DNA of 64,000 bases from NCBI GenBank assembly GCA_964016885.1, contig OZ024741.1, forward strand, positions 74,710,001 to 74,774,000. The letters are read 5' to 3'. The translations under genes and the position numbers were made by a program. Shown piece by piece: positions 1 through 64,000 of the stretch; position 1 is the stretch's first letter; the number at the start of each line of letters is the position of its first letter. Below the pieces are notes generated by a model. It was given only the letters and a program-made list of their open reading frames with translations. It searched no databases and was not told the DNA's origin. Source of the DNA: Eledone cirrhosa. Lineage: Eukaryota.

Positions 1-1232
1 ATATCTACCGTATATACTTGAATACAACCCCCTCCCCATTTTATGTCTGAGAAATGGACAAAAATCCAAACCCCATTTATAAGCCGAAGCAGCTAATCAA
101 GACACTATGGAACTGTTTTGAAATTCTCATGAATAGAGAAAATATTTATGAAGTTTTAATATTTTGATATTTAAAATGTTCTAAGTGTCATTTGGACTAA
201 AACACTTGCTTGAGGGGAGTTTCCTCTCTGAAGACCTTTTGTTGTCCAGCTCTCCTGAGATTTTCTCCCCACCCATAGTTTTTGTTTCACAAATCCACAA
301 CATAATGACTTATAGAAGGGGGAGGAAGAGACATAAAACATGAAAGAGAAGAGGCAGAGCGAGAAAAAGCCAGAGTGAAGGAAAGGAGAGAAAGAGTGAA
401 TGAAATAAAATAAAACAAATTTGAAAGAAAAAGTATAATTATGTAAATCACAGTAAAACAGTTGATGCATGTGTATGTGTGCATGTGTGTATGCGTATAT
501 GTGTAAGGGATATTTATCTATCTATATACTACTAAAACTATGTGATTCTGTGCTTGTCTGTAATTTAATACAGCCAAAATGGTGCATAATGGGAAAATAC
601 TTTGCAAGGAAGTTGCCCCTGAAATGGGAATACAAATGGAATAAAACAAGTTTGCATAAATTGGTTCCCGAGATACAGGCTTTTTCTGGGTACCTTCATA
701 AATAGAGAGAGAGAAAGAGATAGTGATTGTGCGAGAGTAGATTGAAAGAGAGGCATAGAAAGAGAATATGTATACACACACACACATATATATATGGGCT
801 TTCCAATTTCATTTTAAATTATATACATGCCTGTGTATATTTTAATTATTTTAAATATACACAGTCCTGTAGAAGCCATATATATATATATATATAAAGT
901 GGTCGAGTGGGTGTCATGACAAAAAGTACCCAGCTGACACTGAAAAGTGGTCATGGAGATGTCAAGATAAAAACCACCTTGCACATATTGTAAATGTGGT
1001 TGGCGTTAGGAAGGGCATCCAACTGTAGAAACCTAGTCAGTAACAGTTCTATATGAGCAAGACACGGTCACCTGACCCAACCTGCCTCTAACCCATGCTA
1101 GCATGGAAAATGGACATTAAATGATGATGATATCATGATATATATCGCTCAGCTCAAGGTACTACCGGTCATGATTGTACCTGACCCTGGAATTGATAGC
1201 AACTATATATATATATATAATAATAATAATAA

Positions 1233-1418
1233 TAATTGTTTCTACTTTTGGCACAAGGCCAGCAATAACCCAGTACATTACTGGTACTTTATTTTATCGA
1301 CCCCGTATGGATGAAAGGCAAAGTTAACCTCGGCGGGATTTGAACTCAGAATGGCAAGGGCCGTAACTCTATGCATCAAAGCATGGCGTCCGACCCTCTA
1401 CCGATACTGCCAATCCAT
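1233..1418 (-). mobile_element. tRNA-derived SINE (MetaSINE-like core)
   Basis: Reverse complement has GGATTGGCAGTATCGGTAGAG (A-box-like), GAGTTCAAATCC (B box), core GCCTTTCATCC..GGGGTCGATAAAATAAAGTACC and an (ATT)n tail. Many copies in the window. Confidence 0.8.
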
Positions 1419-1481
1419 GTATAATAATAATAATGATGAGTAGGAACAAGGTGTCAAAATATTGTCAGTATGTTTATTCAC

Positions 1482-1566
1482 GTGTGATGTATGCTTTACA
1501 ATCGATCAGCTCAAGGTACAATCAGTACTGATTGTGCGCGACTGCAATCGATAGCTCATCAGACTC
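1482..1566 (-). ncRNA. Degenerate hammerhead ribozyme
   Basis: Minus: gagt-CTGATGA-gctatcgat...atcgattgt-AAA-gcataca-TC-acac, then AATAAA. Long stem II, but G12 is missing. Confidence 0.4.
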
Positions 1567-2482
1567 ATGATTTCATTAATGAAGGCCTCCTGCCTTCTAT
1601 CATTCATGAACACAGCCCCAAGATACTTGAACTAGATAGCAGTACATTGAGATTCATTCAATCCAAGTCTTGCAAGTGAAATTAGATAGAAGCTGTGAAG
1701 AAGTCCACTTCAGGATAGATAACACACAAGTTATGATTTATCTCTTATGTCTTTCTACTGTGATGTTTCTGAGCAGGAAGCTTTTTAAAGCACTTTTTAT
1801 GTTATGGTAGAGGTTAGTCTTACATGTTTCTGAGCAGCAAGTGTTTTAAGGCTATTTTCTTTGCTGAAGTAGGTTAGCCTTACAGACCCCAATGGCAGGC
1901 TTAATTGCACACATGTAGTCATATTTAAGGCAATGTTTCACCACACGTGTCTGAGAATATGCAAAAAACAAAACAAAAAAAAACCAATAATAACAGTAAA
2001 AGGTCAAGGATACCACTTTCCCCTCCTCTGACAAGGACATTTCCTTTTTTTTTTTCTTTATGGTTTCAAGTTCAATTGTGTCTCTTCATAGATGTGTTTA
2101 AAAATAATTTAAGAGAACTCTTTTAGAAGATAATTTCAGATAGTGTGCTGCTGTGCTCTGTGATATAAGCAGTCTTGTTACTACTATTAGTCATTTTATT
2201 GTAAGGAATAGGAAAGAAAAGGAAGACGAACCAATTAACATTAAAAGCACAGATCTCTTTGTTCTGCATGGATTAAAAGTAAAGAAATGAAAAAGAATAG
2301 CATAGAAAATAAGAAACTACTTATGAGCAATTAGCTCTGACCTATGTAACCAGGCATCCTCCCACTACCAATGACATTATTGCTAACATTCAGCCTTTCT
2401 ATTTGTATGTGCATCGGTGTAATACATATACACACATATATACATATGAATAAATATATGTATAAGTTTAATATGAAAATGG

Positions 2483-2577
2483 CTACTGAAAGACTAGAAC
2501 TGTCTCATTCAAAAGAAATCATCAGGGATTTCCTGGTGATTTATTTTGAATGAAACAGTTCTATTCCTGTAGAAGCC
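2483..2577. ncRNA. Palindrome of two diverged hammerhead copies on opposite strands
   Basis: Plus: ttc-CTGGTGA-tttattttgaat-GAAA-cagttctattcctg-TA-gaa. Minus: tcc-CTGATGA-tttcttttgaat-GAGA-cagttctagtc. Confidence 0.55.
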
Positions 2578-3219
2578 ATTTCTATATTAAACTTGATGTT
2601 GACACTCTACTAATGTATTGACATATGGGCCATTCCAGTGAAATTCAACAGGGGTCCATCCCGGAGGTCCTCAGATTTTCTTTAAATTTTCACAATTCAT
2701 TGTTATTCATAAGAGAAGTAATTTCCAAAAGTATTTGCTCCATAGTGCTTACCAATCAGATTTTATGGTCATTTAAAGATTTGGGCAATTTCTGAAATTT
2801 TGAAAATATTGAATTTATTTGATTTTTATACACCTATTACTCCAAGTGGCCTTTATCACATACCTTTGGAACTTGATTTCCTTAATCTCCACTATCTGAA
2901 GTCCCTCAGACAGTTTTAAGTTGACCATTTTAAAGAAAATGTTAACTAAAAATTTGAAAATCCCTATTTTTGAAAAAACTCAAAGTTTAGGTGGCTGCTA
3001 CTGAATAGCAACAACTGTTGAGCACCCCATTATGATAACAACAATAATAATGATGATTATTATTAACGCTGCTTCTTAAGGATACCAACTATGGCGAAAT
3101 AACAAAAGTATAATACCATATGGCAACTGGACCAACTTAGGGAACGAGTGCTCAAACATTACACACCAATAAACTATATATACATATATAATCGAAGTTG
3201 TATCTGCTCTACTGCATTA

Positions 3220-3402
3220 TGGCAGTATCAGTAGAGGGTCAGACGCCATGCTTTGCAGCATAGAGTTACGCCTCTTTACAGTCTGAGTTCAAATGCTGCC
3301 GAGGTTAACTTTGCCTTTCATCCTTACGGGGTTGATAAATTAAAGTACGAGTACTGCATTGGGATAATTGCTGGCTTTGTGCCAAAAATAGAAACAATTA
3401 TT
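3220..3402 (+). mobile_element. tRNA-derived SINE (MetaSINE-like)
   Basis: GGCAGTATCAGTAGAG...GAGTTCAAAT...TTTGCCTTTCATCC...AGAAACAATTATT. Confidence 0.8.
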
Positions 3403-3410
3403 ACTATATA

Positions 3411-3767
3411 CTAGCTGACATACCCAGCTTCGCCCAGGTAAACAGATAAGAGAAGACAGGTAAAAGAAAAAATGACTGTATTGGATGTTTGTCTTGTTAC
3501 AGTATGAGGCGAGTCCGTGGTGTCTGTGTGATACAAAAAAACAGTAAAAAAAATCTTCCAGATATACCAGATTCTTCGTTGTACCGTTTGTGCATAGTAT
3601 ATGAACAATTCTAGGTGCTCCCACCTAGAATAGTGACCTCTAGGAGATGGTTCCTCTTTTGCCTGACTGTAAAATGGGTATCATTGCATAGACGTGGATG
3701 TTCCACGTTTCTCAAAAGGATGATGGAAGTTCCAATCTTTTATATTATATGTAGATATAGATATAGA
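3411..3767 (-). mobile_element. Non-autonomous Helitron with PIF1-helicase remnants
   Basis: Minus 3' end CTGGGCGAAGCTGGG hairpin then CTAG|T, and 5' A|TC. Translations IGTSIILLRNVEHPRLCNDT and GAPRIVHILCTNGTTKNLVY match Helitron helicase C-terminal motifs. Confidence 0.8.
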
Positions 3768-4532
3768 TAATTAATATAAAAGATGTCCGTCAATGTAAAA
3801 AAGGTCCCTATTTACTTGAAATGGTTTATACAAATGCCAAATTAATATGGATAACATGCTTATCTATAAGTGGTCAGCTATAATAATAAAACAACAAATT
3901 ATATGACACAAAAATTTATTCAGTAATTTCCAGGCTCTTAGCCACTGAGTAATAGACAGTCAATGTTGCCCAGAGTTCAACTCGGGGAGGTGGCCTGGTT
4001 TGCATTCCAAATGGCGGATCCTTCTACTTTGAAAATAGAATCGTTTTTCAATATTACTCTAGCCCTGGCCAGCCATAGGATCCAACCTTTTTGCCAGACT
4101 CAGCATATGATGAGGTTTTATTACCACCGCCATCAGAAGCAACGCACGCAAACTTACACACGCACCCGTGCACTTACACACACGCACACACTCATACATG
4201 GTGATAGTTTTTACTTTCTGTGGAACGCTGCACGCATGCACACACACAAAAATACGCGCACGTACATACACATGTTAATAGTTATTGCTTTCCTTCCCCT
4301 CTTATTTCCACACGCATCACACATACACGTCTCTACACTGACACATATACATAGTGTATCCAACACAGCGCTCACTTTGCCTCTCTGTTTCTTACTCTCC
4401 CCTCTCACTCCCTCATTGGCATTATGCATATTAATTTAAGTTCGGCATCGTTGAGGTGGGCGGAGTCGTTTGAAACCTATGAACCAATGATAATCGAGAA
4501 TTATGACACACGGAATACTGACATTGTTGAAA

Positions 4533-4575
<43 letters not shown>

Positions 4576-5443
4576 CTGCACATATACAAAGATTCCAAAG
4601 ATTCATTTTTTAAAAGTCATATAGACATATTTAAAGCCTATTTTGAATTAACCCTTTGATAATGGTTATTTTAAACCAAAATATAAAATTCAGTGAGTGA
4701 ATATAATAACCAACAGCAGAATAAATGTTAGATTTAAGCAACTGTATATTCAAAATCTATGATATGAAATTGAAACCTATTTGAAAACAAAATAATAGAA
4801 AATATATATATGAAAATAGTATGAAATGATAGAAATTTACAGAACATGTTATGTTATTGAGCTTTTGTTTGGAATATAACTGAGAAAGTAGAAGATCAGA
4901 AATTGCTTATCTAACAATAGCAGTTCATGTATTTGGAATATTAAACAACTGCAGCAGTTTTCTAGGGAACTTTTCTGTTTATATAGGTAGACACGAATAT
5001 CAATTTGACATTTGACAAGTTAAAATGCAAAGAAATACTTCATGCCAAATATATTGTAGAAAGTATTCACTATATATTTATATACAAATATATATGTGTG
5101 TACACATATATATATATGTGTACACATATATATATGTATACAGAAATATATATATCTCAACTATTTCTTTGTTATACTGTTGGAACTCTTATGTTTTCTT
5201 TGATCGTTATCTGCCTGTTCATTCCACATGGGTACTGTTGTCCTATGAATAAATTGATTATATGTTTCAATGCTAGTTTCTACAAGTGATCTTAGCTGTT
5301 GCAGAACAGTTCCATAGGTAGCAAAATTGATAATTCACATTGGCCTCTATGTCAACAATTCTCTACTATATATATATATATATATATATTCCCCCCAGGT
5401 TGTGATTTTTTTTTGTGGGGTAACCACAGTTTAAAAAAAATTA

Positions 5444-6040
5444 TACAGGACTAGAACTGTTTCATACATATGAACTCACCAGAAATGTTAAATAAAGTTG
5501 GTCAGTTCTGGTTGTTTATAGATGTTTCAGTTGGTAGTTGAAGATGGTTGTGGGGTATCATATCTAATGAAACAAGTATCTAGTGGTGGATATGTAGGAG
5601 AGGACAGAATGATGGGTAGGAGAGGATGGAAAAAGGTGGAAAAGGAGGATAAAATAAGGAAGAAAGAGAAGCAGGGAAAGAAGAGTGCTAGTGGTATATG
5701 GGAGAGGAGGGGGTAGCCAGCGTTTTTGAGAGGGAAGAAGGAGAGATTAAAAAAAGCATCTTTTTTTTATATATATATATATTATCTTTTGAATGCCTCT
5801 TTCTGTCCACTCAAAGAAACCTGGCTTCCCCATCCTCTTGTTCACCCTCTTCCCTACTCTCCCAATCTTCATTAATCAAGTGACCTCCTCTTTTTTTCCT
5901 CCTCCTCATCCACCACTAGATACTTGATACATTAGATAGGATCCTCTACCACCACCATCAATTATTAACTATAAAATAACCAGAACTGACCAACTTTATC
6001 TGACATTCTATATGAATGAAACAGATCTAGTCCTGTAGAA
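5444..6040. repeat. Long imperfect inverted repeat ending in hammerhead-derived sequence (same family as 2483-2577)
   Basis: 5444-~5600 is the reverse complement of ~5905-6037. The minus arm reads CTGGTGA-gttcatatgtat-GAAA-cagttctagtcctg-TA. Confidence 0.6.
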
Positions 6041-6086
<46 letters not shown>

Positions 6087-6179
6087 TAGAACGATGGTCG
6101 GTTATATCTGCAGTGGAAGAGCACACAGTCCATGGGAGAGTTTTGGTAGTAGCTCCACAACAGTTAATTCACCATTTCC

Positions 6180-6217
6180 AAGAACAATTTGTTTCACCTC
6201 AGACGGATCATCAGCTC
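6180..6217 (-). ncRNA. Minimal type I hammerhead ribozyme (PLE-type)
   Basis: Minus: gag-CTGATGA-tccgtctgaggt-GAAA-caaattg-TT-ctt. An inverted partial copy at 6402-6448 has ctc in stem I. Confidence 0.65.
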
Positions 6218-6883
6218 TAGCTCTCCTAGATAGGCACTTCCCCATAAGTCATAAATACCATTCGATCTTTAACAGACACAGGTTGAAACTCGACTATGCC
6301 TGTGCTAAGAATATGAAGGCCCACATCACCAAAAACCCCATCAGGATGCTCTTGCCGAAGGCCTGAAGCTTGACGCCTTCAACAACAGTACAACACACCT
6401 GCTGAGGTGAAACAAATTGTTCTCGGAAATGGTGAATTAACTGTTGTGAAACTACTTCTATATATATATATATATATTGCCTAGACAAAAATTATCGAAG
6501 ACCATACATATATATAGGCATAAAGACAGAAGAAAATCAGAAATTAAGCGATGAACTTACATGAAGACGGTCTAAACCAATTGTCTTTATATATATATCT
6601 ATATATATATATATACATGCATGGGGTTGGATAGTTTTTGTCTGCGCAATATCAACTGATGTATTATTATAAATATTTTTTTTTTAATCTTTTTTTTTTA
6701 AATTTTAATTTAGTACAGTTGGCTTAAGGGCCTAACGATGAGATATTTTTAACACCCCTGTTGGCCTGTGCATTTGCCAGACAATACAATCGATATTTTG
6801 TATATAGATCAAAATTATTATTTTGTGTGTATATATATATATATAAAATTTGTGTATATATATATATATAAAATAAAATGTTG

Positions 6884-7066
6884 TAGTTTGCTTGAAGCAT
6901 TGTATATAATATATTATATAATGTGGAAAGTAACTGAAGGCTAAACAATGCAAAATGGCCGATAAGATGACGGTAACGAAAAATTTAGTTATCTGGTAAT
7001 CTTTGTTTTTGTTGATGCTTCTTTTGTCTTAATATTTCAGGAGTTAAAATTCCCTTCATCAGTGTA
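6884..7066 (-). mobile_element. PLE 3' end (pseudo-LTR) fragment with degenerate hammerhead
   Basis: Minus: CTGATGA-agggaattttaactcct-GAAA-tat-TA-aga (7029-7062), followed by the TGCATTGT...ACAATGCTTCAAG motif shared with 10485-10542. Confidence 0.55.
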
Positions 7067-7086
7067 TAAGGGACTCAGAGATATAT

Positions 7087-7312
7087 ACAAGGTATGTCAG
7101 AAAATAAACTGGACTGGGATGCAAAAAAATTATATTAAATCCAAACTACAAGTTTTCCCCTTCAAAATGATCCCTTTCTTACACCTCCATGCATTCCTGG
7201 AAGGATTCTACCAGGATTCTCTGCAGTTCTGTCATCATGGCCCTCTTGATGGCTTTCATGTCCAGAAAACAGGTACCCTTGATGACCCTCTTCAGTGTGA
7301 TAATGGAAAAAA
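7087..7312 (-). mobile_element. Mariner transposase C-terminal fragment with TIR
   Basis: TACAAGGTATGTCAGAAAATAAAC end. Minus translation LKRVIKGTCFLDMKAIKRAMMTELQRILVESFQECME resembles a mariner C-terminus. Confidence 0.65.
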
Positions 7313-8103
7313 AGTTTGGTTCAGTTTCAAGGCGCTTGAGGATTTGTCCCGCTGACTTTTACAGGCATTTCAAGACCAAAGATTGATGCTGTTAAAGTTC
7401 ATTTTAATTTGTTGCAGGCAGGGACAGTGGCCATGACCTATATCTGTCTTCTTAGACTGATGATAATGATGCTGTTGAAGTTTAGCTTAAATAGTTGTAG
7501 ATCAACTCTGGCATTTGTTTATATTGTTTTTGTTTCCAGTGAATTTTTACATCTTCCAAAAATAAAAAAAAAAGCTACTAAATAGTATATAAATTCATTT
7601 CTTTCATCATATTCTTAAGACTAATCATTTTTTTAATTCAGTTATTTTCACATATGCCATATATTGAAACATAGATATCACAAGATATCCCGAATAGAGT
7701 TATTTTAATTGAATACATCTATCTCTCTTCAAGAACCAGTTCCATTCAAATATGAGATACTGAATTTAAATGAGAAATCTATAGAATTTTATGGAGGTTG
7801 AATTTTTATTTATGTGCACCTGCAGCTTCTTGCACTTTTACATTATGTTCAACTGCCTTATTCTTTTTGTTTTATTTTTGTTTCTTTTGATTATATATAT
7901 ATATCTTTAGGTTTGTTGGTTCACCACTGGATAGAACTGGTCATTCTGTATGGTCAATCCTGGTGTAATACTGTGAAGAGTACTCAACGCAGTGCAGTTC
8001 ACCCATCTTCGTTTGTGTAGTTGGTGGTGCGAATACGGAGTTAATTATAAATAAAATAAAATAACAGGAGGCTGGACTGGTGTAAATCCTTGAAAGGTTT
8101 ATT

Positions 8104-8161
8104 ATACTATGATCATTTCAATGACTGGGTTCCATATGAATCCGGTGATATCATCAGGTAT
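8104..8161 (-). ncRNA. Type I hammerhead ribozyme
   Basis: Minus: atac-CTGATGA-tatcaccggattcatatggaacccagtcatt-GAAA-tgatca-TA-gtat. Palindromic stem III ATGATCAT, followed by AATAAA. Confidence 0.8.
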
Positions 8162-10616
8162 TGGAATATAACAAAAGGGATATGTAAAAAACCATGGGTC
8201 CGAAAAATAAGAGACAGAGACAAAGAGGACGACTGACCAACTAGCTGCTCGGCCAGTTGCCCTCAAAGTGGTGGCAACTGAATCTACTAATGAACATTTG
8301 GTGAGGGGGCGAAGGCTTATAATGCACTACCACCACTCCGTCAAAGAAAAAAGGGGAAGAAGGAAAGAAAGGGAGAAAGAAGTCAGTGTAAGGGTCATAC
8401 TACATTCATGCTAGAAAATGCCGCGAAAAAATGCTACTCCAAAGAATCTATAATGGGTGTCTGTATGGTCTGTGTGAACCGAAGATTGGAACGTTAAACT
8501 TATGTTGCGAGTTATAGGATGAAATTAAATTAAATTAAAAATATTAAATTGCAAAGTGATAAATTGAAAAATAAGTTATTAGAGAATTAAAGGTTAAGGT
8601 AGCGAGATTTATTTATTTAATGAACTTACGGAGAGAGTCTTATATGAAAAAATTTATCTCGATAAGATATTAGGATGGGATATAGAGTAAAGATATCGAT
8701 TGGGAGTCCCAGCCAGCACACCCCCCACCATGAGTCAGCCAGTTTCGAGTGGTATCATCCAGCGAAAGAAATGGAAATTAATTTTTCCGAGTACTTGAGG
8801 AACGTAGCTACCATAGGCTCAGGGAGCGCTAGTGGGAATTCCACAATTTCGACAGGCCATCGTCTATACCAAATACTATTAGATCACACATTAGGGGTTT
8901 ATTTACGTGCCAGTAGAGGCATGATACAGCTAATAGTTATGCCTAAATCTGGAGTTTATAGGTATAAATATAATGTGGCAGCCAAAAACAGGCGGCGCAG
9001 TGGGACTGGGGCAAAGCAAGCCGCTCTGAGTAATTTCGTTTACCGAAAGAGGAGAAATTTAATTTTCCAAGCACTCAAGGAAGGCTGAACTTTCCGAGTG
9101 CCCAGCGCGCAACCGGGAAAAGCCACCACACAAGTCGAAGGTAGCAACCCAATGAAAAGTGCAAATAGACCAAAATTATTTTAAAGTCCCAGTTAGTCCG
9201 GGTTATAAGTAGTGTGGTTCTTAGGTGGGTAGGGGGCTATGAAAGATGCATAATGGCCTGAGTAAGGAAAGTTACAAAAAAATAATAAAAGCAGCATACA
9301 AAGATAAAATACTAATATAAAGATAGAATACATTGATAAAAATACATTAATAAAATAATAAAATAATAAAAAAATAATAAAATAATAAAAAAATATACAT
9401 TAATGAAATAAAAAAAAAAATTAATAAAGGTAAATAAGAATCAATATAGATCAAGTTGTAGTAAGATAATACAGGTTGTACATATAGATATAGAGGATGG
9501 AGGAGATGGAATGGTAACAGGTTGTACCTAGTGTAAAGTTCGGGTCTCCGAATTCAGTGCGAGTCACAAAAGGTCCTGAGGTATAGAGTAGAGAATTCAG
9601 TCAATACAATACATGTTTTAGTATAATACATGGAGTTTGTCGGAATCGGAATCATCCCGACAAGGAAGTAGTATCAGGTGGCGGTAGATAAGGCGCAGAG
9701 CAGCCAAAATCCGAATGGTAAGTAGATCAGTTTTTTTAATGTATATTTTTTAATTATTTTATTAATTTATTATTTTTTTAATTATTTTATTAATGTATTT
9801 TTATCAATGTATTCTATCTTTATATTGGTATCTTTGTATGCTGCTTTTATTATTTTTTTGTAACTTTCCTTACTCAGGTCATTATGCACCTTTCATAGCC
9901 CCCTACCCACCTAAGAACCACACTACTTATAACCCGGACTAACTGGGACTTTAAAATAATTTTGGTCTATTTGCACTTTTCATTGGGTTGTTACCTTCGA
10001 CTTGTGTGGTGGCTTTTCCCGGCTGCGCGCTGGGCACTCGGAAAGTTCAGCCTTCCTCGAGTGCTTGGAAAAATAAATTTCTCCTCTTTCGGTAAACAAA
10101 ATTACTCGGAGCGGCTTGCTTTGCCCCAGTCCCACCACGTCGCCTGTTTTGGCTGCCACATTATACTTATACCTATAAACTCCAGATTTAGGCATAACTA
10201 TTAGCTGTATCATGCCTCTACTGGCACGTAAATAAACCCCTAATGTGTGATTTAATAGTATTTGGTATAGACGATGGCCTGTCGAAATTGTGGAGTTCCC
10301 GCTAGCGCTCCCTGAGCCTATGGTAGCTACATTCCTCGAGTACTCGGAAAAATTAATTTACATTTCCGTAAGTTCATTAAATAAATAAATAAATCTCGCT
10401 ACCTTAACCTTTAATTCTCTAATAACTTATTTTTCAATTTATCACTTTGCAATTTAATATTTTTACGGAGGAAGTTATAGTTCACTTGAAGCATTGTGTA
10501 ATGAGGTATAAACGTTTGTATTTGTAAAGCCAAGACAATGCAGGTATGGACATAGAATAAAGAATGCAAATGATATTGTTGACAATTAGTCTTTTACCTT
10601 AGATTTATTTAAATGT

Positions 10617-10651
10617 CCTTAATTTTCGAGATAATATCTCTTCTTCGGAGG
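10617..10651 (-). ncRNA. Minimal hammerhead in PLE 3' region
   Basis: Minus: cct-CCGAAGA-a-gagatattatctc-GAAA-at-TA-agg, then AATAAA. U4C variant. Confidence 0.7.
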
Positions 10652-10963
10652 GAAGTAAAGCGGTTAAACCAGTTTTCTAAATAGCTTGCCAAGTCATGCT
10701 GACAGGAAATGGTATAGGGTATCTGTTCTATCTCTAATGTCAAAGAGTTAAGGTTAGGTGGATAAAGAGTAGTCTCCCTTTAAAAGGGTTTTTTTGTACA
10801 TGCCTGTTTAAGTGTGTGGGAGAATGCGTGAAGGTGTAAGTATGTGTGCGTGTGAGTGTGAGAAGATATGTCTATACGTAAATGTGGGGGATAGATGTTC
10901 TCTCGTGTTAGAACTGGTATTTGTGTGTGTATGTCTGTGTGAGAGAGAATAAGTGGAGGTGTA

Positions 10964-11007
<44 letters not shown>

Positions 11008-11048
11008 CGCGTGTGTGAGGGGGTGTAAGTATGGGGCTAGATACTCTA

Positions 11049-11695
11049 TCAAGTTATAAATTGGGTGTTGAGTTCTAGTCTATTATTGATTGGTGGTTGT
11101 GTTTTGTCTATAATTAGTGCTTCCTTAATTCTAAGATTGCCGAGGTTTCTTTCCTTAGTTTCTATCCTAACTGTTATGGTTTTGTCGGTGTTTTTGCATT
11201 TCACTAGGTGTTTCTTAAATGAGGAAGCGTTAGTCTTGAGGTGTTCTTTTATTCTTATGTGGAGTGGTCTAGTGGTGCTACCTACGTAGAAGTTGCTGCA
11301 TTTGTCGCACTCTAGTCTGTATACGACGTAAGCCTGGTGGCATAGGTCTGTGTCGTTGATGGGGCAGTTGGCTAGCCTGCAGCGGTTGTCATGTCTGGTG
11401 GAGTGTTTTTTGGTTAGCTGTCCGCGTAGAGAAGGACCTGAGTGGGCCAGTTGGATATCTAGTCCCTCTCGTCTGATAGCTCTGTGGATGGCTGTTGTTG
11501 TTTCGTCACTGAAGTGTGGGAGCTTCAGGAAGCAAGTGTTAGTGCTTCAGGGGTGGTGTCCTCTGTTCTTTCTGACACGGTTTGTGGTGGATGTCGTGTA
11601 TCCGTTCAGTTTGAGTACTTCCAGGAAATGTGTGGTGTGTGTGTCTCGGTCTCTTGCGTCAGTGCATTTGTTCCGGATACGTGTTAGTTCGTTCC
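11049..11695 (-). pseudogene. PLE RT C-terminus / Cys-rich linker / GIY-YIG endonuclease fragment
   Basis: Manual translation ...FLKLPHFSDETT...RCRLANCPINDTDLCHQAYVVYRLECDKCSNFYVGSTTRPLHIRIKEHL...LRIKEALII...PPINN. One internal stop, no start. Confidence 0.85.
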
Positions 11696-12084
11696 TTAAT
11701 ATTTTTAATTTAATTTAATTTCATCCTATAACTCGCAACATAAGTTTAACATTCCAATCTTCGGTTCACACATTAGACCATACAGACACCCATTATAGAT
11801 TCTTTGGAGTAGCATTTTTTCGCGGCATTTTCTAGCATGAATGTAGTATGACCCTTATACTGACTTCTTTCTCCCTTTCTTTCCTTCTTCCCCTTTTTTC
11901 TTTGACGGAGTGGTGGTAGTGCATTATAAGCCTTCGCCCCCTCACCAAATGTTCATTAGTAGATTCAGTTGCCACCACTTTGAGGGCAACTGGCCGAGCA
12001 GCTAGTTGGTCAGTCGTCCTCTTTGTCTCTGTCTCTTATTTTTCGGACCCATGGTTTTTTACATATCCCTTTTGTTATATTCCA

Positions 12085-12142
12085 ATACCTGATGATATCA
12101 CCGGATTCATATGGAACCCAGTCATTGAAATGATCATAGTAT
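12085..12142 (+). ncRNA. Type I hammerhead ribozyme (second copy)
   Basis: atac-CTGATGA(12089-12095)-stem II-GAAA(12127-12130)-tgatca-TA-gtat. Confidence 0.8.
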
Positions 12143-13704
12143 AATAAACCTTTCAAGGATTTACACCAGTCCAGCCTCCTGTTATTTTATTTTATTTATA
12201 ATTAACTCAGTATTCGCACCACCAACTACTCAAACGAAGATGGGTGAACTGCACTGCGTTGAGTACTCTTCACAATATTACACCAGGATTGACCAGTTCT
12301 ATCCAGTGGTGAACCAACAAACCTAAAGAAATAATGCTCCAATAATGTTGAGCACTTCAAAATGAAATATTGAACAGTGGCACTGACTTCAGTGTACAGC
12401 TATTGCCAGCATGGGATTAACTGATCTACTCCCCATTCGGATTTTGGCTGCTCTGCGCCTTATCTACCGCCACCTGATGCTACTTCCTTGTCGGGATGAT
12501 TCTGATTCCGACAAACTCTATGTATTATACTAAAACATGTATTGTATGGACTGAATTCTCTACACTATACCTCAGGACTTTTTGTGACTCGCACTGAATT
12601 TGTGACCCGAACTTTACACTAGGTACAACCTGTTACCATTCCATCTCCTCCATCCTCTATATCTATATGTACAACCTGTATTATTTTACTACAATTTGAT
12701 CTATATTGATTCTTATTTACCTTTATTAATTTTTTGTATTATTTCATTAATGTATATTTTTTTATTATTTTATTATTTTTTTATTATTTTATTATTTTAT
12801 TAATGTATTTTTATCAATGTATTCTATCTTTATATTGGTATTTTATCTTTGTATGCTGCTTTTATTATTTTTTTGTAACTTTCCTTACTCAGGTCATTAT
12901 GCATCTTTCATAGCCCCCTACCCACCTAAGAACCACACTACTTATAACCCGGACTAACTGGGACTTGAAAATAATTCTGGTCTATTTGCACTTTTCATTG
13001 GGTTGCTACCTTCGACTTGTGTGGTGGCTTTTCCCGGCTGCGCGCTGGGCACTCGGAAAGTTCAGCCTTTCTTGAGTGCTTGGAAAAATAAATTTCTCCT
13101 CTTTCGGTAAACAAAATTACTCGGAGCGGCTTGCTTTGCCCCAGTCCCACCGCGCCACCTGTTTTGGCTGCCACATTATACTTATAAACTCCAGGCTTAG
13201 GCATAACTATTAGCTGTATCATGCCTCTACTGGCACGTAAATAAACTCCTAATGTGTGATTTAATAGTATTCGTTTGGTATAGACGATGGCCTGTCGAAA
13301 TTGTGGAGTTCCCGCTAGCGCTCCCGGGGCCTAAGGTAGCTACATTCCTAGAGTACTCGGAAAAATTAATTTACATTTCTTTCACTGGACGATACCACTC
13401 GAGACTGGCTGACTCATGGTGGGGGTTGCTGGCTGCGACCCCCAATCGATATCTTTACTCTATATCCCATCTTAATATCTTATCGAGATAAATTTTTTCA
13501 TATAAGACTCTCTCCGTAAGTTCATTAAATAAATAAATCTCGCTACCTTAACCTTTAATTCTCTAATAACTTATTTTTCAATTTATCACTTTGCAATTTA
13601 ATATTTTTAATTTAATTTAATTTCATCCTATAACTCGCAACATAAGTTTAACGTTCGATAAAATAAAGTTTAACGTGTGTATGTATGTATATATATATAT
13701 ATAT

Positions 13705-14255
13705 GCCAAGGTTAACTTTGCTTTTCATCCGTACGGGGTCGATAAAATAAAGTACCAGTAATGCACTGGCTATTTGCTGGCCTTGTGCCCAAAGTAGAAA
13801 CAATTATTATTATTTGGCAGTATTGGTTGAGGGTCGGACGCCATGCTTTGCAGCATAGAGTTACAGTCCTTTATGGTCTGAGTTCAAATCCCACTGAGGT
13901 TAACTTTGCCTTTCATCCTTACGAGGTCGATAAAAAAAAGCACCAGTAATGTACTGGGGTCGATTTAATTGACTCTCCCTCCCCCAAATTACTGGCCTTG
14001 TGCGTATATAAGAAACCATTATTTTAAAGGGTGGTGGATTGGCAGTATCAGTAGAGTGCCGGACACTATGATTCGCGGCATAGAGTTATGTCCCTTTACG
14101 TTCTGAGTTCAAATCCTGCCGAGGTTAACTTTGCCTTTCATCCTTATGGGGTCGATAAAATAAAGCACCAGTAATGTACTGGGGTCGATTTAATCGACTT
14201 TCCCCTGCTCCCAAATTACTGGCCTTGTGCCTAAATCAGAAACCATTATTATTAT
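13705..14255 (+). mobile_element. Tandem cluster of three MetaSINE-like SINEs
   Basis: Three repeats of GTTAACTTTGCYTTTCATCC..GGTCGATAAAA with ATT tails. Confidence 0.8.
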
Positions 14256-14379
14256 TACTATTATTTTTATATACGCTTGTTCTTTAATATTCCTAAATAA
14301 CGAAAAACTCACAGAGAGAGTATATAAAAGAGAAAAATGACTAATCAACACATTTACAACAAACGAAATTGATCAGAGA

Positions 14380-16340
14380 ATGAAATCAACCTCCCCATAA
14401 ATTCATGGTTTAGTCTCTTCCAAACTGAAAATATCAATGCTTCATGTCAGAATCATATTGCTGAAAAACAGCCCAAATGTTCAATATGCAGTTGGTGCAG
14501 CAGATATGAATGAAACTTAAACATATTGAGGTCTCATTCTAATTAATCCAGAGTCACTTTGAAAAACTTCACCATATTTTTCTCCAAATATTGGTCAAGC
14601 GAATTAACAACAGCCACCAACAAGAATTACAACAGGAAGAACCATTCCAAATTTAAACACATTAGAAGATTTACTGAATGACACTGTGATCAGCCCCTCA
14701 CCTTCAGATTCCCATTCACCAAAGCAACCACTACAATTGCCATCACCATTATCTTCTACTGATACTACTATTAACATTTCTACCACCTTGACTAATACTA
14801 AACCACTGCTTCCTTCCTCTACATCTCAACCTCAAACCTACAGTGCTAAAAGAAATCTGTCAAAATATATGAAGCAGCATGCGACCCTCACAGCACAAAC
14901 ATGAAACCTCAAAATATGCAGCTGCTCACGCATTGACATGGAACGAGACACAATTCACATCAACACTCCCAGCCAAAGTCAAAACACACATGCCACAACA
15001 ACATCAACAGCACCAATTACTAAATCAAATGCTAAAACACGCTTAACGCAGAATCTTAAAATCTATCAGTATTCCCTACGCTAAATACATCTGCAGAATG
15101 ACTGACCCTTCGTTCATCTTCCAGGGATTCGATGCACAAATAGAAATTGGGCTGCAAGCCAACATCTAACCAGAGTAAAATCATCCCGTGCAGCAGTACT
15201 GCTGGTCCAGACTTTTCATGAAGGTACAAAACACAACCCAAAGTGGAAACTATAGCCTTATCTGACAGTGCAATGAAACCTCCAATCAGCTACTGCTCTC
15301 TAAACAAGAAAACTCTTTTTTAGCCATGATGAAACAGGCCATAGAATTACAAAAAACGTTTTCTAGCTATCACACAACACCAATCTCTGCTATTACCTCA
15401 GTGCACCAACTCCCTCCATTGCTGTCACTAATAAGAAAACAAAACAAACCCTTGAAACAGTCAAAACCAGTCACTACTCTAGCCTCAACATTTCTACACA
15501 ATGTACAAGGTGTCAGCCCTTCCATCAATACACAAAAATAAAATATCAAATTCATTGAGGATTGGGTCGACAACCATCAGTATCATATCACTTTCTTCCT
15601 CCTAACTGAGACCCATCTCGACAAAGATGAGGAATTTTATAACAATCTGTCTGGTTCATGTCAGCAGAAGGAAGGGAGGAAATGCCATTTTCCTGCATGG
15701 CAGACAGAAATATATTCTCCAATGGCTACTGTGAATCAGTCACTGTGTACAACAAAGCTAATGATTTGATAGTAGTTGGGCTCTATAGGCCACCCCAACC
15801 CCCCATACTGTGCTTCAATTATAAACAGTGCCATTCTGGTAACATACTAATGATAGGAGACTTCAATCTACCCTTTGTTGGTTTGCCTACAACCAGTTTG
15901 AAACCAAGTACTTCCACCGGAACTGCTGACAAAGTAGCAGTAGAGTCACTTCGTAATTTTATGGATACGTTTTCCTGATCCAACTTGTCCTTGCACCAAC
16001 AAGATATCAGAAAAACATTGTGGACCTAGTGTTTAGTAACAACACTAACATTATGCAAAATGGAAAAAGCCCTTCTCTCAAATCATGATACAGTTCTCTA
16101 TAACCTAAGATTCCACCAGCTGAAAGCTGACTTCTTTCCATCTCATTTGATAATATGGATATTCATAATGCCAACTTAGGTGCAATCCCTAACAATCTTT
16201 CACATACAGACACATCTCCACCAACGTCGAAACATCTCTACCAATGTCAAAACATCCTGGCAGATATTTGTACACAGTTACAAACATGTGCTGTGCAAAA
16301 CATACCTCATCAAGATCTGTGAACAAAACTAAGTGCATAT
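14380..16340 (+). pseudogene. Degenerate CR1/L2-type LINE 5' part (ORF1 remnant plus AP endonuclease)
   Basis: Motifs LTETHLD, VVGLYRPP, MIGDFNLP, PTR..VDLVFSN, with a Cys-rich upstream stretch. Many stops. Confidence 0.6.
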
Positions 16341-17569
16341 ACTGAGTATATTCATTGTGTAGATTACCAACACTGGGGAGATTGTCATATCTTTGACACA
16401 ACTGAAGGATTCTCTCAATCCTTTGTTTGGCAAGGTTTCTATAGCTGTGAGCCTTGCTTATTAACTGCTGTACTGCATGTACTGGGTACATTTATCATGT
16501 AGATTACCAACACTAGAAAGGTTTTTGAGCCGTTGACATAATCAAAATATCCTCTCAACCCTTTTTGGCATGGTGCCTACAGTAGGGTGCCCTCTTATAA
16601 CCAAATACCTTACAGTGTGTACTGGGTGCATTTTCACAGCACCAGCACTAGAACAGTTGTTGCTCATTGTCCTCACTGGTCTATAGAGTGTGGGTGAAGA
16701 AGATAGAAAAGTATGACTTTATGTGTGTATGCCCTGAGTAGTGAGATTTTATAGAGTGATGAGTAGGAAGGAAGAGGTGACTTCTGGTATTGCAGGGTGA
16801 GTAGTCACAGATGTGTCAGGATTTTAGAAGAGGGATATAGTGATGGTGAGAATAACTAAGGAGTGATAATAGTGGCGCCATGCAGAAGGATACAGAGAGT
16901 AGTTACTAAGGTGTGATAATAAGGATAGCTCCTAAAGTGTGATAGTGAGGATAGCTACTAAGGTAGTGATGGTGAGAATAGCTAACATCTATTTTATGAA
17001 TTTTTGTGATAAACATTGAACATGTACTGAATTAAGGATTCATATATTGTATATAGGAGTCAACAGCTGTGATTGGAAGCCAGCTGTGACTGAGCCACAT
17101 TTAGTGATCTCATTGAGAGCAACATATGAAGAAAGCAACCAGCATAGAGGCAGCAGGACAGCAGGTGAATATAGCTATAAAACGACATGAATTATCAATA
17201 AAATATTTAACATTACTTTCTTGAAACAGTACCATAATTAGGTATGTGTGTGTAAAGTCATATGGCTTTGAGGTTAAGATGCTGGGCTCATGATTGTAAG
17301 ATCAAGAGTTCAACTCTCAGATCGAGTGGCACCTTGTGTCCTTGAATATGACACTTTATTTCATAATGCTCCAGTCCACTTAATTGGAAATAATGAGCTT
17401 GACATCAAGCTGTATTGTTATTTGCCTTTCCCTTTGACAATGTTAGTGAAAATGGAGAAATTTTCATGTATGAATGACTGCTGGTCTTCCACAAAACAAC
17501 CTGCCAAGAGTTGTGCCATGAATGAGCAAACCCATGGTCAGTTATGACCAAAGGAGATGCTTTTGTTTG

Positions 17570-17604
<35 letters not shown>

Positions 17605-18415
17605 CTTGAGATGGTACATGCAAATAAGTGAAGGGTAGCATTCAATCTAATTAAAAACCTTGTTTTATCAATGAAAATAGAAGTACAATTAAAAAAATAA
17701 AAATAACAATGCATTTAAATATTCTTTATCATATTTTTCTATTTCTTTTTTAGACTAAATTAAGATATGAGTGTTTTGAGAGTCATGGATATATTTTGCA
17801 AGATCAAATAGTTGTTTTCCATTGTTACACTATACAATTTTAATTAATATATATATATCTCAATTAACTAATTATGTTTACAAAGAATGATGTGATGCCT
17901 TACATCTGCATCCTTTTTAAAATATCGACAATAAATAGATTACCTATAATGATGCATTTTAGAAAAGTGTTGTTCGCTGATAGGTTGTTTGCATTTAAAT
18001 ATATATAAGTAAAGAAACTAACAATGTAAAACATGTTATATGTATACATTATATATGTGTGTATGTATGTATATATATATAAATATTTATACAGGATGTC
18101 CCCCCAAAATGTATACATAAATTTATAATAATATATGTAGAAATAAACACAGTAAATTGTGTGTCTAAAATTACGAGGGTTGAAATACCACATTGGTATT
18201 ATTATATAATTGTTTCTACTTTTGGCACAAGGCCAGCAATTACCCAGTGCATTAATAATAAAATAATAATAATGAAATTATTGTGTAAAGTGCTCAGGTG
18301 CACTACAACTCGTTAAAGGTGCATGTATAGTACAAAAAATAATACACAAATGTCAGGGAAGTGAATAGTGTATGAGTCATGATATACATGTGTGCGTGTG
18401 TATGGAGGGGGAACA

Positions 18416-19813
18416 TTAGGTGTAGTGTTGACTAATCTCGGGAAGCATGGTGGCCTTAAAGGATGCAGTGTCTCGACAGCTAACAACCGATGCAGGTAGT
18501 TTGCTCCATGCTTCAGCAACTCTGAACGTGAAAAAATGTTTCCGAAAGTCATGGGAACTGTACTGTTTTCTGACTTTGTGGGCATGCCCACGTGTGTTAG
18601 ACACATGGAAATCAAAAAGGTACTCAGGGTTGTTGTTGGCAAGATGGTTAACAATTTTGTGGGTGTTTACCAAGTCAGTTGCCAGGCATCGGAGCTTCAA
18701 TGTATCCATGCCCAGGGAAGCAAGGCGCTCAGAGTATGGTAGATGCCTGATGGAGGGTATTCGCTTGGTTGCATGTCTCTGAACAGTTTCCAGGTGGTCA
18801 ATGTTTTGAGCAAGATAGGGGTTCCAGACTGGTGATGCAAATTCTAAGTGTGGCCGCACCATAGCCATGTACAGCTTTAAATAGATAGCTGGAGAGCGGC
18901 TGACAAAGGTCTTGCTGAGTGATGCTAAGACACCCTCGGCCCTCTTGACAATTTTAGAGACGTGCTTCGTCCAACGCAAATCGCTGCTGACCGTAATGCC
19001 CAGGTCACATTCACAAGAAGACATCTTGATATTAGTGCTGTGGAGGGAGTATGTGGACGCTGGGTTTTTACTCCCAAAATGCATGGTGGTGCAATTGTCC
19101 ACAGCTAGCTTGAGTTGCCAGTCTGAGATCCATTGTTGCATTGTGTCCAGGTCAGACTGCAAGCAAAATCTATAGTGTTCAGGATCTGTCCTTTTTATCT
19201 CAAGGTACAGCTTGATGACATCTGCATACTTTAGTACTGTGGCAGTCTTTAAGTTGGCATCTATGTCATTAATATATGCCACAAACAAAAGGGGGCAAAG
19301 AACAGATCCCTGTGGTACACCTGATGACATCTCATATGGTGAGGAATGCTGTCCCAGAACCGTGACAACCTCTCTTTGACTGAGAATGAAGGACTTCAAC
19401 CAGTTAAAAAGATCATCCTTCACACCCATTGCAGAGAGTTTTGCCATAAGCCTTTTGTGTAGCACAGAATTGAAAGCTTTCACAAAGTCAAGGTAAACAA
19501 CATCCACCCATGAGCCGCCATCAGTGATCCGAGTGATGTCTTCAAGAAACTCAATAAGTTGATCACAACAGCTGGAGTTGGGGATAAATCCAAATTGCGA
19601 GGGCCGGATAAGACTGTGAGAGTTCCAGAAGTTCCAAAGTGTTTCTCTGACACAGGATTCCATCAGTTTAGCAATGCAACTAGTAAGACTGACTGGACGA
19701 TAGTTCACAGGTGATGTGCGGTCACCCTTTTTGAACAGAGGAATGACACTGGCAGTTTTCCACTGTTCTGGAGTAGCACCGTTGTTCCGACAGAATTGGA
19801 AGAAGCGTGACAA
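18416..19813 (-). pseudogene. CR1-type LINE reverse transcriptase (5'-truncated)
   Basis: 465-aa frame with NYRPVSLTS, QFGF, YLDFVKAFNSV, SGVPQGSVL, YADV (catalytic YADD altered), VRPHLEFASPVWNP. (TTA)n tail near 18255. Confidence 0.9.
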
Positions 19814-19949
19814 CTGGTGCAGAAGGAAGTACCCACCACGTTTAAGAAGCAGGTACGTAACACCATCAAGACCAGGAGAGGCATGGTTGCGTTTATTATT
19901 ACTGCTACTTTATTTTATCGACCCTGTAAGGATGAAAGGTATTATTATA

Positions 19950-20141
19950 TAATTGTTTCTACTTTAGGCACAAGGCCAACAATTACCCAGTGCATTACTG
20001 GTACTTTATTTTATCGACCCCGTAAGGATGAAAGGCAAAGTCAACCTCGGCGGGATTTGAACTCAGATCGTAAAGGGACGTAACTATGCTGGAAAGCATG
20101 GCGTCCGACTCTCTACCGATACTGCCAATCCACCGCACTTA
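19950..20141 (-). mobile_element. tRNA-derived SINE with TSD
   Basis: Full-length copy flanked by GGTATTATTATATAAT at 19938 and 20142. The same 16-mer also occurs at 18195. Confidence 0.8.
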
Positions 20142-20144
20142 GGT

Positions 20145-20694
20145 ATTATTATATAATGCTAAGTATTTATACTTTGAGCTTGTTAATTGCAGCGTATCAA
20201 TATGAGTTAGTAACTCTGTATTTTATTTGTATTTCGGCTCCCTAATAAGGTGAGCTTATAAGTTGGGTGTATTAAGGCTATTATTTTTAGCATATCCACT
20301 CACACCACTTCTAACGTCCAGCGCACGAGGTGAGATATTCATTCGTGTCGCTTTTAGTTGTATGCGTTTGTTCCATTTGATCTTATCTCTCGCTGAGGAA
20401 AGCCTACGGATTATCTGTTACAAACACAATTTTCAGGGTGAAACAGATTAAATCTCTAATCTGTCCAAGAGATGAAATAGTTATTGAGACAGTTTGTATA
20501 TATATTCTATATCTCCCGTTTGCTTCAGGTTAAATTTATCAAACCAATGTGGTATTTCAAGCCTCGTAATTTTAGACACACAATTTACTGTGTTTATTTC
20601 TACATACATTATTATATAATGCTCAGTATTTATACTTTGAGCTTGTTAATTGCAGGGTATCAATATGAGTTAGTAACTCTGTATTTTATTTGTA
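20145..20694 (+). mobile_element. Retrozyme-like 463-bp unit with 87-bp direct terminal repeats
   Basis: 20145-20231 matches 20608-20694. 20544-20616 occurs inverted at 18124-18196. Internal hammerhead, no meaningful ORF. Confidence 0.75.
20385..20473 (+). ncRNA. Canonical type I hammerhead ribozyme, GUC site
   Basis: atctctcg-CTGAGGA-a-agcct...agggt-GAAA-cagatta(aatctc)taatctg-TC-caagagat. Perfect 8-bp stem III, 7/8-bp stem I. Confidence 0.88.
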
Positions 20695-20778
20695 CATATA
20701 TTTATAAGAATGTTGTTGAAGTGTGTATACATTTTTTGAGACACCCTGTGTGTGTGTGTATACATATATATATATATA

Positions 20779-21665
20779 CAGTCGAGTTCGCTTAAGAGAA
20801 TATCGGATAAGAGTATAGGCCACTTAAGAATTTATGTACTATGTTTTGTACAGTGCATGGGTCTGCTTAAGAGTATATCAGATAAGAGTATAGTTTGCAT
20901 AAGAGTATAGCATAATCAATTCCCGTTTATATATTTTCTATATAATTTAGTCCGAATAAGAGTATAATTGAATACGGTAAAGTTAATTGGGCTTATAATG
21001 TAACATAACCATTTTAAAACAATTCAAAATGAAATGCGATGATGTCATTTATACAACCATTCTAAAAGCAATTTAAAGTTTAATATATGCAAATACAAAA
21101 ATAATAATTCATTGTCATAAAAATGTCTTTGAAACGCTCTGCTTTATCCATTACTCAAATGTTAGTATGTATTATTTTTATATTTATATGAATGTGCATA
21201 GGTACCTAACATAACTTCAATCATTTATCAATATTTTAGATCTCTGGAAAAGAAGGAACAAATGCTTTGTTGACTGTACTGTCCTATATGATGCAATCGG
21301 TTGAAAATTTTGAAAATTATACTCTGTCTGAGATCGAGGAATTGATTGAAAAAAAATTGCGAGCAATTGAGTGCAAAAAAGCATTTTGGACTATTTTTAG
21401 GAAACAAAAATTGCATGCCAATATGTTGAAATATTGCTTAATTTATCTATAATTTGCAATAATTCTTGTTGAATTTTTTGGTGTAACTTTCATTTGTTTT
21501 ACTTATAAATGCATTTTAAACGATAATAATGCGATTTTTAATCATTGAAAGACTCAAAATAATAATACTATGGAATATTTTTACTTAGTCCGGATAAGGG
21601 TATAGTCCGGTTAAGAGTATACTATTTTCCATTCCCGAGGGTATACTCTTAAGCAGACTCGACTG
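20779..21665 (+). mobile_element. Internally deleted pogo/Tigger element
   Basis: TIRs TA|CAGTCGAGTTCGCTTAAGAG and CTCTTAAGCAGACTCGACTG|TA, subterminal GATAAGAGTATA repeats, N-terminal MSLKRSALSITQ (21123) and C-terminal QKSILDYF* (21374-21400). Confidence 0.8.
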
Positions 21666-22505
21666 TATATATATTATACACATACACACAGTTCAAGAAT
21701 GAACAAGACTAACACATAGATGCAAAAACACAAAGTCTTATGAATTATCGAGGAACTGGTGATTTAAAATTTGAAAATGTTGGTATCCCAAATGCAGAAA
21801 TTAACTGGAACCACGCTTGATTACCATAAATAATAACATAGAAAATCAATTAAAATATCTTTATTAACAGATGAAAGTAACCAGCAGCCACTACAGAGGA
21901 TTGAACTTTGTATCTCTTGAATACCCTGTGAATGCATTAACCATTATAAGGGGCAGCTGACCACCCATTTAATCTAAATTAAAGTGCTACACTAAACAGC
22001 TTGCAGTTAAAACTGGAAGTAAATAAATCTTATGAATCATTAAAGCACTGAGTGATCTAAAATTTTAAAATGTGCGAATCCCAAATGCAGAAAATAACTG
22101 TAACAATAGTCAATTGCTATAAATAATAACTTAGAAAACTGGTTAAAAATACCCCTACAATTGGGAAACATAGCCAGCAGCAGCTGCAGAGTATCTAACT
22201 CTGTATCTCTTGTATACATTTGTAATATACGCATATGGTATTTGAGAGATATAGGGTTTTATACTTAGTAGTGGCATTCAGCCACAGAAATCTTGCTCTC
22301 ACTATAGACTATAAAGTGGTTGGAGATAGAAAGGGCATCCAACAGTAGAAACCAAGCCAAGATAAAGCATATGAGCAGGACCTTGTCACCTGACTGCTCT
22401 GGCCCCAGTATGCGACAGCCGTCTAACACATGCAAGACTGGAAAACAGATGTTAAACAGTGATGATGATGATGATATATGCCAGCATGGAAGAACGGATG
22501 TTAAA

Positions 22506-22765
22506 TAATTGTTTCTACTTTTGGCACAAGGCTAGCAATTACCCAGTGCATTACTGGTACTTTATTTCATTGACCTTGTAAGGATGAAAGGCAAAGTTAA
22601 CCTTGGCGGGATTTGAACTCAGAATGAAAAGGGCCGTAACTCTATGCGTCAAAGCAATAATTGTTTCTACTTTTGGCACAAGGCCAGCAATTACTGGTAC
22701 TTTATTTTATCGACCCCGTAAGGATGAAAGGCAAAGTTAACCTTGGCGGGATTTGAACAAAGCAA
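22506..22765 (-). mobile_element. Two tandem partial MetaSINE-like SINEs
   Basis: Repeated TTGTTTCTACTTTTGGCACAAGG...GGATGAAAGGCAAAGTTAACC. Confidence 0.75.
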
Positions 22766-25741
22766 TAATGATATGTATATATACACACAGACACAATACA
22801 TCCATTTATAAAAATTCAAATTTAGACATCAGCTAGCATATAGCTTTAGAAATATGAAAATATGTAATAAGATTAAATATTGTTAAATACATATAATCAG
22901 AAATATAGATAATAAAGTTCAAATGTACTATAGACAGCTCAATGAATAGTTGTGAAAATGAACCAAATTCAGAGCAGTATATATAAACAATTTAATAAAC
23001 TTATGTTTTGAATTCCAAAACAGGGGGGACGTGAGCAAAATTGGTTGAGTTGTAACTGGCAGGTTTGTAGGTGAACTATTGCTAACATTCCTTTGAACCT
23101 GCCACCCGTCCACATGTTGCCAATTTCATCCATGTCATAACGCACGTCTCTTTTTTAAGAGAACACATGTATTTGATGGCTGGTAAAAATATTTTTCCTT
23201 ATGGTTGAAGACTCACTCTAATGATGAACATGCCTCGCAATATTGATTGTCTTCATTGATCAAGATAATCAATATTGTTCTTGCACTTGGAATTTCATGT
23301 GAATGGAAATATTTTTGTTTTAAACTTATCATGCTCGCATCTCCCTTGTTTTGAAATTAAAACTTTAGTTTGTGAAATGCATCATCATCATCATTGTTTA
23401 ACATCCACTTTTACTGCTTGCAAGAGGGTTGGGTGGGTTTAAGAAGACCAAGTGAGTATTGAAGCAGGGCTACTGACATTCTAGGCATCTGCATCTCATT
23501 ATATATTTCAAATAATTCAAATGTTTTCATTTAAGTAATATATAATAGTTTCAAGCTGAGCAGTACTATTTTTATCTGGGTTTTTATATCTGAAAAATAA
23601 AATAAAGAGTTCTTAAGTCCACAAATGTCCATTCTAAGATTTGTTCAACGCTTGTGACACCAATGTCCTATGATACAGAACCACCCATTTTAAAGAGTTT
23701 GTATTTAAATTCAAGGCCTTCAACATAATTTTATATTAGAACCTTTTTGTTATATTACAAACAGCATCTTAATGATTTCTAATTTAGGTACAAGGGAAGC
23801 AAAATATATTGGAAGGTGCCACTCTATCTGAGAGTTAAGGGAAGCAAATTCTATTGACCCTAGTATTTGATTAGTACTTTATTTTATTGATATCAGGAAG
23901 ATTAATGACAAAGTTGACTGTGCAGGATTTGAACTCTCAATGTAGAAAGTTGTAACTAAATGCTGTAAAATCTACTACTTTCTTAATAGTTTCTGATTTA
24001 GGCACAAGGTCAACAATTTTGGGGGAGGGGAAAGTCAATTAAATCAACCCCAATACGTTAAAAGCACTTTATTGACCCCATAAACATGAATGACAAAGCT
24101 AACTCCTGCAGGATTTGAACTCAGAACATAAAGGGCTACAATGCAATCATTCCAAATTCTTCAATGAAACGATAGTCCTTTTAAATTTTTCATTAATTAA
24201 TCAAAATACAATATCTTTCATCAGAAATACAGTCATACAACGTAAATCAAGTAATAGGCATCCTAATTTTTAATATATTGCACTATCATCACTACTGCTC
24301 TCATCATCAACCCCACCACTAGTCATCATCAATATCATTTTTATGTTTGTGTATTTGAGCTTGTCTATGTTAGACAAGTCCTCTTCAACACAGTGTCCCT
24401 CAAAATATTTCTTTCGTTTATCATCTCCTTTGAGAGGTTCAACATCCTGAGATTTGCTCTCACCACCTACCTCTGGTCAATATCATCTTCATCACTACTT
24501 TCTACCACAGATTATAGACAGATAATTTAATAGGGTGTTAGACAAATAGTTGAAGCAGGGCTGGAGGTCTGTATCCTGTTGTCAATACAGGATACAAATA
24601 CTTGCATTGTGTTTATTGGCAAGACACTTGATTCTCAACAAGTCCACCTAGCTATAAGTAGGTATCACAGAGTAGGTAGTTCACTAGCAGAAGTAGTAGT
24701 AGTAGCAACAACACAGTAGGATTGTACAGACAAGTACTTCATTAACTCACAATATTCAGTTCATTGCTCACACCCCACTGGAGAAACAGCATCTCTTCTT
24801 CAGAAGTATAAGTAGTAGGGTGGGGCCTTGTACTAGCAGGGTTATCTCCGTGAAAGGCTTAATGTCAGAGATATTGATAATTCAAACAAGAATAGTTGGT
24901 TTTAGTTATGTGTAATACAAAGTGCACAACAATACAGTTCAGAATAGAATCATTATCATCATTAAATGTCCGTTTTCATGCTAGCATGGGTTTGACAAGT
25001 TGTTACAGAGACTCAATCTACAATTTGATAACAACCCCTCTAAAACTACACTTGGTTTTATGATAGATGGCTGTTTATTTAAAAATGTTTATATTTATTT
25101 AAATACCTCCCACTATAATTTTATGGAAGACCCTTTGTTAAGTTATACTCCTAACACCAGTTTAATAACGAAAAATATAATTATATTACTAAACTTCACC
25201 AAATTCTTGATTATTTTCAAAACAGATTTGAAAGTTATAGACAGTGTCTTTTATTAGAAATATGAAAATAAAAGGGTTTAATATATTTACTATAGTTTAT
25301 TTGAACAAGCAACAAAATGTTTATTGGGGGAATAGTGTAATGATGTATTGGCAGAATCAGCGACAGACAAAAATTCCTTGCAGCATTTCATTTACTCTTT
25401 TACTCCCATCTCAGTCAGTGGGATATGACCATGCTGGTGAAGTCCCATTGCCTTGGTGGGCACTGGATGGCACTCATCCCCTAATTAAAAAAAAAATGGA
25501 GTATATAAAGAAATAAAGCCTTGAAAGTGTTCCATATGAAATATTACCCAACCAGAATGTTCTTAAGTAACTTCTCCTGTTCCCTGAGCATCAGAGTTAG
25601 TAAGGAGCTGGTACCTTCAGCTGTAAACCTGTATGCTCTCAGTTCAAATGCAACCAATGTTCAACTTGTTCATCAAATTACATACTTCTTCCCATCACTC
25701 ATGTATGTTGATACCCATCGTTCACTCTTCTCCTCTTGAAC

Positions 25742-26400
25742 ATCATCATCATCATTTTACGTCCGCTTTTCCCTGCTTGCAAGGGTGGGACGGGTCTTAT
25801 TAAGCACAGCATCTCTCCATTCATGGTCCTTTGTCATCTCCTCCGTGAGCTTCAGCAATCTGAGGTCTGCTCTCACCACCTTCACCCATATTTTTCGTGG
25901 TCTTCCTCGATTGTGCCTTCCTTCTACTGGGATTTCTTGGCACTTCTTTACCCAGCAGTCATCCTCCATGTGCATCACATGTTCATGCGAACACGGTCTT
26001 CTCTCCTGCACACTACAGCCTATCCCTCTTATACACAGTTTTTCTCTCAACTCGTCTATGCTTGGTCGATCACGCATATTGACATTGCACATCCAACGGA
26101 GCATGCTTGATTCATTTCTCTCCAGCCGTCGCACATCTTCCACAGTTGCTGCCCATGTCTCACCACCATGCAGCATCGCGCATCTCACACAGGCATCATA
26201 TAACCAGTCTTTCGTTCATAGGGAGAAACCCTTGTTTGTCAACAGAGGAAGCAGCTCCCTAAACTTCTTCCAGCCCGTCCTTATTCTGGATACTATGGCC
26301 CCAGAGCACCCACCTCCCTTACTAATCTGATCACCTAGGTATCGGAAGCTATCAACCACCTCTATAGGTCCTACCTGCATTTGAAAAATGTGTATCACTG
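25742..26400 (-). mobile_element. 5'-truncated RTE LINE
   Basis: VDSFRYLG, MLHGGETWA, MLRWMC, GRPRKIW motifs and a (TGA)n tail. Closely similar to 55260-55915. Confidence 0.88.
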
Positions 26401-26512
26401 TGACTTCTACTGTCAAATTTCCATGTACATCTACTGCATATATAGTTTTCCCTACCTGTTAGCTTGCCTGCTATCCCACTACATCTCTTGTGTACTCAAG
26501 ATCTGCATTGTA

Positions 26513-26556
<44 letters not shown>

Positions 26557-26652
26557 CTGGAGTTGCATATTGAATCACATACAAAATGTTCATGTAAATA
26601 AACATTTTAATGTCAGTAACATATCAATAATGCTATGTCAAAGCATCACTGC

Positions 26653-26686
<34 letters not shown>

Positions 26687-26689
<3 letters not shown>

Positions 26690-27170
26690 CTGACGTACCT
26701 AGCTTCGCTTGGCTAAACAGACGATAAGCCATCTGTGTAGTATAGTATTACTGTTGAAAATATACAGTATAGTATAGTATTACTGTTGAAAATATATAGT
26801 ATTACTGTTGAAAATGTATAGTATAGTTTTACTATTGAAAATATATAGTATAGTATTACTGTTGAAAACATAGTATAGTATGACTGTTGAAAACATATAG
26901 TATAGTATTACTGTTGAAAATATATAGTATAGTATAGCATTACTGCTGAAAATATATAGTATAGTATTACTGTTGAAAATATATAGTACAGTATTACTGT
27001 TGAAAATATGTACACAAATATATAATTATATATATACATATAATTAATTAAAAGTTGGTTAGAAGCGAAGTCATACAGACAGATATTATTATAAGCCCAC
27101 AACGCTATAGCTATGTATCTAAAACGACAGAGTAAGAAAGAGAGAGGAATGTCGCATTATATATATTATA
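26687..27170 (-). mobile_element. Non-autonomous Helitron with internal minisatellite
   Basis: 3' end like that at 3411. Tandem TATAGTATTACTGTTGAAAATA at 26740-27010. 27060-27155 resembles 29806-29933. Confidence 0.6.
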
Positions 27171-27338
27171 TATAATAAAGTACCAGTAATGTAGTGGATT
27201 AATTGCTGGTCTTCTGCCAAAAGTAGAAACAATTATACTTCTTTTTATACAATTGTAAATAACATGTTTATGTATGTATATATACGTATAAAGGAATGCT
27301 GTAATAACATGTACAAATTAAACTGTCTCTTATTTATG

Positions 27339-27367
<29 letters not shown>

Positions 27368-27369
<2 letters not shown>

Positions 27370-28282
27370 AGCATTAAAACCCGGCGTTGCTCGGAGTCAT
27401 TAAGTTACCAAAGTTAGGTTGCACCACCCATTTTATGGCAGCACGTTTTTGTCTGCCAGGCACTGGGTGAATGAATTGCAGACAATTGTAGTTTCGCCTA
27501 TGGATATTATCTCTGTGCAAAAAAGTGTTGAAATTTATTGTTTCACAGTACTTGCGCAACACGCGCGTAGACGATGCCAGCCGAACAACAGAGCTGCGAT
27601 GGAGTTGTTCTGCATGGTTGTCTGTGTGTTTTCTAAATTTAAGACAGTAGGGAGGGTTGTGATATGAGGGAGAGTTAGCTGTTGTTTCTAGCAGGTTTAG
27701 TGACCTCATAGAGGATATGTGTTTTCTAAATTTAAGACAGTAGGGATGGGTGTGATATGGGGGAGAGTTAGCTGCTGTTTCTAGCAGGTTTAGTGACCTC
27801 ATAGAGGATATGTTTTCTAAATTTAAGACATTAGGGAGGGGTGTGGTAAATATTTTTTTATCATTTGAAGTGAGTGTGTGTTTGTATGCGTTTGGAAATA
27901 AACCAGTAAGTTTGAAGTATAAAAGAGAAAGTAGCAAAATGTGTGGGTTGTAGATAGAGGTAAGCAGATGATATCAGAGAGTAAAACGGACAGTATCACC
28001 ATCAAGCTTGGAAAGAGAAAGTAGCAGAAAGTATGAAGTTGTATAGATTTTGAATGGTAGTGGAAAGAGTTTAGCAGTTTAAATGACAGAGAAAAATCGT
28101 AAAATATTGAGTTTTATCTATTTTTTTGCGTAATTGTGGGTGAAATTGAAAAAATTATCTGTGCCAAGACGCAGTCGAAGCTATTTCGAATACTGAATTG
28201 TAAATTTCAATTGAAGAAATTCTATATCGTAGATTTCTATAAGAAAGGAGCATGACCACACACTGAGCTTTATAGATTATGA
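27368..28282 (-). mobile_element. Non-autonomous Helitron with ~92-bp tandem repeats
   Basis: Minus 3' end CCGAGCAACGCCGGG hairpin then CTAG|T. Repeats at 27627-27845. Confidence 0.65.
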
Positions 28283-28362
28283 TATATAACAAAGGAATTG
28301 TGGTAAGGAACCAGATGGACCACGCACCAAAGTACTCAATACTTAGGGTAGTAGAGTGGGTA

Positions 28363-28470
28363 ATAGGAACAAGTATGACCCCGACGGCAGAGCTCAAGCC
28401 GTTTTGACGTTTCGAGTCCAGAAATAGCCATCGAAATGGCTTGAGCTCTGCCGTCGGAGTCATACTTGTT

Positions 28471-28475
<5 letters not shown>
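28363..28475. repeat. ~45-bp-arm palindrome built from hammerhead-like 3' halves
   Basis: Arm GAAA-tggc-ttgagctct-gccg-TC-ggagtc; no intact CUGAnGA. Confidence 0.55.
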
Positions 28476-28505
<30 letters not shown>

Positions 28506-28785
28506 TAAATCATGTCCCTAGAATTATTAGATAAAATATATACTATTTCCTCTCACAATTAGCATAATTAACCATATAAAAAATCAATTAGACCAGGCTA
28601 TAAGAATAAAGGCTCCTATGAAGAAATATTTGATAAATAACCGAAAGCAGCCTCTTCGAGGTTGACCACAATAGAGTATTTACCCAACATTTCAACAGCA
28701 TGTAGAAACTGACCAAATATACTGTCAACCATACACAATTAGGTATAAATTTAAAGTTAGAAGAAATGGGTACATACCGTAATTA

Positions 28786-28864
28786 TATCCCTACCATGGT
28801 TTCGTTCGTATTTTGAGATATCCTATTAAGGATAAATCTCAAGTATCGAACTCATCAGGAGACA
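28786..28864 (-). ncRNA. Type I hammerhead ribozyme with long stem II
   Basis: Minus: tgtctc-CTGATGA-gttcg...cgaac-GAAA-ccatgg-TA-gggata. 6-bp stem I, palindromic stem III ACCATGGT. Confidence 0.85.
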
Positions 28865-29400
28865 AACTCAATAGGACAGTTAATTTTCCAAAAATAGATT
28901 TTAAAAATGGCTAAGAATCGTGATGTGGCAGTGGTCAAGTTAGAAAGAATGTGATTAGTTGCTTACGGCGAGTAGGCTGGTTGCTAGAAAGCGCAGCCCA
29001 ATATCGCCTAAATTACATCTCAACCCAACGGGAGTTATTATATATCGGTCCCACCACCCACACCCCATCCACACCACCCCCTCCTATGTAAAGTTATGTT
29101 GGTGCCACAACATCCAGGCCAAAACAAATGAGATCGTGTAGGTGTCACGACAAAAAAACACACAGTCCACGCTGTAATGTGGCCGTGTAGGCAACACGGT
29201 AAAAACCTCCCAGTCCCACACTGTAAATGTGGTTGGTGTTAGGAAGGGCATCCAACTGTAGAAAACCTGCCAGACAGTCCTATGCGAGCAAGACAATCAC
29301 TCTTGCCTCAAGTGGGAATACCCCCGTCCAAACCCATGAAAGCGTGGAACACGGACGTTAAACGTTGATGATGATGATGATGATGATGATGATATACGCA

Positions 29401-29433
<33 letters not shown>

Positions 29434-29436
<3 letters not shown>

Positions 29437-29763
29437 TCATCATTTTACGTCTGCTTTTCCCTGCTTGCAAGGGTGGGACGGGAACTGATTCTGGCTTGAT
29501 TTTTACAGCTGGATGCCCTTCCTAACACCAACCTCATTTACAGTGAATGCTGGGTGCTTTTTTGCCATGGCACCTCCACGACCACTTTGCAGTGGAATGA
29601 TATGGACCTCAGTCCCTATCATCTCATTTCTACAGCTGAGTAAACTGGAGCAATGAGAAATAAAGTCTTGCTCAAGGAAACAACACATCCCTCGGTCTGA
29701 GAATTGAACTCACAACCTTTCGATTGCAAGGCCAATGCTCTAACCACTAAGCCATGTGCCTCC
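29434..29763 (-). mobile_element. tRNA-derived SINE with RTE-derived tail
   Basis: Head TGGCTTAGTGGTTAG...GAGTTCAATTC; tail CCCGTCCCACCCTTGCAAGCAGGGAAAAG..GACGTAAAA(TGA)n matches the RTE 3' end. Confidence 0.8.
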
Positions 29764-30214
29764 ATACACACACTATATATACATATATACACACACATAC
29801 AGATAGCGAAGCCAATGTACAGAATGGTTTTCGTAATGCAGACAGCCAAACATACAGACAGATATTATAAAGGCGCAACGTTATAGCTATGTATCTATCT
29901 AAAAAGATAGACTAAGAAAGAGAGAGGAATGTCATATAACTGGAAGTGTTGACATCTGAAAATTTTAAAGAAGTGAATATTTAGATAAACAATAAAATAT
30001 CTTTAATCTTTTAACTAAATTTAGTAGACAAAATTACCCTCACTTTCTTACTCAGAAAAAGTTACATCTATGGTGCACATTTGGTGCTGTTTAATCCAGC
30101 CATTTGGTGAAAAGTTTGTTACATACGGCTGTCAGCTTTATAATATAGATATGCACATATATATATATGAAAGTATATTAGAAAATGGCAAGTGGAGTTT
30201 GAAATTGAAATAGA

Positions 30215-30423
30215 AGTAACTATTTGACTAAATAAAATAGTCTAATAACAGGGCTTGTAAACTTACTGAACAGAAAATGTTGGGTATCAGTGAAATGGTA
30301 GCACACTTGTCTGGCAACAAGAGGTGCGAATTTGGCACCCATGCATGCTGATACCCATCATTTTCCATTCAGTGGGTTTATATGCCCCGTTATTAGACTA
30401 TTTTATTTAGTTAAAAAGTTACT
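30215..30423. repeat. Long imperfect palindrome (~75-bp arms)
   Basis: AGTAACTATTTGACTAAATAAAATAGTCTAATAAC... pairs with ...GTTATTAGACTATTTTATTTAGTTAAAAAGTTACT. Confidence 0.7.
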
Positions 30424-30439
30424 GCAATGCTTTAAATTT

Positions 30440-30890
30440 ATATCATCCATTTTTCCATGCTAGCATGGGTTAGATGAGTTGTTCTGTTGTAAGCAATGCC
30501 AGGTCGGGTGACCATGTCCTGCACATGCAGCACTGATTCTGGCTTGGTTTCTACAGCTGGATGCTCTTCCTAATGCCAACCTCATTTACAGTGAGTACTG
30601 GGTGCTTTTTGTCGTGACATCCATACAACCACTTTACAGTGTCGGCTTGGTGCTTTTTGCCATGTCACCATCATGACCACTTTACAGTATCGGCTGGGCG
30701 CTTTTTGTGATATCGCATCACAACCACTTTACAGTGTGGGCTGGGTGCTTTTTTCCATGTTACCAACATCACTACTTTACAGTGTGGGTTGGGTGCTTTT
30801 TGTTGTGACACCTACACAACCACTTTATAGTGTGGATTGGGAGCTCATTGTCATGTCACCAAGATAACCACTTTATAGTGTGGATTTGGA
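30440..30890 (-). repeat. RTE 3'UTR-like fragment with ~41-bp minisatellite
   Basis: Units ACCACTTTACAGTGTGGGCTGGGTGCTTTTT next to the GGATGC..TTCCTAA motif seen in the RTE 3' region at 37740-37790. Confidence 0.6.
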
Positions 30891-31151
30891 ACTAGGGTGG
30901 GGGAGATGCATGGGGAGGTAGATTTAGGAGTGGGTGCTGTCATTACAACGTGGGAGGTATATGGGAGGGAAGATGGTGCATATTAGATGTATGCCTCGGC
31001 CCCTGCATCTGGACAGGTGGGTCTTCTGATTACTGCATAGCACCAGATTGTGTTTATAGGTTGAGATAAAAGGCATTACTTCATTATTAATAATACTATT
31101 ATTATTTGTTGTAATCTGTATTTGGGATTATATATATATATGAAAAATTTG

Positions 31152-31241
31152 GGACCCTGATGGCTGAGCTTCTGCCGTTTCAACAGTTGGATGCAAATGG
31201 AACTAACTGTTGAAACGGCAGGAGTTCAGCCATCAGAGTCC
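31152..31241. repeat. Palindrome related to 28363-28475
   Basis: Arm GAAA-cggc-aggagttca-gcca-TC-agagtc. Confidence 0.55.
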
Positions 31242-32089
31242 TGAATTTGTCATGTTACCCAGTTTACTACTCCAAGTATCAAGTACTCTCAAGATCAGAT
31301 TTATAAAAATAAGTACTGGGGTTGATATGATCAACTTTAAGGTGATGCCCCAGCATGGCCACAGTCTGGTGACTGAAACCAGTAATGGTACAAAGGAATG
31401 GAGACAAAGATCTTCATTTTTTTTTTGCTATTTATTTTCAAAAACTACTTTTAAATGTTCTGTAGAATGCAGTTGGTACTGCAGTAAAAATTATGTACAA
31501 ATGAATAGTAGTACAAGAATTAATTGAGATAGAGGGAGATGAAGAAACAAACATTTTAAAGCATTTTGCCATATTCTTTCTTGTACTTTACATTAAAATG
31601 GTTTAGAAACATATACACCAACATAATGTGTGTATGTGTGTGGAGGGTGGATGTATACGTGTGTGTCTATAAATCAGTCTGTGAATAATATGTATCTATA
31701 TGTGTCTACATAAATGTGAGTGTATGCATATATGTAAGTGTGTGTGTGTGTGTAATATTTGAACTGCAGTGTTTTAAAAAATAAATTAATGACTAGTAAA
31801 TAAACCATTAGATGCAGAAACTCCCCCAAGATATCATAATTTATAGCCTAAATATAGTTATCCAGCAAACATTGTTCAATAATATTGCTGGAGCTGCAGC
31901 ATTATGTATGATTCTAAATTACAGTAACATTAACAATGCAGTACAAATAAAAAGTGTAAGTGAAATAAACATTTTTAATAAAAAATAACAAATAATATAT
32001 ATGCTAGGTTAAAATATATATTTCATTATTTGAATGTTAAGGGCGGATTATTTGAATGTTAAGGGCGGTGGATTTCATTATTTGAATGT

Positions 32090-32283
32090 TAAGGGTGGTG
32101 GATTGGCAGTATCAGTAGAGGGTCGGACGCCATGCTTTCCAGCATAGTTACGTCCCTTTACGATCTGAGTTCAAATCCTGCCGAGGTTGACTTTGCCTTT
32201 CATCCTTACGGGGTCGATAAAATAAAGTACCAGTAATGCACTGGGTAATTGCTGGCCTTGTGCTTAAAATAGAGACAATTATT
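32090..32283 (+). mobile_element. tRNA-derived SINE (MetaSINE-like)
   Basis: Full-length copy with TSD TTATTTGAATGTTAAG, which is reiterated upstream. Confidence 0.8.
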
Positions 32284-32689
32284 TGAATGTTAAGTAAACA
32301 AAACTTTTTAAGATTGTCTATGAATTATATTTATATCTTCATATAATAAGCTGAGATATGATAACATTGGATAACATAGTCCTAGATATATCTGAAAGTA
32401 TGATGTGATGTTGATCTGGGGCTAAACCTAGAATGGTAATAAGAGAGCTGCTAAGCCATGATCTGGTAAAAATAGCAGCTAAATTACCTACAAACCTCAT
32501 CATACCACCTTGAATAAAGAAAAAATTCATAAGAAATCATAATCCTTAGCATATTACTAAAAAGATACAGTGGTCTTTCTTTTTATTATGTCTGCTTGGC
32601 TAAGCAATCTGTACTGGGGCTAAACATACAACAAAGGTCAAGTGAGAAATATGTATTCAAAAACATTTATCTTATATATAGTCAACCTG

Positions 32690-33230
32690 GCAAAGACCAA
32701 AGTCTTAGTATGTAGAAAGATAACAGGGCCCAGATTCCCACAGGGAAAGGGCCTTGCTCAGTGTGCAGGAAAGGAGTAAGTAGAAACACCATCCTATGTC
32801 CCAATTGCAAACAATGGGTACACAAGAGTTGTAGCGGGCACTGTGTGCAGAGGACCATCGGAAACTGGAAAGAAATGTAGCTTCCATGCTTTGATGGATG
32901 AGTAATAGTAATATACATGAACTGCAAAGCATAAATGAACTGAGAGAGAAACTGGGTATAAGAGGAGTTAGATGCAGTGTGTAGGAGAAGAGAATGGCTG
33001 GTGTGGACATGTGATGCCATATGAGGGATGATAACTGTATAAGAAGGTGCAGAGGGATCAAGGTTGATGGAAGCTACAATGTAGGTAGACCTAGGAAGAC
33101 TTGGGATGGGGCGATAAAAGCTGACTTTGCACAATTGCACCTCTTATAAGCGAAGACACAGAATCGAGATCACTGGCTTTTTGATGTAATAGAAGACTCA
33201 CCTTCCCATGTGCATGGGTTGAAGCATACA
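32690..33230 (+). mobile_element. Degenerate RTE fragment
   Basis: Similar to 36810-37680, with deletions. Confidence 0.7.
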
Positions 33231-34639
33231 TCTTGTATGCACTACTTCCCCCCTTCCCCTTGCAAACCTACTCCACGTCATAACAACCCTCCACCATCCA
33301 CATCCCACCCACTCTTGAAGAAGTATATCAGTTTTAATGTTTGAAATAAATAAAGAAAAGGTCTTAACTTTTTGGAAACTAGTTATTCATCAGAAGATAG
33401 TATGAGAAATAAAGATGAAATAAAAAAATTAGAGTGAGAAGAGGGAGGAATGGATATACATATAGGTTTTATCAAGGCTGATTCAGTAGCCTATTACTCT
33501 GGAATTTCCCCTACGAGCTATAGGTTCCTCATACACAAAGACTAGATCCAGTTGACAACTGTCAGAGGAACCTGAAACACATATAAACAGTCCACTGAAT
33601 CAGTCTAAATAAACTATTAATCTTTATCTACTATGGGATTTAGTCCTTATTCTAGTGTTTTCGAAAATTATCAATTGTCTGATGTTTGGAAACCTTGTTT
33701 AGTGTTTAAATGAGCTGTTGATCTACGCTTCATATAAAAGTATATTGTGTATATTTGGCTCGTGTTTCTAGTAGATTGACTGATCATGTAGATGTGATAA
33801 ATCAGGAGACCATTTGTATTAAAAAATTTTATTTCGCTTGGAGGTGGATTTTCACATGGTCATTGAACCTGTTAGAAATAGCAGCCAAATCATAATCTAT
33901 TCTCTTAAAGAGACACTGAATAATGTAATCCCAGATATATATACTTAAAAGCACAGTGTGATTGTGACAAGAATGACTAATTAGAAACACTCCAGTCATT
34001 ATTATAAGCATAGACATGGCAGTTTGGATAAGGAGTTTGCTTCACAACCATGTGGTTTTTGATTCACTTCCACTTTCCCAGGCATCTATTGGTTTTGTTT
34101 CTACAGGTATTTTTTCTACACTTTGACAATGTTCTGTATACATTATTATTTGCTTATTTTTCCCCACGTATATTTCGGCTATTTTCGAAATAAACCACGC
34201 TGTATATTCTCCAGCCTCCTCTCTCTCCAACTCTCTACCTATTCGAACTCATTCCAATCAATCTATCATTTAGTCAGTGACTGTCTTCGAACATTCGCCT
34301 TGTCGAATAAGCCTACTTGTAGCTGCTTATTCCCCCCCCCCCCAATCTTCAGTGACGATATATGCCATGATGGCTACCTATCTCACACTTTACCTCCAGC
34401 CCACCCCCACACTCCGACCAATCAAACCACAGCAACATATCCTCACCCATTACCTGCGCCAACACGCTCTGCCATTACTACTACAGTTTTTTTTTATCCC
34501 TGCCCTAAAGAAATTCCTGTTTATCGTTATCTATGGATGAGCTGAGGATGATGGAACAATCCTGTATAAATAAATGAATATGAATCCATTAGTTGCCAAG
34601 CATTCATGCGAAGCTTTAATTCAGAGACAGAAAGCATAC

Positions 34640-37600
34640 ACACTTCCCTGCAAAAATTCACCCTCTCCCACGAGTGACAGAAAATGCCCAAAACTCCGAG
34701 TTGGCACCATCAATGTGAGCACAATGAAAGGAAGAGCAGGAGAAATCCTGGAGATGTTAGAGTGAAAGGAAATTGATGTATGCTGTGTGCAATAGACTAG
34801 ATGGAGAGGACAGTTCACCAGAGTCCTTGAAGGCAAAAATCAGTGATACAAATTTTTCTGGGTGGGAAACAACAATGGGTTGGGTGGTGTAGGTATACTA
34901 TTGGCTGACAAATGGGTAGATAAGGTAATCTCAGTCAACAGGGAATCATTAAACTCAGACTAGTCCTGAATGAAACAATTGTTACAATTATATCAGCTTA
35001 CACACCCCAAACTGGGTAGCCAGATGAACTTAAGGATAGGTTTTATGAGTCCTTAATGCACACTACTACCCTAACAAACGACAATGACTTCCTAATCATT
35101 GCAGAAGACTTTGGGAAACACTGTGATAGCTTCTATAGAGTCCATGGAGGCTACAGGTTTGGCACGAGAAATTAAGAAGGCTTCAGGCTTCTAGAATTCT
35201 GTGACACCAATGACAAGTCGATATCTAACACAAATTTAAAAAAATCCGACAACCACCTGATTGCCTATAGATCATGGGAGCATTCTACTCAGATAGATGG
35301 ACGGCTGCAAACATAAAAGCCTTCCTTGGTGAGGAATGTACCTCCCAACATAGCTTAGTTGTCAGCGACCGCATTATCAGAACTAGAGGAACTTGGAAAC
35401 AGAAGGCAACCTGGAGAAGAAAGATCTGAAAGCTGAAAGACCCCTAAGCTGGTAACAGATTTAAAGGTATCTTACTCGATGCCTATGACAGTAAAGAAGA
35501 ACAGATAGAGACATTCAATATAGAAGAGCACTATTAGTTCCAAAAAATAACTTACTAAAGGTGACAGATGAGATTTGTGGTTGGAGCAAGACCACCCACA
35601 GGGAAAAGGAGAGTGGCTTGGTGGTGGAACAATAAGGTAGATGAGGCAATTAAGGCCAAGAGACAGGCATGGAAACAATGGAAGAACGGGGGAAGCAGGG
35701 TACATTACATAGAGACCAGGAGGGAAGCTAGGCGACAAGAATACTTAGCTAGAAGGGAAGTGTAGGATAAAAAATTCAAGCATGTTTTACAGCGTGAGGA
35801 CCAGAAAAAGGAGGTGTTCAGGATTGCGAGGCAGTGTGCTAGAGAAAATTGTGATGTCATTGGAGAGAAGTGTGTCCAGAATGATAAAGGTGAGCTTGCC
35901 TCTGAGAAGAAAGCTGTTTGGAAGAGCCATTATGAAAGATTACTGAATGAGGATGGGAGAAAGAGAGCTTACCCAATGTGGACCCTATAGAGGTCCCAGC
36001 AATACAAGTCAGCAGCAGTGTAGTAAGTAAGGCAATTAAAGATATGAAGACTGGGAAGGCAACTGGTCCATCGGGTATAGCTGCTGAGATGCTGGTAGCA
36101 ACTGGGTCGGTAGGTCACACCATAACCACATGTATTGTTAATCAAGTAATACTAGAGGGCATCATACTAAATGATTGGCACAGCAACATCATTGTCAACT
36201 GCTACAAGGGTAAAAGAGATGCAGTAGATAGAGGAAAATATAGAGGTATAAAGCTGATGGACCAAGTCATGAATGTAACAGAAAGAGTTATAGCACAGCT
36301 GATTAGGGACTAGATAAATCTAGATGAGATGCAATTTGGGTTTCTGCCAGGCAAACGCACCATTGATGCCCTCTTCTTTGTGAGGCAGTTACTGGAAAAG
36401 TACCTAGGTAAAAGTAAGCTGCTCTACCTGGCATTTGTTGATCTGGAAAATGCATTCGACAGAATGCCCTGTGCTATAATCTGGTAGGCACTTAGAAAAC
36501 TAGGAGTAGATGATGGCTTGTGAAGGCTGTACAAGCTATGTATAGGGAAGCAGTCAGTAAAGTTAGGGCTAACAATGACTATAGCGTGGAATTTAGCATA
36601 CAGGTCAGTGTCCACCAGTGCTCTGTTCTTAGCCCTCTCCTGTTTATTATAGTATTGCAGGCTACACAGTAGTTTAAGACCGGATGCCCATGGGAACTTC
36701 TCTACACAGATGATCTTACACTTATAGCTGAATTTATGGTGGAACTAGAGAAGGAATTCCAAATATGGAAGCAGGGACTAGAAAGAAGGGGTCTCAAAGT
36801 CAACCTGACAAAGACTAAGGTCCTCGTAAGTAGGCAAGAAAATAGAACCCAGACACCCTCAGGGAAATGGCCTTGCTCAGTATGTAGGAAAGGTGCAGGT
36901 AGAAATTTCATCCTCTGCCCCATATGCAAACTATTGGTACAGAAGAGATATAGTAGGATCTCAAGAAGTTTAGTTAAGAATGTAGGCTTTACATGTAGCA
37001 GTTGCACCGGGACAGTAAGCAGCAAACGGCCACTGTAAACAAGCACTACCAAACTCTGGGAGGGCTCTGTAGAAACGGTAGACAGCTTCTGTTACCTAGG
37101 TGACCAAATTAGCAGCGGGGGTGGGTGTTCTTAAAGTAGAGTAACCAGGGTAAGAATGGGATGGAAGAAGTTCAGGGAGCTACTACCATTGCTAGCTGCA
37201 AAAAGCTTTTCCCTCAAAATGAAAGGTGGACTGTATGATGTGTGCATATGAACAGCAATGTTACATGGTAGTGAGACCTGGGTGTTGTGTGCAGAAGACT
37301 TGCATAGGTTAGAAAGAAACAAACCTTGCATGCTCCGATGGATGCATAATAGTAATATACGCGAATGGCAAAGCATAAATGAACTGAGAGAGAGACTAAG
37401 CATAAGAAAAATCAAATGCTGTATGCAGGAGAAGAGATTACGTTGGTATGGACATGTGATGCATATGAGGGATGACAGCTTCATAAAAATGTGCAGAGCA
37501 CTAAAAGTCAATGGAAGCCTTGGAGTGGGGAGATCCAAGAAGACCTGGGATGAGGTGATAAAAGCTGATCTTGCTCAATTCCACCTCTAAAAGGTAATGA

Positions 37601-37923
37601 CATAGGACCAAGACCTCAGGCATTATGCAGTAATACAGAAGGCCCGACTTCCCACGGGTACAAGCTGAAGCATATAAACAGTATGCCTCTACCCCCGCCC
37701 ACTGTATAGTGGTCGCATAGGCACCACGATAAAAGCACCCAGTACTCGCTGTAAATGAGGCTGGTGTTAGGAAGGGCATCCAGCTGTATAAAGCAAGCCA
37801 AAATCAGTTCTATATGAGCAAGGCATGGTCACTTGACCTGGCATTGCCGACAACAGGACAACCCGCCTAACCCATGCTAGTGTGGAAGAATCGACGTAAA
37901 ACGGTGATGATGATGATGATAAT
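34640..37923 (+). mobile_element. Near full-length degenerate RTE LINE (APE + RT + 3'UTR)
   Basis: LRVGTINV, VCCVQ*TRW, WWWNNKV, GKATGPSG, YRGIKL, QFGF, AFVDLENAFDR, LLYTDDL, MLHGSETW motifs and a (GAT)n tail. Many stops. Confidence 0.9.
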
Positions 37924-38037
37924 GTGTGACACCTTGAGCAAGTGTCTTCTGTTATAGCTTCAGGTAGACCAATGCCTTCAGGATTGAAATTTGGTAGATG
38001 GAAACTGTGTGGAAGTCTGTCATGTATGTCCATGCTT

Positions 38038-38376
38038 CATCATCATCATCATCATTTCATTTTACATCCGCTTTTTCCTTGCTTGCAAGGGTGGGACGGG
38101 AACTGATTCTGCCTTGATTTCTACAGCTGGATGCCCTTCCTAACACCAACCTCATTTACAGTGAGTGCTGGGTGCTTTTTTGCTGTGGCACCTCCACGAC
38201 CACTTTGCAGTGGAATGATAGGGAACCCAGTCCCTATCATCTCATTTCTACAGCTGAGTAAACTGGAGCAATGTGAAATAAAGTGTCTTGCTCAAGGAAA
38301 CAACACATCACCCGGTCTGAGAATTGAACTCACAACCTTTCGATTACAAGGCCAATGTTCTAACCACTAAGCCATG
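38038..38376 (-). mobile_element. tRNA-derived SINE with RTE tail (second copy)
   Basis: Near-identical to 29434-29763. Confidence 0.8.
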
Positions 38377-39276
38377 TATGTTTACTATTTGTTTATGGAC
38401 TGGTTCAACAAAAAAAGAGATTGATAAAATATGCATCAGACTTGAAATGAAAAAGTCATGGAGTCGATATGATCAACTAAAATCCCTTCAAGGTGGTGCC
38501 CCAGTATGGTCACAGTAAATTCAGTGAATGAATAAAAATAAAAAAAAAATAAATTAATAATAATCTACAAGCTAAAATATTTATTTTTCATTTCGATAAA
38601 AGCAACTAATTAGCTGTCGAAGAAATATTCTTCCCAATGGAGAAATCAACACAAAGAAAAAAAAAATTGAAAAATAAATAAATAAAAAAATGAACACATT
38701 AGACAATATTTCAACAAGTGACTATTTAAAAACTCATTAGCAAGAATCATTTAAGTAATTAAAGCGTAATCAAATTGAGGACAGACCTTTAATGGAAAAA
38801 AATCAATAAATTAAATGGTTCATCAATACACTACTTTAGCAGTTGTGGTGGTGGATGGCACTTCTGACATCCCAATTTTATAAACAAGGCTTTAGATTCA
38901 TTAACTCTAGAAAAAAAGGTCAGTGATACACCAACAGGAAGATATATTTAATATTACTTAGCTCTTAAAAGGTGGTGGATTGACAGAATTGGTAGAGCGT
39001 TGGACAAAATGCCAACGCTTTATATTCTGAGTTCAAATCCCAATAAAGTCAACTTTGCTTTTCACCCATCCAGAAATGATAAAATAAAGTACCAATCAAG
39101 TAGTGAGGTTAATTTCATCAACTTAGTCCTTCACCCAAATTTGTTGGCTTTGTGCCTAAATTAGAAATCAATATTACATAGCATGTCAAATGCATAGTTT
39201 TAATTTAGGTTTCAAATTTTAACTTCGACATTTCAATGTTTGTATCTCTCTCTACATGCACGATCACTTACTTTAA

Positions 39277-39511
39277 CCCTTTTGATACCAAACTATCCCT
39301 GGTTCTATGATACAAAGTTGTTTGTTTTAAAGTGTTTATATTTCTATAAAAACCTCCGTCATAATTCTAAATAAAAACCTTTAAGCTTTGCCCCAAACCC
39401 AAACTTAATAAGAAAGTTGTTTTTTTACTAAAACTTTCCAAATTCTTGATTATTTTCAAAATCATTTGAAAATCATCGCAATATTTCATTAGAAATATCG
39501 TGGCGAAAGGG
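39277..39511. mobile_element. piggyBac-type MITE
   Basis: TTAA|CCCTTT...AAAGGG|TTAA. Diverged relatives near 25030-25280, 43910-44166, 50340-50584, 59150-59406 and 62130-62341. Confidence 0.7.
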
Positions 39512-41519
39512 TTAAGGTTTGAATTTTAACTCATCCCTCTATTTGAAACTGACTATTACAGTTAGTTTTACCACTACCAAGACCAGGGAAGGATTTTTTT
39601 AATGCTTTTATTACCATATTTTTTATATAATACACTGCTTTGATTTTCTATTAATTTTGAAAATAATCAAGAATTTGAAAATAATCAAGAAAATAATAAA
39701 GGGAATGTGTAATATAACTTTTTCATGAACCATAACAAAACTTACATGAAATTATGAAGAAATGTTTAAATTCAAATATGAATGGTCACATAACTCCTAA
39801 TGCAATTATAGGAGTGCTGATGTAACATATGACATGTCTTGGGCACTTTAAAACTGGCGGAGCCCATCTCCTCCCCAAACATAGCCAATTTCGTACAGAG
39901 ACAGAGTGAGAGAGAGGAAGTGAGAAGGAGATATAAAGGAAGAATTGCACCCAGTACTGGAAAGTCATTTTTTAATTTTTTTTATTAAACCTGAAAGGAT
40001 GAAAGACAAAGTTGACCTGGGTGGGATTTGAGCTAGAATGAATACCACAAAGCATTCTATCTGGTGTTTTAACAACTTTCATCATTTTACTGCCTTTTTA
40101 AATTCAAATATGAATACATAAGAAACAGATTTGTATCCTAGAAATAGGGGTAGTTTTATGTTGGTTGGTATGAAAATGTTAAAAATACTGCATATTCTCT
40201 GATCTGTAGATGTCAGCATGAGAGATCATGAAATATTTCTTCAGAAACATGTAGAGTTTCTTCTAGACAGTCATTGATAATTTCTTTCACTAAATATATA
40301 CAAATATATGCCATGTGAATTCTGTTTTTTAGAACAGATATCCCTGCATGGTGTATAAGGTAACTAAAAGGGTTGACATCAAGAAGGGTATCCAGGTGTA
40401 AAACATGGACTCAAAAAATCATATCCAACCCATACCAGCATGGAAAAGTGGATGTAACAACATTGATGAGGATGATGATAAAAAAATATGTAGTAAATGT
40501 TCTTTCAACCATATTACTCAACTGTCAGATGGATATAAGTACCTTGTCAAACAGTACTTTCTATTAGAGTAGAAAATCAGTGATTTTAAAAAAAAATCAG
40601 ATTTGATAAAAAAACTCAGACATGACTGCATGGTTAAGGAGTTCATATCACAACCACATAGTTTCAGGTTCAATCTATTGCATAGCACACTGGGCAAGTG
40701 TCTTCAACTATGGCCTTAGATATAAGTATCTCATCAAACCGTGCTGCTATCAGAGCAGAAAATTGTCTAGATGAAAAAAAAAATGATGAAAAAACATGAA
40801 ATAGATAAAATGAGGCAGATTTGTCAGTTCAAAACATCACCCCACCTTAGGCACAGAGCTTGTCACCCTCTCCCCTCCACTCTCTCTTTCCTTCCCTTTT
40901 CTCTCATTTATGGCATTTATAGTCCTTCCCTCTACTTGCCTATACAGCCAGATTTGCTGTTCTTTACACCTTCCCCCCTTTTTTCATTACTTAATTTTCT
41001 TTTCATATTTCCATCATTGTATAATTTCTTTTTGTAAAATATAGTTGATATAATATGTTAAGGAGTTCACTTCATAACCACTGGGGTGTAATGTCTGTTC
41101 CTCCCCCTCTCCGTTTCTTTCATTGCTTTGTCCTCTATTTTTTCTTTTCTTTTCCCTTTATTTCTTCCTTTTTTGTTCCCTATAGTAGTGTTATATACAT
41201 ATATATATACACACACACACACACACATAATAGTGTATGGTTTAATTTGAGGGATATTTTACTACTATTTCTATCACACAGTGACTGTGGTACTGACATA
41301 GTCTTTTGTTTCAACTATAGTTGATTTATGTATTGAGTGGAATTTGAAGAAGCTTGCTGGCGTGTGTGGGTGTGTGCGTGTGTGGATGTGTGCGTGTGTG
41401 TGTGCATGTGTGTGTGCACGCATATATATAATATATATATGCGCGCGTGCGCACACACACATATAACATGTTTCATACTCCTCACGGGGTCCATTTTGAA
41501 GCAGTGTTTCATAGCTAGA

Positions 41520-41561
<42 letters not shown>

Positions 41562-43304
41562 GCTTTGGCAGTCTCTCACCATGTGGTGGCCAGGTCTTTT
41601 GTAATATGTAACATACTTGTATCATTCTATGTTGTTTTTTTCTTTCTTCTAAAAGGTGTTGAATTGGCAGTGTCATTAGAGAGTTGGATTAAATTGCCTT
41701 GACATTTGCTCCAATCCATTGTGCTCTGAGTTTAAATCTTGTCAGGGTCAACTATGTTGGAACGATAAAGTACTAGTCTAGTCTATGCACGGTGATTTAG
41801 CTGAATTATGAAAGGGTTAGATGGTATGATTTACATCCAGCTCTGTGGCATTCTGAGTTAAAAACTCAGATCCTTTCTGCCAGGAGTTGTGACTAGTAGA
41901 CAGTATAAGCAATACAAAGACCAATGGAAAGATTATTTACTTGGTCTGTTATGATGGTCGGCTCATTTCCTTTCTTTTTCTTTGTCTACTAATTACTAAA
42001 AATGCCATTAATATCAATAAAATATAGGAATATATTTTCAGCAGTCTAGCATGGCAGTTAACATGTGTCAACTTCAGTAATGTTATTAGATAGATATTTA
42101 TTACATTTGAGAGGTCTGGTCTGATGACTGACAACATTTCTTACTCTTTGGCATTCAGTGGCATTGGAACCAGAGTCCATGTTATAATATATTGTTTGTT
42201 TGTTTTTTTTTTTTATTTTTTTTTTTTTTTATTTCATTGGATTCAGTCATATGACTGTGGCTATGCATGGGCACCACCTTAATTGAAAATATCTTAAATC
42301 AAGCATGGATTTTATAAATCTCATTGTGACGAACTGCTAAGTTATAGGAAACAGACATACACATGACAGCCTTCCACACATTTTCTGCCTGCCAAATTTC
42401 CTGCACAAGGTATAGGTCAACCCAGAGGATATAGTAGTAGACACTAAGCCAGGGCGCCATGCAGTGGGACTGAACCTGAAATCAAGTGATTACAAAGCTA
42501 CCATCCTTCTCCAGGTTGGAACACAGTTGATTTCTCCCAGAAAAAAAACAGGGTGAGAAAGAGAAATAGATGAATAATCGACCCCAGTACTAGACTGGTT
42601 CTTTATTTATCAACCTCAAAAGAATGAATGACAAAGTTGATGTCAATGAGATTTGAACTCAGAGAACAGTGGGCTGGAACAAATACCGAGGGATTTTTAA
42701 TCTGATGTTTTAATGACTAAAACCAATTAAATAATGAATTAGTTGAACAAACAAGACTTTAGCATAGAACTGAGAAATAAAAATAAAGAAATAATGTGCT
42801 TTGGATAATGATATTGTGAAACAAGTAGGTATAGGCATATCTGTGTGGCAAAGGAGTTTGCTTTGCAACTACAAGTTTCCAGGTTCAGTCCCACTGTGTG
42901 GTATCTTGAGCAAGTGACTTCTACTATAGCCTTAGATTGACCTTGAAGGTGAAATTTGTTAGTAGAAACTGCAGAACCCATTGTGTGTGTATATGTGTGT
43001 GTGTGTGCGCACATGCACATTTCCATGTCTGTTTATATTTGTGTTTGAGTTTATGTCCCTTAAGTTAGTGGTTCGACAAAGAATAAGAGGAATAACAATG
43101 AAAAAAAACAACAAGTATTGGAGTCGATATTATTGACTAAATCTACTTAAGGCAGTGCCCCAGCATGGCTATGGTATGACAACGAAACCAGTAAAAGAAT
43201 TAAAAAAACAGTCAATTATTGACTGAACAAACAAGACTTTAGCATGTGTCATGGCAAAAAAGAACAAAGAAATAAAGTGCTTTGGATAGTGAAAATAGAA
43301 AATG

Positions 43305-44645
43305 GTGAAACAAATGCTTGTAAATAAAGCAGAGATGCTAGCAGACACACAATTGATATATAAAATAATAGATTACATAAATGCTACCACGGAGAGTTAT
43401 TGAGGAATTACGATTAAAATAAATATAAGAGTTGAGCTGAGCTTAATTGAAAGGTCATTTTTAAAGATCAGAGCATCAAGTGCATATATGGATGGATATA
43501 ATCAAGAAAAAAATGATAACTTGAAAAGCAAATGGTTCTGTTTGTGTAACTATGGGGATACTAATGGATTTATTACTAGATAAGTGCATAACTCACTTTT
43601 TTTTTTTTTTTAGAATGAATATGTTGGGGTGATCTTAGAAAGTGCTTTCTTCTATCAACCCATATTGTTAATATTCATTATTCACCCTTTTGGACAGTGA
43701 TAGATTAGCAAATTATTAGAGCATCAGACAAAATGCTTTGAAGAATTTAGTTACAGCCCTTTATGGTCTGAGTTGAAATTCAACAGAAGTCAACTTTGCC
43801 TTTGATTCTTCCGGGGGTCAATAAAATAAAGTACTAGTTATGTACTGGTGGTCGATAAAATTGCATTTATCCTTCTCCCTAATTGCTGGCCAATGTTAGA
43901 AAGAATTATTAACCTTGCTATCAAACTACTTAAAACCATCTCTGGTTCTATTGTACAACATTGTTTATTACAGATTGTTTATATTCATCTAAAATCACTT
44001 CTATCATAATTTTATGTAAGAACCTTTGTTATGTTATGCTCCAAACACCAACTAAATAATGCATAAGTTGTTTTATTAAATCCCGCCAAAATTTTGATTA
44101 TTTTCAAAATGATTTGAAAATAATAATCAATGCCTTCTATTAGAAATATGGTTACAAAAGGGTTAAACCTGTCCGAATTCCTCATTTCCTGATCAGTCAA
44201 CTAATATAGAATGAAAAATAATGAAATGGATGAAGAATTGGACTACATGCTAATATATTGCTTATGAGTTGAAATTTACAGCAGAAATTTTTGTTTTAAC
44301 AGTTTGGAAGCAGAACACTTTATTTTACAATGCCACACAGTTCAACAAGTTATCAGAAATGGTCAAACAAATGCTGGAAACAAAACAAAGATACTAGCCA
44401 ACACACAATTGATATATAAAATAAAATAATACAGATATGCTACTATGGCGAGTCATTGAGGAATTATGATTAAAATAAATGTAAGAGTTGAGCTGAGCTT
44501 AATTGAAAAGTTATTTTTTAAAGATCAGAGCATCAAGTACATATATTGAATGTATATATTTAATCAAGAAAAAAATATAGCATGACAATCAACTGGTTCT
44601 GTTTGTGTAACTATGGGGATACTAATGGATTTATGAGTAGATAAG
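43305..44645 (+). repeat. Local ~280-bp direct duplication (43305-43590 / 44365-44645)
   Basis: Shared AAGAGTTGAGCTGAGCTTAATTGAAA...GGTTCTGTTTGTGTAACTATGGGGATACTAATGGATTTA. Confidence 0.75.
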
Positions 44646-47600
44646 AGTATAGCTACAGACTTAACTAAATAATTCTATTTTATTATATTTTTTTGTAAAA
44701 AAGCCATATTGTTATTGTTTTAGTTTCATTTCTATTGTTAGTTGTTATATGACATGCTTTGAAAGATGTAAATAGGAAAACAAAATACATGAAAACAAGA
44801 AATTTGAGAACTGAAAACATCCACATCATTCAAAGCTTTTTTTTTTGTTTTTAGAATAAGGTCCAGCTTGTCTTCAAAAGTGGTTTGTATGTATGTATGA
44901 ATGTGTATGTATGAATGTGTGTATGTATGAATGTGTGAGTATGAGTGTGCATGCCTGTGTGGTCTTGTGAGTTCCAAAGAAATCTCATTACTATTGATGC
45001 ACCCACCACACTCTGTAAAGTGATAGTGCTGATGCAATGATAAAATGTACCCAGTACACTGTAAAGTGGTTGGCAGTTAAAAGGGCATCCACCCATAGAA
45101 ATCCTGCAAAAATATGGGATGTATGAGCAAAATGTAATAGAATATGGGTTCAAATGTACATTTATTTGCTAAAAAAACAATATGGCATATGATGATGGGT
45201 CCTCCATCAGTTCTGATGATGAACATACAGTTGTCCAATCAATTGGTAATCTAATTCATGAATTTATGTCTAAGTGGATGAGTATTCCACAGAAACATGT
45301 ACCTTTAATGTATTTCTGACACCAAATCAACATGATACAATGTGAAAAGCTAGATGTCTAACCCTTTAACATTTAAACTGGCTGTATCTGGCCAGAGTTC
45401 TCTCACCTTTTTCAGTTCAAACTGGCCGTAACTGGCCACTCATACTGGTGTTAAGGTATTGTTCTCAAAATCTCATAGATTCAATACTATGTAAGATAAT
45501 TATGTGATGTAAGATAATTATGTGAGGTAAAGCCTTTACCATGAAAATAAAGTAGTAAATATAGAGTAATATAAATACTAGTGGGTTAAATTACAGGTAC
45601 ATACATTTGACAGGCTTTCATCCAGTTTTCATCTACCTAGTTTTACTCATAAGGCTTGGGCTAACCCGAGACTATGGAAAAGATACACTTAACCAAGATG
45701 TCACACAGTAGGATTGAACCTGTGACCCAGTGGTTGCAAAGTAAACTTATTAAACACTCAGCCATGCCTGTATCCAGTATATATGTAGCATATATCATCA
45801 GTGCTACAAGACAAGATTCCTGTATACTTGGATTCTATTAACTAAGCTAAATTTAGCATCTGGCTATGAAGGAGAAAAACCTCTTTTTTTTGTTTATTAT
45901 TATCATTTATTTATTTATTTTATTTTCAGATTTAATGACAGGGAAATTATGATTAGTTCAGCTGTACTTTGATGACGAATGGTTGGAATGAGTCAAGCGA
46001 TTGAAATAAGAGACCAGTGATAACTAACTGTAGAAATCTTAGGAGACTGAACTGGCAATCACTCATAGTATTAGATATCTTGTGCTGATTTTTTTTTCTT
46101 TTTGCTTTGTTTGTTAGAAGAACATTTATTATAACAATCCTGTGCAAATTTCATCAGAAAACGAGAAAACAATATTACATAATTTCATCAAGTTAGCTGT
46201 TGCTGCTTGCCTTACTTCTTGTTCACTGCCTGACTGTCAAGAAGCAGAAGATACATGTTTTATTATCTTTAAGTCATTTTTCACAGTTCTCATCATCACC
46301 ACATTGTTCCATCTATGTCTACCACAACAAATTACATACTAATATTACCATATTACTATACACCCACTTACATGTTCTTACAACCGCTCAACACCAGATC
46401 TCAGCTTCTTATTTTTATTTTCCTGTTATTAAGGTTACTTTCTTTCAATTATCAGTAAATACATCAATTTCGCTATTTTAGTGATTTTCTTTTTTTTTAG
46501 GATTTACATTTTGTATTTAAACATTTATATTCTAGGTTCTAGGTGGTATATTATATAGATGTGCATTCTTATGATTGATGATGCTTGTTTTATATATATT
46601 ATATATATATTTCCTCCCCAAGAATTCATATATTCTTCATTATTATCTGCAGAAAGTTCTATAGCTCCATAATACAATTATATTATAAATACATGCTAAA
46701 TCTGTACTGAAATAGATATTTCATTTTCTGAGAATATTAAGTACACCCTGTAAGGTAGTTGGTGTTAGGAAGGGTGTTCAGCCATAGAATCTATGATGAA
46801 AAGGAGTTGAGAGGATTACTTTGTGGCATGAAGGGCACGCCAATATCTCTAATACTAGTGCCAAAATAAAATGCACTCAAAATGCTCTATAACAGGCATA
46901 GGTAATATGTTTTTATCAGTAGGCTGCATGAGATATGGCTCATCATAAGGAAGACATCACGATATAAAATTTCAAGGTAATTTTCAAATTAGGAGTGCCA
47001 TTCAGAAAGCCAAAAGGACCACATGTAACCTACAGGCTACAGTGTCCTCATGACTGCTCTTTACAGTGATTGAGGAAGGGCATCTAGTCACAAACATCCA
47101 TGCTAAAATTGGAACCTATGTAAGACATTGCTTTTGGCCTGTCTACGGGCATAGTAACTCCAATTTTGTACTAACCTGGTCCATAACCACCTATCCAACA
47201 CATTTCAGCATGGAAAAGCAGATGTAAGATGGTAATGCCGTTATTTCCATGATATATACCATATGTATATTAGGCTCATATCAATATATTTGCATACAAT
47301 TAAGGAAGGTATAGGAGGCTCTTTATTCTTAAGTATGTTTTAACTCTTACCATCCTGCAATGATTGAGTAAATGTCATGCGTAATTTGAAAATTACTTAA
47401 AATGTTTAAATAGTGAGGTCTACCTTATGATGAGTTAATTAATTCACATTTTTTATGAGTTTCTTAATTCACATTTATTAGGACAAATTGATAAATGTTC
47501 AGTAAACTAAAGATATTAACTTTCAATGTGATGTAGTCAGAGTGCTGTTTTGAACTTTTCAAGAATGATTCTTAAGCTTCAGCACGTTGAATTTTTTTTA

Positions 47601-48693
47601 GGAATTGCTTTCCTTGACACTACATTATGTATTCAGGGGGAAATTACACTCTTGTAGCAATTTGTTGCTGTCAGCATGCTGAAGGTTAATGTGATTTCAT
47701 ATGATAAAAGGATATTAAAAGTTAATATAACTAATATTTCTAGCTGGTGCTATGAGACTTTCGATAAATGTAAACAAATTTCTGTTTGTGAAAAAAAAAA
47801 AGATTCTACTTATGTAGGATAACTTCTGTAGTGCCACTGACATGGTGAAATGCACCCAGTCAATGTTGTAAAGTGGATGTTAATATGAAGGTCATCAAAT
47901 ATAAAAACTATGCCTAGAAGGAAAGAATGAACTGTGACAGCATAAGATATAACAGACTCTTTAGTTTTATCAGAGACAACTAAGTGCCATTAGTTCACAT
48001 TGTAAAGTATTTGATGAAACGAAGGAGGAACACAAGTCAGTAAAAAGTGTATCAAAAGAAAGAAAGAACAAATGGAGGCAACATAGTTTAGAGTAGGCTT
48101 TTTTAACTTGTCAGACACCATCTCTAGTCTATGTTGTAAAGTGGTAGTGCTGTTGGCACAATGAAATACACTCAGTTCATGTATATGTGTTTACATTTAC
48201 TGTTTCTTCATGTCCCATAACTTATTGGTTCAACAAAATGAGCTTGATTATTATTAGGGCTGATATGATTGACTAAATTCCCTGATGGTGGTGCCCCAGC
48301 ATGGCTGCAATTTAATGACAAACCAACAAAAGAGTAAAAGAGTATATGCTGATGGTGGTGGTGGTGGTTTAATAAAGACAGAGGAAACATCCGCAAGCTT
48401 CCATTTATCATTCAAACACTTTCACTTAGTTCACCACATTATGCCTTCCCACTCTTAATGTGATAAATTATTGCCTATATAAATTATACATTTTCCATGT
48501 CTTTTCTCCACCTCTTGTCACCTTGATTATATATTCCTCACACAAAATAGTTCAATCAATTTCTACTATTTAAATATTGTAGCAACAAGACATTTTCTAT
48601 GTGGTCATTTAAAACTTCTAAACAAAGAATGGCAATTTTTTTCAATCTGAAGAACCATTTTTAATTAAAAAAAAAAAGTTATAATATTTAGTA

Positions 48694-48886
48694 ATAATTG
48701 TTTCTACTTTAGGCACAAGGCCAGCAATTACCCAGTTCATTACTGGTACTTTATTTTATCGACCCCGTAAGGATGAAAGGCAAAGTCAACCTCGGTGGGA
48801 TTTGAACTCAGATTGTAAAGGGACGTAACTATGCTGGAAAGCATGGCGTCCGACCCTCTACCGATACTGCCAATTCACCGCCCTTA
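48694..48886 (-). mobile_element. tRNA-derived SINE with TSD
   Basis: Full-length copy flanked by TAATATTTAGTAATAAT. Confidence 0.85.
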
Positions 48887-51293
48887 ATATTTAGTAATAA
48901 TAGGCCCAAATATAAATATGTAGTTAAGGAGTCCACTTTACAATCATGTTGTTCAGGTTCAGTCCCATTGTGTAGTATCTTGGGCAAGTGTCTTCTACTA
49001 TAGCCTTGTGAATGGAATTTGGTAGATGGAAACTGCAGAAGCCCATATGTATGTAAAAAAGGGTAAAGACCCCCTTCGGTCACGAATGACCATGGGATTT
49101 GCACCTAGAGAGTTTTCCTCCGAGGCACAAGTCCAGGCAAGGTTGTTTGTGGAAGACCAATAGTCGCCCATGCATACCAGTCTCCCCTCTACACGCCACC
49201 GATGAGGTTCAAGGGAAAGGCAATGGCCAATACAGCTTGGCACCAGTGACATCGCAACTCATTTCTACAGCTGAGTAGACTGGAGCAACGTGAAATAGAG
49301 TGTCTTGCTCAAGGACACAACGTATCATCCGATTCTCGGATATGTTGTATGTATGCGTGTATATATATATATATATATATGCATATGTGTGTGTGGATGT
49401 ATGTGTGCATGTGCATCCAGTAACCAAGTGGTTTGATAAAAAGGGACCAGCAAAAATAAGTACCAGACTTGAAAAAAATAAATACTAAAGTCAATATGAT
49501 GGACTAAATCTCTTTAAAGTTGTGCTCTAATTAGGCAACTGTCAAATGACTGAAACCAATAAGAGAATTGAGACTATCAGTGCCCCATAATTTATTATAA
49601 ACAAAAATATATACAAGCAACCATGAATTTATCTAATTTTTTGTTACTCAATGTGATTTTTTGGTTTTGAATCTTATCTTATTGGAGGGGGCAAATTCAG
49701 GGCATCTAAGAGCCGCACCAGACGAGTTAAAGAGTCACAATCTCCTAACGAATGTCCTAAAAATTACACTATACCATCTTGTAATGATATATTTGTAGAT
49801 ACACTTTTGATCATAGATCTTCTCAGCCAGGACTGACTGGGGCTAAACAACAGCTTCAGAATTAGGTTTCTGAAACTCAACAGCTGTTTACGTACATCAA
49901 ATAAATAATGGAAATTTATTAATTTAATCCTAACATTAATTTTCTCTCTAATATCTCATTTATATCATTGTCCCACCCACTCCTCTAAATTGCTATAAAG
50001 TTCATTGAAACTCTCTAAACCTTTCTGAACATCTAAGGCGGTATAATGATTTATTGGTAAATGTTGCTCGACTGAGTAAATATATAATAGTGAGTGATCC
50101 ATAGTTGATGTTTTGAATCATTACATACAGAGGCAAACACCTGCTCTCATTTTAGTACATGACCAATAATTAGTCTGATGAATAATCTTCCAGGTAAATT
50201 ACACTATTTGATTAGCACTGCAGCTGGCTGGCTTAGTTTCAAATGTGTACTTGTGATGTCTGTCCCAATCTACACAAAAACATCCAATAATCTATGGTAT
50301 TTTCAGATGTAGCCTCATCCATATTGTGTATAATAATCCTTTTAATACCCAAACCACTTGAAACTTGCCCTGGTTCTATGATACAAAACTGCTTCTTTTA
50401 AAGTGTTTATACTTATTGAAAAACCTTTCATCAAAATTTTATGTAAGAAAATTTTGCCTAGTTATGCTCTAAACATCAGTTTGGTAATAAGAAAGTTATA
50501 TCACCAAAAGCCTTAATAATTTTCAAAATTATATAGAAATCATACAGTATTTTTTAATAGAAATATGAGAAACAAAAGGGATAAGTTATGTGGTTGAATG
50601 TTTTGAGAATAAAGTTATTCACTTTAAAATAGTGGTAGTGTGACTGGGAGACAGATGCAGGTCAGCTTTGATTAAGCAGATTTACGAAAATGTCTTTTTA
50701 AGCACCAGAGGTTAACAACACTACTGTTAATAATTTTCATTATTGGAAATGCTATATACATTCATATGAGAATAAAATAATAATTGTTTCTACTTTTGGC
50801 ACAAGGCCAGCAATTACTCAGTTCATTACTGGTACTTTATTTTATCGACCCAGTAAGGATGAAAAGCAAAGTTAAACTTAGCGCGATTTGAAATCAGAAT
50901 GGTAAGGGGTGAATCCACCAATGATAAGCCCTAAGAATTTTTTTCATTCGAATAATACCATTGTATACAAGCTGATGAAGAAGTACTGATATATATATAT
51001 ATATATATATATTAATATAAATTAGCGAGAATCGTATTTCAGCTTAGGAATTAACGAAAAACAACTTCCAAGATGTGTGGCAAGCGCTTGATGATTCAGA
51101 TGAATCAGAGCTACAACATACGCTAAAGGCCACTGAGACGACGGTTAAACAAACATCTGCACAACCAAAGAAACGACCAAGTAATATATATAAATATAGA
51201 TGAAGGACCGTCACAAGTGGAGAGATGCTGTGCTGAATAGGACCCGTCCCACCCTTGCAAGCAGGGAAAAGCGGACGTAAAATGATGATGGTG

Positions 51294-51327
<34 letters not shown>

Positions 51328-52745
51328 TATATACATGGAAAGAAATGAAGCTTGCATGCTTCGATGGATGTGTAATAGTAATATACATGAAAGTCAAAAA
51401 CTTGGGATGAGGTGATAAAATCTGGCCTTGCATAATTGCACCTCTCAAAGGCAATGACATGGGACTGAGATCTCTGGCATTATGCAGTAATACAGAAGAC
51501 CCACGTTCCCAAGAGCACAAGTTGAAGCATACAGCTGCTATGCACCGCCTTCACCTCCATCCACCCCTTCCATACACTTCCTACATCCTAACACTCTGCC
51601 CCTGACACACGCCCATATATACCCACCTTCCAAATCCCTACAAACCTTTCCTACCAAAACTCCAGCCCATACTTTAAAGTGGTCAAGACGGTGACGTGAT
51701 AAAAAGCATCCTATCCACACTGTAACGTTTCCATGTAGGTGTCACGACAAAAACACCCAGTAGTCACTGTAAATGTAGTTGGTGTTAGGAAAGGTATCCA
51801 GCCAAAATCAGTTCTGTATGAAGAAGACATGGGCACCTGACCTGGCCTATCTCACAACAGCACAACTCATCTAATCCATGCTAGCATTAAAAAATGGACG
51901 TTAAATGGTGATGATGATGATTCATCAGTCATCATTATTTTGCTCTGTTTTCCATGGTGGCATGGGTTTAGCAGGTTGTCATGGTTTGATATGGAACAAG
52001 TTGGAGAACCTCATGACACTTATAATTCCATTTAGAGCAGTTATCATACAGAGTCACCAATATTGCCTCCGTTTGATTGCCAACCACTGTAGAGAGTATA
52101 CCGAGTGCATTTTATCATGAAACTAACACCAGAGAGGTTGTCAAAGCTTAACAAGACAAAACATATTTTGTTAAAATTTGAGGAAAGAAAGAAAATGAAA
52201 AATAACAAGAAACATTTTAATGTAGTAATTTAAGAGAAATATGGTAACCATTTCTTGCAGATCAAGCTACTTACTATGCAGACCATCTATCATTGGCCAA
52301 AATGTCTAGATAGTAAAAAGTGCTTCAGCTATTGTTTAGTATGAGGAAGATAGTCAGAGTGCCAAGAAGAGGAGAGATATCTAAATTGGGCAATTGGGTA
52401 AGGTGAGTGTGAGTTAAGTGATAAAATCTGAATAATGATTGCAAAGTTGAATGTGTTTACTTGGTGACTTATAACAACTAAGCAGATATACACTTTCCTA
52501 AACTTTGAAGAGAAATAACAAAAACAAAAATACTTCAAAATGATTGATTAATATCATAATCTAAAAGTTTGGTGAATTAATGAAGGTGATGGTAATTTTG
52601 ATTCAATCTAAGAATTATTAAGTTCCACAGTGGTGATAAGAAGACTAAGAATATTGATTTTTAAGAAATCTCACTCATCCAGTATACAGATATATATACA
52701 CACACATGCACACATGCAAACAAACATATATATACAAATATGCAC

Positions 52746-52785
<40 letters not shown>

Positions 52786-52879
52786 TTGTATACCCCAACT
52801 CTCACCAAGCGTGAAGCTAATAATATTTGTAACATTTACTCCTGTATTTGTCTGTTTTTTTTTGTTTTCTGTTATTCCA

Positions 52880-52936
<57 letters not shown>

Positions 52937-52939
52937 TAC

Positions 52940-52971
<32 letters not shown>

Positions 52972-53115
52972 TCATGCATTATTGACAGACAGAAGAAAAA
53001 GTGCTCAATACTGAAGTAGAGTTTAAATATTTATTTAATGGCCATGTGGTGAAACTCCTGAGTAACAAGGCTCACCAATTAGTCATTAAATGAATATATA
53101 TATATATACATATAT

Positions 53116-53158
<43 letters not shown>

Positions 53159-54054
53159 CGTATATATATATATATATACATACACATAAACATAACACAA
53201 ACACACATGAAAACACACACAGAAACATACATACATATATAAGTGTTATAGATGCTGTTCTGTTCTGCTAGTTATCCAAAAGCAGCAAGCAAAGCTCACC
53301 TTTTCTTTTTGAAATGCTTTTCTTAATAATGTGCGTCATGAAATTTGGTCTAATAGACATTACTATAGTAACTAATGTGTAAGAGCAAGATCAAAACAAA
53401 ATAAACTAAAATAAACAAAACATGTATTTTGCAAAGGAACGAAGAAAAGTGTGAAAATATTTTCATCTCAAACTGTTAATAAAATTAGGCCCCCTCAAAA
53501 TTGAATCTGCAGCAGCGTCACAAAATTTTTACATAATTTTTATACTTGTCATATGCCATCATTATCACACCATAGAAAAACAAATATATATATATAATAG
53601 ATGATAGATGGATAAATAAATGAATATAGATATAAATATATACATTATGTATGTATATATATATATATGTGTGTGTGTATATATACATATAGATATATAG
53701 TTCAAGAAAAGACAAGACAAACACAGAGATGCAAAAACAAAGTCTTATTAATAACATACATGCATATATATATATATTATATATATTTATTTATATATTA
53801 TATATCAATATCATCATCATTTAACGTCTATCTTCCACACACACATATACATGTACATGTATATATATAGTTCTTTCTCTCCCTATGTTTACAGGATTTT
53901 AAAGATACAACATTCACAAACCAGCAAGCTCTAATTGATCAGAAGATATGATCACACCTAAATGTCATACAACTACTACATATGTATATTTATTTACATA
54001 TGTATATGTATATATATATATATACATATGTATATGTATATATATATATTCATA

Positions 54055-55916
54055 TGTTGGAGATAAATGTGTCCGGAATGATGCCGGTGTACTTTGTGAC
54101 ACGAATGATCAGAAAAAGGAGGCCTGGAAATGTCATTATGAGAGACTGCTGAATGTGGTGAACTAATGGGAGAGAGAGAAATTACCCTCAGTAGATCCGA
54201 CAGAGGGACCAGCTATTGAGATTGACGAATATAGGGTCCAAGAGGCGATTAAGGAAATGAAAAATGGTAAGGCTGCTGGACCATCGAGGATAGTTGCTGA
54301 GATGCTGAAGGCATCAGAGGACGTAGGCACTAAACTGGTTGCACGCATCATAAATCAGGATATATATGGTGGTGTCATGCCTAAAGACTGGTGCAGCAGT
54401 ATTCTCATAAATTGTTACAAAGGTAAAGGGGATGCTCTGGAGAAGAGCAATTATAGGGGTATAAAACTGATGGATCAGGTCATGAAAGTGTCAGAAAGGA
54501 TATTAGCACAACTAATTAGAGAAAGGGTCAAACTAGATGAGATGCAGTTTGGTTTTGTGCCTGGGAAGAGTACAACAGATGCCCTCTTCTTGGTGAGACA
54601 ATTGCAAGAGAGGTTCTTAGAGAAAGATAAGCCACTATACTTAGCCTTTGTTGACCTAGAGAAGGCCTTTGATAGGGTACCCCGATCTGTCATCTGGTGG
54701 TCCTTAAGCAAACTAGGTGTTGAGGAATGGCTTGTGAGGACAGTGCAAGCTTTGTACAGAGGTGCTGTCAGCAAAGTGAGAGTAGGAATGGAGTTTAGTG
54801 AGGAATTCCAGATACAAGTAGGAGTACATCAGGGTTTGGTCCTCAGCCCGCTCTTGTTCATTATAGTCCTCCAAGCCATAACAGAGGAGTTTAAGACTGG
54901 CTGTTCATGGGAACTTCTCTATGCTGACGATCTGGTTCTTATAGCAGAATCAGTAGAGGAGCTAAAGAATAAATTCTGGCTATGGAAACAGCAGTTGGAA
55001 GCAAGAGGACTGAGAGTGAACCTAGTTAAGACAAAAGTGTTGATGAGTAGAAAAGAGGACAAAACTCTGATTCCGTCAGGGAAATGGCCATGTTTGATAT
55101 GCAGAAAAGGAACTGGCATAAATTCTATAAAATGCACACATGCAGATCCTGGGTACACAAGAAATGTAGTGGGATAGCAGGCAAACTAACAGGTAGGGAG
55201 AAATACGTATGCAGTAGATGTACAGGGAAATTAGACAGTAGAAGTCGTATTGATAGACACATTTTTCAAATGCAGGCGGGTGCTATAGAAGTGGTGGATA
55301 GCTTCCAGTACCTAGGAGATCAGATTAGCTTGGGAGGGTGGTGTTCCAAGGCCATAGTATCTAGAATAAGCACGGGTTGGAAGAAGTTTAGGGAGCTGCT
55401 TCCTCTGCTGACGAAGAAGGGTTTCTCCCTGCGTATGAAAGGCCGGTTATATGATGCCTGTGTGAGGAGCGTGATGCTGTATGGTAGTGAGACATGGGCA
55501 GCAACTGCAGAGGATATGCGACAGCTGGAGAGAAATGAGGCAAGCATGCTCCGTTGGATGTGCAATGTCAATGTGCGTGAACAACCCACCATGAATGTGT
55601 TGAGAGAGAAACTGTGTCTGAGAGGGATAGAATGTAGTGTGCGAGAGAGGAGACTGAGGTGGTATGTACATGTGATGCGCATAGAGGATGACCGATGGGT
55701 GAAGAAGTGCCAGGAAATGTCAGTTGAAGGGAGACGTGGTAGAGGTAGACCACGAAAAACATGGGCAGAGGTGGTGAGAACAGACCTCAGATCGCTGAAG
55801 CTTACGGTGGAGATGACAAAGGACCATGACAAGTGGAGAGATGCTGTGCTGAATAAGACCTGTCCCACCCTTGCAAGCAGGGAAAAGTGGACGTAAAATG
55901 ATGATGATGATGATGA
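54055..55916 (+). mobile_element. 5'-truncated RTE LINE, RT with one frameshift
   Basis: ORFs 54257-55177 (QFGF, AFVDLEKAFDRV, HQG..LSP, YADD) and 55084-55896 (FQYLG, YGSETW, GRPRKTW), then a (TGA)n tail. Confidence 0.92.
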
Positions 55917-56228
55917 TATAAAATGAGATTAATATCTCCACAGGTACTAAGTACCCACAGAAATATATAGGGTGTCTATAATACAGTTGTTGTTCAATGG
56001 TATTAATCTCATTTTATGTATATTCTCCCATGTGTAGAGAAAAAAACGTTGTACCTAGCTGCTATTTTTAGTAGTGTGGCATACAACAAGTCTATAATAT
56101 CCCCACTTGCACTAGACGTCCAGTTCACATGTAGCTCAATTTTTAACGGCCCACTCGATTTTTCATTAGCTGGCAGTTAGCGGTGTATTTGCTTGCTATG
56201 GGATTTTAAATCCTATGTAATGGAAATA

Positions 56229-56306
56229 GCTTTCTGAAGAGCTCATCCTTCCATTGGAAGTCCTTGGATTCCCAATCTTTTGTGAGTCGAAACCGTCGGT
56301 AAAAGC
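56229..56306 (+). ncRNA. Type I hammerhead ribozyme with branched stem II
   Basis: gcttt-CTGAAGA-gctca...tgagtc-GAAA-ccgtcgg-TA-aaagc. Confidence 0.85.
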
Positions 56307-56457
56307 AATTTGGATAGGTGAATATTTAAATTGTATTTTAATTTATTTTAAAAGGATGTTTAAAATTTGCTTGTTCAGCTCATCGCAATTTTATGTATAT
56401 ATATATATATACATATGTATATATATATACTCACAGAGATGGATACACATATGTATA

Positions 56458-56556
56458 CAGGGTGTCCCCCAAAAATATACACACTTTAATTACCTGTGCT
56501 GGCAATATTTATTAGAATGCTGTTGAAGTGTGTATAGATTTTTTGGGGACACCCTG
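56458..56556. mobile_element. 99-bp Tc1/mariner-type MITE
   Basis: TA|CAGGGTGTCCCCCAAAAATATACACACTT...AAGTGTGTATAGATTTTTTGGGGACACCCTG|TA. Confidence 0.85.
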
Positions 56557-57414
56557 TATACACACACACATTATATATGTATGTATATAAATATATATAA
56601 TATTGACATTTAAGAAAAACCAACTTGTCAAATGATATAATCAACGGGTTAGCACAAGTATGGTCTGAAGTGAACTCACTAGATAACGTGTGGAAATCTA
56701 ATGTAACCACAAAAACAAAAGTTAGATTATTCAAAAAGCTACAATGGAATAACTTTTACTGTTTTCCTTTGATTCATGGTTGGTGACAATACCTATCATC
56801 AAAGCTTTAGATGATTGCTACACCCAAATGCTAAGAAGAATAAAAAATATCAAAACTCTCGACATTGTTACAAACTAAATTCTCTACGGCAACTTCCCAA
56901 CCATTAGCCTTTTGTATCATATCATGAGTGGCGACGAACCTACTACAATTTTTTTACTATGGGAGCCGACTAATGTGAAATTCAAATGAGTCATTGAGGG
57001 AGATACAGAATTGTCTGGTGAAGACCTGAGGCAATTAATGTGGGATTGTATGAGATGGAAATGTTTTGATATGTCATCACAAAGAAGTTGATGAATTTAG
57101 TTAGTAGAATATATATATCTAAGGTGAATTGGCAGATTCATTAGTATGTCAGATAAACTGCTTTGTGGTATTTGTTCTAGCTGTATGTGCTCTTTATGTT
57201 CAAATCCTGCCAAGATCAATTTTACCTTTCATCCTTTTGAGGTCAAACATATACCAGTCCAGTACATGTTCCACTCTGAGGGAGTAGGGGAGAGAAGGAG
57301 AGAGGAAGCTGTGAGCCTTTTCTTGGTTTAACGAGGCTAAGACATGCTATATTTCATGGCAGCACCCCTACAACTCCATCGGGAGTTTACAGATCAATAA
57401 AGACATACACACAT

Positions 57415-57464
<50 letters not shown>

Positions 57465-57474
57465 ATAGTATACA

Positions 57475-57725
57475 TATATGTCATGCACATGGATAATGAC
57501 CAATGGGTGAAGAAGTACCAGAAAATGTCAGTGGAAGTCACAATAGAGGCAGGCCAAGAAAGACCTGGGCAGGGGTGGTGAGAGCTAACCTCAAATTGCT
57601 GAGACTCACAGAGGAGATGACAAAGAAATGTGGTGAATGGAGAGGTGCTGCACTGAGAAGGACCCATCCAACCCACTCAACTGTGGAAAAAACGGACGTA
57701 AAAACGATGACGATGATGATGATAT
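57475..57725 (+). mobile_element. RTE 3' fragment
   Basis: GRPRKTWAGVVRANL and a GGACGTAAAAACGATGACGATGATG tail. Confidence 0.8.
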
Positions 57726-57731
57726 ATATGC

Positions 57732-57768
<37 letters not shown>

Positions 57769-60700
57769 TACATATAGCTTATGTTGTTACCGATTATATG
57801 TCAACCAGCTCATAGAGCATACAGAGTGCAATTTACAGAAAAGAATAAAAGTAAATAAAGTTAAATAGTTTTGATTATAATGATATGTTATAATGAGACG
57901 CACATAGTCTAGTGTTTAGGTTGTCCAACGCACAAACATAAGATTGTCAGGTCATTTCCTGAATCAAGTGACACATTGGGTTCTCGAGCAATACATTTCA
58001 TTTCACATTGCTTTTCATGATAGGATTGGGTTCCCTTTCATTAAGATGCAACCTAGTAGGAGGCCAGTTAAATATGCAAAGGTGTGAGCTGTAAATTGCA
58101 TTTCATAATGAGAGACTTACAAAAGTAATTATGTAAAGGAAACAAGTAATCAGATCAAACATCTACACTCTAGAAGTAGTAGATTTTAGGCAATGCATCT
58201 GCTTCATTAAGACTTACTCCCTTTTAAGTAAGTCAGAGTGCAATGCCATGCTTGTAAATTCCAAATTTTGGCATGGTTTCTACAACTGGCTGTCCTTCCA
58301 CACATTGATGACTTTATAGCATGTACTGGGTGCATTTAATAATGGCATCAGCACTATCACTTTAAAGAGTGTACTGGTTACATTTTATTGTGGCACCGGC
58401 CCTATCAATTTAAAGAGTGTACTTGTTATATTTTATTGAGGCACAAGCCCTACCATTTTACAGAGTGTATTGGCTACATTTTATTGTAACACTAGCACTA
58501 CTACTTTACAGCATGCATTGGTTGCATTGTTTCATGGCACCAACACTAGAAAATTTGTTGTGTCCTTGATATGATGGAAGAGTCCTCTCTACCATATGTA
58601 TTCTCTATTTGATCCTACATAATTGAGAAATATTCCACAAATCTAAATGTAAATTGGAAAATAAAGTTATCTTCTCTATAAAATTAATGGAAGTTAAATA
58701 TTTTAATGTATTGAAAATTTCATTAATAATTTATTTACATATTATTATTATCACTGTTATATCCCTGCTTTTCCATGCTTTCATGGACTGGAGAAGATCA
58801 ACTCTAATTTCATATACAGAGCTAACATATATATATATATATAACACAAACATACATGTGCTTTCCCCATCCTATATATATATATATATATATATCAATA
58901 CATATATTAAGTTTCTAATGTAATCAATAGACACACTATACTGAATGCATTAATTAGAATATAAAAATTATCTAAATTAAGTTTTAAATAAACATGGTTA
59001 ACAAAAATATATTAATTAGTTTTCTTCTATGTAAAATACAAAAGATAAGCCAAATGTATTTGGTAAATACTTAGATTATTTTTTTTACCTTTTTTTTTTA
59101 AAATATTATTTATTTATTTGTTATTCAATCAAATTTTACTTTGATATTTCCCTAACCTTCTTATATCAAACTGTCTGAAACCACTCCCTGACTCTACAAT
59201 ACAACGCTGTTTATATTAAAGTGTTTATATATATCTAACAACTTTCTATCATAAGTTTATGTTAGTGCCGTTGTTGGTATGTTTCAAACACCAGCATAAT
59301 AACGAGAAAGTTATATTACTAAATCCCTACGAGTTCTTGATTATTTTAAAATGATTTGAAAGTTATAGGTAGTGAATTTCATTAGAAATATAGTAACAAA
59401 TGGGTTGCTCAGTCCTTTCAGGAAATGTCTTTTAATAAACCTTTTTCCAACTTATTCTGATTATCTTTTAATAGATGATGACAGACATCAAACTTACTCA
59501 GCAAATGAAAACAAGTGTGCTGTAATCGTTGCTATAAAATGCTCCTCCATTGCATTCTGCAGAGTCTGCAGTGGTAGCCATACCTAGACCTTGAAACCTA
59601 AGGTAGCAAAATACATATTACATGTTTGTTTATTAATGAATACTAACTATACATGACAAAAAAGCTCCCAGTCCACCCTATAAGATGATTGTACTGATGA
59701 CAACAAAAATACAGCCAATTCATTCTGTTAGATGGTTGTTTTTGTGTGACAATAAAAAAAACACCCGATCCACACTGTAATATGGTTAGCATTAGAAAGG
59801 GCATCTATTTGTAGAAACGAAGCCCAAATACAAACCAGTGTGAGCAAGTCGTGGTCACCTGACTTGTCTCATAACATAACCCCTCTAACCCATGCAAATG
59901 TAGAATATTAAACATTAAACATTAAACAGTGATGATGATGATGATGATGATAATGATGTTTGTGTGTGTGTGTATATGTCTGGTCACTCATGATCACTAA
60001 TGGTAACATGTAGCCCAGTACAGCCTGTCACATGTTTGGGTCATCAGTGACTAAACTAGCAATCTTAAGAAGCTTGCTTGGTGAGGAGGGTGACTTTTTC
60101 GGACACCCTGTAGAATGAAAGACAACACCCATGAAAGGGCGAAGGAACTCCTAAGAGTCAATTGCCATCCAATATCTGAAGTGTGTTGTTCATTGGGTTT
60201 GTGTAAAACTTTTGCACCAATTCTTTGTTAGCAACATTTCCAAAACGTATGGCTAGTTCAACGTAAGCCTTCACCACTATAATCAGTTCAGTTTGTATGG
60301 GTAGCTTAACACCTTTACCCCTTCTCTCTATTTGATATTGCACCATTAACACAAAGCCCTCTGGTGAGAGAGTAAATGTGGCAGGGACAAGTAAAGGGCA
60401 TTATAGAAAGTCTTTAGCTGACTTTAGTCGTGACCATCAGGGGATGACTGTTCAGGTACAAAATATGAACAATTTGTGTTGTTTGTGTCCTCTGATAGTG
60501 GCAAATCACGTCTTTTTAGATATAGCACTGCTTTCACTACAGAGGGAGGGGCGGTAAAAGAAGCCCTAATCAAATGCTTGCTCAATCTTTTAACTCCACA
60601 GTCAAATGTGTCTATCTGGTTATCTAAATATGTGGTCAAAACAAAACAAAGCATTTAACTTTTGGTTCCTGTAATGTTAGAACACTCCAGGACAGCAGTT

Positions 60701-62989
60701 CAAATCCAGAACAAAGACAACTATTGCATGAACAGAAAGTTCCATGAATAAAAATCTGATAATATGAACAAAAATAAAGATAAAAATTCCTCATTCTGTT
60801 TCCATTCAGTGATATGTTGCAGGTGGGTTATTGATGTTGCTCACTCAAAGCCCAGCTGACATATGAGTTGGTGTAAACAACCTCACAGCATCAACACAAA
60901 GGGTGTAAACGAGACCTAGCCATTGGTTAAAGATAGTTCCAATGAATTCCCCAGTGGCACCAACGTCTGAGAAGATCATTTGTAAACACTTTCACAGTAG
61001 GGGGTTACATGATAGTCAACCTTAGAATGCAGTGGTAAGGGAAGATGGCATTAACTATTACCACAGCAACAACACACAGTCATGCAGCCTTGATGACTGC
61101 ATTTGTATGGACCTGTAATGTGTATAGATGATGATCACTGGGTGAAAAGGTGCTAAGAAATCCCAGTAGAAGGAATTCACAGTAAAGGAAAACCAAGGAA
61201 GACCTGGGTGGAAGTGGTGAGAGCTGATCTCAAATAACTGAATGACAAAGAATAGTGATGATATTTCAAATTTACAGGTGTATGACTGTCATTTTCTTAT
61301 GAGCAGTTTTGAAAGGCTTTGCAGCTTTTAACATCCAAAATGAACTGCCTTTTTCTAAACTTATATGGATGCTTCATGGTTGAATTCAAGTTCAAGTAAT
61401 CCACTAATCAGATTCTTCAAGCACACCAGCAATATATAAATTATTCCTAGTTCTAATTTGGCCCATAAAGGTGAGAAATTGGCAGAATCATTAGAATATC
61501 AGATAGAATTCTTTGCAGTATTCGTTCAGACTACCTGAGTTCAAATTAGGCTGAGGTCAACTTTGCCTTTCATCCTTTCAAGGTAAATAAAAAAATTACC
61601 ACTCCAGTACTAGGATCAATTCTTCCTCTATAATTCTTTCTCATTTCATCTAAAACTCTCTTCTTTTTCTCAGTGTTCAGACCTGGAAAGTGGGTGGGTT
61701 CCATCAGCTTTAAAATGCACAAGACATGTCCCATATGTAATGACAGCATCCCTACAACTTCATCAGGAATTATGGGTCCCTACATACATACAATCTAGCC
61801 TATACCAATGTACATAGTTTGGAATAAAGTACCTGAAAATAGGCTCATCAAAATCGTTATATTATGGAATAAAGATAAACAATGTTGTTTGTCAGGTGAC
61901 TGTGTTATTGATTACACTAAAGGGTGCCACTCCCACTTCTCAAATTAGACACTTAAATCTATATTTTTCCTGCTATTTTTAACTGTTCTATTTTAGCATC
62001 ATACATGCTTAATTATTTGTTTATTTATTTGATGATTTTTTTCATTCTTTTACTGGTTTTCAGTTCTTGGACTGCAGATATGCTGAGGTACTATATTTAA
62101 GGGTTATAGTTGATCGCATTGACTCAGTTTCCCTGATACAAAGCTGTTTTAAATTTTATATGTTTATCTAAATACCTATAATAATTTTAAATAAGAACTT
62201 TTTATATTATTTTCCAAACACCAGTTTCAAAATGAAAAAGTTAGTTATATTACTAAATCCATCCAAATTGTGGATATTTTCAAAATTATTTGAAAAATAT
62301 AAGAGTGTCTTTCATATGAAATATGGTAACAAAATGGTTAAGGTAGTAGGATGAAATGTGAAAGAGATTTGATTGCTATTTCTAGCAGGTTGCCTGATTA
62401 CCATATAAATACCTCCTCGATAGCTTTGGTCCAAATCGTAATTTATAATGTCAACAACTGAAAACAAACATACAATATATAGACTATGATTTGTTTAGCT
62501 TTCTCTTAAGAAGTAGACTGACAAATTACAGCATTTACTTAATGCCTCCATGATAGAATTGATTTTCTAACATGTAACCACTGTATTATCATATTTCTTA
62601 TGAAACTCACTGCTTATAATTTTCAATGAATATGAAAATAATCAAGAATTTGGAAGTATTTACTAATTTAATTAACTTTCTCTTTATTAAGCTGGTGTTT
62701 AGAACATAACAAAGATTTTTATATAAAATTATAATAGGGTTTTAGATAAATATAAACACACAAGTGTGGTTTCAGCTAAATTGCAAATGTAATTTTCAGG
62801 AATAAGAATTTAGATTTCCTTCCAAATTTCATAAATATCTAAGCTCTAATCAGCTAATTGGCATAGTTCTATAAGACATACCAACCTCAACCCAATTAAT
62901 GTATCTTGCAAAAGAGCATGTCTCCTTTACTTGAAATGGTGCACAGGGTAAACTATAAGAAAAAACTGTAATCAAAACAATTTGATACA

Positions 62990-63890
62990 AGAGCCTGCCA
63001 TGAACATTCAACTGAATCTATGGAAGATTTAAAGAAGAAATTCCAGACATGGAAATAATACTTCTAAGTCAAAAAGCCTCAGAATAAAAATTAAATTGAA
63101 AAGAAGAAAAGACCCTGCTGCCACCAGTAAAATGGACATAGGAAAAAGGAGCAGGAAGAATTTTGTGCATTGTACCCATTGTAAGCATTATGTGCAGAAG
63201 AGATTTAGCAGGATCTCAAGCAGGCTAACTGAAGAAAGAGATTGTGTGTGTTGTAGATGCAAGTTGTAAGAGCATCAGTGAAATAAACTTTTTCCAACCC
63301 TTGGAAAGCTCCACAGAAGTAGTTCATAACGTCTCTGTTAAATAGGTGACCTAATTAACTGAGTGAGAGCCTTCTCCAGATGTAGAGCAGTCAGAATAAA
63401 AATAGAATAGAAAACGTTCAGGTAGCTGCTACCTTTGATGACAACACAAGGGTTCTCATTCTGAATGAAGGATAAATTGTATGATGCCTGTGTACGAAGT
63501 CTGCTATTGCATGGTAGTGAGATATGGGTAATGAATGCAATGGATGTGTAAAGGCTAGAAAGAAAGAAAATGAGTGTGCACCATTGGATGTGTAAGGTCA
63601 GTGTACAAAAATAATAAAGCATAGACGAGTTGAGAGAAAAACTGAGTATTAAAATATTCAGATGTAATGTGCAAGAGAGTTATGAACATGTAAAGATTAT
63701 TGATGATCATTGGATGATGAAATACCAAGAGGTTCAAGTGGATTGAAAAAGTGGTAGAAATAAGTTGAAGTCTTGGTAGAAATGATAAAAGCAGATCCCA
63801 CAATGTTGAACCTCATAAAGAAGAGATAAGTGGAGGGATATTTAACCCATAGAAGCATAGAAAAATGGATGCAAAAATGATTATGATGAA
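62990..63890 (+). mobile_element. Old degenerate RTE fragment
   Basis: LYDACVRSLLLHGSEIW-like sequence, collinear with 36720-37590. Confidence 0.7.
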
Positions 63891-64000
63891 TGTGGTACTA
63901 CCAAAACTAGACTTACACTAATACCACACTACATTGCTCATGTCCAGAGTCTATTTTTAATTCATTGTAATTAATTAAAATTTAGAAAGTTGTATCACTT

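Follow-up and report, generated by a model that had tools for sequence, protein, structure and literature searches.

A non-coding hammerhead family with 1.9-kb units in Eledone cirrhosa, probably mobilised by a PLE enzyme

How does a non-coding sequence with hammerhead motifs come to lie in three related pieces, one inverted and two in tandem, in the genome of Eledone cirrhosa? The locus falls within a window of 64,000 nt (the whole stretch of DNA analysed; contig OZ024741.1, 74,710,001 to 74,774,000, assembly GCA_964016885.1), and all coordinates below are positions in that window. We conclude, with a probability of roughly 85%, that the three pieces make up one two-armed insertion, later interrupted by an unrelated coding PLE (Penelope-like element), of a family of non-coding 1.9-kb repeats, termed U in what follows, which is likely mobilised in trans by a PLE RT-endonuclease.

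Anatomy of the locus

The features are listed here, with q denoting position in the U unit.

7905..9730, minus: arm A, near-complete U unit (q1-1826), 3′ long end at 7905, then (TA)n
7905..8045, minus: tail of arm A, 141 nt, between the family's short (q1685) and long (q1826) 3′ ends
8104..8161, minus: type I hammerhead of A, CUGAUGA core, U10.1.U11.1, palindromic stem III AUGAUCAU, predicted cut after 8108
9736..10464, plus: arm B, first part (q328-961, ~137-bp deletion, q1099-1195), head-to-head to A
10454..10464, plus: 11-bp target duplication TTAATATTTTT, left copy
10465..11695, minus: inserted coding PLE, 5′-truncated, separate from U, interrupting arm B
10615..10655, minus: minimal hammerhead-like motif of the insert, G10.1-C11.1 type, unlike U
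11049..11546, minus: GIY-YIG endonuclease frame of the insert, 165 aa (PF01541, E 4e-7)
11547..11695, minus: preceding piece of the same insert ORF, in a different frame
11696..11706, plus: 11-bp target duplication, right copy
11696..12328, plus: arm B, last part (q1184-1826)
12085..12142, plus: type I hammerhead of B, predicted cut after 12138, stem II G>A relative to most copies
12201..12328, plus: tail in B, 13 nt shorter than the tail of intact copies
12329..12420, plus: linker segment, 92 nt, joining the long end with q1 where copies lie in tandem, includes the QHGIN codons
12421..13656, plus: piece C (q1-1242), tandem continuation of B, non-standard end, no hammerhead or tail

A first-pass annotation had described A (inverted), B and C as related copies, and sequence comparison bears this out: arm A (7905-9730, minus) matches piece C (12421-13656) and the first part of B (9736-10366) at 95%, and the last part of B (11696-12333) at 97%. 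The deletion in B, there put at ~150 bp, was found. The same annotation gave one hammerhead to each unit, which is right for A and B and wrong for C, which stops at unit position 1242; among its GC-rich hairpins, CTCGAGTGCTT is present exactly only in B.

B is indeed interrupted, the overlooked point being that the interruption is a separate coding PLE fragment within its own target duplication, whose GIY-YIG frame runs counter to the earlier statement that the interval holds no real ORF. This insert, which we take from its features to be Penelope/Poseidon-like, belongs to a family with 3539 candidates in the genome and with two 3′ ends of its own, 40 nt apart. It was rejected as a partner of U, with which it shares no sequence, having a hammerhead of another type, a 40-nt tail and a tail alignment of z ≤0.5.

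The U family and its insertion footprint

U has 3705 candidate copies in the genome (40 scored). Its unit is 1915 nt long at locus L106 and 1903 nt from junction to junction at L103, with a GC content of 37–40%. The hammerhead core pattern has 3,623 exact matches genome-wide, as against none for the reversed control, and 19 of the first 100 carry the U loop. Two sister families, V (2797-2923 nt in six loci) and W, carry the hammerhead of U. Over the hammerhead U and V are identical at 83/85 nt and in alignable blocks of the body only 62–72% alike, which points to constraint on the hammerhead; ~360 nt, comprising the hammerhead, two start sites and the tail, are conserved between families. The literature searched, Repbase and Dfam aside, contains no description of the U family.

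Throughout the genome U copies bear the PLE signature: they are 5′-truncated, sit in (TA)n targets, form partial tandems and inverted arms, and stop at two fixed 3′ ends. These ends, q1685 (short) and q1826 (long), are 141 nt apart, and at 30 loci most copies stop at one or the other, followed by (TA)n or the tandem spacer. Among 75 position-ordered loci, 45 are two-armed and a single arm was seen in 30. One long and one short arm are paired in 37 of the 40 classifiable two-arm loci (by hand calculation, the chance of at least 37/40 at a 50% expectation is ~1e-8); two others are short with short, one is long with long, and five further loci have a non-standard end. Non-majority variants are common to both arms in 59% of cases within a locus (41 pairs) and in 12% between loci (4778 pairs), such that the two arms appear to be products of a single event. 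The arms differ by 1.1–3.7%.

The inverted plus tandem arrangement is not in itself unusual: it is the standard PLE pattern (PMC8557442). EN+ PLEs, such as PAc Poseidon of Anolis (PMC11167929) and the forms in PMC8557442, share with U the partial tandem (pLTR) organisation, an inverted 5′-truncated copy at the 5′ end, a tail that is optional and confined to one end, a hammerhead (of type I in U, where both 3′ ends lie downstream of it) followed by two internal start sites, and an AT-rich or microsatellite target. U differs in having no ORF, and in a tail of 141 nt rather than the published 30–40 bp.

On the model of the PAc mechanism (PMC11167929), the PLE enzyme would nick a (TA)n tract on both strands, with reverse transcription starting internally at two sites, the first ~62 nt and the second ~200 nt downstream of the predicted cut in the hammerhead. 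Each target strand would give one arm, and the two truncated cDNAs would join head-to-head. Since all such ends lie downstream of an intact hammerhead, the template would have to be either a circle closed by re-ligation or RNA that reads through a partial tandem and stays uncut, and we lean slightly towards uncut RNA.

The triplication might instead have arisen by a local DNA rearrangement, or from faulty assembly, the latter already named as a possible refutation by the first-pass annotation. Piece C ends at a non-standard point, which counts against a single insertion, and the public reads, compared over 12010-12700, bear on the ends of the family rather than on the junctions specific to this locus. 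We nevertheless give this alternative almost no credence, because dozens of loci across the genome show the same tandem and inverted forms, arms are ~1–4% apart, and four public runs give the same two 3′ ends. In reads or contigs of all four, loose (TA)n ends occur at the long site; runs X1 and X6 have them at or adjoining the short site as well. In window coordinates, reads that derive from other copies pass into (TA)n at 12200 and at 12327-12333. Moreover, neither the long end of A nor the B-C junction departs in any way from the family standard.

Coding capacity and candidate enzymes

The units contain no ATG-started ORF above 89 aa (three U and six V stretches) and U has no RT plus GIY-YIG ORF such as marks an autonomous PLE; 101 PLE ORF pieces gave no tblastn match to U (best E 0.037). 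The codons for QHGIN*, proposed as the remnant of a PLE C-terminus, are present in the linker, but they are absent in V and show no similarity to PLE proteins, and this interpretation was dropped. The tandem junction has 241 exact matches genome-wide; all 30 position-ordered read-through junction loci sampled continue into non-coding body of the U/V/W type, and the 30 fetched best-match junction loci are non-coding also. Together with the insertion anatomy, this absence of coding supports the earlier proposal of a non-autonomous PLE derivative.

The other refutation that had been named, that the sequence is the UTR of coding PLE copies, was checked on these junction loci, which all speak against it. 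In its fuller form this rival would make U no more than a long UTR/pLTR belonging to some rare coding PLE, with the tandem units being repeated copies of internally deleted versions. The coding sample is biased, the Pfam GIY-YIG model missing Hydra-type proteins and Naiad elements lying outside the sample; coding PLEs of this genome do have non-coding stretches of 1.0–1.3 kb, and in one of them, NepC, the ORF is followed by >1.2 kb of non-coding sequence that lacks a hammerhead. However, the units of U, V and W, with 30–40% divergence in the body, are still collinear and all non-coding, so any ORF was lost, or was never there, before the families split. We consider the UTR reading very improbable; U may have originated as a UTR, with U, V and W now being independent families.

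Which enzyme moves U is a matter of weaker inference. No autonomous element with the U hammerhead-tail sequence was found among 50 GIY-YIG loci, where the sole match is a V insertion, or among the fetched loci of the coding families Z and Y. We put at slightly less than an even chance that a Hydra-type PLE resident in this genome supplies the enzyme. At locus L231 a V 3′ end is joined directly and co-linearly, without TA, to the young coding family Z, and at L291 the long-end arm of W stands opposite the short-end arm of the Hydra-like family Y, the locus also holding a piece of a different, Neptune-like family. Such direct joins number only two, besides the window's own insert, among 83 free 5′ ends, and as chimeric insertions they hint weakly at a partner. 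The Z ORF (locus L398) has RWR, SDKT, CNCLNKEAC, CDLC and CMH, corresponding to the Hydra-clade features RWK, DKT, CxCX5C linker and CxxC/CxH, and its hammerhead has the CUGAUGA core with U.U, the same type as in U; a U.U hammerhead also occurs in a Neptune-like family of the same genome.

Hydra-clade PLEs (PMC8557442) resemble U in (TA)n targeting and canonical hammerheads, and the local families Z and Y combine protein motifs of that clade with U.U hammerheads. Unlike U they are coding, and tail alignments do not establish a kinship of their ends to those of U, V and W: those to Z are not significant (z <1), and those to Y disagree with one another, with z of 2.4 and 5.1 for U, 2.5 for W and -0.6 for V in a set of 40 comparisons.

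Other candidates were discarded. The Neptune-like NepC, suspected from L291, has a different 3′ UTR and hammerhead, and the 3′ end at that locus belongs to family Y. A 7.3-kb tandem with a W tail, considered as an autonomous unit, is a segmental repeat. A relaxed hammerhead pattern gave seven matches, five resembling damaged U/V/W copies; two were examined and both are unrelated.

Non-autonomous Chlamys PLEs of green algae, e.g. MRC1 (PMC8557442, PMC9940879), are likewise non-coding and of PLE type, with pLTRs and head-to-tail copies. They belong to the N-terminal-EN group and generally resemble an autonomous family at the 3′ end, whereas U has a canonical-core hammerhead and no matching autonomous 3′ end among the loci examined.

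Self-cleavage and the relation to retrozymes

The hammerhead motif is conserved in 41 aligned copies. An Rfam scan gave nothing at the gathering score, so the call rests on the motif; no compensatory pairs were seen in 37 predicted pairs.

Animal non-LTR retrozymes (PMC7229834; bioRxiv 10.64898/2026.07.22.740005) are like U non-coding and low in GC (<45%), with one type I hammerhead per unit and tandem copies, and a PLE origin and mobilisation have been proposed for them too. Their expressed RNAs are ~170–400 nt and their consensus lengths 51–972 bp, in a survey that limited the repeat period to 1000, as against units of 1903-1915 nt in U and 2.8–2.9 kb in V; the U unit thus has roughly double the length of the longest such element published from animals. 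Retrozymes form satellite-like arrays, whereas U, known here from its sequence, is mostly dispersed as 5′-truncated two-arm insertions.

U could nonetheless be a true giant retrozyme, whose tandem transcripts self-cleave as hammerhead dimers, with 1.9-kb monomers circularised and the circle copied by a PLE enzyme to more-than-unit cDNA. Its hammerhead is nearly invariant between U and V, its palindromic stem III is a feature of dimer-type hammerheads (PMC4209133), and U10.1-U11.1 is a natural variant that supports cleavage, according to PMC3088659. Hammerhead-to-hammerhead tandems are present among family loci, and L103 has 2.1 units, the two full ones 0.5% apart with 87/92 private variants in common, although this could be a recent local duplication. 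Folding of the monomer in silico places the active-like fold ~10 kcal/mol above an inactive rod, in which the core is predicted to pair with stem III. Exact junction matches are far fewer than exact hammerhead matches (241 and 3,623, for different patterns), suggesting that most loci are unable to yield a monomer, and PAc insertion in vitro does not need cleavage (PMC11167929). We hold this reading possible, if on the unlikely side. Less likely again would be that U, V and W form a superfamily of giant (1.9–2.9 kb) animal retrozymes, expressed as circular RNAs and as RNAs that cleave themselves with the help of protein, and parasitic on the enzyme of a Hydra-clade PLE; two subunits of that enzyme, each starting at a different fixed site, would give the one-long/one-short rule, sometimes with parasite RNA and host-element RNA in one insertion.

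The case that PLEs mobilise animal retrozymes has drawn on the co-occurrence of the two and on the similarity of their pLTRs. With U, a non-coding hammerhead family shows the insertion footprint of a PLE enzyme directly, at thousands of loci. Nothing in the arrangement is out of the ordinary for a PLE. The novelty lies in how large the unit is, in the length of the tail and in the scale of the family, and the size range is extended past the reach of period-limited tandem searches. The conserved ~360-nt stretch is a candidate cis-element for recognition in trans by a PLE enzyme, and bears on whether each enzyme subunit uses a different start site.

The insertion and its anatomy

The insertion comprises three pieces, A, B and C, of a non-coding 1.9-kb hammerhead repeat (family U); a self-comparison of the window bears out the first-pass annotation in describing them as overlapping copies, mutually 94–97% identical. 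Unit positions (q) are numbered from arm A on the minus strand, such that q1 = 9730 and q1826 = 7905.

Features of the insertion
9730 to 7905, minus (inverted): piece A, q1–1826, from self-comparison
After A: piece B, q328–961, a deletion of ∼137 bp, q1099–1195, an insert, q1184–1826, from alignment to the unit
10465–11695, minus: the insert in B, a 5′-truncated coding Penelope-like element (PLE)
11049–11546, minus: GIY-YIG frame of the insert (E 4e-7)
Between B and C: linker, 92 nt
After the linker: piece C, q1–1242
8104–8161 and 12085–12142: hammerhead motifs, predicted cut of the second after 12138

The same annotation assigned one hammerhead to each unit, which holds for the two motifs listed but not for C, where the motif is absent, and it missed the coding PLE with its GIY-YIG frame inside B. 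This insert has an 11-bp duplication on both sides and no sequence in common with the U unit; its family, distinct from U, is abundant (3539 candidates) and differs from U in hammerhead type; the tail in that family measures 40 nt.

Piece A ends at the long 3′ end (q1826), so the short one (q1685) is expected on the B–C arm, whose last ∼440 nt are absent, probably through later loss. Across the genome, the first 100 core-pattern matches by position gave 85 stretches, of which 75 were classified after removal of 10 duplicates: 45 loci have two outward-pointing arms joined at truncated 5′ ends (37 long with short, 2 short-short, 1 long-long, 5 with a non-standard end), and 30 show a single arm within the fetched flank. 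Arms of one locus have 59% of non-majority variants in common, versus 12% across loci, and each locus therefore reflects a single event. This anatomy is the known PLE pattern, described as partial tandems and an inverted truncated copy, often with just one of the two ends bearing a tail (PMC8557442). For PAc, the Poseidon PLE of Anolis, the tail is reported as the stretch separating two internal reverse-transcription start sites, with cutting and extension on both target strands and, in vitro, dispensable hammerhead cleavage (PMC11167929).

The window also holds LINE-like reverse transcriptase fragments, judged by eye, at 18419–19909 (minus), 54167–55893 (plus) and 35860–37476, with 497-aa and 336-aa frames, and numerous SINE copies (e.g. 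13704–14250), which we take to be octopus-like.

Family U and its sisters

The U family is real, with 3705 candidate places in the 3.0-Gb genome (40 scored). Copies are 5′-truncated and differ from the column majority by ∼1–10% (mostly 2–6%). Most have their 3′ end at either q1685 or q1826 and within (TA)n, a target that octopus Naiads are likewise listed as preferring (PMC8557442, supplement rows). Read-through past q1826 leads through a linker to q1, giving a monomer of 1903–1915 nt. The same two-arm U insertion occurs in inverted orientation at two fetched loci (L108 and L109) ∼364 kb apart on contig C2, as either a segmental duplication or an assembly duplicate.

Two sister families were found: V, non-coding, through a diverged match, and W (276 exact matches), through a loose-end motif in public reads. 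V hammerheads are spaced 2797–2923 nt apart (6 loci) and V arms are often 97–99% alike. U and V are 82% alike across hammerhead and tail (the 141 nt between the short and long ends), with 83 of 85 hammerhead positions identical, versus 62–72% in the body, in alignable blocks only. No ATG-initiated ORF above 89 aa occurs in nine U or V stretches, and 101 local PLE ORF pieces plus three Hydra-type proteins, used as queries, found no coding remnant.

The V unit (L160:3199–5997; L162–L165, L171) measures 2.8–2.9 kb and contains a CpG-rich block in duplicate (internal duplication of ∼510 bp); U retains this block too, possibly as an internal promoter. Among the first 100 exact matches to the hammerhead, at least about three quarters are of V type. 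More sisters, W and intermediates among them (L267:1427–2798, L216, L221, L215), are 68–85% alike to U or V; one further sister or intermediate has a 1978-nt unit. Public run X1 has much higher read depth across the hammerhead than the body, so further families are likely.

The hammerhead motif

The genome has 3,623 matches to the common core pattern, against 0 for the control. The core reads CUGAUGA...GAAA and carries U10.1.U11.1, with UA as the predicted cut site and stem III palindromic; it is near-invariant across 41 copies. An Rfam scan gave no matches at gathering score. The U.U at 10.1–11.1 is described as a natural variant (PMC3088659). Palindromic stem III is reported to indicate dimer cleavage (PMC4209133), and that of U suggests the same. 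Activity as a monomer appears less favoured: the modelled rod fold, pairing the core with stem III, is ∼10 kcal/mol more stable than the active-like model, a G>A change weakens stem II in both window copies, and no compensatory changes were seen.

Relation to coding PLEs

One alternative, that U is simply the UTR of coding PLEs, finds no backing at the first 30 by position of the 241 exact read-through junctions in the genome: all lead into a non-coding body of U, V or W type, none into a PLE ORF. Apart from one V insertion, no U-like ends occur at 50 fetched GIY-YIG loci (of 150 listed), a sample that does not extend to Naiads or to Hydra-type proteins, the latter escaping Pfam.

Two loci offer leads to a candidate PLE partner of U, V and W. 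At L231 a V short end is joined co-linearly, with no TA between, to the 3′ UTR and ORF of Z, a young family with a 753-aa frame carrying Hydra motifs, whose hammerhead has the same core as U, also with U.U. At L291 a W long-end arm lies opposite a short-end arm of Y, a Hydra-like family, and a Neptune-like fragment separates the two. Against a Hydra-type partner, 83 free 5′ ends yielded just these two direct joins, apart from the insert in the window itself, and U.U also occurs in a Neptune-like family. Tail alignments are not significant to Z and inconsistent to Y.

Abundant coding PLEs with Hydra-type motifs (L398:2044–4305, L307–L327) go undetected by Pfam RVT_1 and GIY-YIG; among the Hydra-motif families Z is young (98–99% alike) and Y older. 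The motif TGAGT(A/G)C(T/C) is shared by the tails of U, V, W, Y and Z and by another 3′ end in the L309 and L361 flanks, and it occurs several times within U, a recurrence of possible significance. Two segmental tandem arrays (L287–L294; contig C3, 89.74–89.77 Mb and 90.20–90.23 Mb) have a 7.3–7.4-kb unit containing a three-part chimeric PLE insertion.

Animal non-LTR retrozymes are reported as expressed at ∼170–400 nt (PMC7229834), and a 2026 survey, which argues for a PLE origin of retrozymes, gives 51–972 bp with the repeat period capped at 1000 (bioRxiv 10.64898/2026.07.22.740005); at 1903–1915 nt, U falls outside the sizes given in these sources. Non-autonomous PLEs such as MRC1 are described from green algae (PMC8557442, PMC9940879). 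Literature searches returned no description of the U family; repeat libraries, outside their scope, may hold one. Judged by its sequence, U behaves like a non-autonomous PLE.
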